A DNA stretch of 64,000 bases from Dimorphilus gyrociliatus. Lineage: Eukaryota > Animalia > Annelida. How positions within the stretch are numbered: the stretch's first letter is position 1; each line of letters opens with the position of its first letter. Made by a program: the position numbers and the translations under genes. Shown here piece by piece: positions 1-64,000 of this stretch. The stretch covers positions 310,001 to 374,000 of the forward strand of contig CAJFCJ010000019.1 in the NCBI GenBank assembly GCA_904063045.1. Reading direction: 5' to 3'. The notes beneath the pieces were generated by a model. It saw only the letters and a list, made by a program, of their open reading frames with translations. It was not told where the DNA came from and did not search any database.

Positions 1-91
1 TTTAAACAAATTAGTTGCGTCTATTGGCAACTTAATGCTCATTTCAATGATGCCATTCAAAAATAGACAGATCATTTTTGTTTTTAAACAG

Positions 92-232
92 CTAGCCGAA
101 GAATGTTTCTTGGATGCCGTTAAAGTAATTCTGGGGGATCGTTACACAGATAACATGCAAATCATCTATCAAGTCGCAATCAAGTTTATTATCCAAAACC
201 TCAAGAACGGTTATAAGTCAGGATCTCAATGA
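92..232 (+). CDS. Globin, last coding exon (G/H helices); probably globin X-like/neural globin clade; gene begins left of the window
   Basis: Acceptor ttttaaacag| at 91, then LAEECFLDAVKVILGDRYTDNMQIIYQVAIKFIIQNLKNGY, a typical globin G-H helix pattern. Confidence 0.7.
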   Translation, partial: LAEECFLDAVKVILGDRYTDNMQIIYQVAIKFIIQNLKNGYKSGSQ

Positions 233-753
233 GTTCTTCCATTCTCTCTAATTTTGTTTTGCACAATTCTAAGAAGGAGAGAAACATTAGATGAATATAT
301 ATAAAGCGAGTTAATGTTGTTTTCCATAGAATCTGAACAGAATTCCCTTCAAATTGGAAATATTGCACAAACTTGTAACTTAATAATTTATTTCTTTATT
401 TTTTAGTCAAATAAGTAATAAACGTCAAGGTGTTCTTTGAAAGGGTTTTTAACTTTCATTTACTCTAGATGACGCCACAAAAACATCAGATGGCGTTACT
501 GTTCTTTTAATTATATAGCGTCAGACAGAGAGGATAGAATAAGCGAACAAAACAAGTCCGCAGTCGGTTTTTAACCGACCGATCTCGCTCCACAGGTAAT
601 TTTTCAGCTTAAATTTTTTTTTCACCTTCTATCAAATTAATTAAACGGCTGCGCAACCGATAGAATAATTTAGTCGACTGATAAACCATCCGTCTAGACA
701 CAGTCTGACTACAGAAAAGCCAAAGCGTCGGTCGATAGACGCCTAATGCGGGT

Positions 754-767
754 CGGTCACGTGACCG
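754..767. promoter_or_regulatory. 14-bp perfect palindrome CGGTCACGTGACCG (E-box/CLEAR-type) upstream of RasGRP
   Basis: Read directly from the sequence; lies in a GC-rich island at 421-900. Confidence 0.5.
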
Positions 768-1411
768 TTGCTGTATCGGTATTTTTCGTTTTTTTTTTCA
801 TCCTCTCCATCCTCCATTTCTCTTTCTGTTAACAAGAAGAGACAACCAAGGGCATCTAATAACGTTCGTACATAATCATGCTAATGCAACACAATTAGAG
901 ACGCAAATTTTTTCTTTTTCACTCCTTATTGCTCCTTTACGTTCTATAAATAAATTGGCTTTTATTATCAAGTATGAAGAAATTATATGCAGTACGTATA
1001 TATAAATTTATATATATATATATAGTATAATTTAACACGTCTAAGTGGATTAAGGATATATATATACTGTATATACTTGATATTCTAGTATTCTATGCAG
1101 TATATATATATATATATGTATATATAAATATGTATGTATACTGCATAATATGCATAGTAAATATTATTATATACTACAATGCCTGTTTTGTTAGTCGCTA
1201 CCCTTGGAGTTAATGCTTACAAATGTTAAATCTTATGCTTATTACAACTGATTTATATAGAGTGGATAATTTTGGTTCCCTTTTCACAAGCCTCAATACT
1301 CGCAGCTTGTCATCGCTTCGTGTTTTCTGCGTTTGGCTTCGTTCGTTAATCAGATCGCGACCGATTTTTTTTTCGGCTTCCTCTAAACTTAATTATTCTT
1401 TTTCGATTAGA

Positions 1412-3259
1412 ATGGCTCCGACTGGTCGAACAATTAGTATGTGTCTTATCTAGCTTAATTATACAACAGTACTCTACAAACAGCCGATAAGCTTTGACTC
1501 AGAGACGCGGGAAGAAAAAGAGAAAACGTACGCTTTTAACGAGCTTAAAGAGAATTAAGCGTTTATTTTTAGACGCCTCTTGTTTGTCGCCTTGTTTGTA
1601 TGACGTCAAGGTGTATGAGCGCGGTTTTCTTTTGTTCGTCCGAGATCGATTAACGTCGATTTACTGATCATATATAGTAGGTTTTTTTTTTCAGGTGTTT
1701 GTTTGTAGAGAAGAGAGCGAGCATGAGTTTTTGTATACGAGCAGATTAATGAGAAAAGAACAAGTATGCAAGCGGAGAGCGGCGGTAACGCTACTCCTAC
1801 GAACATAATAACTCCAGGTAAACATTTGTAGTAGGTAGTTTAACTTCCTTTTTGATTTCTTTTTTCTTATTCCTAAGCAGAAGCAGGGGCCCATGGTTCT
1901 AGTCCAAAGAGAGGCGGAAGTGTTAGTGGGACCTCGGATTCAGGTCGAGGAACCCCAGTTCGCCACGTCCTACAGCATGGTGTCTCGTTTGTGGAGGAGG
2001 AAAAGCCGCTGGTACCCGGCATCCCCGTTAGAGCTGGTTCTCTTCATACTCTAGTCGTTTTAGCCGCCCATTGTTTTGATGAAAAAGAAGGAGAAGTAAT
2101 AACTGATAAAAGGGAATTTCCACGAGTCCTGCTACTAGTTCATGAGTGGTTCATTACACCCAAGGAGTTAGTGGACGAAATCATCGATTTATATAGAGAC
2201 TGTGAAAGTAAAATTTCATGTTCAGTCGTCAACTGCGATCATTCGCCTAACAGCGGTCAGTGCACGAGGCAGCAACTCAAGCGGAAATTATGCTTGTTCG
2301 TTCGATTTTGGATCGACGAGTTTGCTGAACATTTCCACGCCAATGAGAAATTACTAGTAGATTTCCAAAGGCTAGTAGCCGAAGAGGGTCAACCTGATTT
2401 ACTAAGTTTGGTTGACACATCCTCAATGCCTAGTTACGACTGGATTCGCAGTATTTCTGTTAGGGCACCATGCAGAGGCCGGAAGGTCTCATTAGTCTTT
2501 ACTAATATTAACCCTTATGAACTAGCTGAGCAACTAACTTATATTGAATATAAAGAATTTAGGAGGATATCAGTTTTCGACTTTAAACTTTATGCCCAAA
2601 CGACAAGCCTTAAGAATAATCCAAAGTTGGAACGTTCAATTGCCCTTTTTAATGGTCTCTGCCAATGGATACAGTGTATGGTACTAAGTAAAACAACTCC
2701 TCAAGAGAGGTCTGACGTAATAGTTAAATTCGCCAATGTAGCTCAAAGATTGAGGCAACTGCAGAATTATAATACCTTAATGGCTATAGTTGGTGGTTTA
2801 ACTCACAGCGCTTTAGCAAGACTCAATAAGACCAATTCATGCATTCCACCCGAAATTCATAAGCTTTTAGCCGAATATACTGAATTACTTTCTTCCAATA
2901 ATAACTTTAGCAACTATAGGAAAGCCCTGGCTCAAAGTACGGGATTTTATATACCCATACTGTAAGTAGAACTCTTTTATGCATATCTTGCCTTTAACTG
3001 GCTTTTTGTCTGTATCGGTCTCCCCAAGTATGACGTCAAAGTTTCTATAATTGGAACATAATTATAAAAGCGTTGCTAGAATCGAAACACTTTACGAAAT
3101 GCGAATACGTGAATAATTCACATTTTATACGCTCCTTAACGAATTTCGCGCAGTATATATTATACAGTACGGTATATAATACTGAATATACTAAATATAC
3201 ATAAAGTACAAACATATAATATAGAAAGATGTAGTTCTATACTGAAAGTTATATAAAAA

Positions 3260-3304
<45 letters not shown>

Positions 3305-3515
3305 AAGGAATAATACTATATATACTGTATATCGACTCTATGTATTATATTCTTTCATGAATATTGCATGAGTATATACAGTCTAAGCATACAGTATGTG
3401 GACATATATACATGCATAAATTTATATCAATTTTTATATGCTTATCTTTATAAACTGTGCGCTAAACATATTTACCAATGTATTCAGTAAATATGAATAA
3501 ACATATATATGTATA

Positions 3516-3555
<40 letters not shown>

Positions 3556-5315
3556 AATATACACTTACTTACATGTAGTATCTTACGTCCTATAGTCTAT
3601 ATATATAATATATACTATATATTCATAATAATGTTTATATGTTCTTATGTGTATACTCAGATATATATATATATATTGATGTTTATCTTTACCTATCATA
3701 TATAGACGAAAGATTGCATGGAAAACAGTATACAAACAATCGCTTTATTACTATTTAGTACCATAGTTATAAACGCGCAGACACCAGGTATTTATTTAGT
3801 ATCTGAGAATAAAAGTAATATAGTCATCATAAGAAGTATGTGTTCTGCAAAGTAGATTATTAATAGACTTATGTTATGTAATATGACCCAGTATGTAGAA
3901 TGAGAAATGTTTTTATGCTTACATTCTAAAAAATCGATTCTTGGCAGGGGTGTTCATCTTAAGGATCTTATATTGCTGCATACAGCGTTACCGGATCGCG
4001 TAGAGGGCAGCACAGGGGCATCCATGATCAATTTCCGTAAAATGTCGCAATTGTCGCAAACATTCAATGTCCTCGTGCAAGTTCATAAAAATGCGGTTCC
4101 TGTAGAAGCAAATATGGACTTGATAAATACAATAAGATTATCTCTAGACCTGCATTATACTGAAGATGAAATTTATGAGTTGTCATTAGCCCGTGAACCC
4201 CGAAATTCTGTATCCTCGGTAAGTTAAACATAATTTTCCATCAATTACTTTTTTTCACCTTTCCGATAAAAGACGAACTTACGTGGTGAAAATAATAAAA
4301 AAACAGCCTTCCACACCCACTAAACCAGTCGTCTTTGCTGATTGGGTTGCCGGTGTTAGTCCCCCGAATCCTGAGACAATTAATAAGCACGTTCACGATA
4401 TGGTCGATGCCGTTTTTAAAAATTATGATCACGACAAAGATGGATTAATTTCCCAAGCGGAATTTGAAGCAATAGCAGGAAACTTTCCGTTCATCGACTC
4501 CTTTTGCGTTCTGGATGCTGATCAGTTAGTAGAGATTCATCTTTCCCTACTTCCTGTACAAGTATCATCTGTGTTATTGTTGTGCTTTCTTTTACAGAGA
4601 TGGATCTATTTCGAAAGAAGAAATGGAAACTTATTTCATTCGAGCCAATCGAAATGCCAGTGGAAATGCCTTAAGATCCAGTTTCAAGCATGACTTTCAT
4701 GAAAAAACCTATTTTCAACCTACTTTCTGTAGCCATTGCACCGGACTTGTAAGTCATTCGTAATTGTATCAAAGCGTATCAAAACGTTATTTATCATTAT
4801 ACTTATCCAAATAGTTATGGGGCCTAATAAAGCAGGGATGGAAATGTAAAGATTGCGGTCTAAATGCCCATAAACACTGCAAAGATTTAGTGGTAATGGA
4901 ATGTAGGAAAGGAATACACACTTCTAACAATACATTGCAACAACTTGCTCAACAACTAAAATCTCCGACTTCCACGTCGTCGCCAGCTAACTTAACCTTA
5001 GAAGCTAAAAGGAAAATGAGTATGCGACAAAAACGTACGACTTACACAAAAGGAACTCAGACTAATCCGGCCGATATTTGCCCCCTCTCATTAGACGTCC
5101 AATCTATACCCTACGCAGACGATTATTCGTTACAAAACGACGATGACGTTAATGATTTGGCTCAGGAGAATCGAAGTTTAAAAGCAAAGTGCCAGTGCCA
5201 ACAGGAAGAGATTCATATGCTTCAAAATCATATAGGTAACATAAGACAGCATACCATCTCATTTATACTCGATCAAATGGATACACTTCATATGCAAAGG
5301 GATTCTCAAGTTTAA
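1412..5315 (+). CDS. RASGRP: RAS guanyl-releasing protein (REM - CDC25 GEF - 2 EF-hands - C1 - coiled coil), multi-exon
   Basis: [42 protein letters not shown]; EF-hands [14 protein letters not shown] and [13 protein letters not shown] (spliced); C1 domain [42 protein letters not shown]. First coding exon MAPTGRTI (1412-1436) splices in phase to about 1878. Confidence 0.92.
3263..3300. repeat. (AT)19 microsatellite in the long RasGRP intron (more TA runs at about 1005-1125 and 3519-3551)
   Basis: Read directly. Confidence 0.95.
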
Positions 5316-5946
5316 AAACAAAAAAAAAAGATATATTTATTGACGCCTAAAAAAAAACATTGAAATAGCAAACGAACGATTAAATAAAGAAAAACAAAAA
5401 CAACACAAATGCCATCATCGACAAACTAGAATAAAAAATAAATATAAAAAAAATAGCAAAAAAAAACAAAGCAAAACAAAAAAAAAACAAGAAATAGAAA
5501 AGGGAAGATAAAAGAACAAAAGAAGAGAGGAAGAAAAAAAGATGTAAAATTTCTGAGAAAGAAATAAATTGAAGGCGGTAAATTAGTCTATTTTAAGATA
5601 AAGAAAAAACAAAATATATATATATATATATATATACAGTATATGCTAACTTTTTTGTTGTTGAAAAAATTAAGAAAATTGCAGTAGGTTATTAACAAAA
5701 TTACGGGAACTCTCTATTTTTTTTACCGTAAAAACGTCCATAAAGAAGGAAAAAAAGTAAACAGAAAAGATTATCTACATTTACGAAATTTGTTAATTGT
5801 TGTACAAGTAGATTGAGGATTTCGAAGATTCCAAAAAAAGAAAAAGAAAAGTGTTGATGTATCATGCAGATTATTCATATTTTAAATGTTTGTTAAAAAG
5901 GAAAAATATATACTAACACACACATTTTTTTTTCATTGACTTGCGT

Positions 5947-7050
5947 CTACTTGCGCTTTGAGAATAAGTCGATTAGCACACGTCTGTACTTGAAACTGGT
6001 AGTCCACATGACAATTGGATTGAGACAAGGAGTAAAGAACGTGAGAATCGTGAATACTGTATAAAGAACTTCGTCTGGTCTATTAAAAGCATTGTAATAC
6101 CAGATATAGGAATAAACGAAGAATATTAGCCACAGAACGTGGTGAGAATACGTTGCAATCGCGTGAGATGCGGCCAATTTAGCATCCTCTATCTTAAGAG
6201 GATAAATCCGACGTTTCTTATTTCGTCCTTTGTGTTGTTTGTAATCAGTTAAAGGTGTATTCTCATCTTCTGAAGTGCTTTCGTCTTTGAATAAGTTTTT
6301 CTTCCTTTCGTTATTTGAGACCTGACGTCGTGAGCTTATTTTATTTGCGTAGGTTACTACCGGAGCGCTTTTGTCCTCTTCAAGAACTCTGTTGGAGCTC
6401 TTTTTAATCCGTATTACCTTTATAGCAATATATATATATATAATTGATGTAACGGTAAACGGAATGGCATATGCCACGGCAAAGAAAAAGGTCAAATGTG
6501 ATCTTCCTTTATTCCAATCGGGTAAACATTGAACATTTTGCTCCTGAAAGCTAGAACCCGTCCAGAAAACAACACTCATCATTGCAATAACAGTATCAAA
6601 TATTAAAAGACCAGGTAATAATACGCAAATAACTTTTGCTGAAAAAATGTCTGCGTGCCTACTAGGCCAAGACAATTTCACTAAGCGTTCCACAGCCAAA
6701 CAAAAGTAAATATGCGAGGAGCTCGTAAAAACGAAACCAGATATAAAAGTCTCAAAGCTACAATAACCTGAACCGAGTTTCCAAGTCCAATTTGCGGCAG
6801 CAGATGAGGTCATTACTAACCATAAAAGTCCACCTATCAAATTTATTGAACAACTATATAGCATAAGCAAACAGTGACCAAATGTACTTTTTCGTTTGTT
6901 GGTCTCCTTTTCCTCCTTTTTAAAGGTCTTTATTAAGGCTTTTGCAACCGAAATAATAAGAATACTATTTAGAACAATAGCTGATATCCCAAAAAGGGCA
7001 ATGATAGCCGTATAAAAACCTCTAAGGGCTGAAGACGGCATATTTTTCAC
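5947..7050 (-). CDS. Orphan class A (rhodopsin-like) GPCR, single coding exon; likely ATG at 7041
   Basis: Seven hydrophobic segments; WKLGSGYC before TM3, LAVERL, CLPDW in ECL2, YAIPF in TM5, LNPIV in TM7. Confidence 0.88.
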   Translation of the reverse strand: MKNMPSSALRGFYTAIIALFGISAIVLNSILIISVAKALIKTFKKEEKETNKRKSTFGHCLLMLYSCSINLIGGLLWLVMTSSAAANWTWKLGSGYCSFETFISGFVFTSSSHIYFCLAVERLVKLSWPSRHADIFSAKVICVLLPGLLIFDTVIAMMSVVFWTGSSFQEQNVQCLPDWNKGRSHLTFFFAVAYAIPFTVTSIIYIYIAIKVIRIKKSSNRVLEEDKSAPVVTYANKISSRRQVSNNERKKNLFKDESTSEDENTPLTDYKQHKGRNKKRRIYPLKIEDAKLAASHAIATYSHHVLWLIFFVYSYIWYYNAFNRPDEVLYTVFTILTFFTPCLNPIVMWTTSFKYRRVLIDLFSKRK

Positions 7051-7542
7051 TTGCCTGAGGAATAAACAGAGGTATTAAGTCATTGATCCTGGTATCCTAG
7101 TAAACAAAAAACTATCTAAAACTTTCGTATATATACTAGGCGAGAGCTACAACAGGGGTGGTTACAAGATTAAAGTCGCACGTTCTATATCGATCGCTAG
7201 TCTTATATCATATTTAATTATAATTTCTTATCAAATCTAATAAATATTTAACAACAAAATTCCCAAGAATGATTTATTGACCTTATTTTTTCTTACAAAT
7301 CAAAAATTTAATAAGAAACCTGAAAAATTGAAACCAACTAGATAAGCCAATCGTTTCATTTAATATTATTCAACAATAAGCTTATCCCTTCGTTATTCAA
7401 CAGAAATATTTCTACTAATATTACAGTGTACAATTTCTGCCGGCTATTAAAATATTTAAATCTGTTCAATATCACAGCACTACGTTTTGGGAACAATGGT
7501 AAATTAACTGTCAATTGAATATTCTATGATGACGTCTGACTA

Positions 7543-10500
7543 CTATCCGACGTCACTGTCACTTTCTATGAAATCGTCTAAACTTAATTCAAGCTCTAAA
7601 CAAGGTTGTTCGTTTTCAAAAGGCATTTTGTCTCTATGGCAATTTGTATTATCTTCGTCGTCTATTGCTATTATGTCGTTGTCATCGTCTACTTCATTAT
7701 CTTCTTCCTCTTCCCTAATCGGTTTTGAAAATAGTCTATATTTTTTCCTATCTTCGTGAGCCTTCCTCGATCTCTTTAGAGTTTGAAATTTTTCCTGCAA
7801 GGCAGTTTTTTGCTTAGTTCTATCTCTTTTTGGCCTTCTTTTGGATAGTAATTGATCTTCGTCACTTGAACTTTTATCTTGTTCAATGAAATTCTCCAAG
7901 CTGCCGTCATCTGAAAACTCTAGATCACATATTTGTTTGTTAGTTGAGCTGAGTGATATATCTACAGAAATTTTAATTTAATACCATAGGTAGGCTCTTG
8001 ATCATCGGCAACGCAAAAGCTATTTTCTTCATAGTTCGTGACGTCCGGTTGAGGAATTTGAGAAAATACATCCATATCTGAATTCATTCCGTACGCCAGC
8101 TTATATCTGAAAGATATATATATATATGTTGTTGATAGATTACGTTACTGCAGAGTCAATAGGGGAGAATTTACAAACCGTTGATGGCCCATTCCTATCG
8201 GACTTCGCATATCTTTTAGATAAGCGGCATGTTGAGTTGCAGTAGGTAAATCAACGTCATTGTTGTCGATAAATGATTCTTGTAACAGTTCTAGAGCTGA
8301 GCCGTCGTCGCTCGATTCACCAGAGTCGGGTCCACTAACATCAGCTTCATCAGCAATGAATTCTCTTCCATTTGTTCGTTGCTGCTTTCGTGGTTCATAG
8401 TCCTTAAAATATAAAACAGATTGATTAATCCGACAGCAAGCAATTAAATTTTCATTACCCGGTAATTGAAAAGAATAATTTAAGTAAACAACTAACCTTT
8501 ATTTCTTCTTTACTATATTTTACTTTCGTCTTTTCGGAAGCCCTATTTTTCCGACAACGAAGCCAAGTAAGACCTTCAGAGTTATCGTCTGATTCGTCAC
8601 TTGAAAGTAAAGCTAATTTTCTACTTCTTTTCATTTTTCCCCTTTTGATTGCAGATTCCGGTGATTCTTGTGAACTGATAGGTAGCTTATTCCTTCGTTT
8701 CATACCAATATTACTTTCATCTGCTTCTTCGTTTTCATCCATATTGCTTTTAATCGCTTGTGATGAAATATAACCGCCCAGATCTCTAAATATCTCATTT
8801 TTCGCCATTTGAGTTGCCTGACGTGAGAAACAAAAACAAAATCAAATACGAGCGTCATATTTATTTACGTAACGAATTTTACCCCGATTTCATCATCATC
8901 ATTATCAATATCATTCTTATTAAATTGAATATGATCAGGTATTTTCTCTGATATAGGGGAAGTTTTAAACTTTCTCGTAATTGGGGCTACGATGGCTATT
9001 TTGGGTCGTTGCGGAGTCAAGAATTTATCATTATTTTCTATTTTTGACGGTGTTTTGAAAGTTCTATGTCTTATATTGTTGTTATATAATTTATCTGTTA
9101 ATTGTTTATCAGATTTATCTCCAATATCGTTATTTTCAGTAAGTTGACTTCCTTCGATTATTTCGTCGGTATCGAAAAGGCTATCCATATCTAGTGATAA
9201 TTCTAATGTTTGATTCTCTTTACGAAGTTCATTAGTAGAGCTAATTTCCTCTGTTCCAGATTTGCAACTAGTATTTGTGTCTTGAAAATTTAATTTTCTT
9301 AAAGCCTGGGATGCCGTATAAAATTTAGGAGTTTCACTTTTCGGCGTTTTTTTGGCTTCGCTAGATTTGACGAAAGGGGTGCTAGAATGTATGGGCGCTG
9401 GTGGCTTAAATATTAAATCATCTGTTTCATGATTCATTGTTAAAATTCTACCATCGCTTTTCATATTATCTATAAATTGATTTTCAATTTCAAAATAATC
9501 GTCATCATTGTCACTAGCAAAGAGATCGTGAGTAGAAGTGTTAAACTGTTCTATCTCCTTTCTAGGCGATTTAGGTGTTTCCAATCTAATTTCATCATCG
9601 TAAACAACTGGAGCTTCCGTTCGTGGTGTGGAGTCTTTATAATTTCTCAAAGCTGATTGGTTATCCCCAGGAATTCTATCTTTAAAAGATTTTTCCTGTG
9701 TTTTAATTATTTCTTCATCCGTGTCGGAAATCTCTTGGAAAATTTGTTTCATTTCATCATTTGATTTCTCATGAATATTGAATGGTTGTTTTACGTATTT
9801 GATACTGTCACAAAGAGCATTTTTATAAATATTATCATCGAATATATTTAACTGTAATGGGATTTTATCGTTATTAGATTTTTTAAATCGTATAACTGTT
9901 TGTGTTACATCTTCCAGCGTTAAATTTTCGAAATATTGTAAACCATAGGAAATTAAAGAAGGCACTTTTCCGCAATCTAATTTCTCTGAAGAAAAGCTAT
10001 AAGATACAGAAATTTCATTAATTGAATTATCTTGGTTGATATCCATAACTTCATTTGATCTATTATAATTCATAAACGGATAGTCTGCATCGTTATCATA
10101 ATTTTTAACTAAATTCTCTCTCTTAGAAGTTTCTGCTTGAATTAGAGTAGTACTAACTCTTCTTTTCATAAAAGAGCTCTCTTTCATCTTGTTCTCAATA
10201 TCTTGTACCTCTTCGTTTTCATCATCAATAATCCAATTACATTTTCTTTTTATTGGAATATCAATTTCACTATTTGATTTCCGTTTTTTTCCCTTCGCTG
10301 GAGACTCGTTGTTATTCAATAATATTTTACTTTTCCTATCAACAACGTCACCTTTCTGAAGATAAGGTAATAAATTCGCTTCGTAGGCATCATTATCTCC
10401 CTGAGTCATACCTATGAAACATGTTCATGTATATATATATGCTGACTATGCAAACCACATATTTGTTTAATCAATACATGAATTTTCAATTAAAATGAAA

Positions 10501-13500
10501 TACTGAATAAGAAAATTATCAATACCTATTTTTTCTAGAAATTGCATACAATGTACTAAGGCTTTCGTTTCTTTTGAATGATCAAATTTGTGAATTTCTT
10601 GTTCGTAACTCTGCCATATGTAATATTTGTTGGGATCTGCATAATTAACATTTTGCCCAGAAGGTGGAATAAATTCATCCTCTCCTAAGCTTATCATTCT
10701 TGTCTTCGGTAATATTACTTGATAATTTAATAATTTAAAATTAAGTCCCCAATAGTCAAGTTCACTTTCGGTAAGGAAGCATTTATCATCTTTATTCCGT
10801 TTCTTACGTAATTCTGTATAAAAAAGCATGGGAAGAGGAAAAAAAAACAATAAGAAATTTTATTAATTGAAATCGGATGACTAATGATTTTCTAAAAAAA
10901 AACATAATCTATTGACCAGTTTTTGATGTAGTAGAAGAGGGACGATCTATTTTTCTAGATTTTTTAGGTGGCTGCTTTCTATAGTCATCTTTTTGACTTA
11001 AATCCATTTTGTGACATTCAGGAAATAACCCTTCAGGTACCATACGACAGTCATTCTGATATAAAGACAGCTTTTTCCCACTATTAGATAGGGCTTTATG
11101 TATAGTGTCCTTGTTTGTAATACTTTGATTGTATATCTAAAAAACACGATGGGTCAAAGATTATTTGTTAAATTCTAATTTTGGAATAATTTTTTTAGAT
11201 TACCTGTTCCTCTTTTCCTTCTGTTATTAACATAACAATTCTACCGGCTCTTTTTCGTCCTGTACGTCCGATACGTTGAACCAATCTAATGGGGCTTTTA
11301 GAGGCGTCAAAACAAACAATCAAATCTACGTCACCAATATCTAAACCCTCTTCACCAACGCAAGTTGATACTAGAGTGTTGTAACCTCCTTTTCGAAATT
11401 TCTCCATAACTTTTAGTTGTTCTTTTTGAGTAATTCCCTTATTAGTTTTACCCTGAGATTGCCCAATGAAACTCATAACCGTGATAAGTGGCCTGTGGCG
11501 ACTTAGCATGGCAGTAATCTCCTCTACGCTATCTCGGTATTGGGAAAAGACCATTACCCTAGTTTTTGCCCAACCTTTTTCGTCTTTATCTTATTTTATA
11601 GAAAGTGGAGATAAAAAAAAATAAAAGAGTGTATAGCAAATATTTTTACCTGGAAATTCGTTGAAATGTTGAAGTACGACGTCTTGCAACCTTATTAATT
11701 TCGGATGTCCAAGATCATAAGGCAAAGCAAGCTGACTATTTGTTAGCGGTGGTGCTTGAGACTGCAAATCGGGTAGTCTAAATATACAATAAAAAAAAAG
11801 AAAATTTGGTTAAATATATAGGATAATTGTGTGTTTTTTATTTTTATTTATTGCATTCTCACGTTTCATTGCTAAACTTTTTTTTAAGGAAATCCAGTAT
11901 GTCTAAAAAATTTTGACTACGCAATAATTCAGTTCTTGTTCTACTGTAGCCTTTGTCACCAGAGATGGTTGATTCTAGAAACTTTTTAAGCGATTTGAGA
12001 CCGTGAAGTTCTAATAATTCTAATCCATGACATAAACTTGTACAAAGAGCAAAATCTCCCTCGAGCATGCCAATTTCTTGTTTCTATTGTAAGATTTTAA
12101 TCGAATATATGTGATAAAAAATTTGCTAGTAATTGAACCAATAAACCGTTCTATTACCGATAATCCTGGCGGTATTTTTTTCCTAAAACTTTCTCTTGCT
12201 TTGATTATTGCAAATTTAGATAAGTTTCCAGCATTCATATTAAAAAAAGCTCCAGATTTCTTCAATCTTGAACCGACATTGGACAATATCTGTGTATTTT
12301 TAAAATAGACAACTTCACTATAATCACAGAATCAAGTTTCATTGAAATTTACCTCGAGATATTGTTGTTTAACTTTTCGAATGTCTTCGTCCAAGGGTAC
12401 AATAATCTTATCTATTTGTCTTTTTGGCAAATATCTCTTGATATCTATTGATTCATCAGATCGAAGTTCGATATGCGATATAAGTAAATTGTGAACTACT
12501 TCTTGAACAGCCTAAAATAGAATAAAATTATTGTAAAACATAATTATATAAAATTTCTGGTTAATTTTAAAAATTACCTTAATGTTACTACCGGGAGTGG
12601 CACTTAGTGCCAACATTCTAAAAATAGCTTCAGATTGTTTAAGTTTGTCTACGACTTGATGATATGCATGATTTCCAGTTGCTTTATGTGCTTCGTCAAC
12701 AACTATACATTTTACATTCTCTGGAGGTATTATTCCAGTCCCCAAGTCGTTAGCCATAACCTGAATTATAGTAGATAATAGAATTTGATATATAGATTTA
12801 AAAAAAGTAGTAAATATCAAACTTGAGGAGTGAGGAAAAAAACTCGTTTAGAATGCCATAGAAATTCTCTATCTTTTGGTTTCATCGTTCCTGATTTAAA
12901 AGAACATGTTTTATTGAATTTCCGAATTATCTCTGATTGATATTTCAATAAAAACCTGTCATTTCAGCTGTATCCTGTTGCGGTATTCCCATTATTCGAT
13001 AACAACTTTCAATTTGTTGTGCCACTAAAGGTTTTGTTGGAGCCATAAAAATAATTTTTCCTGATGGATACCATCTATAAAAATTATACATGACGACTGC
13101 CGCAATAAACGTTTTCCCAAGTCCCGTAGGCAGTGCAACTAACGTATTCTATAAGAAATTATATATGTTAGTTGAATTACTTGCTAGGAATGGAAATAAA
13201 CTGCTTTGTTTTATAGTATATAATTAACCTTAAATAAAGCTTGTTGAACTATGTTGTATTGATAATCTCGAACAGGATAATTTGTTGGATAGATCCATAA
13301 ACGTCCCGAGTTGAGATCAAAACCATCGGGAATATTAGTATAAGATTTACATGCGTTACTAGAGGTGGTGTGCACCTTGGACTCTGTTGTAAACCTTTCC
13401 TGTTGTTCGTTATTATTTTTTAGCATTTCTAGTAACTTTTTATCGTCTGTATCCGCGACAGCAGCCATAAATGCATCATCATCATCACTATCCAAGATGT

Positions 13501-13606
13501 ACACCGAAGTGTCCTCATTTTTAGCCTTAGGAGCATTAACCATAGAATTCTGCTTTGGTGCTTTCTGCCAGGTTTGCAAGAGGGTTCGCTGTTTTGACTC
13601 ACTCAT
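7543..13606 (-). CDS. FANCM: Fanconi anemia group M DNA translocase, multi-exon
   Basis: [80 protein letters not shown]; MHF-binding-like [10 protein letters not shown]...DHS; MM3-like [10 protein letters not shown]. Confidence 0.95.
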
Positions 13607-14203
13607 TGCTTTACTTGACGAATGAGCGATAATATAGACGTTTTCCCCTAAATATTCATTTTGAGATATTCGACGTTTAATAAGACAAAAACAATGTTAT
13701 CTATACATTAAATAATTCAAATAAATATTATTAATTTGTTCGATTACAAGAAATATTTGCTTAAAAATAGTAAGTTGATGCTATAAAAAGTACTAATATT
13801 CCAAAACAAGCAAATTGCGGACACTGCTTGTTCATTGAATGTTAGTCGATTGTAATGTTCAAGAATAACTTTAGTGGCATTGCCTAATTACAGTGGGAAA
13901 CTCTGCAGTTCATTTAAAGTTGACATAACAAAGCATTTCAGGTAATTTTTCAACCATAACTTTCGAAATTTAAAATTTAATTAAATTCTTAATAGTTTCA
14001 AATGAGAAATGAGATTGTTTAATAGTTTTAAGTATCAATTTTTCTCACTTAAACAATGATACCTCGTGCTTATTTTTAAAAAAAAAACACATTTTTTACA
14101 CTCTTCCTTCTGTTTTATGTCTTGCTCTCTTAATTTTTTTTGGAGCACTTAAAAAAATATAAACTTTAAAAAAAGTTATTTGGCTATGTGAAAATCCGGC
14201 CTT

Positions 14204-14240
14204 AGCACGTGCTTCTGTTAAGTCTTTCTAGTATCACGTG
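14204..14240. promoter_or_regulatory. Pair of CACGTG E-boxes (AGCACGTGCT at 14204-14213; CACGTG at 14235-14240) between FANCM and vasa
   Basis: Read directly; function is inferred. Confidence 0.4.
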
Positions 14241-14525
14241 GTCAGTGCTCTATTTCTTTTCTTTCTTTTTTTATTAATCATTAAAGAGTTGTCGAAAGAT
14301 CTTATAAAAAATTAGAAACAAAAATTTAACGACAGCTAGTTTCTTAGAAAGGTACAGATTTTTCCCACACAATACAGTTCAAAAAGTATTAGGTTAGAGA
14401 AGTGCGAGGCTTGTAGGATAACTTTAAAGTTGAAAATATACGTTTATTCCTATGTAGGAATGTACACATAATTTTAAGATTATTGCTTTAACAGTTTCAA
14501 TTAAGCTTACAGGTAGCTAAATATA

Positions 14526-17500
14526 ATGCCTGGCACGAAGACCATTTCAAACTCAAAAGTAAGAAGTAAGTAAGGAATGCTTTGAAACGCAGCACATGTT
14601 TTTTTCTTTTCATTACATCATATTCACTAATTCATTTAAAGCTCGTGATAGAGGATTAGCAGAAGAGGATAGAAAGATTTCTTATTTAGAAAATATCCGA
14701 CTTAAAAAATCGTAAGTGAATAGTTTGTATAAGTATCAAATCCTTTCCACTAATGACATGCCCTGCAGTCTAGTGTCTAAAAGGGATTCTCTGGCTGAGA
14801 AATGTACAGAAGGTAATAGATCACCGAAATTAGAAACTCTTGAAAGGCCTGATAAATCTAAAAGTAGCAGATCACCTAAATTGGAGAATCTTGAAAATTT
14901 AGAAAAATCTGAAGAAATTTATAGAACTTCAAAGTCAGATAAATGTAGAGGACATGGATTATCAAAATTGGCAGATCTGGAAATATCTCCTAAGTTAAAA
15001 GAAAGCCAAAGGCTATCAAAATTTGAAAGTCCTCAAAAATCCGAAGAAAGCTATAGATCATCAAAATTAGAGCGTCCTGAAAAGTCTAATAAACCTTGTA
15101 GGTTACCAATATTGACAAAGTTTGAAAAATATAAAAAAGTCAGTAGATCATCAGAGTTAGGTTGTCTTGATGATTCCATTGGAAGTAGTAAATCTTCAAG
15201 ATTGAAAAGTCCTGATAAATCTGAGAAAAGAGAAGATAAGGATACAGCTGAAATGATTGGAATGAGTGAAAAGGAACGGAGATCCCCTAAACAAGCAACA
15301 CAAGAAAACTCTGATAAAATTGAAAAGCTTCCAAACAAGTTATGTCATTCAAATGAAGTATCCATTAAAGATTTGAAAAAAGGGCAAAACCTAGTAGGAA
15401 AATCTTTAAACAAAGTAAAATGTACAGATACGAAGACTGTTTCAAACTCCGAAATTGATGATGAAAATAGATTCAAAACTGATTGTAGTGATGATGAAAA
15501 CTTTCTCGATTTTTCAGTTGGAATTATTGATCATCATTATGACTCTTCTGACGAAGATGATGCAAAGAGACTGTCAGGAGAATGTGAGAATGAAGATAAA
15601 GACGAAGATGGAGATGAAGAAGAATATGAGTATGAATACGAATATGTAGAAGAGGAACAGGAAGAGGAAGAATATGAGGAAGAATATGAGGAAGAATATG
15701 AGGAAGAATATGAGGAAGAATATGAGGAAGAATATGAGGAAGAATATGAAGATGAAGATGGAAAATATGAAGAGGATGACGAAGAGGTAGAGCAAGAGGA
15801 AGTACAAGAGTTAGAGGAGCTTGTGGAAATAGTGGAAGAAGAGGAACTAGATGAGACAGAAGAGGAAGAAGAGGACGAAGAGAAACGAAAGGAGATGGAT
15901 GAAAATGCTCTTGAAATGAATTTTTCAGATTCCTCAACCAATTACTATTCCAATATGGCTCCAAATATTTCTGAAAATGATGATAATGTGGCACATATAC
16001 CAAGATATCGTATGAAGTTACAGGAAAAAGATGTCAATGACAATCAGTTTAAAAGTGACAAATGCTCAAACTCTAAAGGTCAGAATGAAGAGAAATATGA
16101 TTCATCCAGATCTCCATCCAAGAATGATGAAGGGAACGAAGATTGTTCGAAATCCAATGATGACAAAAAATCGAATAATGAGTTAACTAGAGAAAAGGCA
16201 GAACAATCTGACGCCTCTGACGATTCTTGGACAGTAACAGAGACTCAAAAGTAAGTTACAAGTAAATTACAAGTGTATTAAATTTAATGGTCTTTTTTGT
16301 ATCAGTGATAGAAAAGAGCAGCCTAAAAGAAGTATTTTAAAAATAAACAGTCCTAAAGATGCCGATAAAATGAATGAAGGTGGTGGTTTTGATATGAAAG
16401 CAAAACTATATAATAAAAAGAGTGGAAAAAATTTCTGTGAAAATGATGAGAAGCAGAAAAGAACCAAATTTCGCTTCCAAAGCAAAACTCACGAAGGGGA
16501 CGATGTGGAAAAGAAGCCTATGACATATGAACCACCGCTAATTTCTGAGGAGGACTTGTTTAAAGATTTAATGAAAAGAGGACGTAATTTTGATCATTAC
16601 GAATCAGCTACTATTTCAGTTAGCGGAGAAAGTGCTCAACAAATAGAAATTTGCAAATTTACTGATTCTGATTTAAGCGAAGTTGTCCTGAATAATATCG
16701 AAAAGTTGGATTATAGAAGACCAACACCAATTCAAAAAATTGCTGTACCTCTTATTCTAACAGGTAGAGACATGCTTGGGTGTGCTCAAACTGGCTCTGG
16801 CAAGACGGCATCATTCCTCTTGCCCATCATATCTCAAATGCTCAAAAATGGCTTAAATGGTAGTGAGTTTCAAGAAGTTCAGGCTCCTCAGGCTGTAGTC
16901 TTGTGTCCTACAAGAGAACTGATAATACAATTATACACTGAGGCAAGAAAATTTTCTAGAGGAACAAGTCTAAAGGCAAAATTGGCTTATGGTGGAACAT
17001 CGGTGAGAATATGTAAAGAACGAATTAAGAAAGGAACTGACATGCTTTTAGCAACTCCTGGTAGACTGTTAGACATTATCAGTCACGATTATCTGACAAT
17101 GGATGAGGTGAAATATTTGGTATTAGATGAAGCCGATAGAATGCTTGAACTTGGTTTTAAAGAAACTCTTGAGGCGATATTATTAAAAATGCCACCAAAA
17201 GATACTCGACAAACTGTAATGTTTAGCGCTACTTTTCCAGGAATTGTAAAAGAAATGGCACGTCAATATCTACAACCAAATCACGTCTTTGCTTCAGGTA
17301 TAAAAATAGGGTTAGGCTGATGAAAAAGTTTATATGTTCAATTTTGTTTATATATTTTCAGTTGGTACTGTTGGAGGTGCTTGTAATTTAATTCATCAAA
17401 GAGTCATCGAGGTAACTCAAGCAGAAAAGAGAAAGGAGCTATGTAACATTTTGGCTGAACGAGATCCAGAGGACAAGATATTGGTTTTTGTCAAAACAAA

Positions 17501-18097
17501 GAGAAATGCTGATTTCTTAGCATCTCTATTATCTCAAAAAGATTTTCCGGCTACCTCAATCCATGGTGACAGGGAACAGGCGCAGAGAGAGGAAGCTCTT
17601 CGAAAGTTCAGAAGTGGAAACTGTGCAATATTGATTGCTACATCTTTAGCGGCGAGAGGCTTAGATATTCCAGGCGTAAATATTTTTTTTTTCTAAAATT
17701 AAAACACCGCATGTGGATATGTTAAGATGTTTTAAACGAAACAATTAATCTTTCTTAGGTTTCCCATGTAATAAATTTCGACCTTCCTGAAGATGTAGAT
17801 GAATATGTACACAGAATCGGAAGGACCGGACGATGCGGAAATACTGGGCGAGCTACGAGCTTTTACTGTCCAGACAACGACATGAAATTAGCTTCTGACC
17901 TTGTTGATATTCTAAAGAATGTTGGCCAGGAAATCCCGCCATTTTTGACTGGTTTACAAGACAAGACTGTTGATACTGTTGAAGGTTTTTCGGTCACAAA
18001 AGATAGGAAGAAGAAGTTAACAACAGGTGATGATTTTTGTTCAAAGAAAGCTTATGAAGACGAAGAGGAGGATGACGATGATTGGGGTCGTTTTTAG
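14526..18097 (+). CDS. vasa: Vasa (DDX4) DEAD-box RNA helicase with a long atypical N-terminal extension
   Basis: [49 protein letters not shown] and an acidic-W tail ([11 protein letters not shown]). The acidic ORF 14716-16254 joins the helicase ORF in frame through a 55-nt GT-AG intron at 16251-16305. Short exons at 14526 and 14642 supply the start. Confidence 0.9.
15664..15747 (+). repeat. Coding tandem repeat (GAGGAAGAATAT)x7 = (EEEY)7 inside vasa
   Basis: Seven perfect 12-bp units read directly. Confidence 0.97.
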
Positions 18098-18277
18098 GAT
18101 TACATTATGTAAAGTTGCTTTATACATATATGGCGACATGATTTCATTATGTTTTTGGTACACCTACATTATGCTAGTTTGTTTTTTGATAATTGTCGTC
18201 TTTTAGTTTTGAATTTATACCGGTTTTTCTTTAATAAAGCGACCTCTATAGCTTGACGTATGTTTTGCCTGTAAACA

Positions 18278-19834
18278 ATGAAAACATTTTTAGACAAAGT
18301 GCAAACTGTCATAAAGACCATAGAAATACTACTGTCTCCGAGTTACGGACCAAATGCCTTATCCAATATTATATCAACGGCCTCCGGTCATTTGCTCGTA
18401 ACAAGTAGCGGATCTACTTTAATAGAATCGCTAGAAATGACTGAGCCGGTAGCAAAACTGGTTGAACAAGCTTTGAGGAACTTTCACAACGATTTTGGAG
18501 ATGGAACGAAAAGATTCGTTATTCTATTGAACGAAATTTGCGCACGATTAAATGACGAGAATAGAAGAATCGTTTCATCAGCTCTCTTAAAAATCAACTG
18601 TTCTATCTTACCGGAAGCATTTAAGGAGATCCAAAAGAATCATCATAGTGAAATTTACGACCTAAAAGAAGTGATGAGAAAAGCAGTTTCCGCAAAGCTT
18701 ATGAATCTATTCCCAACACGAACTTGTGAATATTTAACAAAAATCATTGTAGAATGGATAAACGAAAACAGAACAAGCGAAAGCGATAGCATAAGAAATT
18801 CTATTGATAACATGCTGACATATTTCAATACAATTTGTTACGAAACTCATATCGGCAATTTAGAAAATAGTAAAGTTTTGAATGGAATTTTAATTGATAG
18901 ATTTGTGATAAACGAGGACGTGTTCGAAGTTGGAATGTTAAGATGCCTATTAATAGATTGCGAAATTGAAAAAACCGATCCGGAGACAAACTGTTCTATT
19001 ATAATCGATAGCAATTTAAGTATGCAAAAATTGGTGTCCTTCAATCACAATCATATCAGCTGTGCTATCGACTTTGTTAAAAGACATCACGTAAAACTCT
19101 TACTTTCTACCTGTAAGATTAGCTCAACTTTTAAAATGATATGTCGCAAAAATAAGATATCAGCTGTTGATTGTATTTCCGATTCGGAAGTAAACTTATT
19201 AAGCGTTATTTTTGGCGTCTATCCGCTAAGTAGTTTACAATCTTTAAATGAAAAAGACATTTTCGAAGCTGAAACGACGATGATTGACGTCTTTGGGAAA
19301 AATCGTTTGTTGCTAAAGGCAAAGGATTTAGCCACTCTCTTCTTATGTTGTCAAACTACCGGCATCTCGAAGCAATACGTTTCTGCTATATTAGGTTGTC
19401 TAAAGACTGTAAGATGTTTGTTTGACAAATATTCGAATTCTCCCATCTTTCTGCCAGTTGGGGGGGTTTTTGAGAGGTATTTATGCTATTACCTTGGTAG
19501 AAAATTGAAAGAATCTTATTCAGAAGAGTTAAACGAAGCATTAAGAATTCTTAGAGAAGCTATACTGATTGTCCCACTTACTCTAATGAAAAATTCCTAT
19601 AACTATAGCAAAACTGAACAGAGATATACTTTCTATCAAGAAGCTCTTTCCGTCCAAACAAAAGATTTTAGTCTTCCTCTAGGTCGTCACAATCATAACG
19701 CTGACCTTGAACCTTTTACGTTGTCTTGTAATTACGTTCAACGAACTTTGCAACTATTGTCTATTTTAATGAGGATAGATGGAGAAATGCGTGTGAAAAA
19801 ACGAATAAGAAACGAGCATTCTGTATTGTGTTGA
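18278..19834 (+). CDS. BBS10: Bardet-Biedl syndrome 10 chaperonin-like protein, intronless
   Basis: Type II chaperonin-like N-terminus SYGP...LIESLEMTEPVAKLV...FGDGTKRFVILL (BBS10-type GDGxKxF), and PVGGVFE near the C-terminus. Confidence 0.78.
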   Translation: MKTFLDKVQTVIKTIEILLSPSYGPNALSNIISTASGHLLVTSSGSTLIESLEMTEPVAKLVEQALRNFHNDFGDGTKRFVILLNEICARLNDENRRIVSSALLKINCSILPEAFKEIQKNHHSEIYDLKEVMRKAVSAKLMNLFPTRTCEYLTKIIVEWINENRTSESDSIRNSIDNMLTYFNTICYETHIGNLENSKVLNGILIDRFVINEDVFEVGMLRCLLIDCEIEKTDPETNCSIIIDSNLSMQKLVSFNHNHISCAIDFVKRHHVKLLLSTCKISSTFKMICRKNKISAVDCISDSEVNLLSVIFGVYPLSSLQSLNEKDIFEAETTMIDVFGKNRLLLKAKDLATLFLCCQTTGISKQYVSAILGCLKTVRCLFDKYSNSPIFLPVGGVFERYLCYYLGRKLKESYSEELNEALRILREAILIVPLTLMKNSYNYSKTEQRYTFYQEALSVQTKDFSLPLGRHNHNADLEPFTLSCNYVQRTLQLLSILMRIDGEMRVKKRIRNEHSVLC

Positions 19835-19877
19835 CATAAAAATAAATGTTTTTTTTTTTTGTTAAAAATTTATCAAT

Positions 19878-20868
19878 CTATAGAAACCGAAAAGATAATC
19901 CGCAAAGTCTATGTAATGATTCACAACGCTTATCAATCATTTCATTTTGTTTGTCCGCTAGATGATTTTTCCAATCACCAACTATTCCTTTTCTGATAAA
20001 TGGAGAAATATGTGGACGCATAGCTATGAAACTTTCAAAATTTGTTTGTGGATTCTTTTTCATTGAATCAAAGCTTACATGCCTTGCTAAATTTTCGATT
20101 TGATCGTTAGAAAGGTCTCTCTGACAAAATACGCTCAATCTTTTTATACATCCTTTCAAATCGGCTTTCAAGTCTTCATAATGTATTATTAAAACGTTCG
20201 GATTGTCTTTGTAAGTCATCCACTGTTGGCAGTAATCTAAGGGATCGCCATAAACAAGATCATCCGATTCGTATAGACGGAAGAAATCATCAAACGAGCC
20301 TTTAAAATCGTAACTCTTGCAAGCCTTGTAAAAGTAATAGTATGAGACCAAAACGTCTTTTGGATTACGCATCACAACGACGACCTTCGGCCCCGAATCG
20401 GCATTTTTCGAAACCTGCCTCATAATAAGATCGGCCCGTAAATGGGTTTTCACAACGAGTGGACGTTTCATAGTAGGTAACTTTTCAATAGGTGATTCTA
20501 CTTTCGTACTCTCTAGATAAGGTACTCTGACAAGAACATGTTCGCTCTTCGCTCTCTCCGTATCAACTTTATTCATAATTAGCCATATAATTTCTTGCAT
20601 CCAAGTAGTACCTTATTTTTTTAATTATAAATTATTGCCAATATAAAAATTGATAAATAAAAAAAAATAGAATAAAAAAAAAAATTATTAAAAAAAACTT
20701 TCACCTACCACTTTTGGGATAAGTAGCAACGATAACATCGTCCCTCCGGAAGTCCAATTTTTCGTCTCGAACTTTTTTTACTACATACTCTGGACAAGAC
20801 GGTAAGTAAAGGATACCGTCGTACCGGTGCTCACCGGCCACGCGGTAATTTTTTCCGGCATAATTCAT
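19878..20868 (-). CDS. Cytosolic sulfotransferase (SULT family), 2 exons
   Basis: 5'-PSB TYPKSG|TTW spanning the intron, KTHL catalytic His, 3'-PB RNPKDVLVSYY, RKGIVGDWKNH. Confidence 0.95.
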
Positions 20869-22498
20869 GCTTCGTTGTCGGCTAGTGAATGTTCGAAAAG
20901 ACAAAGCGTAATCATCTTGCTAGAGGGCGTCTGTATCGATTACGAACTTGAAATCGGACATTAATGAGTTGTTCAGATCTAGTTTTCAACTTTCGAATGA
21001 AGGTCTCATTTGAATATCTAAACCTCCATATCGCTTTTAAAGTTAAATTAGTGCAAATCGATAAAGATAACAAACAATCAGGTTACACGCAATGTCAATG
21101 ACTCTTTTCTAGCTTTTTATATTATTTAATATAATTTCTATCAAACAAGGACAAATATGTTTACAACTGGGCCAGAATTACTACTATAAAGTCAGCCTAT
21201 AAGACGGCTATGTCACAGGCATTAGTCATCTTACTAAATTATCGTATCCGGCAATTTATTTAATTGCACATGCATCCAGATTCTCAATGGTTGAGAAAGT
21301 AAGATAAAAAAAATTCTCTACTTTTTTTTTCCCTCTATGCAGTTCTCTCTTCTTCTCCAGTTTAGCCTATATTTTAAAAAAATAACTTTAATTAGCTTGT
21401 TGTAGATAAAAGGAGAGGTAATATTATCATATCCTAATTTTGTATATATGTTGTTTTCTGTCTAACTTTCTTATATATATATATATATATATAGATTATT
21501 TTAAGAAGCAAATGGCGTTTATTTATAAATTATATAAATATATTCTTCATTTCTTTTATCGCTCTTAATTCAAAATTTGAACTAACTAGGTTTTAATATT
21601 TAAAACCAAATAGAGAACAAAAACAAAGGCCTACAAATTTCAGAGAACTTTGAAACATGAAAAAAATATATCTATATATATAACTCGTCTGCATCGGATC
21701 AAAGAGAACAATAAAAATAGAAAATAAACTATAATAAAGAGTCAATTGACAGTATTTTAATAAGAAAAAACAGGAATAGTTTAAAATGGATAATAATATT
21801 TATTCATTCAATAAATGAATTGTTTTTGTTTTTATTTTCTTTTTTTTTTGTTTTATAGTAAAATAGAAGACAAATTATAATAAAATTCATGAATTAGGGC
21901 TACTTTTTCTGTTTATTTTTTAATTTTATAAAATTTGTATTTAATATTCTAATTAAGTTTATTGGTTAAAAAATTAATAGAAGTGAAAGTGTCTTATTAC
22001 ACTAATAAAACTTAAAATACACTGACGAACTGTTGAAAGGTTTGCATCAAGTTTTAGGCGTCTTCTTTTAGTTTTAGTGGCATCTTTTGAAGGATATAGT
22101 AGAATAGTTTTTGTCAATTTACGATGAAGAGAGAAAACACGATTGAGATAGCGCAGGAGAGACAGAGAAAGTATGTCCAGCTTCGATTTTCCTTCTAATA
22201 ATAATTATATTTGTACTTTCAGACTGTACTTTTAAATATTCATAGGTTATGGACTAAATATGCCACAAGGTGGTTTTTTTTGTATGTGTACGTGAAATAG
22301 GATTACAGGTTTAGTTTGGTTAAATAAAGTTTTTCTTCCTGGTCTTTTAAGAAAAAGGACAAATGTCTAAAATTCTATGGTTAGACAATATTTTTAAGTA
22401 TGCTAAATCTTTTATTTAAATATTACCTATAAAAACGAAAAGGGAAGAAAATCTCAATTCATAAAACGATAAATTATTGCACATGTTTACCAAACTTC

Positions 22499-22501
<3 letters not shown>

Positions 22502-22531
<30 letters not shown>
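22502..22531. repeat. (AG)15 microsatellite
   Basis: Read directly. Confidence 0.95.
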
Positions 22532-22532
<1 letters not shown>

Positions 22533-23896
22533 ATAAAATATTAAAATATACTTTACATCAATAATTTGTTCCTGGTTTTTTTTTTTATTTTTTACTTTAT
22601 AACTTTAACCTTTAAGAATTTATTACTCAATAAATCACGCCATAAAAAAATCGAGATAAGATTAGAACTTGTTTATCAATTCCTTTTTAGTTTAACATAT
22701 CAACTTAATAATTAACAATATAAATATTTTTTTTTTTACTGCATGTATACAGTATATACATCGTTATTTTATAATTCTATTTTCCTTTTTAAATATAGGC
22801 CTAGATAACACTGTAGCTTTCTTTTTTAGTATTTTTCTTTTTTACTTTTCTTTTGTAATAAAACATTATTAATATTTTAATAGAAGTTATTTAAAATTAA
22901 TAACAATAACAATAATAATAATAGTAATAGTAATAATAGTACTAAATAAGAGAATACAAATTATTTATGGTAGGTGATATTTGAATATAAAAAAGGTATA
23001 TTATACATGAATATAGCTTTTGTCGTATTTTGTTTTTCTTGTTTATATTTATTTGTATCATTTAGAATTTTATAGTAACATACATAAAACTTTACGTTAT
23101 TGATATTAAATAAAGTTATATATATATATATATATCTATATATATGTTTTGAATGGAGAATAGATACATAAATGCATAGATAAATAGATGGAGAATATAT
23201 AAAATAAAGGAGGTACGGAAAAGCTACAAAGATGCTATAAAATTTTCTTTTAAGATTTAAATATATACTCTCCGCATTTCAAAGTTCAATTTTTGAACTT
23301 AATTTGGACGATAATGAATCACTGACAATCTTTAAGAGATTTGATTACGTTTTCCAGTGAAAAAGACTAGTAATAGGAGAACATTCCAATGTCGTTGAAA
23401 AAAAAACTAGTTTGAAAAAGATAATGAAATGCGATAATTATGCTCTAAATTTAGTTCATTCATCCTTTAATATATGCTACGTGTTCTTGTAGATTAAACT
23501 TTAGATTTTTCTTGAATCGATCAAAATCGTAGCACTTGAAATAAAATATATAGTGTATATATTTAAATACTCTATACACATAAAGTGGAAATTATAATAC
23601 AAAGTAAATAAGGTCTATTATTGAGACCAATTCTCCAACCTTACTTTCTGATTATGAGGACAACCACAGAAGAAAAATGAAGCTTTATGTCTAGATTACA
23701 GTTTTATTTTACCGTACGAGTACTTATTAAATTCTTTTAGAAGAAAACAATAGTTTCATTGTTTGTTCTTTATAAGAAATAAAGGAAAGAAAGTTAGAGA
23801 GTATTTTACATAGTCTTTGCAAGATTTTTAAGTACATTCTTCGATTATAGTTTGTAAAACTCTTATTTCTTATTCACACCTTATTCGATTGACAGT

Positions 23897-26800
23897 TCAG
23901 TTTGTACAGGAATCGGTCAAACTTGGACAGTCAACACTTTTTCTACTTTTCGATTTTCTCTTATTGATAATCGATAGTTTGTTCTCATCCGAATCGGGTA
24001 GGCCAGTTGTATTCGAGAGGCCGGTAATACGGCCAGTTTGAAAACGATTCAGTGATTTCGGTGTCTGTTGTTTTAATTAGTATCAATTAAATAGATGATA
24101 GACTAGTTAGTGATGGAGAAAACGAAAACATTAAAAGTTTGTAATCTTAAATCTTAGTATTGTTGACCAATGGTCGGAGATAAGATATAGGACATTTAGC
24201 TATGAAGTCTGTAACAACACGCGATGTAGGTAACCTATATCGTAAACTGTGACATACTTTTGCTCAGTTTACATTAATCTATATAAATTAAATAAATTCT
24301 AGCAATTACCAGAGCGTTTGATGATGTTTTTAAGCTAGGTGTATATCTTACAACATCCTGTCCCTTTCTCCTAACAGATAAACAAATACAAACTATCACA
24401 ATCGATATAAACCAGAGAGGAAGTGCTATTGACCAAAAGGTTTTGTTCCAACTTGGTCTATCGCCTCTTAATTGAAAATTGGCACCTATACAACTGCTAT
24501 TGCCGAATGATATTGGCGTTGTTGCGCAACTTCGTTCCCTGAACTCCTGACCGGAGTATAAACAACGAAAATCCCTCGTACAAGATTTCCATTCATCCCA
24601 CGTAGTCCAAATGCCTTTGTAGGGTCTCCAGCAAATGGATAGAGCAGTTTTTGTGGAGCATGACGTAGAAAAATAAATTAATTTCTTTCTTTTCGGGACA
24701 ACTACAGCATAAACACAATGATTTTCGAATTCTATATAAAAGAAATTAGTATTATTATACTGAATAATATAATTGTTACAAATGTCGTTTGATATTCTTC
24801 AAAAATAAGCTAAGAGTGATTGTGAGGAATGGTAACGTGGGGGAAAAGTAGTTCGTTTATACAGTGTACTACAATTATAAATTAGAAATGATTTCCATTG
24901 ATAATTTTAAAAAATCTACAGCAGTAGATTTAGCATTGGGATAATGTTTACCTTAACAAAAGAAGGTAAATATTTTTGAACAAATATGCGTTGAACAAAG
25001 ATATCGCTTATATTACCTGAAAGTTGAAGGACCGAAGTTGAATCAAAGGTAAAATAATCAGGCCAAAATTTACTCTGCCATTTAAATGTACCATTAATTT
25101 GCGTTTTCCTCAGACCTAGCCAAACATCTTCACCTTTTATAAAACGAAATATATTGTCTTGAAAAGAAGACGTAATATCATTTCTATAGTCTAATTTTAA
25201 TAAATGACTCTTAAGCTGATGACATTTATGAAAAGCTTCATTTGCCGTTGTAAAGCCTATTATTGTAAAACATGTATCTGATATATTATCATACAACCAC
25301 CTTTGTGGAATATTTGCTTCGATATTTTTACAAAATAATGCTGATTTTAGATAGACTTCCTTTGAATTTATTGAAATCTTATTTCTTTGACAGTTTATCA
25401 AATCTATTGCGCATCCACTTTTCCCGTTTGGCGAATGAACAAACGCAGTGCAATCGGAAGATTTCGTACAAAGTTCCTGACATTCTTCAAATCCCGTGGA
25501 ATAATCTACAATTTCAAAACATATTTTCCTAGGAATTTGATCCGATTTGTCGTAATCGTAAAGTTTCGATTTAGAATCGCTAATCCTTATATCTTTCGAT
25601 TCCATAATAGCTAATTCGTCTCCTATTACATTAATTTCTTCCACACTCTCTTTCATCTTCGACAAACATCCGCGAACAATACTATCTCTATACTTTTGAC
25701 GAAGTACGCTAGGAATGTTGTTGATAAGAGGTTTAGGGGAATCACACATTTTGTTCCTTGACCTTGTTCCCTTTGCGTATGACCAGCTTGACCATTTGCC
25801 CCACTCTCCAAACAAAGGATATACACAAACAACATCGTGAATTTCATTACAATCAACAGGGAATATAGAACCATTCTCACCGATAAAACATTCCTTACTA
25901 TTTGTATTGTTAGTGCTAGCAATTGTTTTAGCAGTGGTATTAATAGAAAACTCTACGTCAGGTATTCCATAGTTAGTTGACCATTTCTCGTCATCCATCC
26001 ATCCTAATTTCTCACCTTTTTTCACAATCCCAAGCCAAATTTTATCCTTAGTCAGCGATTCTATTGTTATATTTGAGACTCTCGCAACAAATGTTCCAAA
26101 CTTAGAACAGGCTTTATTCAATTCGTTACCCTTTCTTTTCAAGAGGATAAAATAGCACAGGCCGGAAGTTTCTTCAAAGTAAGCAGTCAAAGCTTTATTA
26201 ATATTTAGGGCTTCTTTACAAAACGGTGAAGTTTTAACATAAATGTATTCGTGAATTGATTGGGGAATCCAGTTGTCTGTTTTGTTTACATCACAGTATA
26301 CATTTGATATTTGGCATTTTCGAAATTTTTGACCCATTTTCTTGGTCAAAGCAACAGTCACGCAATCTGAGTCATTGGCGCATTTCTCCAAACATACACC
26401 ATCCTCCATAAAGCCTATAGTTTGACCTCTAAGAACTTTATAGAACATACAAGAATAGCTCCATTTTTCCCACATACCCGGCCTATATAATTCAAACTTA
26501 TAACCACCTAATTGATTAACTTCAAAATGAGGTAGAGGCCGCGGAACGGAACAGATTACAGCCAAGGTGATAGTACCATCCAATAAACATTTTCCCTTAT
26601 CAAAGGGTAATTCGAAATAATAATATGGATGTGAAAAATTACCAACAGACGGGGCAGTAAAAACTGGAAACTGGTCATTATCAATAAAAAAGTAATCCCC
26701 CTTACTTGCTTGGAAAGTTGCGCATATAGATCTTATGAAAAGGTCCGAAATTAGTCCAGATTTTGATATGCAAATAGGTCCTTCCATACCATTCCAACGG

Positions 26801-28381
26801 AACAACGGAGTTCCACAAATTGTACCTCTTAATGTGTTTTTAGAGCAAAATTTCCTCGCAAATCCGGCAGATTTTAGTCTAATAGAGTGATCTATTGACC
26901 ATACATCAGTAAATAATGTGCTGGTGGAGTATATTATGCCAGAATCAGTATATATAATTGTTGGATTATCAATGATTGGGGGAGCAGAAAGATTAATTTC
27001 AATTCTATCAATACCATAATCTCTAGCTCGATTTCCCAGGGTCTATATGTTTAACAAAACGATATATAATTAAATTTATATAAAGGTAATAAATAATTTA
27101 TCAAAAAAATTGAATATCAGATCAATTAAGACGTTGTAAACAAGTCTATTTTACCGGACTTTTATGCTGTCTGCCCTTATGTAAATTAAGGAGTTTTATA
27201 TTATAGTCAATTCTATTCTTTATCTCAATTTGGTTATCATCTTGGCAGACATCAGAAATTAGGCAAAATTTTTTCCTTTGTAAATGACTTGCGTTGGAAT
27301 AAACCCATGGTGTCCACTCTGTAAACTTTTCACCAGATCCTAAACAAATTGTTATTGCTTTAAAAGTGCTATTTAAAGAGCATTTACGATGTTCAATGCT
27401 TATATTTAGCTTTTTGACTATTACTCGACATTTATTCTCCTGATGTTTCTTATTTATATCCCCTATCCATACTTCATTCATAGGGTTAATTTGGTTGTCA
27501 ATTATTCCTAGTAGTTTCTTGCTGATGTTACTTAGATGCCTCATTTCAAATTTCTGACAAATATTTAAGTATTCGCTGTAATTATAACGTCCAGCAAATA
27601 GAAGGCAACTATCTAATTCTTTCATATAGATAAAACGTCTATTAGGATGTTTCTTTTCATAATTTCTACAAACGTTCCTCGTTTTTACGTAGGTATGTTT
27701 AAAAAGTATGTCATTTGGCACCTTCAAAGAATCTAGGCATTGATAACTACCTAAATAGCATGCACCTATTGTTTGAAAAGGTAAATCGGGCATCAATTGA
27801 AAAGCATCGCAACTTGTTTCTTTGTCGCATTGTTGAGAACATTCAGAAATGTCCTTAAAAATTTTAATACTATTTGGGAAGAATTTGAAACTTTTGCAGT
27901 TATTTTCTTTAATTTTTAATAATTTATAAGTAAATTTGTTTGTATAAAAGAAATCTAATGGAAAAGGAATGGGTTTGTGGCAGAATAAGCTCTGAATATT
28001 TTTGCAATTGCTTTTTAAGAGTGTGTAATGAGAGGAAAGACTGCAATTTACTGAATTATATCGAATTTGAGAGGAATATGTCTTATAATTATTTAAATTA
28101 TCTATTTTGGAAGCATTTTTCTTTTCCATATAAAATTTTGAACAAAGTAGATCGCTTCCTTTATCGTCTCCCCCACATATGGCACCCATCACAGGTCTAC
28201 TTACCAAAACAATACCACATAACGAACCAAGGGAACAATTTTTATTAACTATTCTTAACTCATTATCTATTGAGTAAATGTCCTTATTTTTAGCTATTCT
28301 TAATCCAATCAATTCCGTTTTACTCTTTACATCCGTGCAATATTTTGAAAGAACAATTGAAAAAAAGTCGAATAATAATAT
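23897..28381 (-). CDS. Large type-I membrane protein with repeated PAN/apple, C-type lectin-like and TSP1 modules (about 1,250 aa); first exon not found
   Basis: Exons 28381-27155, 27042-25017, 24701-about 24350 (TSP1 WTTWDEWKSC...RERSC plus TM IALPLWFISIVIVCICLSV, absent from the ORF track) and a putative tail exon at about 24065-23897. The first three exons join in phase by GT-AG introns; the tail junction is uncertain. Confidence 0.75.
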
Positions 28382-28633
28382 CTAATAAATTAATAAATAT
28401 ACTTTATTATTCCATAATTTAAATATTAAAGGTATTTTTTTGCTACATACAATATCAAATAAGCTAAAATCGTATAATAACATGTTTCCTATATAATAAA
28501 CATATCAAAAGAATATTTTTAAATCTTTTAAATATAAATCTTTTTATTGTTTTGAATGAAAGACAACAGTTTTTTTTTCTTTTGTTATATATGCTGTATT
28601 TATCTATATAAAGTGATATATAGTATTTATAAA

Positions 28634-28635
<2 letters not shown>

Positions 28636-28665
<30 letters not shown>
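28636..28665. repeat. (AT)15 microsatellite
   Basis: Read directly. Confidence 0.9.
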
Positions 28666-28669
<4 letters not shown>

Positions 28670-30487
28670 TTTATCTGTCAATTTAGTTCGAACAGCTTAT
28701 AAACAAAAACAAAAACAAAGAAGCGTTATTTCTTTTTCTCAGCACGTTATCTTGTATTTTTTTTTAAGTAAAATTAAACTTTCCAATAAATGGGTTAAAA
28801 AATAAGATCGGATAATATCTATGGAAAAAATGTTAGAACTCTATAAAGATAAAAGAAATTTATAAAGTAATTATATCTGGCCTACTTTAAAGACAGATTA
28901 TTTACTTTGCTGTTTTCGTCAATTAACTGTTTACTTCTCTCATAGTTTAAATTTGTTATTTATTTATTAAGGGAAAGTATGTTTTAGAGCTTATTTATCT
29001 TATCAGTGTTTTTATTAAAAAACAAGATTTTTCAAAAGGAAATAAAGTGGCTTAAAACTGGAGCATAGATGTGTATACCTTATGCTAAGGTACCAACAAC
29101 CACCTAGTGGATAAATTACCTATTACTGAGATTGGTTGTAAAGCTGACACCCCTGCGCATATTTTCCTAATAAACAATTCTTCTCCCCTCTAGACAGACC
29201 CCCATCCTACCCCGTTTTCACTTGTTAAGACTGGCGTCATTCTAAAAAAAAACATACATTTTATCCTAGAAAAGCCTGGTTCTAAGGGAAAAAAAGCATA
29301 AAGGAGTCAAAAATGTACATTAAAATCTCGGTAAAAAGTTCTGTTTGTCTGTTTTAAAAATTATTAAATTCGTTTGAAAAGTTATTCTATTAACTTTTCA
29401 AATGGTTATTTTTATTTGTAAGAATATTCTTCCATTTGGAATGTTTTTGTTCTTTAAGTTTCTAGTGAAAAAACTGTCTATCTCCGAATACATAAGCGTT
29501 TGTTTTTAACAAATTATCTTCACGCTCTTTGATAACATATATGTGGGTTTATTTACGTAAAACTGTGGACTATTTGTTTGGCGAGGAATTTAAGCTAATG
29601 TTGTTTACAAAAAGATCGTTAATTTGTCACCCGATGAACTACTAAATAGATAGATAGATATCGTTATAATCTTTGTTTATGCTTTATTCTTTCTATTTTT
29701 ATATCTTGTTATATTTAGTACCAAATAATAATTAATTCTTTGGCATATTACTACTTTTTAAGAATTGGTCTTTTTATTTTACATTTAAATAATCTTTATA
29801 TTTAATAATTTGAGAAGCTTTACACGTTTAGTATTATATTCTTTAATATATAAGTTAAAAATTACTTTCTTCTAATCTTCTTAGCATTGTTACCGCTGTA
29901 AAAGGTTGGAATTATGTATAATCTTGTTATGTCTAATTATAATTATTGTTTCAATTTTTATAGTTGAGAATTTTCATCGAGAATGCCTATTGTTAAGTAG
30001 TTTTATCATGAATATTATAAACGTCGTCATAATTTATTTATTTAGTGCGAAACCAGTCTCATCAATTCCCGCCGATATAAACAAGGGTATACACCTGTAA
30101 AAGCGATAGGCTGTTTTGAATTTCGCGCTTTATATTATTTTCGTATCTCAATTAGCAACAGCAACTGTAAATTTTAAAAATATTTTATTGTTGATATATA
30201 AATAAATGTTGTCTTATTTCAGAATATATTTCCATTTCACAACCGGAAATGAGGTCCGCAGGAAGAAAAACATTGATGTGAAATCGTAGACGAATGAAAT
30301 AATAAAAGTAAGAAAATGAAAATCTTAACAATTATCTTGCATGATCGAGTAATTAATATCATTTCTTTATCCTTAATAATGTTAGAAACCGGAAAGACGA
30401 GTGAAAAGTAGTTGGTTGGGGTTTGCCAGAAGATATTATTTATTTCGCATAGGCCTAGAGCATTCTCCCTCAGTTTCAAAATACAAA

Positions 30488-32361
30488 ATGCCAAATCCAA
30501 TGGCTAAGGACGATGATGAGCCGGAAAATTTGTGGCAATTTGCTCATGACGCTTTGTTACTAAAGATTTTTTCTAATCTACCCTTCACGGATGTGATAAA
30601 TGCTAGTCGTACTTGCCGAGCTTGGAATCGAGTAAGATTTAACTAATTATTAAGTGAGCACCTGTAAATTTGTTGTTTTTTACACTTGAACAGGTGAGCA
30701 AGGACGATTTTCTTTGGAGGGATTTGTTTCACTCCTATTGGAAAATATGTAAATCAATTTCGAAGCCTAATGATAACTGCACTTGGTATGAAGAATTTAA
30801 GGTAATTGAAACATTTTGCAGAAGATATCGTCTGCTATACTATTGTTTATTACAGAGACTTTATTATTATTCACCAATTATTGAATGTCAAACTGTTCCT
30901 GGGCATCGAGATCAAGTTCTACACGTATCATTTTCCCACAACGGCACTCTGTTTGCCACAAGCTCAAAGGATGGATATGTTAATGTGTGGGATCCTCAAA
31001 CAGTTCAAAAGAAATTTAGTAAAAATATGAGGGTATTTAAATGGAAATATACTCAATTTACACAGTTTAACCGAGACGATACACTTCTTCTTGTTTCGGG
31101 TGTTCATTTCGGTCAACATACTACTTCAGGAGAGATAGCTGTATTTTCAGTATCATCAAATAGCTTCGAGTTACAATGTAGGGTTCAGAACAAGCCCTAT
31201 GATATTTTCGGTACTTGGTATAATGAACATTACCTACTGAGTGGAAGTTTGCAGTGGTTTGGTAATTTAACATCTTGCTCTCAGCTATGGCTTAACAAGG
31301 CTTCTCAAGCAATCGAAAACGAGAAAGAATCCGTGACGAAGAGTCTATACAAGTTCTATAATGTTAACGCCTCTTCTATTCGTACTATAATGGTAGCAGA
31401 CTGTCCAGAAGAAGTACGTACATCGGTTGAGACAAGTCGAAAGAGGAAAGAACCCTGTGACGAAAAAGCTGATGGAACATCAGGCAAAAACAGAAAGAAT
31501 GAGAGTGGTGCTCAAAAAATTCAGGTGTACTATGAGGATGCAATGAATAGCTTTAAATTGACAGGAGTTGATGAGGAATCGAAGAGTGGTACAATTGAGT
31601 ATGATAATGACTATCGGCAAGCAGAATTGGCTGAAGCTTCAGAAAGTAGTAGTGAGAAAGATAAGTACTTGATATTCACTACTGGAAAGAAAACATACAC
31701 GCCTCATCAAATTGGTATAAAACGCATTCCCCCAACTGTAATTCAAGATGGACAATTGGGCCCTGTTCCAAATGCTATGGACAAAACGGATTCAGGCAAC
31801 CCCACCTTTCCCAGTTATGATGACATAGATCATTTAATTGAATTGCATGGTCATATAATCGGAATGTGTCTCTCTCCCGATCATCGTTACTTATACGTCA
31901 ACAGTCGACCGTGGCTGAAGGGTTACGAAATTACAGATCCTCTCTCACCACCTCCAATAGCTCAAGAAATTGACATACATGTTATAGATTTATTTACTTT
32001 TAAGCAAGTAGGAACTATGCATAGAACTTACAAAGCATACACACCGAATGATGAATGTTTCTTTATATTTTTGGACGTTTGTAAGGAATATGTCTCCAGG
32101 TTTGTATCATCTATTTTCATTTAGAAATAGCATAACGTATGCACTCTTTTCTCTAGCGGAGCCGAAGATTGCCATGGTTATTTATGGGACAGGCACTATG
32201 GAATTTGTCTCGCTAGATATGCTCACGAGGATGTTGTTAACTCTGTAGCTTTTAATCCTAAAGATAGCCAGTATTTAATAACAGCGTCGGATGACAAGAC
32301 ATTTAAAATCTGGCGATCTAGAAGTTGGCTTAAGCAAAATAAATCTAGCGCTGCACAATAA
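30488..32361 (+). CDS. FBXW5: F-box/WD repeat protein 5
   Basis: F-box (DALLLKIFSNL...SRTCRAWNRV), HRDQVLHVSFSHNG, WKYTQFTQFN, LLVSGVHFG, SQLWLNKA, GHIIGMCLSPDHRYLYVNSRPW, HEDVVNSVAFNPKD. Confidence 0.95.
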
Positions 32362-32555
32362 AGAAAAATAGAAAGAGGGTGAAAGATAGTGAAAGTTTGA
32401 GAGATTCTTAATTTTATTCAATTTCAGTTTTTGGTTTTACTGTATTTCATTGCAGTGGGCCATATTTTTGTTATGTATAAAATGTTGAACGAGAAATAAA
32501 TTAAATTGTAAATATTGCTCAAGTCAATAATTATGTTTTATGAATTCATTTATCA

Positions 32556-33031
32556 TTAATTTGAGTCTTGTTTTGGGGCGGAAGGTTCTTTACCTTCATC
32601 TTCATGCCTCCGAAAACACTTTTTCTTATGCCCTCTGCAGCTTCCTGTACAATCTCCTCCATCGCTGTCATCACTTGATGACTCTCCAAAAAGTTTGGGT
32701 TTTTCATAGATGCAGCAACCTTTAAATAAGTATTGTTTTTCAATAAGAAACAGAAATTTAACACGTATAGGCTTACACTTTGACTTTTTTTTCCCCATGT
32801 GCTCATTATCTACCGTACCTTCCTCCCATTTCACCTTCTTGTCATCGCTGACCTTAGCTCTTAGTCTTAACGTCGACTCCTTGAATGTATTGAATGAAAA
32901 AAATAAATACGACAAAAATTAAGGTTTAGAAAACAAACCGTCCCTCCTACAGTTTCATTTTCAGTTACAGTGAGAGTTTGAGTAGCACTATCGGTCGTTG
33001 GATCAGAGGGATGCTGCATTCTTTCAGCCAT
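32556..33031 (-). CDS. PPP1R11: Protein phosphatase 1 regulatory subunit 11 (inhibitor-3), 3 exons
   Basis: KKVKW (RVxF-type), TVDNEHMGKKKSK|CCCIYEKP; first exon MAERMQHPSDPTTDSATQTLTV. Confidence 0.93.
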
Positions 33032-33588
33032 TTTTTAAGTGTTTGTAATAAAAACAGTAATTTCGAAATAAAGAACCATTTGAAAATTGTTGGGGGAAGC
33101 GGAAATAGTACACGTAAAAAAACAGAGGAATCACTATTGGCGCCAATATTATAAACATAGTAAATATTTATATATTTGAATTTTAAAGTCACTATACGCC
33201 TGAATTAGGATGAAAATAAACTATATCCACGTCGAATAGCGATAATCTAAAAACATGTTCTGATCTGTTGACGTACTTTAACAACAACATGTGCTAAAAA
33301 TCAATGTTTATCGATGGAACGGAATAAATAATTTATACACAAAAACCTACGCCTGCTAACTTATAGCTAGCTGTTTTGAAAATATCGATAGAGGGGGCAA
33401 ATTTGTAGCAATCATTTGGCTGTCTTATAGTAAGATGTTGTTGAAGTAACTAAATTTGCCCCGAGTTTCACGTGGCTGGACTACGTTTGAACGTTGACGT
33501 ATACACATTCAATTCTTTATGACATTCTTTGCAATGCCTATAAGAATTATGATAAATACTCAAACCAGAGTTGTTTAACAAAGACACC

Positions 33589-36397
33589 ATGCTATTTGTT
33601 CAAGTAACTTTTCACATTTTTCTTCTTAGTTTTTACATTATCAGGTTAGTATGAAGAAACTGATCAGGCCTATTGTCAATTTGTGAATAGTTGTTCACAA
33701 TAAAATTTATTATATTGTTAAAAATGGAAGAATATTCTAATAGTATCGTTTTTCTTTATTTAGGGCACATCCAACTGAAACCAAGGACTGTAATTTGTCG
33801 CATTGGATAGACAAAAATAAATCGACACTAAATACGCCCAGACATGCATCGTTATACAGAGAATTACAATCTTTATTAAAACAATCTGTAACAATAGATT
33901 GCTCAAGTTTACAAAAATATACAGAGATAATTGAAATACCAGAATACCATAATATTTTTGATGATTTATCATCTATAGCTGATGATTTGGAAAATGTTGA
34001 CATAAATTCCAAAACAAAGAAACAAAACTACAAGGCAAAGCGAAAGTTGTCTTGCTCTGTAAAAGATTGGTGCTTTTATATATTTAATATTCAATCATTT
34101 CATAAACAGTTATTTAGTGATAAAAACAGTACAACTATAAAGAGCAATTCTACAAAGAAAATTGTTATTAGTTTTAACGAGATTTGCTCAAGAAAATTGA
34201 ACAGTTCATCATCATTGCTATGTTTCTACGTTCATTTAAAACTTCAATTGCCCACTTGCAAATTCGATGATTTATCTAATCTACCGCCTATTGCTAATTT
34301 ATCCTCCTCCGCTGATCAGTCAGACAAGAAATTGTTGAAAATTGATGAAGAATACGATCCTACAGAGAGTTTAGACGAGGAGACTGATAATATAGTGTCT
34401 GCTAAAAATACTACTGTTGAGGACATAGAGAAAAAACAAGATAATGAAACTGAAAAATCGAGAAACAAAGATAATGTAGTAACTAATTCGCAACCATTAG
34501 ACAAGGAAAAAGAAAAAGTGCCACTTTTAACTGCTAATCAAGAAGAACAAACTGATGCAAAGAAGAAGGATGAAAGCAATCATTCAGTTCAAGAAAATTT
34601 AAATTTTAGTAAATTAAAAGAAATAGAAATTCAATTGTTAAAATTGGAAAATAGATTTTTATTATCAAATGTAGAAAAAAGGAATGATTCCTTATCATTA
34701 GTTCAAGTTGAAAATCATATTCTTCGTTTAGAAAACTTTCTCTTATCAATGAATAATACGTTAGCTCTCGTACAAGCTGAAAACAATAGATTAAAAGAGA
34801 AACAAAATGATTTTGATAGAACGATAACCCAAGTAAAAATGGAAACTCGTAAATTATCTATACCGGCTCTACCTGATTCTCATTCGCGATTACCCGAACA
34901 GGTTGTTAGACAGGAAAAACTAGTGATCAATCTTAAAAAGGAAGTAGATAGACAAAAATTGAAAGTTTCTTCATTAGAAGCGAAAAATTCAGTGTTAATA
35001 AAAGCTATGAAGAAGCAAACTAATGCTATTTCAAAGTTATTAAAAAAATTTGATCAATTGACAGAGAAAACCAATTATTTAGATGAACATGTAACAAAAC
35101 TCTCCTCTGATACTACACCTCCTCAGGTTCCTGATGGTAAAGAGGATGATAAGATAAATACTAAGGAAGACTCTAAAGATTCTGATAATATAAAGCCTAG
35201 TGCCGAAATTCAATCGGGAAAGACGTCGAAGGAGAAAGAGCAAATTGCGCAGCATCAAGAACCAATGGCTAATTCTCCTAGTAATAATGTCAAGGAAGAG
35301 AATCGTAGTGAAGGTAATGAAAAAAATAAAGAAACGTCCAGTGTTAAATCTCAACAGCCAGTTGTTCAAGAAAAGGAAAACGAAGAGGGAATCATGGATA
35401 AAAAGAATATCACATCTGATGAAGTACTTGCAAAAGCCAATGGGGATTCGAACAAAGCAAAAAGGGATATTGAAAACATTAATCAAGAACCCGTCAAACC
35501 GTCAACAGACTCTAATATAGATAATGAAAAAACTAGTCGATCAAAACAATCTGAGCAGAAGAGAAAAGATGAAAAGGTTCAAAGAAATGATAAAATCCAA
35601 GATACAATTTTATATCGCAGTAATTCTGGTGCAGACAAAGGTAAAATCCAATCTCTCTTTCATTATTCTATATTTTAAATATAATAGATAAGGAAAATGG
35701 GGACTAATACAGTATTAATAATGTCTTTGTAGATTGCTGGGATTATTATAAGAAAGGAAGAAGACGAGACACAGCATTGAATATACAACTATCGGCGGAT
35801 AATTCTGTAATATCCGTCAGCTGTGATATGACGAATGGAGGATGGACTATTATACAAAAGCGACACGAAGGAAGTACTAACTTTTTCCGTGATTGGTCAG
35901 AGTATAAAAAGGGATTTGGACAACAGTTCAGTGACCACTGGATTGGATTGGATAATATTCATAAATTAACAAATCAAGATAGATATTCTTTAAGAATTGA
36001 TATGATGAATTGGGAAAGGGAAACGGCAACGGTTGAATATGAATATTTTAGTGTTGATAACGAAGCAAATGGGTATAAATTAAATATCTCTGGTTTCAGC
36101 GGTTCTGAAGCTGGCGATAGTTTATCAAAACATAATGGTTGGAAATTTTCAACTAAAGACGTCGATAATGATGGCGCAAAGAAAGAACTAGGAGGAAGTT
36201 GCGCAAAACGATTTAATGGTGCCTGGTGGTATCACAAATGCTACAGTTCTAATTTGAATGGTCTCTACTATAGAGGAGGAAAAGTTGACGATGGTGCTTT
36301 CGATGGAGTTAGTTGGAAAAGTTGGACTGGTAGTAAAAAATCGCTTAAGCAAGTTTCAATGAAAATTAGGCCCAGAAGAACAAAATTAGATGATTAG
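33589..36397 (+). CDS. Secreted fibrinogen-related protein: signal peptide, coiled coil, long hydrophilic stalk, C-terminal FBG domain (angiopoietin-like architecture)
   Basis: Signal exon MLFVQVTFHIFLLSFYIIR joined in phase at 33764; FBG motifs CDM..GGWTIIQKR, FFRDWSEYKKGFG, HWIGLDNIH, AWWYHKCYSSNLNG. Confidence 0.9.
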
Positions 36398-36557
36398 AAT
36401 AATTTAATATTGATTAAAGAGATACTTTTAACAGATTATTTATTTATTTAATTTATATTTTTCAATAAAAAAATATCCCTAAATCATCATAATAAAAGAT
36501 ATCTAAGTATAAATTTACTATAAAAAGCACTTGACGATCTTCTTCATTTCCATCCAA

Positions 36558-39026
36558 TCAGTTTTCCTTATTACTCTTAGAAAATTTAATTCTATTTGAA
36601 AACTTTATCTTTAAATCTGTAGTTTGTTTGTTTGTCTTGATTAATGAATTCTATTTTAATTAATTAAGAAAAAAAATCATACTTTTAGTTAGAGTTGACT
36701 TCTTTTGAATTTTTGTAGTAAGTTTCCTCGCTTCGTAATCATCTATATTCGGTATGGTTTTCTCTTGTAATTCGATTTTATATCCTAAATCCTTAATCCT
36801 CGTCTTACCTTTTAATATTTATACGATTAATTATTATATTTAGTATTGTATAATAACTCAACAATTTTAAAAAAGTCATTTAGATACATAACCTTCTTCA
36901 GTCCACGGAGGAGGAATGACATCATCTCTTTCAAAGAGATAACGCCAAACATAAAACCCAGCTAATCCTCTTTCTTTCCAATATTTTCGAATCTTGTATA
37001 TACCATCGTATCTAATTCCAAAAGATGGGGCGTATATAGATTGTTTGGAGGATTTATAAGATCTAAAAACTATTGGAAAGGTAATGTAATATATTCATAG
37101 TGTTTATTTGTTTTTGAAACTTAAACCTCGGACTGGATTGCCATACTTCCAATTGTCCTGCGCATCGCCTCCGTTTTCGCTTAGAAGTGCATAACAATTT
37201 CTAGCTAGTGCCAAATTGCAACCGGAAAATTCCTGATCTTTCGACTGTTGAGCGCATCGCTTGTTTCCGGATAAGTCTCTGCCACCACTACCAGTAAATA
37301 TGAATGTATCACCGAAATCTTGATCGTCCTCGTAACCTCCAGATAATACCACTGAAAAAGCACCTCTTTTCGGTTGACCATGAATCCCTGCAACAAGTGG
37401 TCTGTGGCCTCCAGCTTGAGATATTTGTTTTCGATATTCCCAGGACATACCAACATCAACTCCTGGTATTGGACCAAACTGACCTTTCTCTTCCATAGTC
37501 TTCGGTATAATAGAACGTTTTAATTTTTTAACTATTTGAACATCTGAATCAGATTGTACATCAATATCAAATTCATCAAGTGTGTCAGTAGTTTCTTCTT
37601 CATCATCATCATCATCATCATCGTCATCAATACACATGGGGCAATATCTAATATACCAATTTTTGTCAGTAGGTATACCACTTAAAGGAGGATCCAGGCA
37701 AGTAAGATGAATATTCTTACAACATCGAGGACAAAAGACTGCAGCTTTCTCGTTACTATACTTTCCGCATCTAAAACAAAGACAATATGGGCATTTTCCA
37801 CTTAGCTGATCTTTACATTCAAGACATTTGGGCGTTGCTTCATAAAAATTCACCATATCATCAATTGAGTTAATATTGCATTGATCACCTAACTCTTCGT
37901 GATGATAGAATGTAGTATTGGCCGCTAATAATTTATTTTGCTGTAGAATAGCATTTTTATAGTGCAATATGTCAACCTCTACTATATCATTTGTCATTTG
38001 GGTAACCCTGCACAGAAAGAATATATCTTCTGCTCCTCCTTTGTAAAAATCAGACGACTTAACAATAACCTGATCTCCTACTTTCATGTGGGAAACTTTA
38101 ATTTTTCTTCGTGGATGAGGCTTTAAGCGCTTGAAGCAAACCACAGCAGTTTGGCCTTGAACACAAGACTGACAATTTCCGCCAAGTCCATTTAAATAGT
38201 TCTGAAAGCATGCTTCACACCGATATTTCACTGTGTACATTGATGTCAAATTAGTATTAATAGTTTCAAAGTTTAATGTCATATTAGCAAGACTTTTCTT
38301 CTTTTCACAGGCAATTATAATAGCGGTTCGATAGCCTCCAATTGACTCATCAAAAGACACAACTAGATCACCAATCTTTAAGGTTCAATTTTCATAATTA
38401 CTTATATCATAAAATTCGTTATAAGTTAACAAATTACCTTATAAGTACTTTTTGATTCGTTCATAGTATCAACTAGCGGTCTCATTGCCGATTCAACAGA
38501 TCTAGCGTATGCTATACTACCTCCATCTGGAATATTATAGTATTCAATCGTTTTATCGTCTTCCAGCTGGAAAAAAAGACAAAAGTATTAATAAATAAAT
38601 CATGTTTTGAGTAGTTTCTAAATGAAATAAACAACAAAAGATTTAATCTAGTTAACTAAATTCTTAACAATCAGTTACAAAAAAAAAGAAATACAAAGGG
38701 AAAGTTTTTAAAGATATCATTCTTGTAAGAACATAAAAAATCATTAATAAAGTGTTTTTTGATATGTTTTAAATAGTTTTAATTTGAATTATAAGCTATA
38801 ATTAGATCTGTTTAATATTGTTACGTTAAAAATGTTACATTTACAAAGCATCTTTAGCTTCATATTGAAAATCCTTTACCTCTTGTCCAAAGTATAAAAA
38901 AGTGCAAGGTATTTCAATTAATCCCATCCTATGTGCCATAACCTTTATAGATCTAATTTCCTTGAAGGTTTCCACATTGATATGAAACCATTTTTGAGTT
39001 CCGTAGTAGATTATTTTCAATTTCAT
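36558..39026 (-). CDS. UHRF1: UHRF1-like protein (UBL - degenerate tandem Tudor - PHD - SRA), no RING found; about 6 exons
   Basis: UBL FLYFGQE|[12 protein letters not shown]; [18 protein letters not shown]; [62 protein letters not shown]. The last exon is the least certain. Confidence 0.9.
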
Positions 39027-39365
39027 TTTCGTATAGCGACTGTTAAAATAACTGATCTAATAGCCAATAGGGGTCTCTGATAGTCTTCAACCGATACATA
39101 TCAACTGGTAGGCCTAAGATAAAATTGAGTTTGTCATAAGTTATATTGCTCATAAGATAATATTGCAAGTGAATTGAAATTAATAAAAAACACTTAGGTT
39201 GTATGAGAGCGTCGTAGGAAAGAAGAGTGAAGGTTCAATAGTATATATATTATTAGTTTGTTTAAATAAAGATGAGCTTTTTTGTTCTTTAATAAGAATA
39301 TAGAAATGTATTTGAATACGTAATTTTTATTTTAATGCAAATGGGTTGTAACTTTAAACAGAAAA

Positions 39366-40450
<1,085 letters not shown>

Positions 40451-41169
40451 TTACTCCTCACCAAGATCAAACTTACAACTTTAGTATAAATAAAAAAACA
40501 CTGGCTATGTTACCCGGCGTATGAGCTAGCAGTATATTTGTAGAACTATTTTCAGATCACTAACAAAGATGGCGGACAAGTGCTGCAAAATTTTTAACAA
40601 CAAAATCATTAAATACAATCATATTTTATCTAAAAAATATATTAAAAATTCTTATAATATTAAAAATATTTTTAAAGCAATTTTATATTTTTGTAGATTC
40701 AAAAATTATAATGCGCTTTCGAAAGGCTTATTAACTTTTGTTAGCGTAACCAAGCGCTATTAAGCAAAACTAAGAATTTTAAGAAAGAATGTTAATATAA
40801 ATTCTATTCAAAGTATTCGAATTGCAAGTTTAATAATTATACCTTAACACTACAGTTGCAATAAACCTAGAATATGTGAGACTGGGACGGAAATTCACTA
40901 ATAAAGTTAATTAATTTATAATACCAGTATTGTTTATTTAAAAGCTTTTTTAAATAGAATAGATAACGTTTATATTCAAATTCTAATTCAATTAAATGTT
41001 TTATTTTAATACAAATTATATTTTAATTTCTTTAGCGTAGATTTGTAGAATTTTTAAGTTGAATAAAAATGAGAGTAACAACACGTGTGCTAAAAGTTTT
41101 CAGTAAAAAATTATCTAAAAATATCTCGAATTAAAATTTTTGACGCTATGGTTGATCACTTAAATAACC

Positions 41170-42468
41170 ATGATCCATGGGATGCTTAGCTTGTTTACTT
41201 TTTCGATACTGTATTTAATTATTTCAAGAATTAACTATGAATTTTTTGACAAGTGGAAAGAATTTTGGATTGTTCCATTAAGTTTTAATCTTTGCGACTA
41301 TTCAATTATTTTATCAGGTGGATATTTAATCATTCATTTTTTGAAGAAGAAAGGATATTTTAATACTTATGGTAATATTAAAATCATAAAAATAAAGTTT
41401 AAATAGTCTTTTATCTCAATAGATAATATTTATTGGAAATATTTCAAATTATTTGTATATGGACAAGAAGAAAAGATTCCTGCCTATCAATCGTCTGAAC
41501 AGTCGACTAAACGTAATTTTTCGACTGTCTGTCAAAGATATACATTTTTAGCGTTTTGCATAATAGGTTTGCAATCATCATATCTGTTATGGGGCTTTCT
41601 TCAAGAGAAAATTATGACCCGAAAATACAAACTTCCAAATGAAGTAGACGGGCAATACTTTAAAGATTCGCAATTTCTTGTCTTTGTTAATAGAATACTT
41701 GCCTTTTTACTTTCAGCTGGAATGTGCTTATATTTCGAGCAACCACCACAAAGAGTACCCTATTACAAGTATTCATACGCATCATTTTCAAATATTTTGA
41801 GCTCGTGGTTCCAATATGAAGCTCTAAAATATGTCAGTTTTCCATCCCAAGTAATGGCAAAGGCATTTAAGCTAATTCCCGCAATGATGATGAGTAAATT
41901 GGTCTTAAGAAAAAAATACGATAAAATTGATTATTTTCTTGCCATATTGATGTCTATTGGCCTCTTTTTATTCATTTATTCAACAAGGGATGATTTACAA
42001 ATTTCATCAACAATGACGACATGGTCGGGTGTAATATTGCTATTATTCTATTTAATTTGCGATTCTTTTACTCCTATTTGGCAAAAGAAATTATCTGAAA
42101 CTTATGAAATGTCTAAATATCAAATGATGGCAGGCATTAATATGTTTAGCCTTATATTCACTACAATTACACTGCTTGAACAAAACAGTTTTGCAGATGC
42201 TGTTCATTTTATGATTCGGTATGAAACATTTTTCTCTGACATTCTATTACTTAGTATTTGCAGCGCTATTGGGCAATTTTTTATTGTTAAAACTATAATA
42301 GAGTTCGGTCCTTTATTATATACTATTGTCACTGCTACTCGTCAGGCATGTGCAATTCTACTATCGTGCCTTCTATATGGTCATCAGCTAAATATTTATA
42401 GCTCTGTCGGAATAGCCATAGCTGCTTTAGCAAGTTTTATAAGATTTTATAAAAAAGCAAAATTTTAA
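41170..42468 (+). CDS. SLC35B2: PAPS transporter 1 (slalom-like), 2 exons
   Basis: SYLLWGFLQEKIMT, FLVFVNRILA, SNILSSWFQYEALKYVSFP, QMMAGIN, SAIGQFFI. Confidence 0.9.
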
Positions 42469-42755
42469 AAAGCTCCTCTAAGAGTTGATTGTGAAAGAAA
42501 TAAACTTATAATTATAATTATACATATGTTGATTTTGTAGGTCTGAAAATAAAAAAATTTTCATTTATTCTGTTATCTCATTGAAATTTTTGTAAAATGT
42601 ATGAGCTTTCAGTTTTAGCTAAATTAGAATTGTAGATAATCTTTATCATTAACAAAAAATTAAGGTGATTGATTATTTGCATCCTATATTATGCGTAGAA
42701 TGTTTCCTGAATTATAACATCTTCCATGTCAAAATATCTAGGTAGAAGAGTACAC

Positions 42756-44929
42756 TTAAGATGTGCTGGAAATATCTTCTGCAGGAACGTCGACTTCGTG
42801 TGATTGTTCAGTTTTTTTCTTCTGATCTCGTTTATTCGATAAATTCGAATTAATGAAGATATGATGATCTTTAATCAGTTGTTCAACGAGATATTGTTCG
42901 ATTTCGACACCTTTGGTGATGTCGAAATTTTTCAATCGAATGGGAGTTACGTTTTCGGTCGTAACTAAGTAGACTTCCCGCTTTCTCGTATCTAATACGT
43001 TTCCAATAACCACTTGGTGTTTGTACCTTTGAAAATAAATAAATTTACCACAACTATCACGTTATAAAGAGGATAATTTAAATCTCTACTTTTCTAGCGC
43101 CTTTTTGGCTTTCGGTATAAGCAATTTAGGATCAGTCTCCAGTTTGAAGGAGGTTACAAAGGCAGAGGATGCCCACTCGGAAACAAGGGGCGATAGCATC
43201 TTAGGTACCAAATGTAATTTAATATTCAAAGGTCCAGCACTGGACTGAATTTTATGTTCAGGCTACAAAAGAATAATTTACCCAGATAAAGTAATATGAA
43301 TTAATATTGCACCAATTAAAAACGTTAGGTGAGGTATTAATGTGGTATTTTCACTATCGATTGCGCCTCTATATATCCCGAAATGAAATCTAATCATTAA
43401 TCTGTTCATTATCTATATATGGGCTCAAAGGTATAGAAAAGCGAGTGCTTTGAAAGTAATGCGAACAAATGGAACAATCAGAAAGTATATCTAATTTTAG
43501 GATTTCAATCTGACATACCAGTTCATTATTGGGAATGTAGAAATCTGAAACTGCTGCGGCTAAGTAGAACATAACTCTTGGCCCTAAATTACTGAGACCC
43601 TGAAAAATATTTTACATAATTTTCTGATGTCAGCTAACAAGACTTCCAATCACTAACTTGTGAGCATAGCTTCAGGAGATACAAATATTCATCCAATGTA
43701 GTGAAACATATGCTCAGCAATAGTTTCTCATTCTTGCATTTCTCATATTCATATAATAATTTCTTGATAAATGAACAGTAGGAAGGCTTAACTGTGTGTA
43801 TTAAAAAATTATGTGTTAATGTTATTAACTGCGTAAAATTTGTATGAACCTTGAACAACATCATCTTTAGTAACTGTAAGAGCTTCTAAGAAGTCACGTG
43901 GTGGTAAAGATCTTTTAAACGGTTCCAATGAACCTTTTCTATGCAAAAAAACTACTGCATAGTCATTCTTTAAGAAATGCCTACCAAAAAAAATTGATTA
44001 ATTTTTTTCATATACAACAAATAACTATAATAGCATACTCAGCAGAGGATGATCCTCTTGTTCCAGCACTAAAATTATCAATAAAGCGGACAGTCCTGCT
44101 TTCTAGGGGTACAGTTGTTCCGCCACTCTGTTTCAAAGATGGATATTATTAAAATATAAAAACTTATATCAATTTAATTTAATTAATTTAAATTATTTAA
44201 ATTGCAAATCAATTTAATGGCTTATTTAACATTTTATTAAATTGATAATTATATATTTTTTGTATATTCATTCGTAAGGAAAATAAAGGAGGACATTAAA
44301 TGAAAAATGCCAAGAGAGAAAATCAACAATAGCCTTATATTATTATCAAAGAACAATTAATATTTATCATAGATATATCTTTTTACTTGCTGATTTTATT
44401 TAATACCGATGGAAGAAATATATTTTCAATCTTTCTTTCTCTTTTGCACTTTCTTTAATAATGCTACATAAAAATACTTTTCACTCAGTATTGTAATTAT
44501 TTTCGACTACTTTCCATTTTGTTTGGGATGGAGGAGGGAGGAGGGGGTCAAAAAAATATATATTTCCGTTTCTAAAGAACATTCAAAGGAGAAAAACATT
44601 CTTAATTTAATTTTGTTCACTTAAATTTCTAGATGCAGCTGATTTCCTAACGTTTCTTTAAAGCTTGTTCTAATTTTAAACCACTGGACTTTGAAATGAC
44701 ATATCCTGACTACTTGATAGTAGTTGGAAGTTGTTTTGAAGGAACCTACCGTAATAAGGACAATTTTCCTATTGCTATTCTCATGTTCCGAAATAAAATT
44801 CATCAACAACTCCTCAAAGAATTCTATATTTTGAGGTGGTTTAGAAAATTCAAAAAAGTCTTTAATTCTTTCTTGATTTCCCGACAAACTTCTACTTTTT
44901 TCTTTGGTGACAGTTGATTCTGTGTCCAT
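42756..44929 (-). CDS. PPCS: Phosphopantothenate--cysteine ligase (CoA biosynthesis), multi-exon
   Basis: [29 protein letters not shown] (exon at about 44030-44140), [33 protein letters not shown]. Confidence 0.95.
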
Positions 44930-44975
44930 GTTGAGATAATAAAGAGATTCGCATTTCGAGCAGTGTCCTAAAAAT
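44930..44975. promoter_or_regulatory. 46-bp spacer between the divergent ATGs of PPCS and MRPL10 (bidirectional promoter), with a YY1-type motif AATATGGCG overlapping the MRPL10 ATG
   Basis: CAT ending at 44929 (minus strand) and ATG at 44976 (plus strand). Confidence 0.7.
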
Positions 44976-46059
44976 ATGGCGTCCTTCAGGAGAAGTGAGT
45001 TTTAACTTTTACTAATCATTATATCAATAGTGTTTACATTAATTTTCATAAAGATGTTGTTATTCAAATAATAAAACTTGCGTGAATACCTCTTTGATTT
45101 GATTAGAATAATTATGTGATACATTATGTGATTTTTTATCGAAAAGACTATTTTCTTACATTATCGCTCACATGCAGTTCAACTGTTTTCAACTCCGTGG
45201 ATAGCTTGTCGTCATCGTTCGAAACCTAATATTCAAAAACCAAAAACACCGCATGAGCAAAGACGTATATTTGAAGCGATTACGGCTCCAATCCTTCAAG
45301 AAGATATACTTGACCCGAAAAGACTCTGCTTTAACGTTACAAAAGTCGTCAGAGAATCTGAAGTATGATAAGTATATTATTGAAATACTGAAATACATTT
45401 TTAGTATTTTCTCAGGAAAACTTGTATGAAAATTTTCTTATCCAAGACTGTAGAAAGCGATTTGAATCTGCAAAAGTTCTCTTGGTATTTCAAAGTAATT
45501 CTCTCTCCAAAAATGACCTTAAGGAAATTAGGAATACAATGATAAGTAAATGTGGAAAAGTCGAACTAAAAGAATGGGATAATGAAATTTTAAGGTAAAT
45601 CCTTTATGCGTATGCATTGTCAAAACAATTAGATTAAATTTACAAAAATGCAACTTCAGATCGGCCCTGGCTGAGAGTAAATTTGCTGCCCTAACACCAT
45701 TATGCTTCAGCCGAAATGTATTTGTTTTTCCTGAGAATGAGTCCCAATTGAGTGATATTATAAAAGTTACGAAAACATTATTTACTATTCATCTATTGGG
45801 TAATAGTTTTTCAAATTTTAATAATAGTTTTCTATTAAAAAGACCGTTTACACAAACAGGTGGAGTTATCAACGATACAATTTATACTAAAGCCGGTATT
45901 GTCGATTATTCTCAATTACCAACCATAGATATAATGAGAGCACAACTGCTACAAACCCTTAATAAACTTCAGGGACAAACAATATCGAATTTACAGTACC
46001 ATGTTTCCGGAATTTCTAGCAGTTTGAAACATTTAAGTGAAAGAGAAGATAATAAATGA
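44976..46059 (+). CDS. MRPL10: Mitochondrial ribosomal protein L10 (uL10m), multi-exon
   Basis: RHRSKPNIQKPKTPHEQRRIFEAITAP (compare the insect mRpL10 N-terminus); C-terminal GGVINDTIYTKAGIVDYSQLPTIDIMRAQL. Confidence 0.82.
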
Positions 46060-46211
46060 AAACTTTGTTAATATAAACTCAACATTATATAATACGTTTC
46101 ATCTATTGTTCAAAACTTGTAATCATTACAGATCGTTGAAGAAATTGTAACTTTATTTTTCTTTTATTATAATGCTTAACAGAAAATAACAACATAAAAT
46201 AATATATAACA

Positions 46212-49200
46212 TTAAAATCCCATTTTTAGCTTCCTTTTCTTCTGCTTTTTTGGTTTAGGGGCTTCGAGCTTAGAAACGATTGGCTCTGGTTCTGCTATCT
46301 CTTCTTTTGTCAAATGAACTGTTTCATCTTTTATATTTGATTCATCCAGCTTTTTCTTTTTTACCTTTTTTAGTTTTCTTAGTTTCTTTCTTTTCTCTCG
46401 AGCAATTTCTACAATCTCCTTTTCGAATTCGGAAGGTAAACTATCAAGACTATCACTAGATTCTATCTCTTCCGTCTTGTCTTCCTCCTTCTTTTCATCC
46501 TCTATCTTTCTCACCATTTCCTCGAAAAGTTCTAATTCTGTTTTACTCATAAATTTTTTTCGAGTTTGATCTTCAAATAATTCCTGAAAATTAAACATTA
46601 AAATTACACATCGAAAAACGTTTTACCTTTGCAAACAACTATAAAATTACCCTAGCTTCAAGTAACTCTGGAAAATTATCATCATCACTTCTCCACAAGC
46701 GCCTTATTATTCGGCTATGAGGATCCTTAAATTGGAAAACATTTGCACTTGGTAAGACCGTTTGCAGATAGTCTTCAGATATAGTTTTAGGTGGTATCAT
46801 ATTCTTTATAAAGAAATCATTAGATATATTTTTATTTATAATATAAAATAAAAAATACGAACCTTTGAGAAACTATCTATAAGAGAATAGCTCATTTTCA
46901 ATGAATTTCCGCAGGCTTCACACATCTCGTCGTCACCTTTATAATTATCAGTGCTTTGAGTCGGATTACATAGAGGGCAGTGAGAATGCGGGGGTAACAT
47001 TTCCCTGAGCACTGAAAATTTTTTTTCAATTAGCTGAGCCTACTCGCTGCGTATTTTAAAAGACTCACTTTTTCTGTCGCTAGATATGTCAATGGATAAA
47101 CATTCGTTTGCAATATTTTTGTCGGAGGTTTCTTCAAATTTTTTCGAGGCATCAACGACAAATTTGGAAGCAGCTTCCAACTCTTCACCACCCAACTCTC
47201 TTGGTTCTTTTCCGTATTCGGGAATGGAAAATGTTTTCTCATCTTCATCAATCTTCGGATGGTAGGTTTGATAAAACAAATCCCCTGAGCAAGGTAGTTG
47301 GAAAGCTGAAAATCCCGAATTAGGTAAGGCGACACAATCAGCTCCAGCGAGAGAAAGATTTAGCCGTTCTTTCACAAAATTTACTGATGAATTTAGCTCG
47401 AAAATAGACGATAAATTAAGAAAATCTCTGCAAAAGTTGATTAACATATAAAAAGGTACATCTTGTAAAATTAATTGTGTCTAACTAACACTGGTTTACA
47501 GATTCTCCAAGGTGTATCTATTACTCTTAGACCATGTCTGCAGTCTAATTGATATGCAAAAACGTCGCATAATGACTGGTTAGCAGCTAAAAGTATGTCA
47601 CTTCCATCTTTGAGAGTAAGACTTGAAGATAAATACATAGGGGGCTCTTTAAAGAGATGATGTAAAGTTAAAACTGGCTCTTTGGTATAACGTTCATCAA
47701 CGCAAATGATTTGGTTGTTTGTTCCAATCATATGGAAGAATGTATTAGATTTTAAATTCTTGACAACTCTAAATTCATCATTCTTTAATAGAGTTCTATG
47801 ATTTGCTTTGAACAGTGTAGAACAATCTGAATCCTGTCAGGATATATATATTTTAAAAAATACTTAAACAATAGCAACTATAAAGATTATTTACCCTTGT
47901 ATCAAAAAGACTCAAATTAGTCTTGTCAGCTCTAACTAGAATTTTCGGATGAGCCGAATAATAAGACGAAAACCATTCATCAGCTTCAACGCCGTTTAAA
48001 TTTTCAAAAGATTGCTTCCCTCTAAGATAATAATATATATTGTACAATTATTGCTATTTCTTTTATTCTATTTAACTATAACTCTAATACTCTCACCCAG
48101 TCGAGATATCCACAACTCTAACAGCACCAGTTCGATCAGTATATGCAAATTCATCGCTTAGAGTAGAATTTAAACTTAAAGAAGAGCAGCCTTTACGTAC
48201 ACGTTTACGTAAAATTCTTTGCTTTGAATTTAATGAATATATTTCAATACTGTTTGAAAATCTTGCACCGCAAAATTCTAAACAAAATATTTATTATGAA
48301 ATAACATTAACTATAAAAAATTAATGCCAACCTTCGTTAATGGTTGTCTCCAATATTGATTTTTGAGAATTTACATCATCGCCATTGTCTTCATCTTGAT
48401 CGCTGTTTAATCTATAAACTCTCTTGACTTTAACCGAGCTATTTTTAAGACTTAGTTTGCAAAATTCTACGAAAAGTAAAAAAAGTATAACATTTATTTT
48501 TTATAAAGATAATACAAAAAAAATTATTTACTCAATTCTGTCAGATTCTTTCCGGTAGCAAAAACTAATGATGCTTTTTTACAGTTATCTTGATATGTGG
48601 AAACGCAGCCATTTGAATATTTATTGTTTACAACCTTAAATTACACAAAATATTATTCAAAATTGTCTAACAGTATATTAAATAAGAATTAAACTTACAG
48701 GAAATTGTAATGGTTCATTAAAATCATAATTTTCTACGATTTTTTCAAATTGAGCAAACCACCTGGGAACAAATCTCTTTTTCCTCAAAGCTATAATTTC
48801 CTTTTCTGATAATCCAAGATAACTTGGAAATTTGTTAGGAATATTATTATCACATTCTTGTTTAATATATAGCATTGTTCGAAGAAGGCGAAGTGAAGGA
48901 GTATTCCTCTAGTTTAATAAATATGAGTTATTTTAGTTTTTTTATTATGAAACTGATTAATTATACCAACACTTTTCATAACTTCGAAGCGTTTAATTGT
49001 TCGTAATATTTTAGAGTTATTTGTGCATACTGTCCTTACAGAATCATAAATGATATCTTCTGGTGGGTAAGCACCTAAATTTGGAGAAAAATGTTAACCA
49101 AAATATCAAAATTAAATCAATTTTCAAGTGATACTTACAATCTGTTGCCTCTTGAAACACTGGTAGAGAAGGGCTTGTTGCGCACAGACGTGTATCATTC

Positions 49201-49358
49201 GACGTTTTTCTCCCAAACTGAGATATTATTTTTAAACCGTCGTTCGTTTCTTCTATTCTCCCTTCTCCGAATGTACCAAAGCCGGCAAAGATTTCTCTCT
49301 TTTGGTTTGATGGATAAGAATGGCAGTAGAAATGATCAGATGGATAATTGCCACTCAT
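46212..49358 (-). CDS. TAF1C: TBP-associated factor RNA polymerase I subunit C (SL1 complex), multi-exon
   Basis: YYSAHPKILVRADKTNLSLFDTR, IICVDERYTKEPVLTLHH and SGDLFYQ resemble TAF1C motifs; Lys-rich C-terminus. Confidence 0.72.
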
Positions 49359-49890
49359 TACTTAAAGTTTCTATTAAAGCAAAAAGAAAAAATAATTTTC
49401 TCTGTTGATATAATGAAGAGCAAGGCATGTAATATTTTACAAGATATATTTTGTATATTAAATATGCTCAATGAAGTAAAGACAATGACGTACTCTATTT
49501 CGTTAATATTTTGTATGTTCCTAATTCAAGATGATTCAAAAGTTGAGGCCGTGTGATAACTTGCCAAAGGAAAGAAGGAAAAAATGAAGTATTTGGCTGT
49601 TAAAATGTACGATCAAAGCTAGAAAATCATTTAAAGAATTGTAATGGCAAAAGGTTCGCTAAATATATTAAATGGTTTTAACACTTGAATGTAGTCACCT
49701 TTAAGTAGGCTGAAATTTCAAATAAAAACAAGCTAAAGTTTCATGCTCTGCAGACTTATAGATTATCGCTCATAAAAAAAACAGTTCAATATTGGACACC
49801 GCAAAGCTTAGCACATTGACGTCCGCCTACGCTAAAATAGGACAAGAATCTAATTGGTAGCTTAGTATTACAAAACGACAAATCACTCCA

Positions 49891-50478
49891 ATGTGTAGTG
49901 AAGATAAACTTAACTCAGCCAAGAAGTATATAAACGAGGCTGAGAATTGTTTAAGAGAGAAAAACTTTAAAAATGCCATTACCAATTATCATAGGCAAGT
50001 GGTAGATTGTATTTCGTTTTAGATTTATAATTTTTCATGATTCACTCTCAGGGCTATTCTCTATCTGAAAGGGATTGAGGAAGATTTGAAAAACATTCCT
50101 CCAGATACCGATCTCAATGAAAGTCTTCTCAGAAATTGCCGATCTGCACGTGTTGACTGCCACAGAGAGGTGGCTCGTATTCTTATAGAATTAGGACGCC
50201 ATCACGCAGCGCGTAGTCACTGTGAGCAAGTGGTAGACTTTTCACCGAACAAGCACTCGTATTATCAAATGGGGGTCGTGTTTTTTCATATAAATGAACT
50301 GAAAAAGGCATTATCCTTTTTTGAGAAGGCAAAAGCTGAATGTGGTGGGATTGATACCTCAATTACCAGATATCTACGACAATGCGAACAATTAATTGAA
50401 GCAGAAGAGAGCAACAAATCACCTCCTGACCCCAGAAATGTTCCCCAAGACCGGACTGATCGATCTTTTTCGATGTAA
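49891..50478 (+). CDS. TTC9: TPR protein of the TTC9/TTC9C type, 2 exons joined by a GC-AG intron; upstream exons possible
   Basis: AITNYHR|AILYLKG, DCHREVARIL, YYQMGVVFFHI, RYLRQCE. Confidence 0.7.
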
Positions 50479-50604
50479 ATATTATCCGTTTGGTGTTTTT
50501 GTCAATATTTAAAGAATCTTTTTTAAGCTTGTCTCGAGAATGATGCAATATTTTTTATTTTTATTTGATAATCATTAATACATAAAAAACAGAATAAATT
50601 GATG

Positions 50605-51829
50605 TTAACGTTGGTTGAGTCCCATTATGGTAGCAACAGCTATAAAACAAACATGTTAATATGATAGATGACTTAATTTCTATAGTACTTACACTCAAAC
50701 GTTATCTTTTCCGTTATATTCTTAGTTTTAATGACATCATCCTGGCTACCGATGGAGATATATCCGTCAGCTTGTTCTGACCAATTATACTTTTTAATCC
50801 ATTTAGCTAGATCAGCATCTGTTTCAATAATTGATGTCACAATAGGTAATTTTAATAGAGAAATTCAGATTTTTAACAAACCGGATAAAGAGCCTAGTAA
50901 TTCGCTAAGTTCCCGCTTCGGGATCGTTTGAAATGTTATGTTGACTGCGTGGCAGACGACTGAAATAAAGTAAAAAAAACAAATGCTAGTTGCGATAAAT
51001 TGATAATGAGTAAAACATCATTTACATTTCCTAATAGAATCTTCGAATCCAGTTATGCTTGAAATTAAATCTTGAACATCCTCCAACTCTGGCTGAAAAT
51101 AGATTGAATATTAGAACGATATTAACAATTAACTCATCAACTAACCCAAACTTGTTTGAATTCACACGTCTCCAAAAGCTGCGACAGATAAAGAATCTTC
51201 TCTATTGACTTGTCAGCCATCTGAAAACATTTTTATTTTGTTAATTTGATGTTTACTACTGACATGCTAATGACCATGCGATATTGGTCTCATTTGTTAG
51301 TTAACTGTAGGAAAATTTTTTCCTTCTTTTTGCCAAAAATAAAATCTCCTATTAAATTATCAATCTAAACTTACGTTATCATGATGAATAAGACATTTGC
51401 ATAAAGTGAAATCCGAATGGGGTAAGTTCGTCAAAGCTTTGAGTAGAATAGTGCAGCAAATAGGTAACGAAAAATTACTAGGGTTAAACTGGTACCTATT
51501 AGTAAGAAAGCTTAAATATAAATATGTTTTAATGTACTATTAGATTACAGACAGTTTTAAGACAGCTAAATTAGCTTCCAGATCGTAAGTGTTTTCCTCG
51601 GCTTGAATGTTGACATATTTTTCCAACGTTTGCAAATTTTCAGGATTATACCTAAAACATATGAAAGACAATATCACTTTGAATTCATGCTAAAATTTTC
51701 TATAAAATGTTTTAAAATAATGCTTTAAACTTGATAAATAATGTCTCCTAGTTTACAAATGATGTACCTCTCTATTCCCTTTAATAGCTTTGAAACTTGA
51801 ACTCTCATGCCTTCTGCGGTGTCCGCCAT
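50605..51829 (-). CDS. EIF3K: Eukaryotic translation initiation factor 3 subunit K, multi-exon (not in the ORF track)
   Basis: [41 protein letters not shown]...[32 protein letters not shown]. Confidence 0.97.
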
Positions 51830-51957
51830 TTTTATTTTCGAAAACGATAAGAGGGAGTATTATTACAATACAGATGTCGCTACTTACGCCGGCGTTACTA
51901 TTTTTGTGAATGGAGGCGTCGCTTCTAGTTCGATAATATATTCGAACGTCACTTCGT

Positions 51958-51965
51958 TGACGTCA
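51958..51965. promoter_or_regulatory. Perfect CRE palindrome TGACGTCA in the 320-bp EIF3K/7B2 bidirectional promoter
   Basis: Read directly; a further AACGTCA half-site lies at about 51944. Confidence 0.55.
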
Positions 51966-52149
51966 CGAACCACCATTCTGATCGCAGTTGATAGATCATC
52001 AACTGCATCAAGTAAGATTTTTTTCTTATATTTCGACTAATTAGGCCAAAAAAATAGTGATAATCAAATCACATATTAGAATAGGACTTAATTTAGTAAA
52101 TAAGGAAATTAAAGAATTTTATTAATTAATTTTCATTTTGTCATACAGT

Positions 52150-53221
52150 ATGAGGTTCTTCAACATATTTTTGGTATTGGTATCTCTCTGCCTTCATCAA
52201 GTGCTGGGAGATTATTCGGATTTGTTCTACGATGATGATCTTCCATCGTACTCGTTCAATCTCCCATCAGAACTGCGTGAAGAGGCTTTAAAACAATATT
52301 TAGAGATGGTCAGCAGGCACAACGAAGATGACATTAGGGTAGGTTCTCGCGACTCAACTGCTGGTACTGAGCAGAGGGACGAAGAACATATGGAAGAGGG
52401 AGCACTTGGTGTTCAACATCCTCAATTCACTTCTGGTGGAGCTGGTGAAGGAGATCAACGTCTAAAACCTAACGGTAGTATAAAGAATAAAAATGAAGTT
52501 AAGTCGGATGCTGGTTTGCCTTTTTACTGCCATCCTCCAAATCCCTGTCCTAAGGGATTCGATCCCAAAAAGCACAATTGTGACGCCCATGTCCGTGATG
52601 TTGACAAGGATCAGATGGCTTATATTCAAAAAGAGATGAAGGATGAAAAATGCACTTGCGACACCGACCATATGTTTACCTGTCCGCAAAGTCAGTTCAA
52701 TCCGCTTATGGATTTTTTATATATTAAATGTATTTCTATCTCGTGCAGATAAAAATGAGAACGCGGCAACTGATTTGGTAAGTAATTTAACTATAATTTT
52801 TAAAGCAGCCATTTTGTAGAAATTAACAGACTCTCTAAATAAATCTATATAAATATATGAATTTGTAAACAGTGAGAATATAATATGGCCATCTTATATA
52901 GCAATCAATAGAATAGTAATGATATTGTAACTGGAGACGAGATTGTGATCTTTTACATAATTAGTTCTAGTTATGATATTAATAAATATTTAATACTGTT
53001 TTATCTTTTTACAGGCCTCTTTACTGGGAGAAAACAGGCACGAAGGCTTGATTGCTAAAAAGTCTCCAAGCATGCAACTGGTTAGTAACAAAAAAAGAAA
53101 AATTTAATATTTTTTAAGAGTTTTTTTTTTAAAAAGAAAAATTATTACTAATTCTATTTATTTCTTTGATTATTATTAACAGCATAACCAATTTTTCGCT
53201 GAGACGATGAATGACGCATAA
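52150..53221 (+). CDS. SCG5: Neuroendocrine protein 7B2 (PC2 chaperone/inhibitor), 4 exons
   Basis: Signal peptide; SGGAGEGDQRL, LPFYCHPPNPCP, CTCDTDHMFTCP, C-terminal LIAKKSP. Confidence 0.95.
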
Positions 53222-54375
53222 ATTAGCGTAGAGAAAATGTATCAAGTCTTCTCTAAATACCCTAAAATATTTTAAAGACCCGTATAAGAATAATATGAAC
53301 CAATATATATCTATATATAGATATATATATATATATATTAAGAATGTATACTATGTGCTCGTTGTTAATCTGCAGGATATGTATTAACTTATAAATACTT
53401 GATTTATTCAAATTATTATAGTTTTAAATACATGTTCGTGTGTTCTCCTCCATAACTGTCCACCTTGTTTTATATATATATATATAAATTTATATATATA
53501 TATATATGTATAAAATATTCACATAAATTTAAGAATTATGTATAGGATTCGTTTAAGAAAGGAAAAACATTAAAAAAAAGATTTTCTCGTTCGAAAAAAT
53601 AAAAACCGATTGTGTATCGTTTTAACCACAAAAAAAAAAGAAAGACAAGCCAAGAAAGTGCAACCTGAAAGTTTACATTTACATTTCGATATAAAAAAAA
53701 ATATGGATTGTAAAAGTTTTACAGAGATAGAAGAATTGATGAAAATGAAAATTGAAATTGTTGAATGTAGATTGTTGAAACTGAAAGGCTCTGTGCACTT
53801 TTTTTAATTTTTTTTTCATATGTATTTTTCTCTCTGTTGTTTCGATGGTTTTCATTTTGATCTCAAAAATTGTGAAAAAAAAAGTAACTATTTTTTTCTC
53901 ATGCATTTGTCTCTATGTTTAATTTTAAAAAAAAAATACACCTCTTTCTGTTTCTTTTATTTTAAAATAAGAGAAATTAATGCTAGGTTAATGAGATGAG
54001 GAAAAAATCAGTATCTTCTATTTTGTATAGGCATCAAATTAGCTATATTTACGTGTCACATTTAACTCAATTGTTTGCTTTCATTGCGAGTGCAAAGTTT
54101 GGCTGTTAATGAGGTCATGTCAAGAAATTTTCTTTTGTTCTAATTAACTCTTCTATTCAACCGAGGCGCGCGTCTTGATTACAGGTCAATTTTAACTACA
54201 TCATCATTATTATCATTTTAGTTTCGTATTTCCTTTTGCATGTTTTTTTTTATTTGCTTATGTATTGAGCGTTTTTTTCCTTTTATATATAAAAAATTCT
54301 TATCTAGATACAAAGTTTCTACAAATTCAAACACATACCGTCCATATTTAAAAAAGAACAGAGAAGAAAACAACT

Positions 54376-54885
54376 TTAATGATACCCAATACCAGCTATG
54401 CCTGTAGACGGAAAGACGGCTTGCGCTTGAGGCGTCCAAATCGGCGTAGGCGTTACTGATTGTTGTTGTTGTTGTTGCCAAACTGGCGTCATTGGAACGT
54501 AACCGACCTTGTAATTAACGGCGACTGCGAGGTCCTGTTCATAATTTAAATTTCTCATATTCCTCTTTGCTCTTCTTCTTGCTTGTCTTCTTCTGAAGTC
54601 TCCTCTTTCAAAGTCTGGTAAACACGCCGGATGAATAGTCCAATAGTGACCTTTTCCGTTGTCAGCCCTTCCAGCCTTGACGAAGCATTCGTTTAACGAC
54701 AAATTGTGTCTTACTGAGTTTCTCCAAGCTCTGTCTGAGTTATTGTAGTAAGGCCACTTTTGCATGATATAATTGTATATATCGCCAAGAAGTAGTTTCT
54801 TGCTAGGATTTGATAATATTGCCATAGAAATTAAGGCAATATAAGAGTGTTTAGGTTTCTCTTCAGTAGTTTTTAACGAAGTCAT
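54376..54885 (-). CDS. FoxQ2: Forkhead transcription factor FoxQ2, single exon, 169 aa
   Basis: KPKHSYIALISMAIL, KLLLGDIY, WRNSVRHNLSLNECF, NGKGHYWTIHP, GDFRRRQARRR; YVPM and poly-Q tail. Confidence 0.9.
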   Translation of the reverse strand: MTSLKTTEEKPKHSYIALISMAILSNPSKKLLLGDIYNYIMQKWPYYNNSDRAWRNSVRHNLSLNECFVKAGRADNGKGHYWTIHPACLPDFERGDFRRRQARRRAKRNMRNLNYEQDLAVAVNYKVGYVPMTPVWQQQQQQSVTPTPIWTPQAQAVFPSTGIAGIGYH

Positions 54886-55703
54886 TCTAGTTCCTCACGA
54901 TGCTGAGATTCGAATGACGGTACGATCCTTGGCTGAAAACATAGACAGGGGCCAGGGGGCGTGGCTGTCGACGGGAGGTAATTAAGGGCGCGAATTCGCT
55001 TCTGTTTTCGTTTAAAAAAGTAATTAATACAAAGAAGAAAAAGTCTGACACTAGCACACTAAAGAATAGGTTTAATGGGGTATAAATTTCGTGAAAAGTA
55101 TCCACATGTATATGTATCGATTAAAGAACACGTCTTAAGCAGTACAATGGTTTTTCTTTTAGTGCACCAGAAAAGATGTAAAGACTGTTCTTTTTATTTA
55201 AAAGTAGTAAACTAATAGTTTCAAGTTTTGTTGAAAAATTTCTGTTTGTTTTGTTGTTGTTTTATACAAGATTGGAAGAGGGACTTTTTTTCTCTGATAG
55301 ACCTAAAAGATAAAAGTCCGACCGTGATCGACCGAAATGAATGATTTAAAAAAAGTTGTTAATCAAAGTCGAGTAAATAGGGAAAGTATGAGAAAAGTTT
55401 GTAAATTTTTATATAACGAAACGTAAGAAACGTACAAAGAAAACTGGAAGAAAGCGCTAAATAGGCGAAACTCGATCAATTAGTCTTGTCCAAGTTGGGT
55501 GTGAACATCGAAGTGGCGGGGGGTTCGAACAATCGGGTACACGCTAACTCCGCCCATTCAATACTTGAATTCGTCAACTGTCATACACAAAACGATTGGT
55601 GGTCCACCGTGCGCGCTTCATTATTGCACTCTCACGTTTCCATTGCTTAATTACAGTGTACCCTTGCATCACATTAAACCTTATTGTTATAGACAAGAAT
55701 TTA

Positions 55704-56304
55704 TTATCTCACGGAAGATGACCCGTGGCGAAGTTCTCTCTCGAATTGCTCGGCAGTAAAAGTTCCGTCCAGGCGTTCACAATTTTCGTTGAATACTGAA
55801 TAGGCACTTTTCTCTCCTCTCTTTCTACTGCCTAAATTGATGAAGATGATGAAAAATATGGAAATCACAACGAAAACGAATCCAAATTCCAATTCAACAA
55901 ACAATCCAAAGAGGACGAGCCATAAACCTACTTTTAAAGCGATTAATGCTTTCGACTCAGAGATGGCGTTAGTTACACGTCCTAGTTTCGTTTTCATGAA
56001 AAAAGACACGAAGTCGTTAATTGGCCTTGATAATATTTTTATGGTTGCTTTGAAAATATTTTCTTCTCTTTTTTGCCTATTAGAGTTCTGAAGTGCAAAA
56101 AAATTGATTATTTAAGAAAATAACTGTTAGCTCAAGTGAAAGAATGCATGGCGTGCGTACTTTGTCTGAAATATCCTGTGTCGGCCCAGGTATATTTGGG
56201 TCGACCGATTTGTCAGATTTCGATTGGAAATTTTTAGGTTCTCTATCAAATCTTTCCAATCTCTTTTGCCGATAAAGAGCCAATCTCTCTTCGACTGTCG
56301 CCAT
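55704..56304 (-). CDS. SAYSD1: SAYSvFN domain-containing protein 1, 2 exons; ATG at 56304 preferred over 56394
   Basis: MATVEERLALYR; hairpin TM; GEKSAYSVFNENCERLDGTFTAEQFERELR. Confidence 0.95.
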
Positions 56305-56626
56305 ATTTGTTGATGTAATTTTTTTCCCTCTTAAACTGAAAATATTTAATGTGGTCACTGATCTAGGTCGATTTCGCTCAACCGTTTGAGCCATAGTGCA
56401 AGATACCCGTATGTCTTCTTTTAAGACTGTCGCTAAGTGAAATGTAAATATTAAGGTTTAAGTTTGTAGGTAGATCAGGTTTGTAGATATTATAAAAATT
56501 TTGTATAATATTTTTTTGATTGTTCCAAATGTTTTAAAACATTTATAATTAAAAAATGATTCAGTAATCACCTTATCACTCACTCTTCGGTAATTGAAGA
56601 TCAGTTGATTCAATTCGATCAAAAAG

Positions 56627-59258
56627 ATGGATGCAGAGATTGGCTTACAGGCAACAAACACTATGACTATAACAGGAATACCAGGTTTCACCACTACTTC
56701 ACTTTTAAATTATATTCTTTTCTGCAAAATGAAGTTAATCAAGCAAACAATGATTAAGAGAGAATAATTTAATTTCTAGGAAATATTAGTCGTCTTTCTA
56801 TTAATCATTTATAAAAATAAATAGGACGCTCAGGGAGATTACCCCCTCTACGTACTGAAGATTTTCATAAAAAGTCACCAAGATATAATAAAGAGGGAAA
56901 AAAAGAAGCAAATCCAGAGATACAAGCAGAAAGAAGGGCAAAAACAACTGTATCTATACCTTCGTTTAATCATTCAGCCCAAGAAAAAAATCCAGGATTA
57001 TCAACTCAGACAGGAGATCACTCAGTGTTAAGAAGCTCATCAACAATGGACAAACGTAAATATTTTCTTCCAATTTTTGCATTATCTTTCCCTTGAATCA
57101 AAATATGTACATTATTCCTTTATAATCTAGCTGTAAGCACACAAATTTTGTTTGTCAGTTTTTCCATTTTAGTTTTAAAACAGGCGTACGACAAACTTAC
57201 GATTACAAAAAACGTAAGATAAAATATTAGTATATTCTTTTAAAAGGCATTTGATTAGCTTTTGTTTAGTTGCTTTTAGATTTTTGATTTAAAAGAGACG
57301 ACAAATATATTATCAAAGGTAAAAGTATTTTTAGACGAATAAGCGCTGGTCTCTTAGCCTAGTTTTGTGTATTTTATTATTTAAATTACCTCATTCCTTT
57401 CAATTTTTGCTATATTGTTTATCATACTTTAGCTATAGTAACAAAAACAATTATAGAAATGAGTTCATTGTTAATTTTGTACTTAAATTATAGATTTTTT
57501 TACTTCTATTATTATTAATATTACTATTTATTTTCATTATACAGCTATGGAAATTGTCGTTTATTTTTCTGATAAAACTGGTATAAGTCTAAATGTTGAT
57601 GATGGAGTAAATGTTACTGCCATGGAATTATTTGATATGGTTTATGAAGAGACTGGCCTACCGAATGAAGGACGGGAAACCTTTTCTCTGTGGCTTATGT
57701 CTAATTTATTGGGTAAAATTTCCAGAATTTATAAGAACTATTCGTAGAAACATTTATAAATTTTAGAATTGCAACTGAAGCCTTCTCATGTCCCTTTCCG
57801 TTTGGCCGCCTTTTGGGAGGATATGCTTGAAGAATACACAGGCGCTGATGATGAAAGAATCGATAAAGGTTTATAGTCTCTCCCTTTATTGCATTTTAGC
57901 TCCAATATATGTCTTTTATCCTGTATAGATGAGCCTATTTTAATGTTCCAAAGAAACGTCTTTTGCACACGTAAAGAAGAACGAGCTGTTAGTTTAATAA
58001 CCCAATACTACGTTCATTCTCTTAAATTCTCATTTTTATTCCTTCAAGATAAACGATACAAGAGCTATAAGCTTATTATTTCACGAGGCTAAAGAAAACG
58101 TAATTGATGGCCGCTATCCTCTAAAGAAATTGGATGATTATCATAATCTTGCAGCTTTACAGTCCCTTATCAGCCATGAATGGTTTGATGCAAAAACTCA
58201 TACTCCAGAATATTTCAAGTATGATTAATTTTATAGATATTTTATTATTATTATCTATATTGTATTTGATATTATTAAAAATCCTAGAACTCGTCTAAAT
58301 CAATACTATCCAGAGCACTTACTTAAAAAGAAATGGTCAATACTTTGCGGGTTTGTCTTTTTAAATAGGATAGTAATTTTTCTATTTATTAATATATTTC
58401 GTTAATATAGCTCTTCAAAAGATAGCTTGGAAGATGGCCTCGTTAAAGCATTACGTCAAAAGGTAAAGAAATTAAAATCAGGCAACTTGCATTTATCTAC
58501 TTTAATGGTTGAATATTTGGATTGGTGTAGAGATAATTTACCTTTTTATGGGTAATTAATACCAACTTATTAATAATTTCTATAATAAAAAGAATGATTT
58601 TTTAGAGGAGCGTTTTTTGCTGGCCAGATTGTTCATCCAAGGAATAAGCTATTAGTAAAACTCTTTGGACAGCCCGAAGATCCGGTCTATATTGCTATAA
58701 ATATGGATGGAGTTTTTGTTATAGATATGGACGACGTCATTTTCTTATTGGGAATATTATATAAGGATTTGAAATGGGAAATAGCCGAAAAAGAAGAAAA
58801 TAAACGGAAGGAGAGTTGTTTATTTTTACAATTTGATCATATGGAAAAAGATAGAGAACAAGAGGTAAAGAAACTATTGCAAATCTTTTCGAGGGAAGCC
58901 AACTTAATGGATGCGCTAATATGCGCAAGTGTTAACAAATTAAAGACTCTTGGAAAATTCGCCGATGACGGCGGTTGGAAAGATGACGGAGATGATTTTG
59001 GTAAGTATATAAAAATTTAATATAATTCTAATCAATTATTTAATAATATATGTTTGTCATTTTTCTCAAACAGATGATAATGTAATTATGCCTTCCGACG
59101 ACATATGGGAGAAACTAAAATCATCATTATCAACTTTTAGTAAATCAGGTGAATTGATTTGATAATAATATAACATTTAGTTAGCATTAACTTGTTTTGC
59201 GGTGAACTTAACTCATTTTTAAACAGGTGAACCGATGGATAATAAAGTTATTGTTTAA
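56627..59258 (+). CDS. FRMD8: FERM domain-containing protein 8 (iTAP), multi-exon, including two 5' exons missing from the ORF track
   Basis: FSLWLMSNLL|ELQLKP, DEPILMFQRNVF, WCRDNLPFYG, FLQFD, LQIFSREANLMDALI. Exons 56627-56684 and 56825-57055 splice in phase to 57545. Confidence 0.88.
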
Positions 59259-59630
59259 TCAACTTCTTTTTATAACTGAACTTCTACATTACCAGTTTTT
59301 CTTTTTAAAAAACTACCATTTTTTAATTGCCTTAATTTAGATGTGAACTTGTTATACTGTTTTTAAGACTTTTTTTAATTTAAGCATCATGTTAGTTTTC
59401 TAAAGATAGATTTTTACAAAAATATACTTTGGTGTTAATTCGTTAAGCAAACTAATACAAATTTTTTCAATATGAAGTAAAATCTGATTAATAAAGATTA
59501 ATAGAGAAAAGGGATTGTAATGCATAGCTCATGATCAATTTCTATAGTTCTATTGTTTTTATTTTTAAAAGAAATAAGCAACTGATTTAAACGTTTAAAT
59601 GAATAAAAGTTTGTTTATAGTCTTGCTTTA

Positions 59631-60645
59631 ATGTCTCTTAAGGTTTTAATTGTTTCTTTGTTAAATTTAACATTATTAGAGGCGCTAATTTGTGCTAAGA
59701 CTGAGTGTAAAATCAATCAAGATTTTACTATAAACTGTCGGAAAGAAGAACAATATGTTTGTAATGAAAATTCATTTTGTTCGATAACTTGGAGTTATGA
59801 AAATGAAACAAATAAAACGGTAGCATTTTAAAAAGTCGTAATAAATTGCACAAAAATTTTAAGGTATAAAGATCTAACAGGGGTTAACTAAGCGACTTGG
59901 TTGTCGATCGTTTTCATCTATTTCGGGACGAGTGTGCAAACAATCGGAAGATGCTTGCTCGGAGCGTCTTACGGGAGATGAAAGGGGGTCGAAGGTTTCT
60001 TGCTGTTGTAATTCGGATTTTTGTAATTTGGAAACAGTAAAAACTGACGCTTCGGTCTTTGAAATTCTCGAGCGGGGTTTAAATGAGCTAGATGAGGGGG
60101 TTGAGTCCAATTGGTTCGTAAATGCGGAAATCGATTTCTTCAAGCAACCCGCAAACGACAGTTCCCTTTTAAGCAAAGAAGAACGGGACGAATACGAGTT
60201 AACGGATCAAGATGTATATATTTTGATAGGGACAATGTATATGACAATTTTCATTCTTTCATTACCCTATATACTATGGGCCACTATGCAAGGTTATAAA
60301 TCCAGGTCGGAAGAGCAGCAGGCTCTCGCCGAAGTGAAAAAACTTCAGGAACTTGAAGAAGTAGCTAGAGAGGATATTAAGAAAGAAGTAAAAACTGTAG
60401 AACGAACGGAAACCACACAAATGAAATGTAACACAGGCTTGAAGCATGAGATGACAGATGGTAGTAGTGAAGAATATGACAGTAAAACGGAAAAGGTATT
60501 ATCCGACCAAGTCGTATGGAAAAATGTTAGACGAAGAATTTTAACAATAGAGGAAGCCATGACCGCTCTGAAATTGACTGTAAATAGCAGCCGGAAAGTC
60601 TCTAACAGTACGGCTACAGAGAGGAGATCAGCAAAAAAAAGTTAA
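59631..60645 (+). CDS. TGF-beta type II receptor-like ectodomain + TM + short tail, no kinase domain (about 317 aa, 2 exons)
   Basis: Signal peptide; intron 59820-59880 in phase 0; 12-Cys ectodomain ending CCCNSDFCN; TM VYILIGTMYMTIFILSLPYILWATM; stop at 60645. Confidence 0.75.
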
Positions 60646-61039
60646 TCTTAACAGATCTTCAATAATAAAAATTGTATTTGCTAAGAATAAATCTATTCTG
60701 ACGTACATTCTTCCCAATTACTGAGGTAGGCAGGTAGTAGAAGAGATTTTTTTGTTGTCATATTTGTTGTAGTTTGTAGTGGTAGTGCGTTTTGTTATAT
60801 CTATTTGTTGATGCAATTAAAGATTCTTAATAAAAGTATCCTATGAACTTGAGTCTCTTGCAATTGAGTATTTAAGAGAAAAATATATCCTTTGGACGTT
60901 GAACGAATTAAAGAGGGAAAGTGTTTGAGAAAACAGTTCGATAGCTTTAAAAACGTCTTATTAATTTAAGAAATAAATTCTAATACCTGGAATTGTTGAG
61001 AAAATCAAAATGCTTTATGCATTAAGAAATTGAAAGAGT

Positions 61040-61978
61040 TTATTTGTTTTTTTTTGGAGTATCTCCTCGAGCACTGAAGAAAGCTAGAGTAATGAGCATA
61101 AGAGCAGCAAGTACGGCTAAAGGCCCAAAGGCCGAAATAGGCGAAGAAGAACTGGAAGATTCCACCTGTTTTACATCGTCCATAACGATCCAAAATTGTT
61201 CACGGATTCCTAAGAAGACGAGTACGTGAAATACTTGATGGCTATGGCCAAATATATCAAAAGTCCCTGGAGCAAACCGTTCTGGAACTTTGCTAACTTT
61301 GACTGCTGCTCCACAGACCAGGAGGAAAACATGTTTCAAGAAACGTAGTCGAAAGTAAGCATCAACATACAAACGAGATAACGCTGGCAAAGAGGCAAAG
61401 GCAAAAGGCAAAAAAAAAGATAGGGTTCGTATATAATGTGCCGATTTCGGTTGACTAACTCTCGTCCAGCAGCAAGCAAATGTTGCGGCCAGGGCAGCTG
61501 CCGATGTTGCCAATAAATACCATTTTGTAGAATGTTCTGTGTTGCCCGTGTAATGATAGTATGCCCTCGCCGTTGCTACCCCATAAAATGATATTGCAGC
61601 ATAATCTAACATGAAACACACTTGCCTCCATCTCCAAGAAACACTCATAAGTAAGTGAGCTCCAGTTGAAACGGCAAACAATGTAAGCACTCCAATTATA
61701 TAAGCGTAAAGGGGATGGTGAGAACCTGGAGCTTGCAAACTTCTAGCATCTCCAAGATCAAGTATTGTCCACCACGCAAAATAGATAAGCGGCAAGGCAT
61801 GAGTCCAAATGTTCAATGTTTCGTTATGCAGGGCGAAAGCTGATGCCAAGGATTTGACAACTCCAACACTTAACGGACGATAGCCTTTGAGAATATATAG
61901 TTCGCGCGCTTCGACTGGCACCTCATTCCAGCGAAGAGCTGGAGGTGGCACCATACTCATGAAACGAATCCTGGACAT
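61040..61978 (-). CDS. PAQR family 7TM protein (membrane progestin receptor-like), intronless
   Basis: LHNETLNIWTH, STGAHLL, CFMLDYAAIS, PERFAPGTFDIFGHSHQVFHVLV. Confidence 0.92.
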   Translation of the reverse strand: MSRIRFMSMVPPPALRWNEVPVEARELYILKGYRPLSVGVVKSLASAFALHNETLNIWTHALPLIYFAWWTILDLGDARSLQAPGSHHPLYAYIIGVLTLFAVSTGAHLLMSVSWRWRQVCFMLDYAAISFYGVATARAYYHYTGNTEHSTKWYLLATSAAALAATFACCWTRVSQPKSAHYIRTLSFFLPFAFASLPALSRLYVDAYFRLRFLKHVFLLVCGAAVKVSKVPERFAPGTFDIFGHSHQVFHVLVFLGIREQFWIVMDDVKQVESSSSSSPISAFGPLAVLAALMLITLAFFSARGDTPKKNK

Positions 61979-62078
61979 ATTTCTCGGACGGCAACTGCAA
62001 CGCCCGAGTGAAGCGCAAAAAAGACTACACAGCGCGCGACGCCGTCTACAAATCTACTGCAAGCAATCAATAAACGTT

Positions 62079-62086
62079 TGACGTCA
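62079..62086. promoter_or_regulatory. Perfect CRE TGACGTCA about 100 bp upstream of the PAQR ATG
   Basis: Read directly. Confidence 0.5.
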
Positions 62087-62295
62087 CAAGGTTGTGGTGG
62101 GTAACGTTTTTCGGCTACACGCATACCCCACGAGTATTAGTTAGCTTTTGAGCTCTGCAAAGAAGCATTGCAGGTGTAGTGCTATTGCTATAAATATAAT
62201 TTATATATAAAGTGGTAGTACTAGTAGCCTGCTGTGTTAGCACAGAGTTGTCCATCAAAAAGGGAAGTACTCATAAATAAATATCCATACTTGGA

Positions 62296-62731
62296 TTAAA
62301 ACGGAAGAACACTTCTAGAATCATTGTTCACACCACATAAAATACAGTCCATCTCATAAAATTGACATTCGTCACCGTATTCATCTTGATCCACCCAAAA
62401 GACGTGCGTATGTTCAGCAATGATGTGCAAACAGTTTGGGCATTGATCTAGAAATTTTCGTTTAGCCTTCCTATGTGCCTTTTTTGTTAAGATATACTCA
62501 CGAGTAAACTTTATCGTTTCCTCTCCATCTTCTTCTAGGACGCTTCTTCCTACCTCTACAGGCGGAAGTCTTTCGGAACATTGTCGGCAGGCTAAATAGT
62601 TGAGAACATAGCATCCGGTATCTAGACAAATGCTCTGTGGATTTTGTTAAAAGGTCGTTATTCCATTTTATTAACGAATGATAAAAACTAACACGCTCGG
62701 GTCTTATAACTTTGACGCAGTCAACACACAT
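62296..62731 (-). CDS. CHURC1: Churchill zinc-finger protein, 107 aa, 3 exons (62731-62693, 62634-62502, 62447-62296); not in the ORF track
   Basis: MCVDCVKVIRPER|SICLDTGCYVLNYLACRQC...LEEDGEETIKFT|HQCPNCLHIIAEH...YEMDCILCG...SVLPF; introns of 58 and 54 nt, both GT-AG. Confidence 0.95.
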
Positions 62732-62887
62732 TTTCTAACTTTTTTCACGTCTGTATCCGCAAGACAATTTTTCGCATTATAAACTGGTAGAAGTTTACAA
62801 CTAAACAACACTATCATGTGACTACTACTACCGCACTATTTTGGGATGTTGTTGGATGAATATTAGTCATTAATCCCCTTGATACTT

Positions 62888-63607
62888 ATGGTACCTATTG
62901 CTCCTCCGCCACCCCCTCTTTTGAGTGGGTCTGCTGAAGGAGAGAGGGTCACCAAGGAGTCAAGTAATAACTGGTCCTACGAAAAGGATTTGAGAAGAGC
63001 AAACGATAGAATTTGGAGCTTTTTAGGCCCGAGCTATGACCTATCTGTTATAAAAACTAATTTTCGACTTCAGAATGGGCCTCAATGCGGCTTAGTCGTT
63101 TTGGAGCTGTGTTGTAATTTGGTGGGAAAAAATTTAAATGTCACTGTTGAAGAATTGTTAAGCGAAAGTCAACGCTTGGGTTTTACAAGATATGGTGAAC
63201 TTTTTTCGTGTTACAGCGCATATTCACTTGCAACAAACTATTTAAATCGCGACAGAGTTGAACTAGTGACTGAATTAACTCCTAACAAACAAGAGCAAAT
63301 GCTGAACGGTTTATTTGATAAACGCTGCGTTATTTTGTTTCCTTATGACAAAGGTCCAGATCATGGTCCTGTTATTCGTAAAGGACACTCAGCTCACTGG
63401 TGCTTACTGATTGGTGCTGCCAAGTCACAACGTGATTTATTGGTTCTAGTTAGGCAAGGTAAAAGTAAATGGATGGGTGTGTACAAATGGAATGATATGC
63501 TAGAGAGCAACAGGAATTTGGTAGAATCATCACCGACTCTGACTCGTGACTTTATTACGAAGCCATTTTGCCTAGCAAATACCGCGATTGTAATATATAC
63601 TGTATAA
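62888..63607 (+). CDS. ACTMAP: Actin maturation protease (C19orf54/UPF0692), intronless
   Basis: Pro-rich N-terminus; QNGPQCGLV (catalytic Cys), FTRYGELFS, FPYDK, GHSAHW, RQGKSK. Confidence 0.9.
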   Translation: MVPIAPPPPPLLSGSAEGERVTKESSNNWSYEKDLRRANDRIWSFLGPSYDLSVIKTNFRLQNGPQCGLVVLELCCNLVGKNLNVTVEELLSESQRLGFTRYGELFSCYSAYSLATNYLNRDRVELVTELTPNKQEQMLNGLFDKRCVILFPYDKGPDHGPVIRKGHSAHWCLLIGAAKSQRDLLVLVRQGKSKWMGVYKWNDMLESNRNLVESSPTLTRDFITKPFCLANTAIVIYTV

Positions 63608-63713
63608 CTCATGATAAAAATACGTTATCAGACTGTATTAAACAATACACAAAAAAAGAGAAATGGTATACCAATAATAAACGAACATTCGTCGCTACCA
63701 GATACCCATACTA

Positions 63714-64000
63714 CTATTTAAGACGCCTGTTAAAACGTAAAATCTCTTTCAGTGAATACAATATGCTGTTCATATGTTTTGGTTTACCTTGTACAATTAT
63801 AACATAAGCAACGATGCTGGAGTAGCAGCTAGGAACTTGAAAATTATATAAACAAAATACAAACGCTGAAACAAAATGTGATAAAATTTTCCAATTAATC
63901 ATATTATCTTTTATTGTGAAGGTGGTGGTCCAGGTGGGAGGCCAGGAGGAAGCGGTTCAGTAGGGGGCAATTGAATAGAATCTAAACTTTCCATTGGTTT
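63714..64000 (-). CDS. Probable 3' end of an unidentified gene entering from the right
   Basis: The frame stays open from the window edge (…LPPTEPLPWPPTW…hydrophobic stretch…LRFNRRLK*) and is GC-richer than its flanks; family not recognised. Confidence 0.35.

What the first reader, a model, noticed from the sequence alone, without database searches (positions are those of the whole stretch)
36398..36900. UHRF1 appears to lack the C-terminal RING E3 domain
After the SRA end (PPPWTEEG|KTRIKDLGY) the model runs through two short Lys-rich exons and stops at about 36558. The convergent FBG gene stops at 36397, and I see no C3HC4 pattern in the AT-rich remainder. The RING ubiquitylates H3 and PAF15 to recruit DNMT1, so a RING-less UHRF1 should not support canonical maintenance methylation. 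Together with the Tudor and PHD changes, this suggests a dismantled or repurposed methylation-maintenance system.
Basis: partly seen in the sequence, partly recalled or inferred. Interest (0 to 1): 0.85.

Follow-up and report, generated by a model that had tools for sequence, protein, structure and literature searches.

The report
UHRF1 gene without its RING
The tiny marine worm Dimorphilus gyrociliatus expresses a UHRF1 gene whose ubiquitin-ligase (RING) end is truly missing, as it is in a distant relative; this fits the published lack of DNA methylation in this worm and adds only a modest detail to that story.

Summary
The window is Dimorphilus gyrociliatus; the gene is annotated as DgyrCDS11338. 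Transcript contigs confirm all five introns of a six-exon minus-strand gene (39026-36558). The last two exons are short and Lys-rich, the stop is TGA at 36560-36558, and the 3'UTR abuts the convergent fibrinogen gene, which stops at 36397.

The protein has 628 aa: UBL-like, Tudor-like, PHD and SRA domains, then a 60-aa tail with no Cys or His. Three searches found no RING anywhere in the 64 kb: a C3HC4 pattern, tblastn, and an HMM built from 78 UHRF1 RING tails.

An unidentified relative (46% identical, synonymous sites saturated) has the same gene, the same neighbour, the same final intron and the same LKIKF-type end. The RING loss is therefore old, and the gene stays under purifying selection (SRA 73% identical).

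Published work already reports negligible 5mC, no DNMT3, a CXXC-less DNMT1 and a "divergent" UHRF1 in this species. The text I could read does not mention the RING loss.

The gene most likely encodes a non-catalytic SRA-based DNA/chromatin reader that cannot carry out ubiquitin-dependent DNMT1 recruitment by itself.

Still open: I could not search the rest of the genome for a second copy. Interest is modest.

The parts
38880..39026 (-). Exon 1, start codon at 39026; first half of the UBL-like domain
   Evidence: The transcript contig reaches 39033 and shows the joint 38880/38566. Identical to the start of DgyrCDS11338. AF2 pLDDT is 85-92 for residues 1-70.
38438..38566 (-). Exon 2; second half of the UBL-like domain and a linker
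   Evidence: Joints 38566/38880 and 38375/38438. Weak Pfam ubiquitin match, E 3.4e-3, below the cut-off.
37127..38375 (-). Exon 3: Tudor-like region with a Cx2Cx12Cx2C insert (38219-38163), pre-PHD and PHD zinc fingers (about 37826-37632), a poly-Asp run (37628-37593), and most of the SRA domain
   Evidence: Pfam SRA 5.7e-30 and PHD 6.9e-5. Matches human and mouse UHRF1 structures at E 3.5e-54, with the NKR finger and the GGYEDD / TGSGGRD motifs conserved.
36893..37069 (-). Exon 4: C-terminal part of the SRA domain, ending ...PPPWTEE(G)
   Evidence: Joints 37069/37127 and 36808/36893. Pfam SRA 6.1e-9. The reading frame was fixed by using the acceptor at 37070/37069.
36683..36808 (-). Exon 5: post-SRA helix and basic linker ([16 protein letters not shown]...[10 protein letters not shown]). 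The public annotation lacks it
   Evidence: Joints on both sides in a transcript contig. Aligns with the KKRK-rich linker of full-length UHRF1s. The homologous exon in the relative is L001 2477-2617.
36558..36616 (-). Exon 6: last 19 codons ([19 protein letters not shown]) and the stop TGA at 36560-36558. The protein ends where other UHRF1s begin the pre-RING helix
   Evidence: Joint 36616/36683. The LKIKF motif and the stop position are conserved in the relative. Alignment to full-length homologues.
36439..36557 (-). 3'UTR with overlapping AATAAA/ATTAAA signals at 36452-36439. It lies tail to tail with the 3' end of the fibrinogen gene
   Evidence: The transcript contig covers 36557-36476, up to a repeat that the tool skipped. 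Poly(A) signals are listed.
35777..36397 (+). Last coding exon of the convergent fibrinogen-domain gene. It bounds the space left for any further UHRF1 exon
   Evidence: ORF. Pfam Fibrinogen_C 9.2e-62. 75% identical to the gene in the same position in the relative.

Best explanation
This is the Dimorphilus gyrociliatus orthologue of UHRF1. It lost its C-terminal pre-RING helix and RING finger by truncation in an ancestor shared with at least one other, deeply diverged species, presumably a dinophilid. It has since been kept as an expressed, selectively constrained 628-aa protein.

Shown: the transcript ends without a RING. No RING-coding sequence exists within 36 kb downstream or 25 kb upstream. 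The same stop, the same final intron and the same neighbouring gene are found in the relative. The SRA domain keeps the residues used for base flipping (thumb Val, NKR finger, GGYEDD, TGSGG), and the UBL-like, Tudor-like, PHD and SRA modules are predicted to fold.

Inferred: without a RING the protein cannot itself recruit an E2 to mono-ubiquitylate H3K14/18/23 or PAF15. It therefore cannot drive the ubiquitin-dependent docking of the DNMT1 RFTS domain that defines canonical maintenance methylation. It most likely acts as a non-catalytic reader or scaffold that binds flipped or modified bases through the SRA, with the Lys-rich tail acting as the remnant of the polybasic linker (nuclear targeting or DNA contact). 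Its likely roles are replication- or repair-linked and independent of bulk 5mC, matching its published co-expression with DNMT1 in early embryos of an animal with negligible 5mC.
For: Organism and gene: 100% match to DgyrCDS11338.
Gene model: five GT..AG joints in transcript contigs at 99% identity or more; 628-aa ORF.
No RING; the tail has 0 Cys and 0 His; the alignment stops just before the W..L pre-RING helix of full-length UHRF1s.
Conservation: the relative's locus L001 has the same exon 1 and exon 2 lengths, the same tail, a convergent Fibrinogen_C gene and no RING; the neighbouring genes are 75% identical.
Identity by domain: SRA 0.73, PHD 0.40, tail 0.38, Tudor-like 0.37, UBL-like 0.33.
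Selection: dN 0.49, dS about 2.4 (saturated), ratio about 0.2.
Fold: mean pLDDT 77 with four confident domains.
SRA: E 4e-46 in Pfam and close alignment to solved UHRF1 SRA structures.
That RING E3 activity is needed for DNMT1 stimulation is established knowledge, as summarised in 10.1101/2023.01.30.526367.
Against: No biochemical data exist for this protein, so its DNA binding, its lack of E3 activity and its partners are all inferred.
I could not search the rest of the genome for a RING-bearing paralogue or a split-off RING gene.
The transcript evidence comes from assembled contigs of a single run, so rare isoforms would be missed.
5mC has been measured only in adults, so an embryo-restricted, RING-independent maintenance role is not excluded.
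The relative's species is unknown, so the age of the loss is only bounded by saturated synonymous divergence.
Confidence: 0.8

Rival explanations
1. The RING-less protein still supports low-level or stage-restricted maintenance methylation in early embryos. It would recruit or activate DNMT1 directly, through SRA or UBL contacts with the retained RFD, without ubiquitin signalling. This would resemble Cryptococcus Uhrf1, which lacks a RING yet binds hemimethylated DNA.
For: The SRA base-flipping motifs are intact. DNMT1 keeps its catalytic motifs and RFD and is co-expressed with UHRF1 early, and only adults were profiled (PMC11292947). Cryptococcus is the precedent (10.1101/149385).
Against: Genomic CpG o/e is about 0.9 (paper) and 0.97 in this window, which argues against germline methylation over evolutionary time. 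DNMT3 is absent. In mammals, RING mutants fail to maintain methylation (established knowledge).
Confidence: 0.15
2. The E3 function is supplied in trans. Either a second, intact UHRF paralogue or a split-off RING gene exists elsewhere in the D. gyrociliatus genome, so the pathway is not RING-less.
For: No whole-genome search was possible with these tools. The protein search admitted only candidates of 229-728 aa.
Against: Only one D. gyrociliatus protein appeared among the 120 best UHRF1-like hits. The published toolkit survey names duplications (TET, Capitella DNMT1) but none for UHRF1. Notes from this scan record no other UHRF1 or SRA gene in the genome, which is weak evidence. The relative shows the same truncation.
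Confidence: 0.06
3. The gene is a decaying relic of a lost methylation system. It would be a transcribed pseudogene in the making with no selected function.
For: The RING is lost. The Pfam scores for UBL, TTD and PHD all fall below their cut-offs. The species lacks 5mC.
Against: The 628-codon and 632-codon ORFs are intact in two species with saturated synonymous divergence, dN/dS is about 0.2 and the SRA is 73% identical. All zinc ligands of the PHD are invariant. The domains are predicted to fold. The gene is spliced and expressed.
Confidence: 0.04
4. Assembly or annotation artefact: the true 3' exons carrying the RING are missing from the assembly or are spliced in from far away.
For: The public model (572 aa) is indeed wrong at its 3' end: it reads into intron 4 and stops at ...TEEGYVSK.
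Against: The transcript contig continues through two further exons into a 3'UTR with poly(A) signals. No RING is found in the 64 kb. Contigs assembled separately from four other sequencing runs of another species show the same end.
Confidence: 0.02

Closest known systems
Canonical animal UHRF1/UHRF2 (UBL-TTD-PHD-SRA-RING E3 ligases)
   Same: Orthologous by best hits and by colinear alignment. The domain order UBL, tandem-Tudor region, pre-PHD/PHD and SRA is the same. The SRA is highly similar (E 3.5e-54 to solved UHRF1 structures). The basic post-SRA linker is retained.
   Different: It lacks the last ~100 residues: the pre-RING helix, the C3HC4 RING and the FPGY end. 78 of the 120 listed homologues carry these; the rest outside this lineage look like partial or isoform models. 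Pfam scores for the UBL, TTD and PHD fall below their cut-offs. There is a lineage-specific four-Cys insert in the Tudor region.
Cryptococcus neoformans Uhrf1 (CNAG_00677) and other RING-less SRA homologues flagged across eukaryotes
   Same: A UHRF1-like protein with an SRA but no RING. The Cryptococcus protein still binds hemimethylated DNA selectively (10.1101/149385). RING-less UHRF1 homologues are a recognised category in a 180-species survey (10.1101/2023.01.30.526367).
   Different: The fungal protein also lacks the Tudor reader and works with Dnmt5 in a genome that has 5mC. The annelid protein keeps the UBL, Tudor-like and PHD modules and sits in a genome with negligible 5mC. The losses are independent.
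Tribolium castaneum and Microplitis demolitor: DNMT1 and UHRF1 retained without detectable 5mC
   Same: DNMT3 is lost, DNMT1 and UHRF1 are kept, and CpG methylation is undetectable. DNMT1 is essential in Tribolium, which implies methylation-independent roles.
   Different: The Tribolium madens homologue in my hit list (P0100) still has a full C3HC4 RING. The annelid gene has lost it.

Membership tests
UHRF1/UHRF2 E3 ubiquitin ligases | C-terminal C3HC4 RING finger (E3 module) | tested here: not met
   No RING in the transcript-defined CDS, in the 60-aa tail (0 Cys, 0 His) or anywhere in the six frames of the 64 kb. It is also absent from the relative's locus.
UHRF1/UHRF2 E3 ubiquitin ligases | SRA (SET and RING associated) base-flipping domain | tested here: met
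   Pfam SAD_SRA 4.2e-46 over residues 392-557. The NKR finger, GGYEDD and TGSGGRD align with human and mouse structures. One of the two aromatic residues that stack on the flipped base is Phe instead of Tyr.
UHRF1/UHRF2 E3 ubiquitin ligases | PHD finger with preceding zinc finger | tested here: met
   The Pfam PHD score is 22.6 bits against a cut-off of 24. However, all Cys/His ligands (C276...C340) are invariant in a 33-sequence alignment, and the region has pLDDT 79-89. H3-binding residues were not assessed.
UHRF1/UHRF2 E3 ubiquitin ligases | Tandem Tudor domain | tested here: inconclusive
   Pfam TTD E 5.2e-3, 17.1 bits against a cut-off of 29.1. The AF2 model shows beta-rich modules with pLDDT up to 97, interrupted by a low-confidence insert. 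No fold search was run and the aromatic cage was not assessed.
UHRF1/UHRF2 E3 ubiquitin ligases | N-terminal ubiquitin-like domain | tested here: inconclusive
   Pfam ubiquitin E 3.4e-3, 17.6 bits against a cut-off of 25.4. AF2 predicts a beta-grasp-like pattern of strands and a helix with pLDDT 85-92.
UHRF1/UHRF2 E3 ubiquitin ligases | Orthology by descent (best hits, colinearity) | tested here: met
   All named hits are UHRF1/UHRF2, covering 56-100% of the query. Colinear alignment up to the truncation point.
UHRF1/UHRF2 E3 ubiquitin ligases | H3/PAF15 ubiquitylation that recruits DNMT1 | not testable with these tools
   This needs an in vitro ubiquitylation assay. It is predicted to be absent because the RING is missing.
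RING-less UHRF1-like SRA proteins (e.g. Cryptococcus Uhrf1) | SRA domain present and RING absent in a UHRF1 homologue | tested here: met
   The category is described in the papers read.
RING-less UHRF1-like SRA proteins (e.g. Cryptococcus Uhrf1) | Selective binding of hemimethylated DNA | not testable with these tools
   This needs EMSA with the recombinant protein. Only conservation of the pocket residues was seen.

The most novel reading that the evidence does not exclude
A UHRF1 with no ligase module but an intact 5mC-type base-flipping SRA has been kept under purifying selection, alongside a CXXC-less yet catalytically intact DNMT1, in a lineage whose genome shows no sign of 5mC. This would mean the UHRF1-DNMT1 pair has an ancestral, ubiquitin-independent and methylation-independent job in animals, for example at replication forks or DNA lesions. 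Alternatively, a RING-independent maintenance pathway operates only in embryos.
Probability: 0.35. Interest if true: 0.55.

Novelty: new member of a known kind. Interest (0 to 1): 0.35.

Why it matters
UHRF1's RING is considered indispensable for copying CpG methylation. A natural, long-conserved RING-less animal orthologue pinpoints one missing link in the already published methylation-free state of Dimorphilus. It also offers a clean system for asking what the SRA, PHD, Tudor and UBL parts of UHRF1, and DNMT1, do when neither ubiquitin signalling nor 5mC is in play. The practical gain is small: a corrected gene model (628 aa against the annotated 572 aa) and evidence that the loss is ancient and not a quirk of one assembly. 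The broad conclusion, a modified toolkit with no 5mC, is already in the literature.

Tried and rejected
1. My first splice choice for exon 4 (acceptor at 37062) broke the reading frame. The acceptor at 37069 restored the SRA sequence and was later confirmed by a transcript joint.
2. Reading through after exon 5 (616 aa) and two alternative acceptors for the last exon were considered. The transcript and the relative support only the 36616 acceptor.
3. C3HC4 and C3H2C3 patterns, tblastn and a purpose-built HMM were each run over the whole window and over the relative's contigs. Only noise came back.
4. I tried to identify the relative's species by searching papers for its run accessions. The hits were unrelated.
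5. A phrase search for 'RING-less' or 'lacks the RING' together with UHRF1 gave nothing useful.
6. The supplement of PMC11292947 holds only the legend of Fig. S4c, not the drawing. I could not confirm whether the RING loss is depicted there.
7. Notes of this scan were searched for a second UHRF1, SRA or DNMT gene. None was found, which is weak evidence.
8. I ran no further search on a second copy.
9. DNMT1 RFTS residues were not examined because no DNMT1 sequence was available by reference. The paper states that the RFD is retained.

Full report
**Identity of the window.** The long exon of the minus-strand gene matches the NCBI protein DgyrCDS11338 of Dimorphilus gyrociliatus at 100%. This is a miniature annelid with a compact, AT-rich genome. 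The window has 32.5% G+C and a CpG observed/expected ratio of 0.97.

**Gene model.**
- I built the model from the sequence.
- I then tested it against assembled transcript contigs of one public run that match the window at 99% identity or better.
- The contigs skip exactly five segments with CT..AC ends, which read as GT..AG on the minus strand.
- The resulting exons are 39026-38880, 38566-38438, 38375-37127, 37069-36893, 36808-36683 and 36616-36558.
- The stop codon is TGA at 36560-36558.
- The contig continues as 3'UTR to 36476, where the tool skipped a simple repeat.
- AATAAA/ATTAAA signals lie at 36452-36439.
- The public annotation (572 aa) reads into intron 4 and ends ...TEEGYVSK. It misses the last two exons; the correct product has 628 aa.

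**The observation.**
- The tail after the SRA is 60 residues long, with 17 Lys/Arg and no Cys or His, so it cannot form a zinc finger.
- No C3HC4 or C3H2C3 pattern occurs in any frame of the 64-kb window.
- tblastn with the last 140 residues of 11 RING-bearing homologues finds only the gene's own PHD finger.
- An HMM built from the pre-RING helix, RING and C-terminus of 78 homologues scores at most 7.5 bits (E 0.8, wrong strand) on 3,782 stop-to-stop pieces. The RING-bearing sequences score 99-153 bits, though they were part of the training set.
- About 160 bp separate the two stop codons, and the two 3'UTRs lie tail to tail. There is no room for a further exon, and none lies beyond the fibrinogen gene within the window.

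**Where the truncation lies.** I aligned the protein with full-length UHRF1s. It is colinear through the SRA, the helix that follows it (KTRIKDLGY against K.RIKKLGL), the basic KKRK-type linker and the segment L...IK.D..NKK. It stops where the other proteins continue with W..L, the pre-RING helix and the RING. About 100 C-terminal residues are missing.

**A second species.**
- The only close homologue in the protein collection (P0002, 46% identical over exon 3) comes from genomic contigs assembled from four sequencing runs.
- The longest contig, L001 at 9.9 kb, carries a seven-exon gene for a 632-aa protein.
- Exons 1 and 2 have the same lengths as in D. gyrociliatus (147 and 129 nt).
- The post-SRA exon is the same, and there is a final intron at the same place.
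- The end is homologous (...DRLKIKFIRKRYSYTKPDKET* against ...[19 protein letters not shown]).
- A convergent Fibrinogen_C gene follows about 220 bp after the stop codon.
- That neighbour is 75% identical to the one in the window, so the loci are orthologous.
- The RING HMM finds nothing in these contigs.
- Identity by domain is SRA 0.73, PHD 0.40, tail 0.38, Tudor-like 0.37, UBL-like 0.33 and acidic linker 0.20.
- Synonymous sites are saturated (dS about 2.4, or undefined by region), dN is 0.49 and the rough ratio is 0.2.
- The RING was therefore lost before these lineages split, long ago, and the remainder has stayed under purifying selection.
- The species of L001 could not be identified.

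**State of the remaining domains.**
- Pfam recognises the SRA strongly (4.2e-46).
- It recognises the PHD, ubiquitin and TTD families only below their cut-offs.
- All zinc ligands of the pre-PHD and PHD fingers are invariant in a 33-sequence alignment.
- An AlphaFold2 model made with that alignment has mean pLDDT 77. It shows confident modules for residues 1-72 (UBL-like), about 93-255 (Tudor-like, with a low-confidence insert), 275-340 (PHD) and 390-570 (SRA).
- Against solved UHRF1 SRA structures, several elements are conserved: the thumb (HRPxVAGIHG), [19 protein letters not shown] with the NKR finger, and the C-terminal RYDGIYK. One of the two aromatic residues that stack on the flipped base is Phe instead of Tyr.

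**Literature.**
- Guynes et al. 2024 (PMC11292947) report for this species 0.16% CpG methylation in adults, below the non-conversion rate.
- They also report a genomic CpG o/e of 0.9 and no DNMT3.
- They describe a DNMT1 that lacks the DMAP and CXXC domains but keeps its catalytic motifs and the replication-foci domain.
- UHRF1 is 'present', with expression that mirrors DNMT1 in early embryogenesis. They compare the case with Tribolium.
- Only the Capitella UHRF1 is said to have a human-like domain composition.
- The drawing for D. gyrociliatus (Fig. S4c) is not readable here, and the text does not mention the RING.
- RING-less UHRF1-like proteins are known elsewhere. Cryptococcus Uhrf1 lacks both Tudor and RING yet binds hemimethylated DNA (10.1101/149385).
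- A 180-species survey marks such homologues as a category (10.1101/2023.01.30.526367).
- Among the 120 best hits here, 78 carry a C3HC4 RING. The others outside this lineage are fragments or isoform models cut within or before the RING. A true gene-level loss therefore looks unusual among animals. The Tribolium madens homologue keeps its RING.

**Interpretation.**
- Established knowledge: the RING of UHRF1 mono-ubiquitylates H3 and PAF15, and the DNMT1 RFTS domain reads that mark. RING mutants do not maintain methylation.
- This protein therefore cannot by itself run the canonical pathway, which agrees with the published methylome.
- Because the gene is expressed, intact, folded and conserved in two species, it is not a relic.
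- The best-supported reading is a non-catalytic reader or scaffold built around the SRA, working either with DNMT1 or independently of it.
- The binding target and the biological role are inferred, not shown.
- A RING-independent maintenance role confined to embryos is the main functional alternative. The near-equilibrium CpG content argues against it.
- A paralogue or a trans-acting RING elsewhere in the genome could not be excluded with the tools at hand. The published toolkit survey and the single D. gyrociliatus hit make it unlikely.

**Verdict.** The finding is a real animal example of a known kind, a RING-less UHRF1 homologue. It sits in a species whose methylation-free state and divergent toolkit are already published, so the interest is modest.

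Noticed in passing
window 36558-36892 (-): The public gene model DgyrCDS11338 (572 aa) ends inside intron 4 (...TEEGYVSK*). It omits two transcript-supported terminal exons. The correct protein has 628 aa.
   Followed up: yes
window 38219-38163 (-); L001 about 1027-1083: A Cx2Cx12Cx2C motif is inserted in the Tudor-like region. Its spacing is identical in the relative, so it is a selected lineage-specific zinc-knuckle-like insert. With only four ligands it is not a RING substitute.
   Followed up: partly
window 37628-37593 (-): The poly-Asp/Glu run after the PHD finger is specific to D. gyrociliatus. The relative has an unrelated, partly basic linker there, and this is the least conserved part of the protein (20% identity).
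   Followed up: partly
L001 2254-2314: The relative has an extra 61-nt intron inside the SRA coding region (after ...FDGLYK) that D. gyrociliatus lacks. This is either intron loss in the compact genome or intron gain in the relative.
   Followed up: no
window 36398-36557: The UHRF1-like gene and the fibrinogen-domain gene converge, with only about 160 bp between their stop codons. Poly(A) signals for both strands lie inside that stretch, so their 3'UTRs probably overlap.
   Followed up: partly
window 39370-40447 (-): A proteasome alpha-subunit gene ([25 protein letters not shown]...) with several short introns lies directly upstream on the same strand. It ends about 340 bp before the UHRF1-like start codon. 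It looks ordinary.
   Followed up: no
whole window; L001-L004: CpG observed/expected is 0.97 in the window, which indicates no depletion. It is 0.65-0.81 in the relative's short contigs. The sample is too small to say whether the relative has more methylation.
   Followed up: no

Follow-up and report, generated by a model that had tools for sequence, protein, structure and literature searches.

A two-exon gene of the annelid Dimorphilus gyrociliatus encodes a kinase-less membrane protein with a receptor-like ectodomain of probable three-finger type, a possible pseudoreceptor of the TGF-beta family

The window analyzed here, a stretch of 64,000 nucleotides from the genome of Dimorphilus gyrociliatus, contains a two-exon gene on the plus strand (59631-60645) whose exons, when spliced, read directly from the window sequence as a protein of 317 amino acids. 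The product is a type I membrane protein with a signal peptide, an ectodomain of about 94 amino acids held by six disulfides, a stalk, one transmembrane helix, and a tail that contains no kinase. It belongs to a small, fast-evolving, and lineage-restricted family, with at least two paralogs in D. gyrociliatus and orthologs in a related taxon. Our leading interpretation, to which we assign a probability of roughly 0.4, is that the protein is a signaling-dead receptor look-alike, acting in the manner of BAMBI and carrying an ectodomain of the activin/TGF-beta-receptor superfamily. A decoy function for this pseudoreceptor-like family is hypothetical. To our knowledge, no membrane pseudoreceptor of the TGF-beta family has been established besides BAMBI, which imitates type I receptors. 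If our interpretation is true, a protein that has its own gene, is anchored in the membrane, and imitates a type II receptor would constitute a second way to damp BMP/activin signaling.

The window is AT-rich, with a GC content of about 32%, and its introns are very short. The open reading frame begins with the ATG at 59631, which is the first start codon to follow the preceding stop, and meets a GT donor at 59820. The resulting first exon of 63 codons (59631-59819, plus strand) is based on the reading frame and its translation and on alignment to the N-terminal halves of two related proteins, P0003 and P0004, with all five cysteines matched. It encodes the signal peptide (amino acids 1 to 18; 59631-59684, plus strand), the cysteines C21, C26, C36, C44, and C50, the motif FCSITW, and the N-glycosylation sequons NET and NKT. 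The intron, identified from the sequence, is a phase 0 GT..AG intron of 61 nt (59820-59880, plus strand), comparable in size to the introns of neighboring genes, which measure 54 to 78 nt as seen from the joints in an RNA-like contig. The second exon (59881-60645, plus strand) consists of 254 codons and a TAA stop codon (60643-60645), and is defined by its open reading frame, its match to P0003, and its conserved 3' end. It encodes the RLGC motif, C82, C89, and the CCCNSDFCN motif, which ends at amino acid 112 (60027), followed by the acidic stalk, the transmembrane helix, the tail, and the stop. An AATAAA polyadenylation signal (60664-60669, plus strand) lies 19 nt past the stop.

The relatives of the gene are few. 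An exhaustive HMMER search with the exon 2 product, a query that covers half of the domain and so may miss distant relatives of the whole domain, returned one true relative, the D. gyrociliatus protein P0003 (assembly GCA_904063045.1). Two other HMMER matches to exon 2, P0001 and P0002, were rejected as false matches of low complexity. P0003 is annotated as an "unnamed protein product" of 265 amino acids. Its gene consists of one exon (L001:10001-10798), and 57 nt upstream of the annotated start an in-frame ATG (L001:9944) adds a signal peptide. P0004, a protein of 298 amino acids, was found with P0003 as the query and is present in four Logan assemblies. Its gene has the same neighbors as that of P0003, an SH2/PTB gene and ESSS, and P0004 is accordingly the P0003 ortholog of a related taxon. 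No relatives outside this lineage were found in the exhaustive HMMER search or in word-index searches with exon 2, with P0003, and with the family alignment; the word-index searches returned P0003 and P0004 only.

The related taxon also retains an ortholog of the window gene itself. Beside the gene for the PAQR protein that neighbors the window gene, two of its contigs (L006 and L007) reach 26 codons into that ortholog. These last 26 codons are free of indels, with identity at 15 of 26 residues, and neither the stop codon nor the AATAAA signal has shifted its position, in contrast to the neighboring intergenic DNA, where indels are abundant. Between P0003 and P0004, dN/dS is 0.29 and dN is 0.27, which indicates purifying selection. 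For PAQR in the same pair of species, dN/dS is 0.05 and dN is 0.036, with a synonymous divergence of about 0.7, such that the protein change in P0003/P0004 is about 8 times faster than that in PAQR. P0003 and P0004 are 96% identical in the transmembrane and juxtamembrane stretch, a conservation hinting that the two proteins may have a partner within the membrane. When the window gene is compared with P0003, it is the ectodomain that is best preserved, at 35 to 40% identity. The transmembrane segment was considered as the best-conserved part for this pair and was ruled out, as its identity is 27%.

The spliced protein matches P0004 and the N-terminally extended P0003 with phmmer E values of 1e-9 to 1e-10 in a search space of 1.8 billion sequences. 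Its alignment to both relatives extends from the signal peptide to beyond the transmembrane helix, at 29% identity and with 12 of 12 cysteines in register. Because the alignment is continuous across the junction to the intron-less paralog P0003, it validates the splice between 59819 and 59881. On the strength of this homology, which exceeds chance, we consider the two-exon gene to be real. The splice is thus founded on homology and canonical sites and not on reads, since the RNA-like contig, which comes from the sole run holding the locus, keeps the intron: it is unbroken from 59224 to 62447 and does not skip 59820-59880. The same contig does splice the introns of neighboring genes, which makes it cDNA-like, and it merges transcripts from both strands, such that the absence of a spliced form cannot be read from the contigs. 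Retention of the 61-nt intron leads to a stop after codon 66. Moreover, no self-match of the gene was found in either protein collection searched, although the neighboring PAQR protein was present there; the two-exon gene is apparently missing from public annotation. The unbroken contig with its retained intron and the missing self-match would both fit a decaying or untranslated duplicate, at a locus whose transcripts are all read-through or antisense RNA and which gives no protein. We regard this as very unlikely, given that both exons are intact, that the splice sites are canonical, that every cysteine is kept at 29% identity, and that the frame, stop, and polyadenylation signal are preserved in the related taxon despite the synonymous divergence of about 0.7 in the neighboring gene; in addition, contigs give no proof that the spliced form is missing.

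The encoded protein begins with a hydrophobic signal peptide, after which the mature N terminus starts with L-I-C. The ectodomain, assigned to amino acids 19 to 112 from its cysteine map (59685-60027, plus strand, split by the intron), appears to be of the three-finger type and contains 12 cysteines, at positions 21, 26, 36, 44, 50, 71, 82, 89, 104, 105, 106, and 111, giving a spacing of 4-9-7-5-20-10-6-14-0-0-4. Its motifs include FCSITW, RLGC, and CCCNSDFCN, and it has three N-glycosylation sequons. A first-pass annotation, made from the letters of the sequence, had described a spliced ectodomain with 12 cysteines, CSITW, RLGC, and CCCNSDFCN, and all of these features read as described. An acidic stalk connects the ectodomain to a transmembrane helix at approximately amino acids 176 to 197 (60217-60282, plus strand), defined by a Kyte-Doolittle window above 1.5. 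This is the one hydrophobic segment, in agreement with the single transmembrane pass described earlier, and it aligns with the transmembrane helices of P0003 and P0004 through a common IG..Y......LS.P pattern. The cytoplasmic tail (60283-60642, plus strand) has a high content of E, K, S, and T and contains a helix-prone charged run; it measures 120 amino acids, and the earlier figure of about 105 is to be corrected.

The gene lacks a kinase. A Pfam scan of the exon 2 product found no kinase or any other Pfam domain in the 120-amino-acid tail, and no plus-strand kinase exon occurs in the 3.4 kb between the gene and the end of the window. The genes that follow encode PAQR (minus strand), Churchill (minus strand), and an ACTMAP-like protein (plus strand), none of them a kinase. 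The PAQR (HlyIII) gene is a single-exon gene in convergent orientation (61040-61978, minus strand; Pfam HlyIII, 4.5e-36), its exact protein is present in a public collection, and its synteny is held in contigs L006 and L007 of the related taxon. The stop-to-stop distance to this gene, which bounds the coding space available downstream, is 394 bp, in line with the approximately 395 bp given previously. P0003 and P0004 are also kinase-less, with tails of 70 to 90 amino acids and a convergent neighbor that starts about 250 bp past the stop. The earlier claim that the gene has no kinase is borne out by the conserved stop and AATAAA signal, by the downstream sequence, and by the equally short relatives. 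That the gene instead supplies the ectodomain of a complete receptor kinase, spliced to distant kinase exons, can be given almost no weight: the in-frame stop is followed by an AATAAA signal and both are kept in the related taxon, none of the next genes is a kinase, the RNA-like contig contains no joint leaving exon 2, and both relatives terminate in the same way. Operons and trans-splicing have been excluded for the D. gyrociliatus genome (PMC7854359).

The class of the ectodomain was approached with Pfam, Atlas, and database queries that used the two exon products separately, P0003, and P0004, while the spliced 317-amino-acid protein was examined by alignment and by its cysteine map. Most probably, the ectodomain is a three-finger domain within the uPAR/Ly6/activin-receptor superfamily, and the signals for its class agree with one another but are weak. 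The only Pfam family touched was Activin_recp, which P0003 matched over profile positions 3 to 77 of 79 with an E value of 0.0086 and a score of 17.5 bits, below the cutoff of 20.9; P0004 and the two exon products gave no relevant Pfam matches. That there was no family-level match at a curated threshold counts against the pseudoreceptor reading. At E values up to 10, exon 1, exon 2, P0003, and P0004 likewise showed no match to the Pfam families UPAR_LY6, QVR, and Toxin_TOLIP, nor to BAMBI (PF06211) and BAMBI_C (PF19337). In the PDB, no receptor was matched by the exon 2 fragment, the P0003 ectodomain, or the family profile, and the sole profile match of the family was a snake three-finger toxin (E = 0.7). 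Protein-language-model neighbors were BAMBI clusters for exon 2 (score of 0.88, 173 shared features) and for P0004 (0.91, 183 features, with the 10 best neighbors all belonging to BAMBI, Activin_recp, or ecTbetaR2), and the TbetaRII ectodomain for the P0003 ectodomain (0.86); scores in this range, up to 0.91, serve as leads only.

Comparison of the fold with known structures, as the first-pass annotation had suggested, gave a divided result. An Atlas model of P0003 (pLDDT of 0.53) aligned with three-finger domains at TM scores of 0.51 to 0.64. Its two longest alignments, over 95 residues at TM scores of 0.63 to 0.64, were to TbetaRII ectodomain clusters, which favors the receptor class; Bouncer-like, PATE, quiver, and uPAR/Ly6 clusters were equally among the neighbors, at TM scores of 0.51 to 0.62. 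Structure prediction, suggested in the same place, was run with AlphaFold2 on a four-row ectodomain alignment and returned a pLDDT of 38, which is unusable.

The cysteine framework is the most informative evidence on kinship. Receptors of the ActRII/BMPRII class share a framework of seven cysteines, consisting of C-x3-W, GC, C, C, and CCC-x4-CN, in which an extra disulfide specific to type II receptors makes the triple cysteine. The window protein contains this framework (C50-SITW, LGC71, C82, C89, C104-C106, and C111-N112), and the same arrangement is present in P0003 and P0004. Ahead of the central strand, this family has five cysteines, as do type I receptors, BAMBI, and Ly6 proteins, and ActRII has three. 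The ectodomain of the window protein, judged from its cysteines, appears to be a hybrid, in which a type II framework is combined with an extra finger-1 disulfide of the type I/BAMBI/Ly6 kind. It may equally be read as a type I/BAMBI framework to which a type II disulfide and W strand have been added. Kinship with type II receptors is plausible from the framework motifs and the sub-threshold signals. The type II class proposed by the first-pass annotation is partly supported by the cysteine framework and by the activin-receptor, BAMBI, and TbetaRII signals, but the Pfam score lies below threshold and the N-terminal half resembles type I receptors, BAMBI, and Ly6 proteins.

The same data must be weighed for a lineage-specific, transmembrane-anchored surface protein of the Ly6/uPAR type, unrelated to TGF-beta and serving in adhesion, junctions, modulation of channels or receptors, or recognition, for which the type II-like cysteine pattern would be convergent or an ancient trait of the superfamily. 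The alignments of the P0003 model with Bouncer-like, PATE, quiver, and uPAR/Ly6 clusters and the toxin as sole PDB profile match would fit such a protein, as would the five-cysteine N-terminal half and the C-terminal C-x4-CN, both common to Ly6 domains, the fast evolution within one lineage, and the absence of a ligand hot spot in the window copy, which is described below. The Pfam results point the other way, in that Activin_recp appeared and the UPAR_LY6, QVR, and toxin families did not at E values up to 10, and so do the 10 best language-model neighbors and the CxxxW, GC, and triple-cysteine features, which are marks of type II receptors. A mid-protein transmembrane helix with a tail of 70 to 120 amino acids is also unlike the GPI-anchored or secreted ends of Ly6 proteins; there is no GPI-type end here, as the hydrophobic residues 176 to 197 are followed by 120 hydrophilic ones. 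We consider a Ly6/uPAR-type identity to be somewhat less likely than the pseudoreceptor reading; in that case the gene would be of a common kind within a very large superfamily.

The surface by which the window protein could bind ligand was examined next to the conserved cysteines. ActRII has a ligand-binding aromatic triad (F42/W60/F83) that is required for binding (PMC13701385), the corresponding triad of ActRIIB is Y60/W78/F101 and its mutation abolishes binding (PMC13701385, PMC9234707), and that of BMPRII is Y67/W85/F115, with hot-spot variants losing binding (PMC9234707). TbetaRII uses a noncanonical ligand surface (PMC9234707). The hot-spot positions fall right after the C of CxxxW, right after GC, and right before CCC, and they were mapped by the flanking cysteines, which makes the mapping robust; the ActRIIA sequence was checked against the published F42, W60, and F83 (PMC13701385). 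In the window protein, these positions are occupied by S51, R72, and S103, whereas P0003 has F, L, and F and P0004 has F, L, and I. The window copy would thus have no canonical ligand surface, and its paralog P0003 would largely keep a hydrophobic one, which makes P0003 the better candidate for ligand capture on these residues.

These substitutions bear directly on the proposal of the first-pass annotation that the protein is a candidate decoy for BMP/activin ligands, and they argue against canonical capture. A membrane-bound ligand trap would bind BMP or activin through a surface like that of ActRII or BMPRII and withhold it from the signaling receptors. The protein is built like a dominant-negative type II receptor, its cysteine framework is type II-like, and there is a natural precedent in a truncated DAF-4 isoform reported to antagonize DAF-7 signaling (Gunther and Riddle 2004, cited in PMC2904332). 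However, the required aromatic triad is replaced by S51, R72, and S103, and we regard a ligand trap as quite unlikely for the window copy. With serine, arginine, and serine at the hot spot, receptor-receptor contacts or a noncanonical ligand surface become likelier than a simple ligand sink.

Under the preferred pseudoreceptor reading, the membrane-anchored protein would enter TGF-beta-family receptor complexes or compete in them. Lacking a kinase, it would be unable to phosphorylate a type I receptor, and the window copy would act through receptor-receptor contacts or through a noncanonical ligand surface. One point against this reading is the rate of change, about 8 times that of PAQR, since core developmental regulators do not usually evolve so fast. 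A more specific form of the idea is a dinophilid, type II-like counterpart of BAMBI, that is, a kinase-less family with a hybrid ectodomain that tunes BMP/activin signaling, in which P0003-type members would act as traps and the window copy would poison receptor complexes. This we find rather unlikely. A link to a reduced ligand set would be possible in that case, and D. gyrociliatus has been described as having a conserved set of TGF-beta receptors and a reduced set of ligands (PMC7854359).

The published "conserved receptor repertoire" of this species has receptor-like extras, and the gene set of D. gyrociliatus gains from the present work a lineage-restricted family and a gene that is apparently missing from the annotation. 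If the pseudoreceptor reading is true, the family would further serve as an experiment of nature to show which surfaces of the ectodomain are required, since one paralog keeps the hot spot and the other has lost it. A nonexhaustive search of the literature found no description of a separately encoded, membrane-anchored, type II-like pseudoreceptor.

The established kinase-less pseudoreceptor of the TGF-beta family is BAMBI, which is type I-like. The window protein resembles BAMBI in having a signal peptide, one probable three-finger ectodomain of the activin-receptor type, a single transmembrane helix, and a short noncatalytic tail. The BAMBI sequence also has five cysteines before the central strand, then GC, and a further cysteine ten residues later, as seen here. 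Unlike BAMBI, however, neither the exon products nor P0003 and P0004 match the Pfam BAMBI or BAMBI_C families, and the window protein has 12 cysteines, CCC, and CxxxW, whereas BAMBI has 10 cysteines, CC, a C-x-C start, and no CxxxW. With ActRII, ActRIIB, and BMPRII, the Punt/Wit class, the protein shares the seven-cysteine framework and the single-pass type I membrane topology. The cysteine spacings agree to within a few residues, being 17/6/5/11/0/0/4 in ActRIIA versus 20/10/6/14/0/0/4 in the window protein, which differs from this class in having no kinase, two extra finger-1 cysteines, S/R/S at the hot spot, and an Activin_recp signal below threshold.

Ly6/uPAR proteins such as CD59, Bouncer, and quiver have the three-finger fold that is probable for the window protein and share with it the L-x-C start, the finger-1 disulfide, and the C-x4-CN end, but they have 8 to 10 cysteines and CC, lack CxxxW and GC, and are GPI anchored or secreted. 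The TbetaRII ectodomain (ecTbetaR2) is similar in its 12 cysteines and its CxxxW strand; in TbetaRII, seven cysteines precede and five follow the W strand and C-x-C is present, whereas the window protein has five and seven, CCC, and no kinase. A precedent for the proposed logic comes from Caenorhabditis elegans, in which daf-4 is reported to yield a truncated, kinase-less isoform through alternative polyadenylation that is described as secreted and antagonizes signaling (Gunther and Riddle 2004, cited in PMC2904332). This isoform is a natural kinase-less product with a type II ectodomain. The truncated DAF-4 is an isoform of a receptor gene, whereas in D. gyrociliatus the product comes from a separate, membrane-anchored, and highly diverged gene family.

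Neither protein collection searched contained a self-match of the candidate gene (59631-60645, plus strand), which encodes a kinase-less, TGF-β-receptor-like membrane protein; its convergent neighbor, the PAQR gene (61043-61978, minus strand), is present there as an exact copy, from NCBI and UniRef. The candidate gene thus seems to be absent from the public D. gyrociliatus annotation. Upstream on the same strand lies a gene with a FERM C-lobe of the KRIT1/FRMD8 type (58410-59258, E value of 4e-8), interrupted by three short introns that contig joints support (58551-58604, 59000-59072, and approximately 59146-59223). It closes with a tiny last exon whose stop, near 59256-59258, is about 370 bp upstream of the candidate's ATG.

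A single cDNA-like contig (run X1, contig record 3), from the only RNA-like data set over the locus, spans 59224-62447 and takes in the last exon of the FERM gene, the entire candidate gene, PAQR, and spliced exons of Churchill. The candidate's own intron (59820-59880) is retained in this contig, whereas the Churchill exons are spliced. In so compact a region, end-to-end overlap between transcripts of the two strands is evident, and antisense or read-through RNA across the candidate gene is possible.

The single-exon D. gyrociliatus paralog of the candidate, P0003, probably begins upstream of its annotated start (L001:10001): from an in-frame ATG that lies 19 codons further 5' (L001:9944-10000), the protein gains a signal peptide, in agreement with the N terminus of P0004, the ortholog of P0003 in a related taxon. 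The transmembrane and juxtamembrane segment of the two proteins (L001:10484-10555 against L002) is 96% identical, with a dS of 0.26 versus about 0.9 elsewhere in the gene; because it contains only 18 synonymous sites, this low value may be noise or may reflect constraint at the nucleotide level.

The candidate's own ortholog in the related taxon is assembled only in part: in contigs from two different runs (L006:3605-3722 and L007:1733-1850), the assembly ends at the identical base, 26 codons before the stop, and neither protein collection yielded the remainder. This break in the assembly may be due to a repeat or polymorphism, or to a rearrangement. Upstream of PAQR in the window are Churchill (62457-62660, minus strand) and an ORF for an ACTMAP-like peptidase (62879-63607, plus strand; Pfam, 1.2e-29), and the gene order ACTMAP, Churchill, PAQR is also kept in the related taxon (L006).
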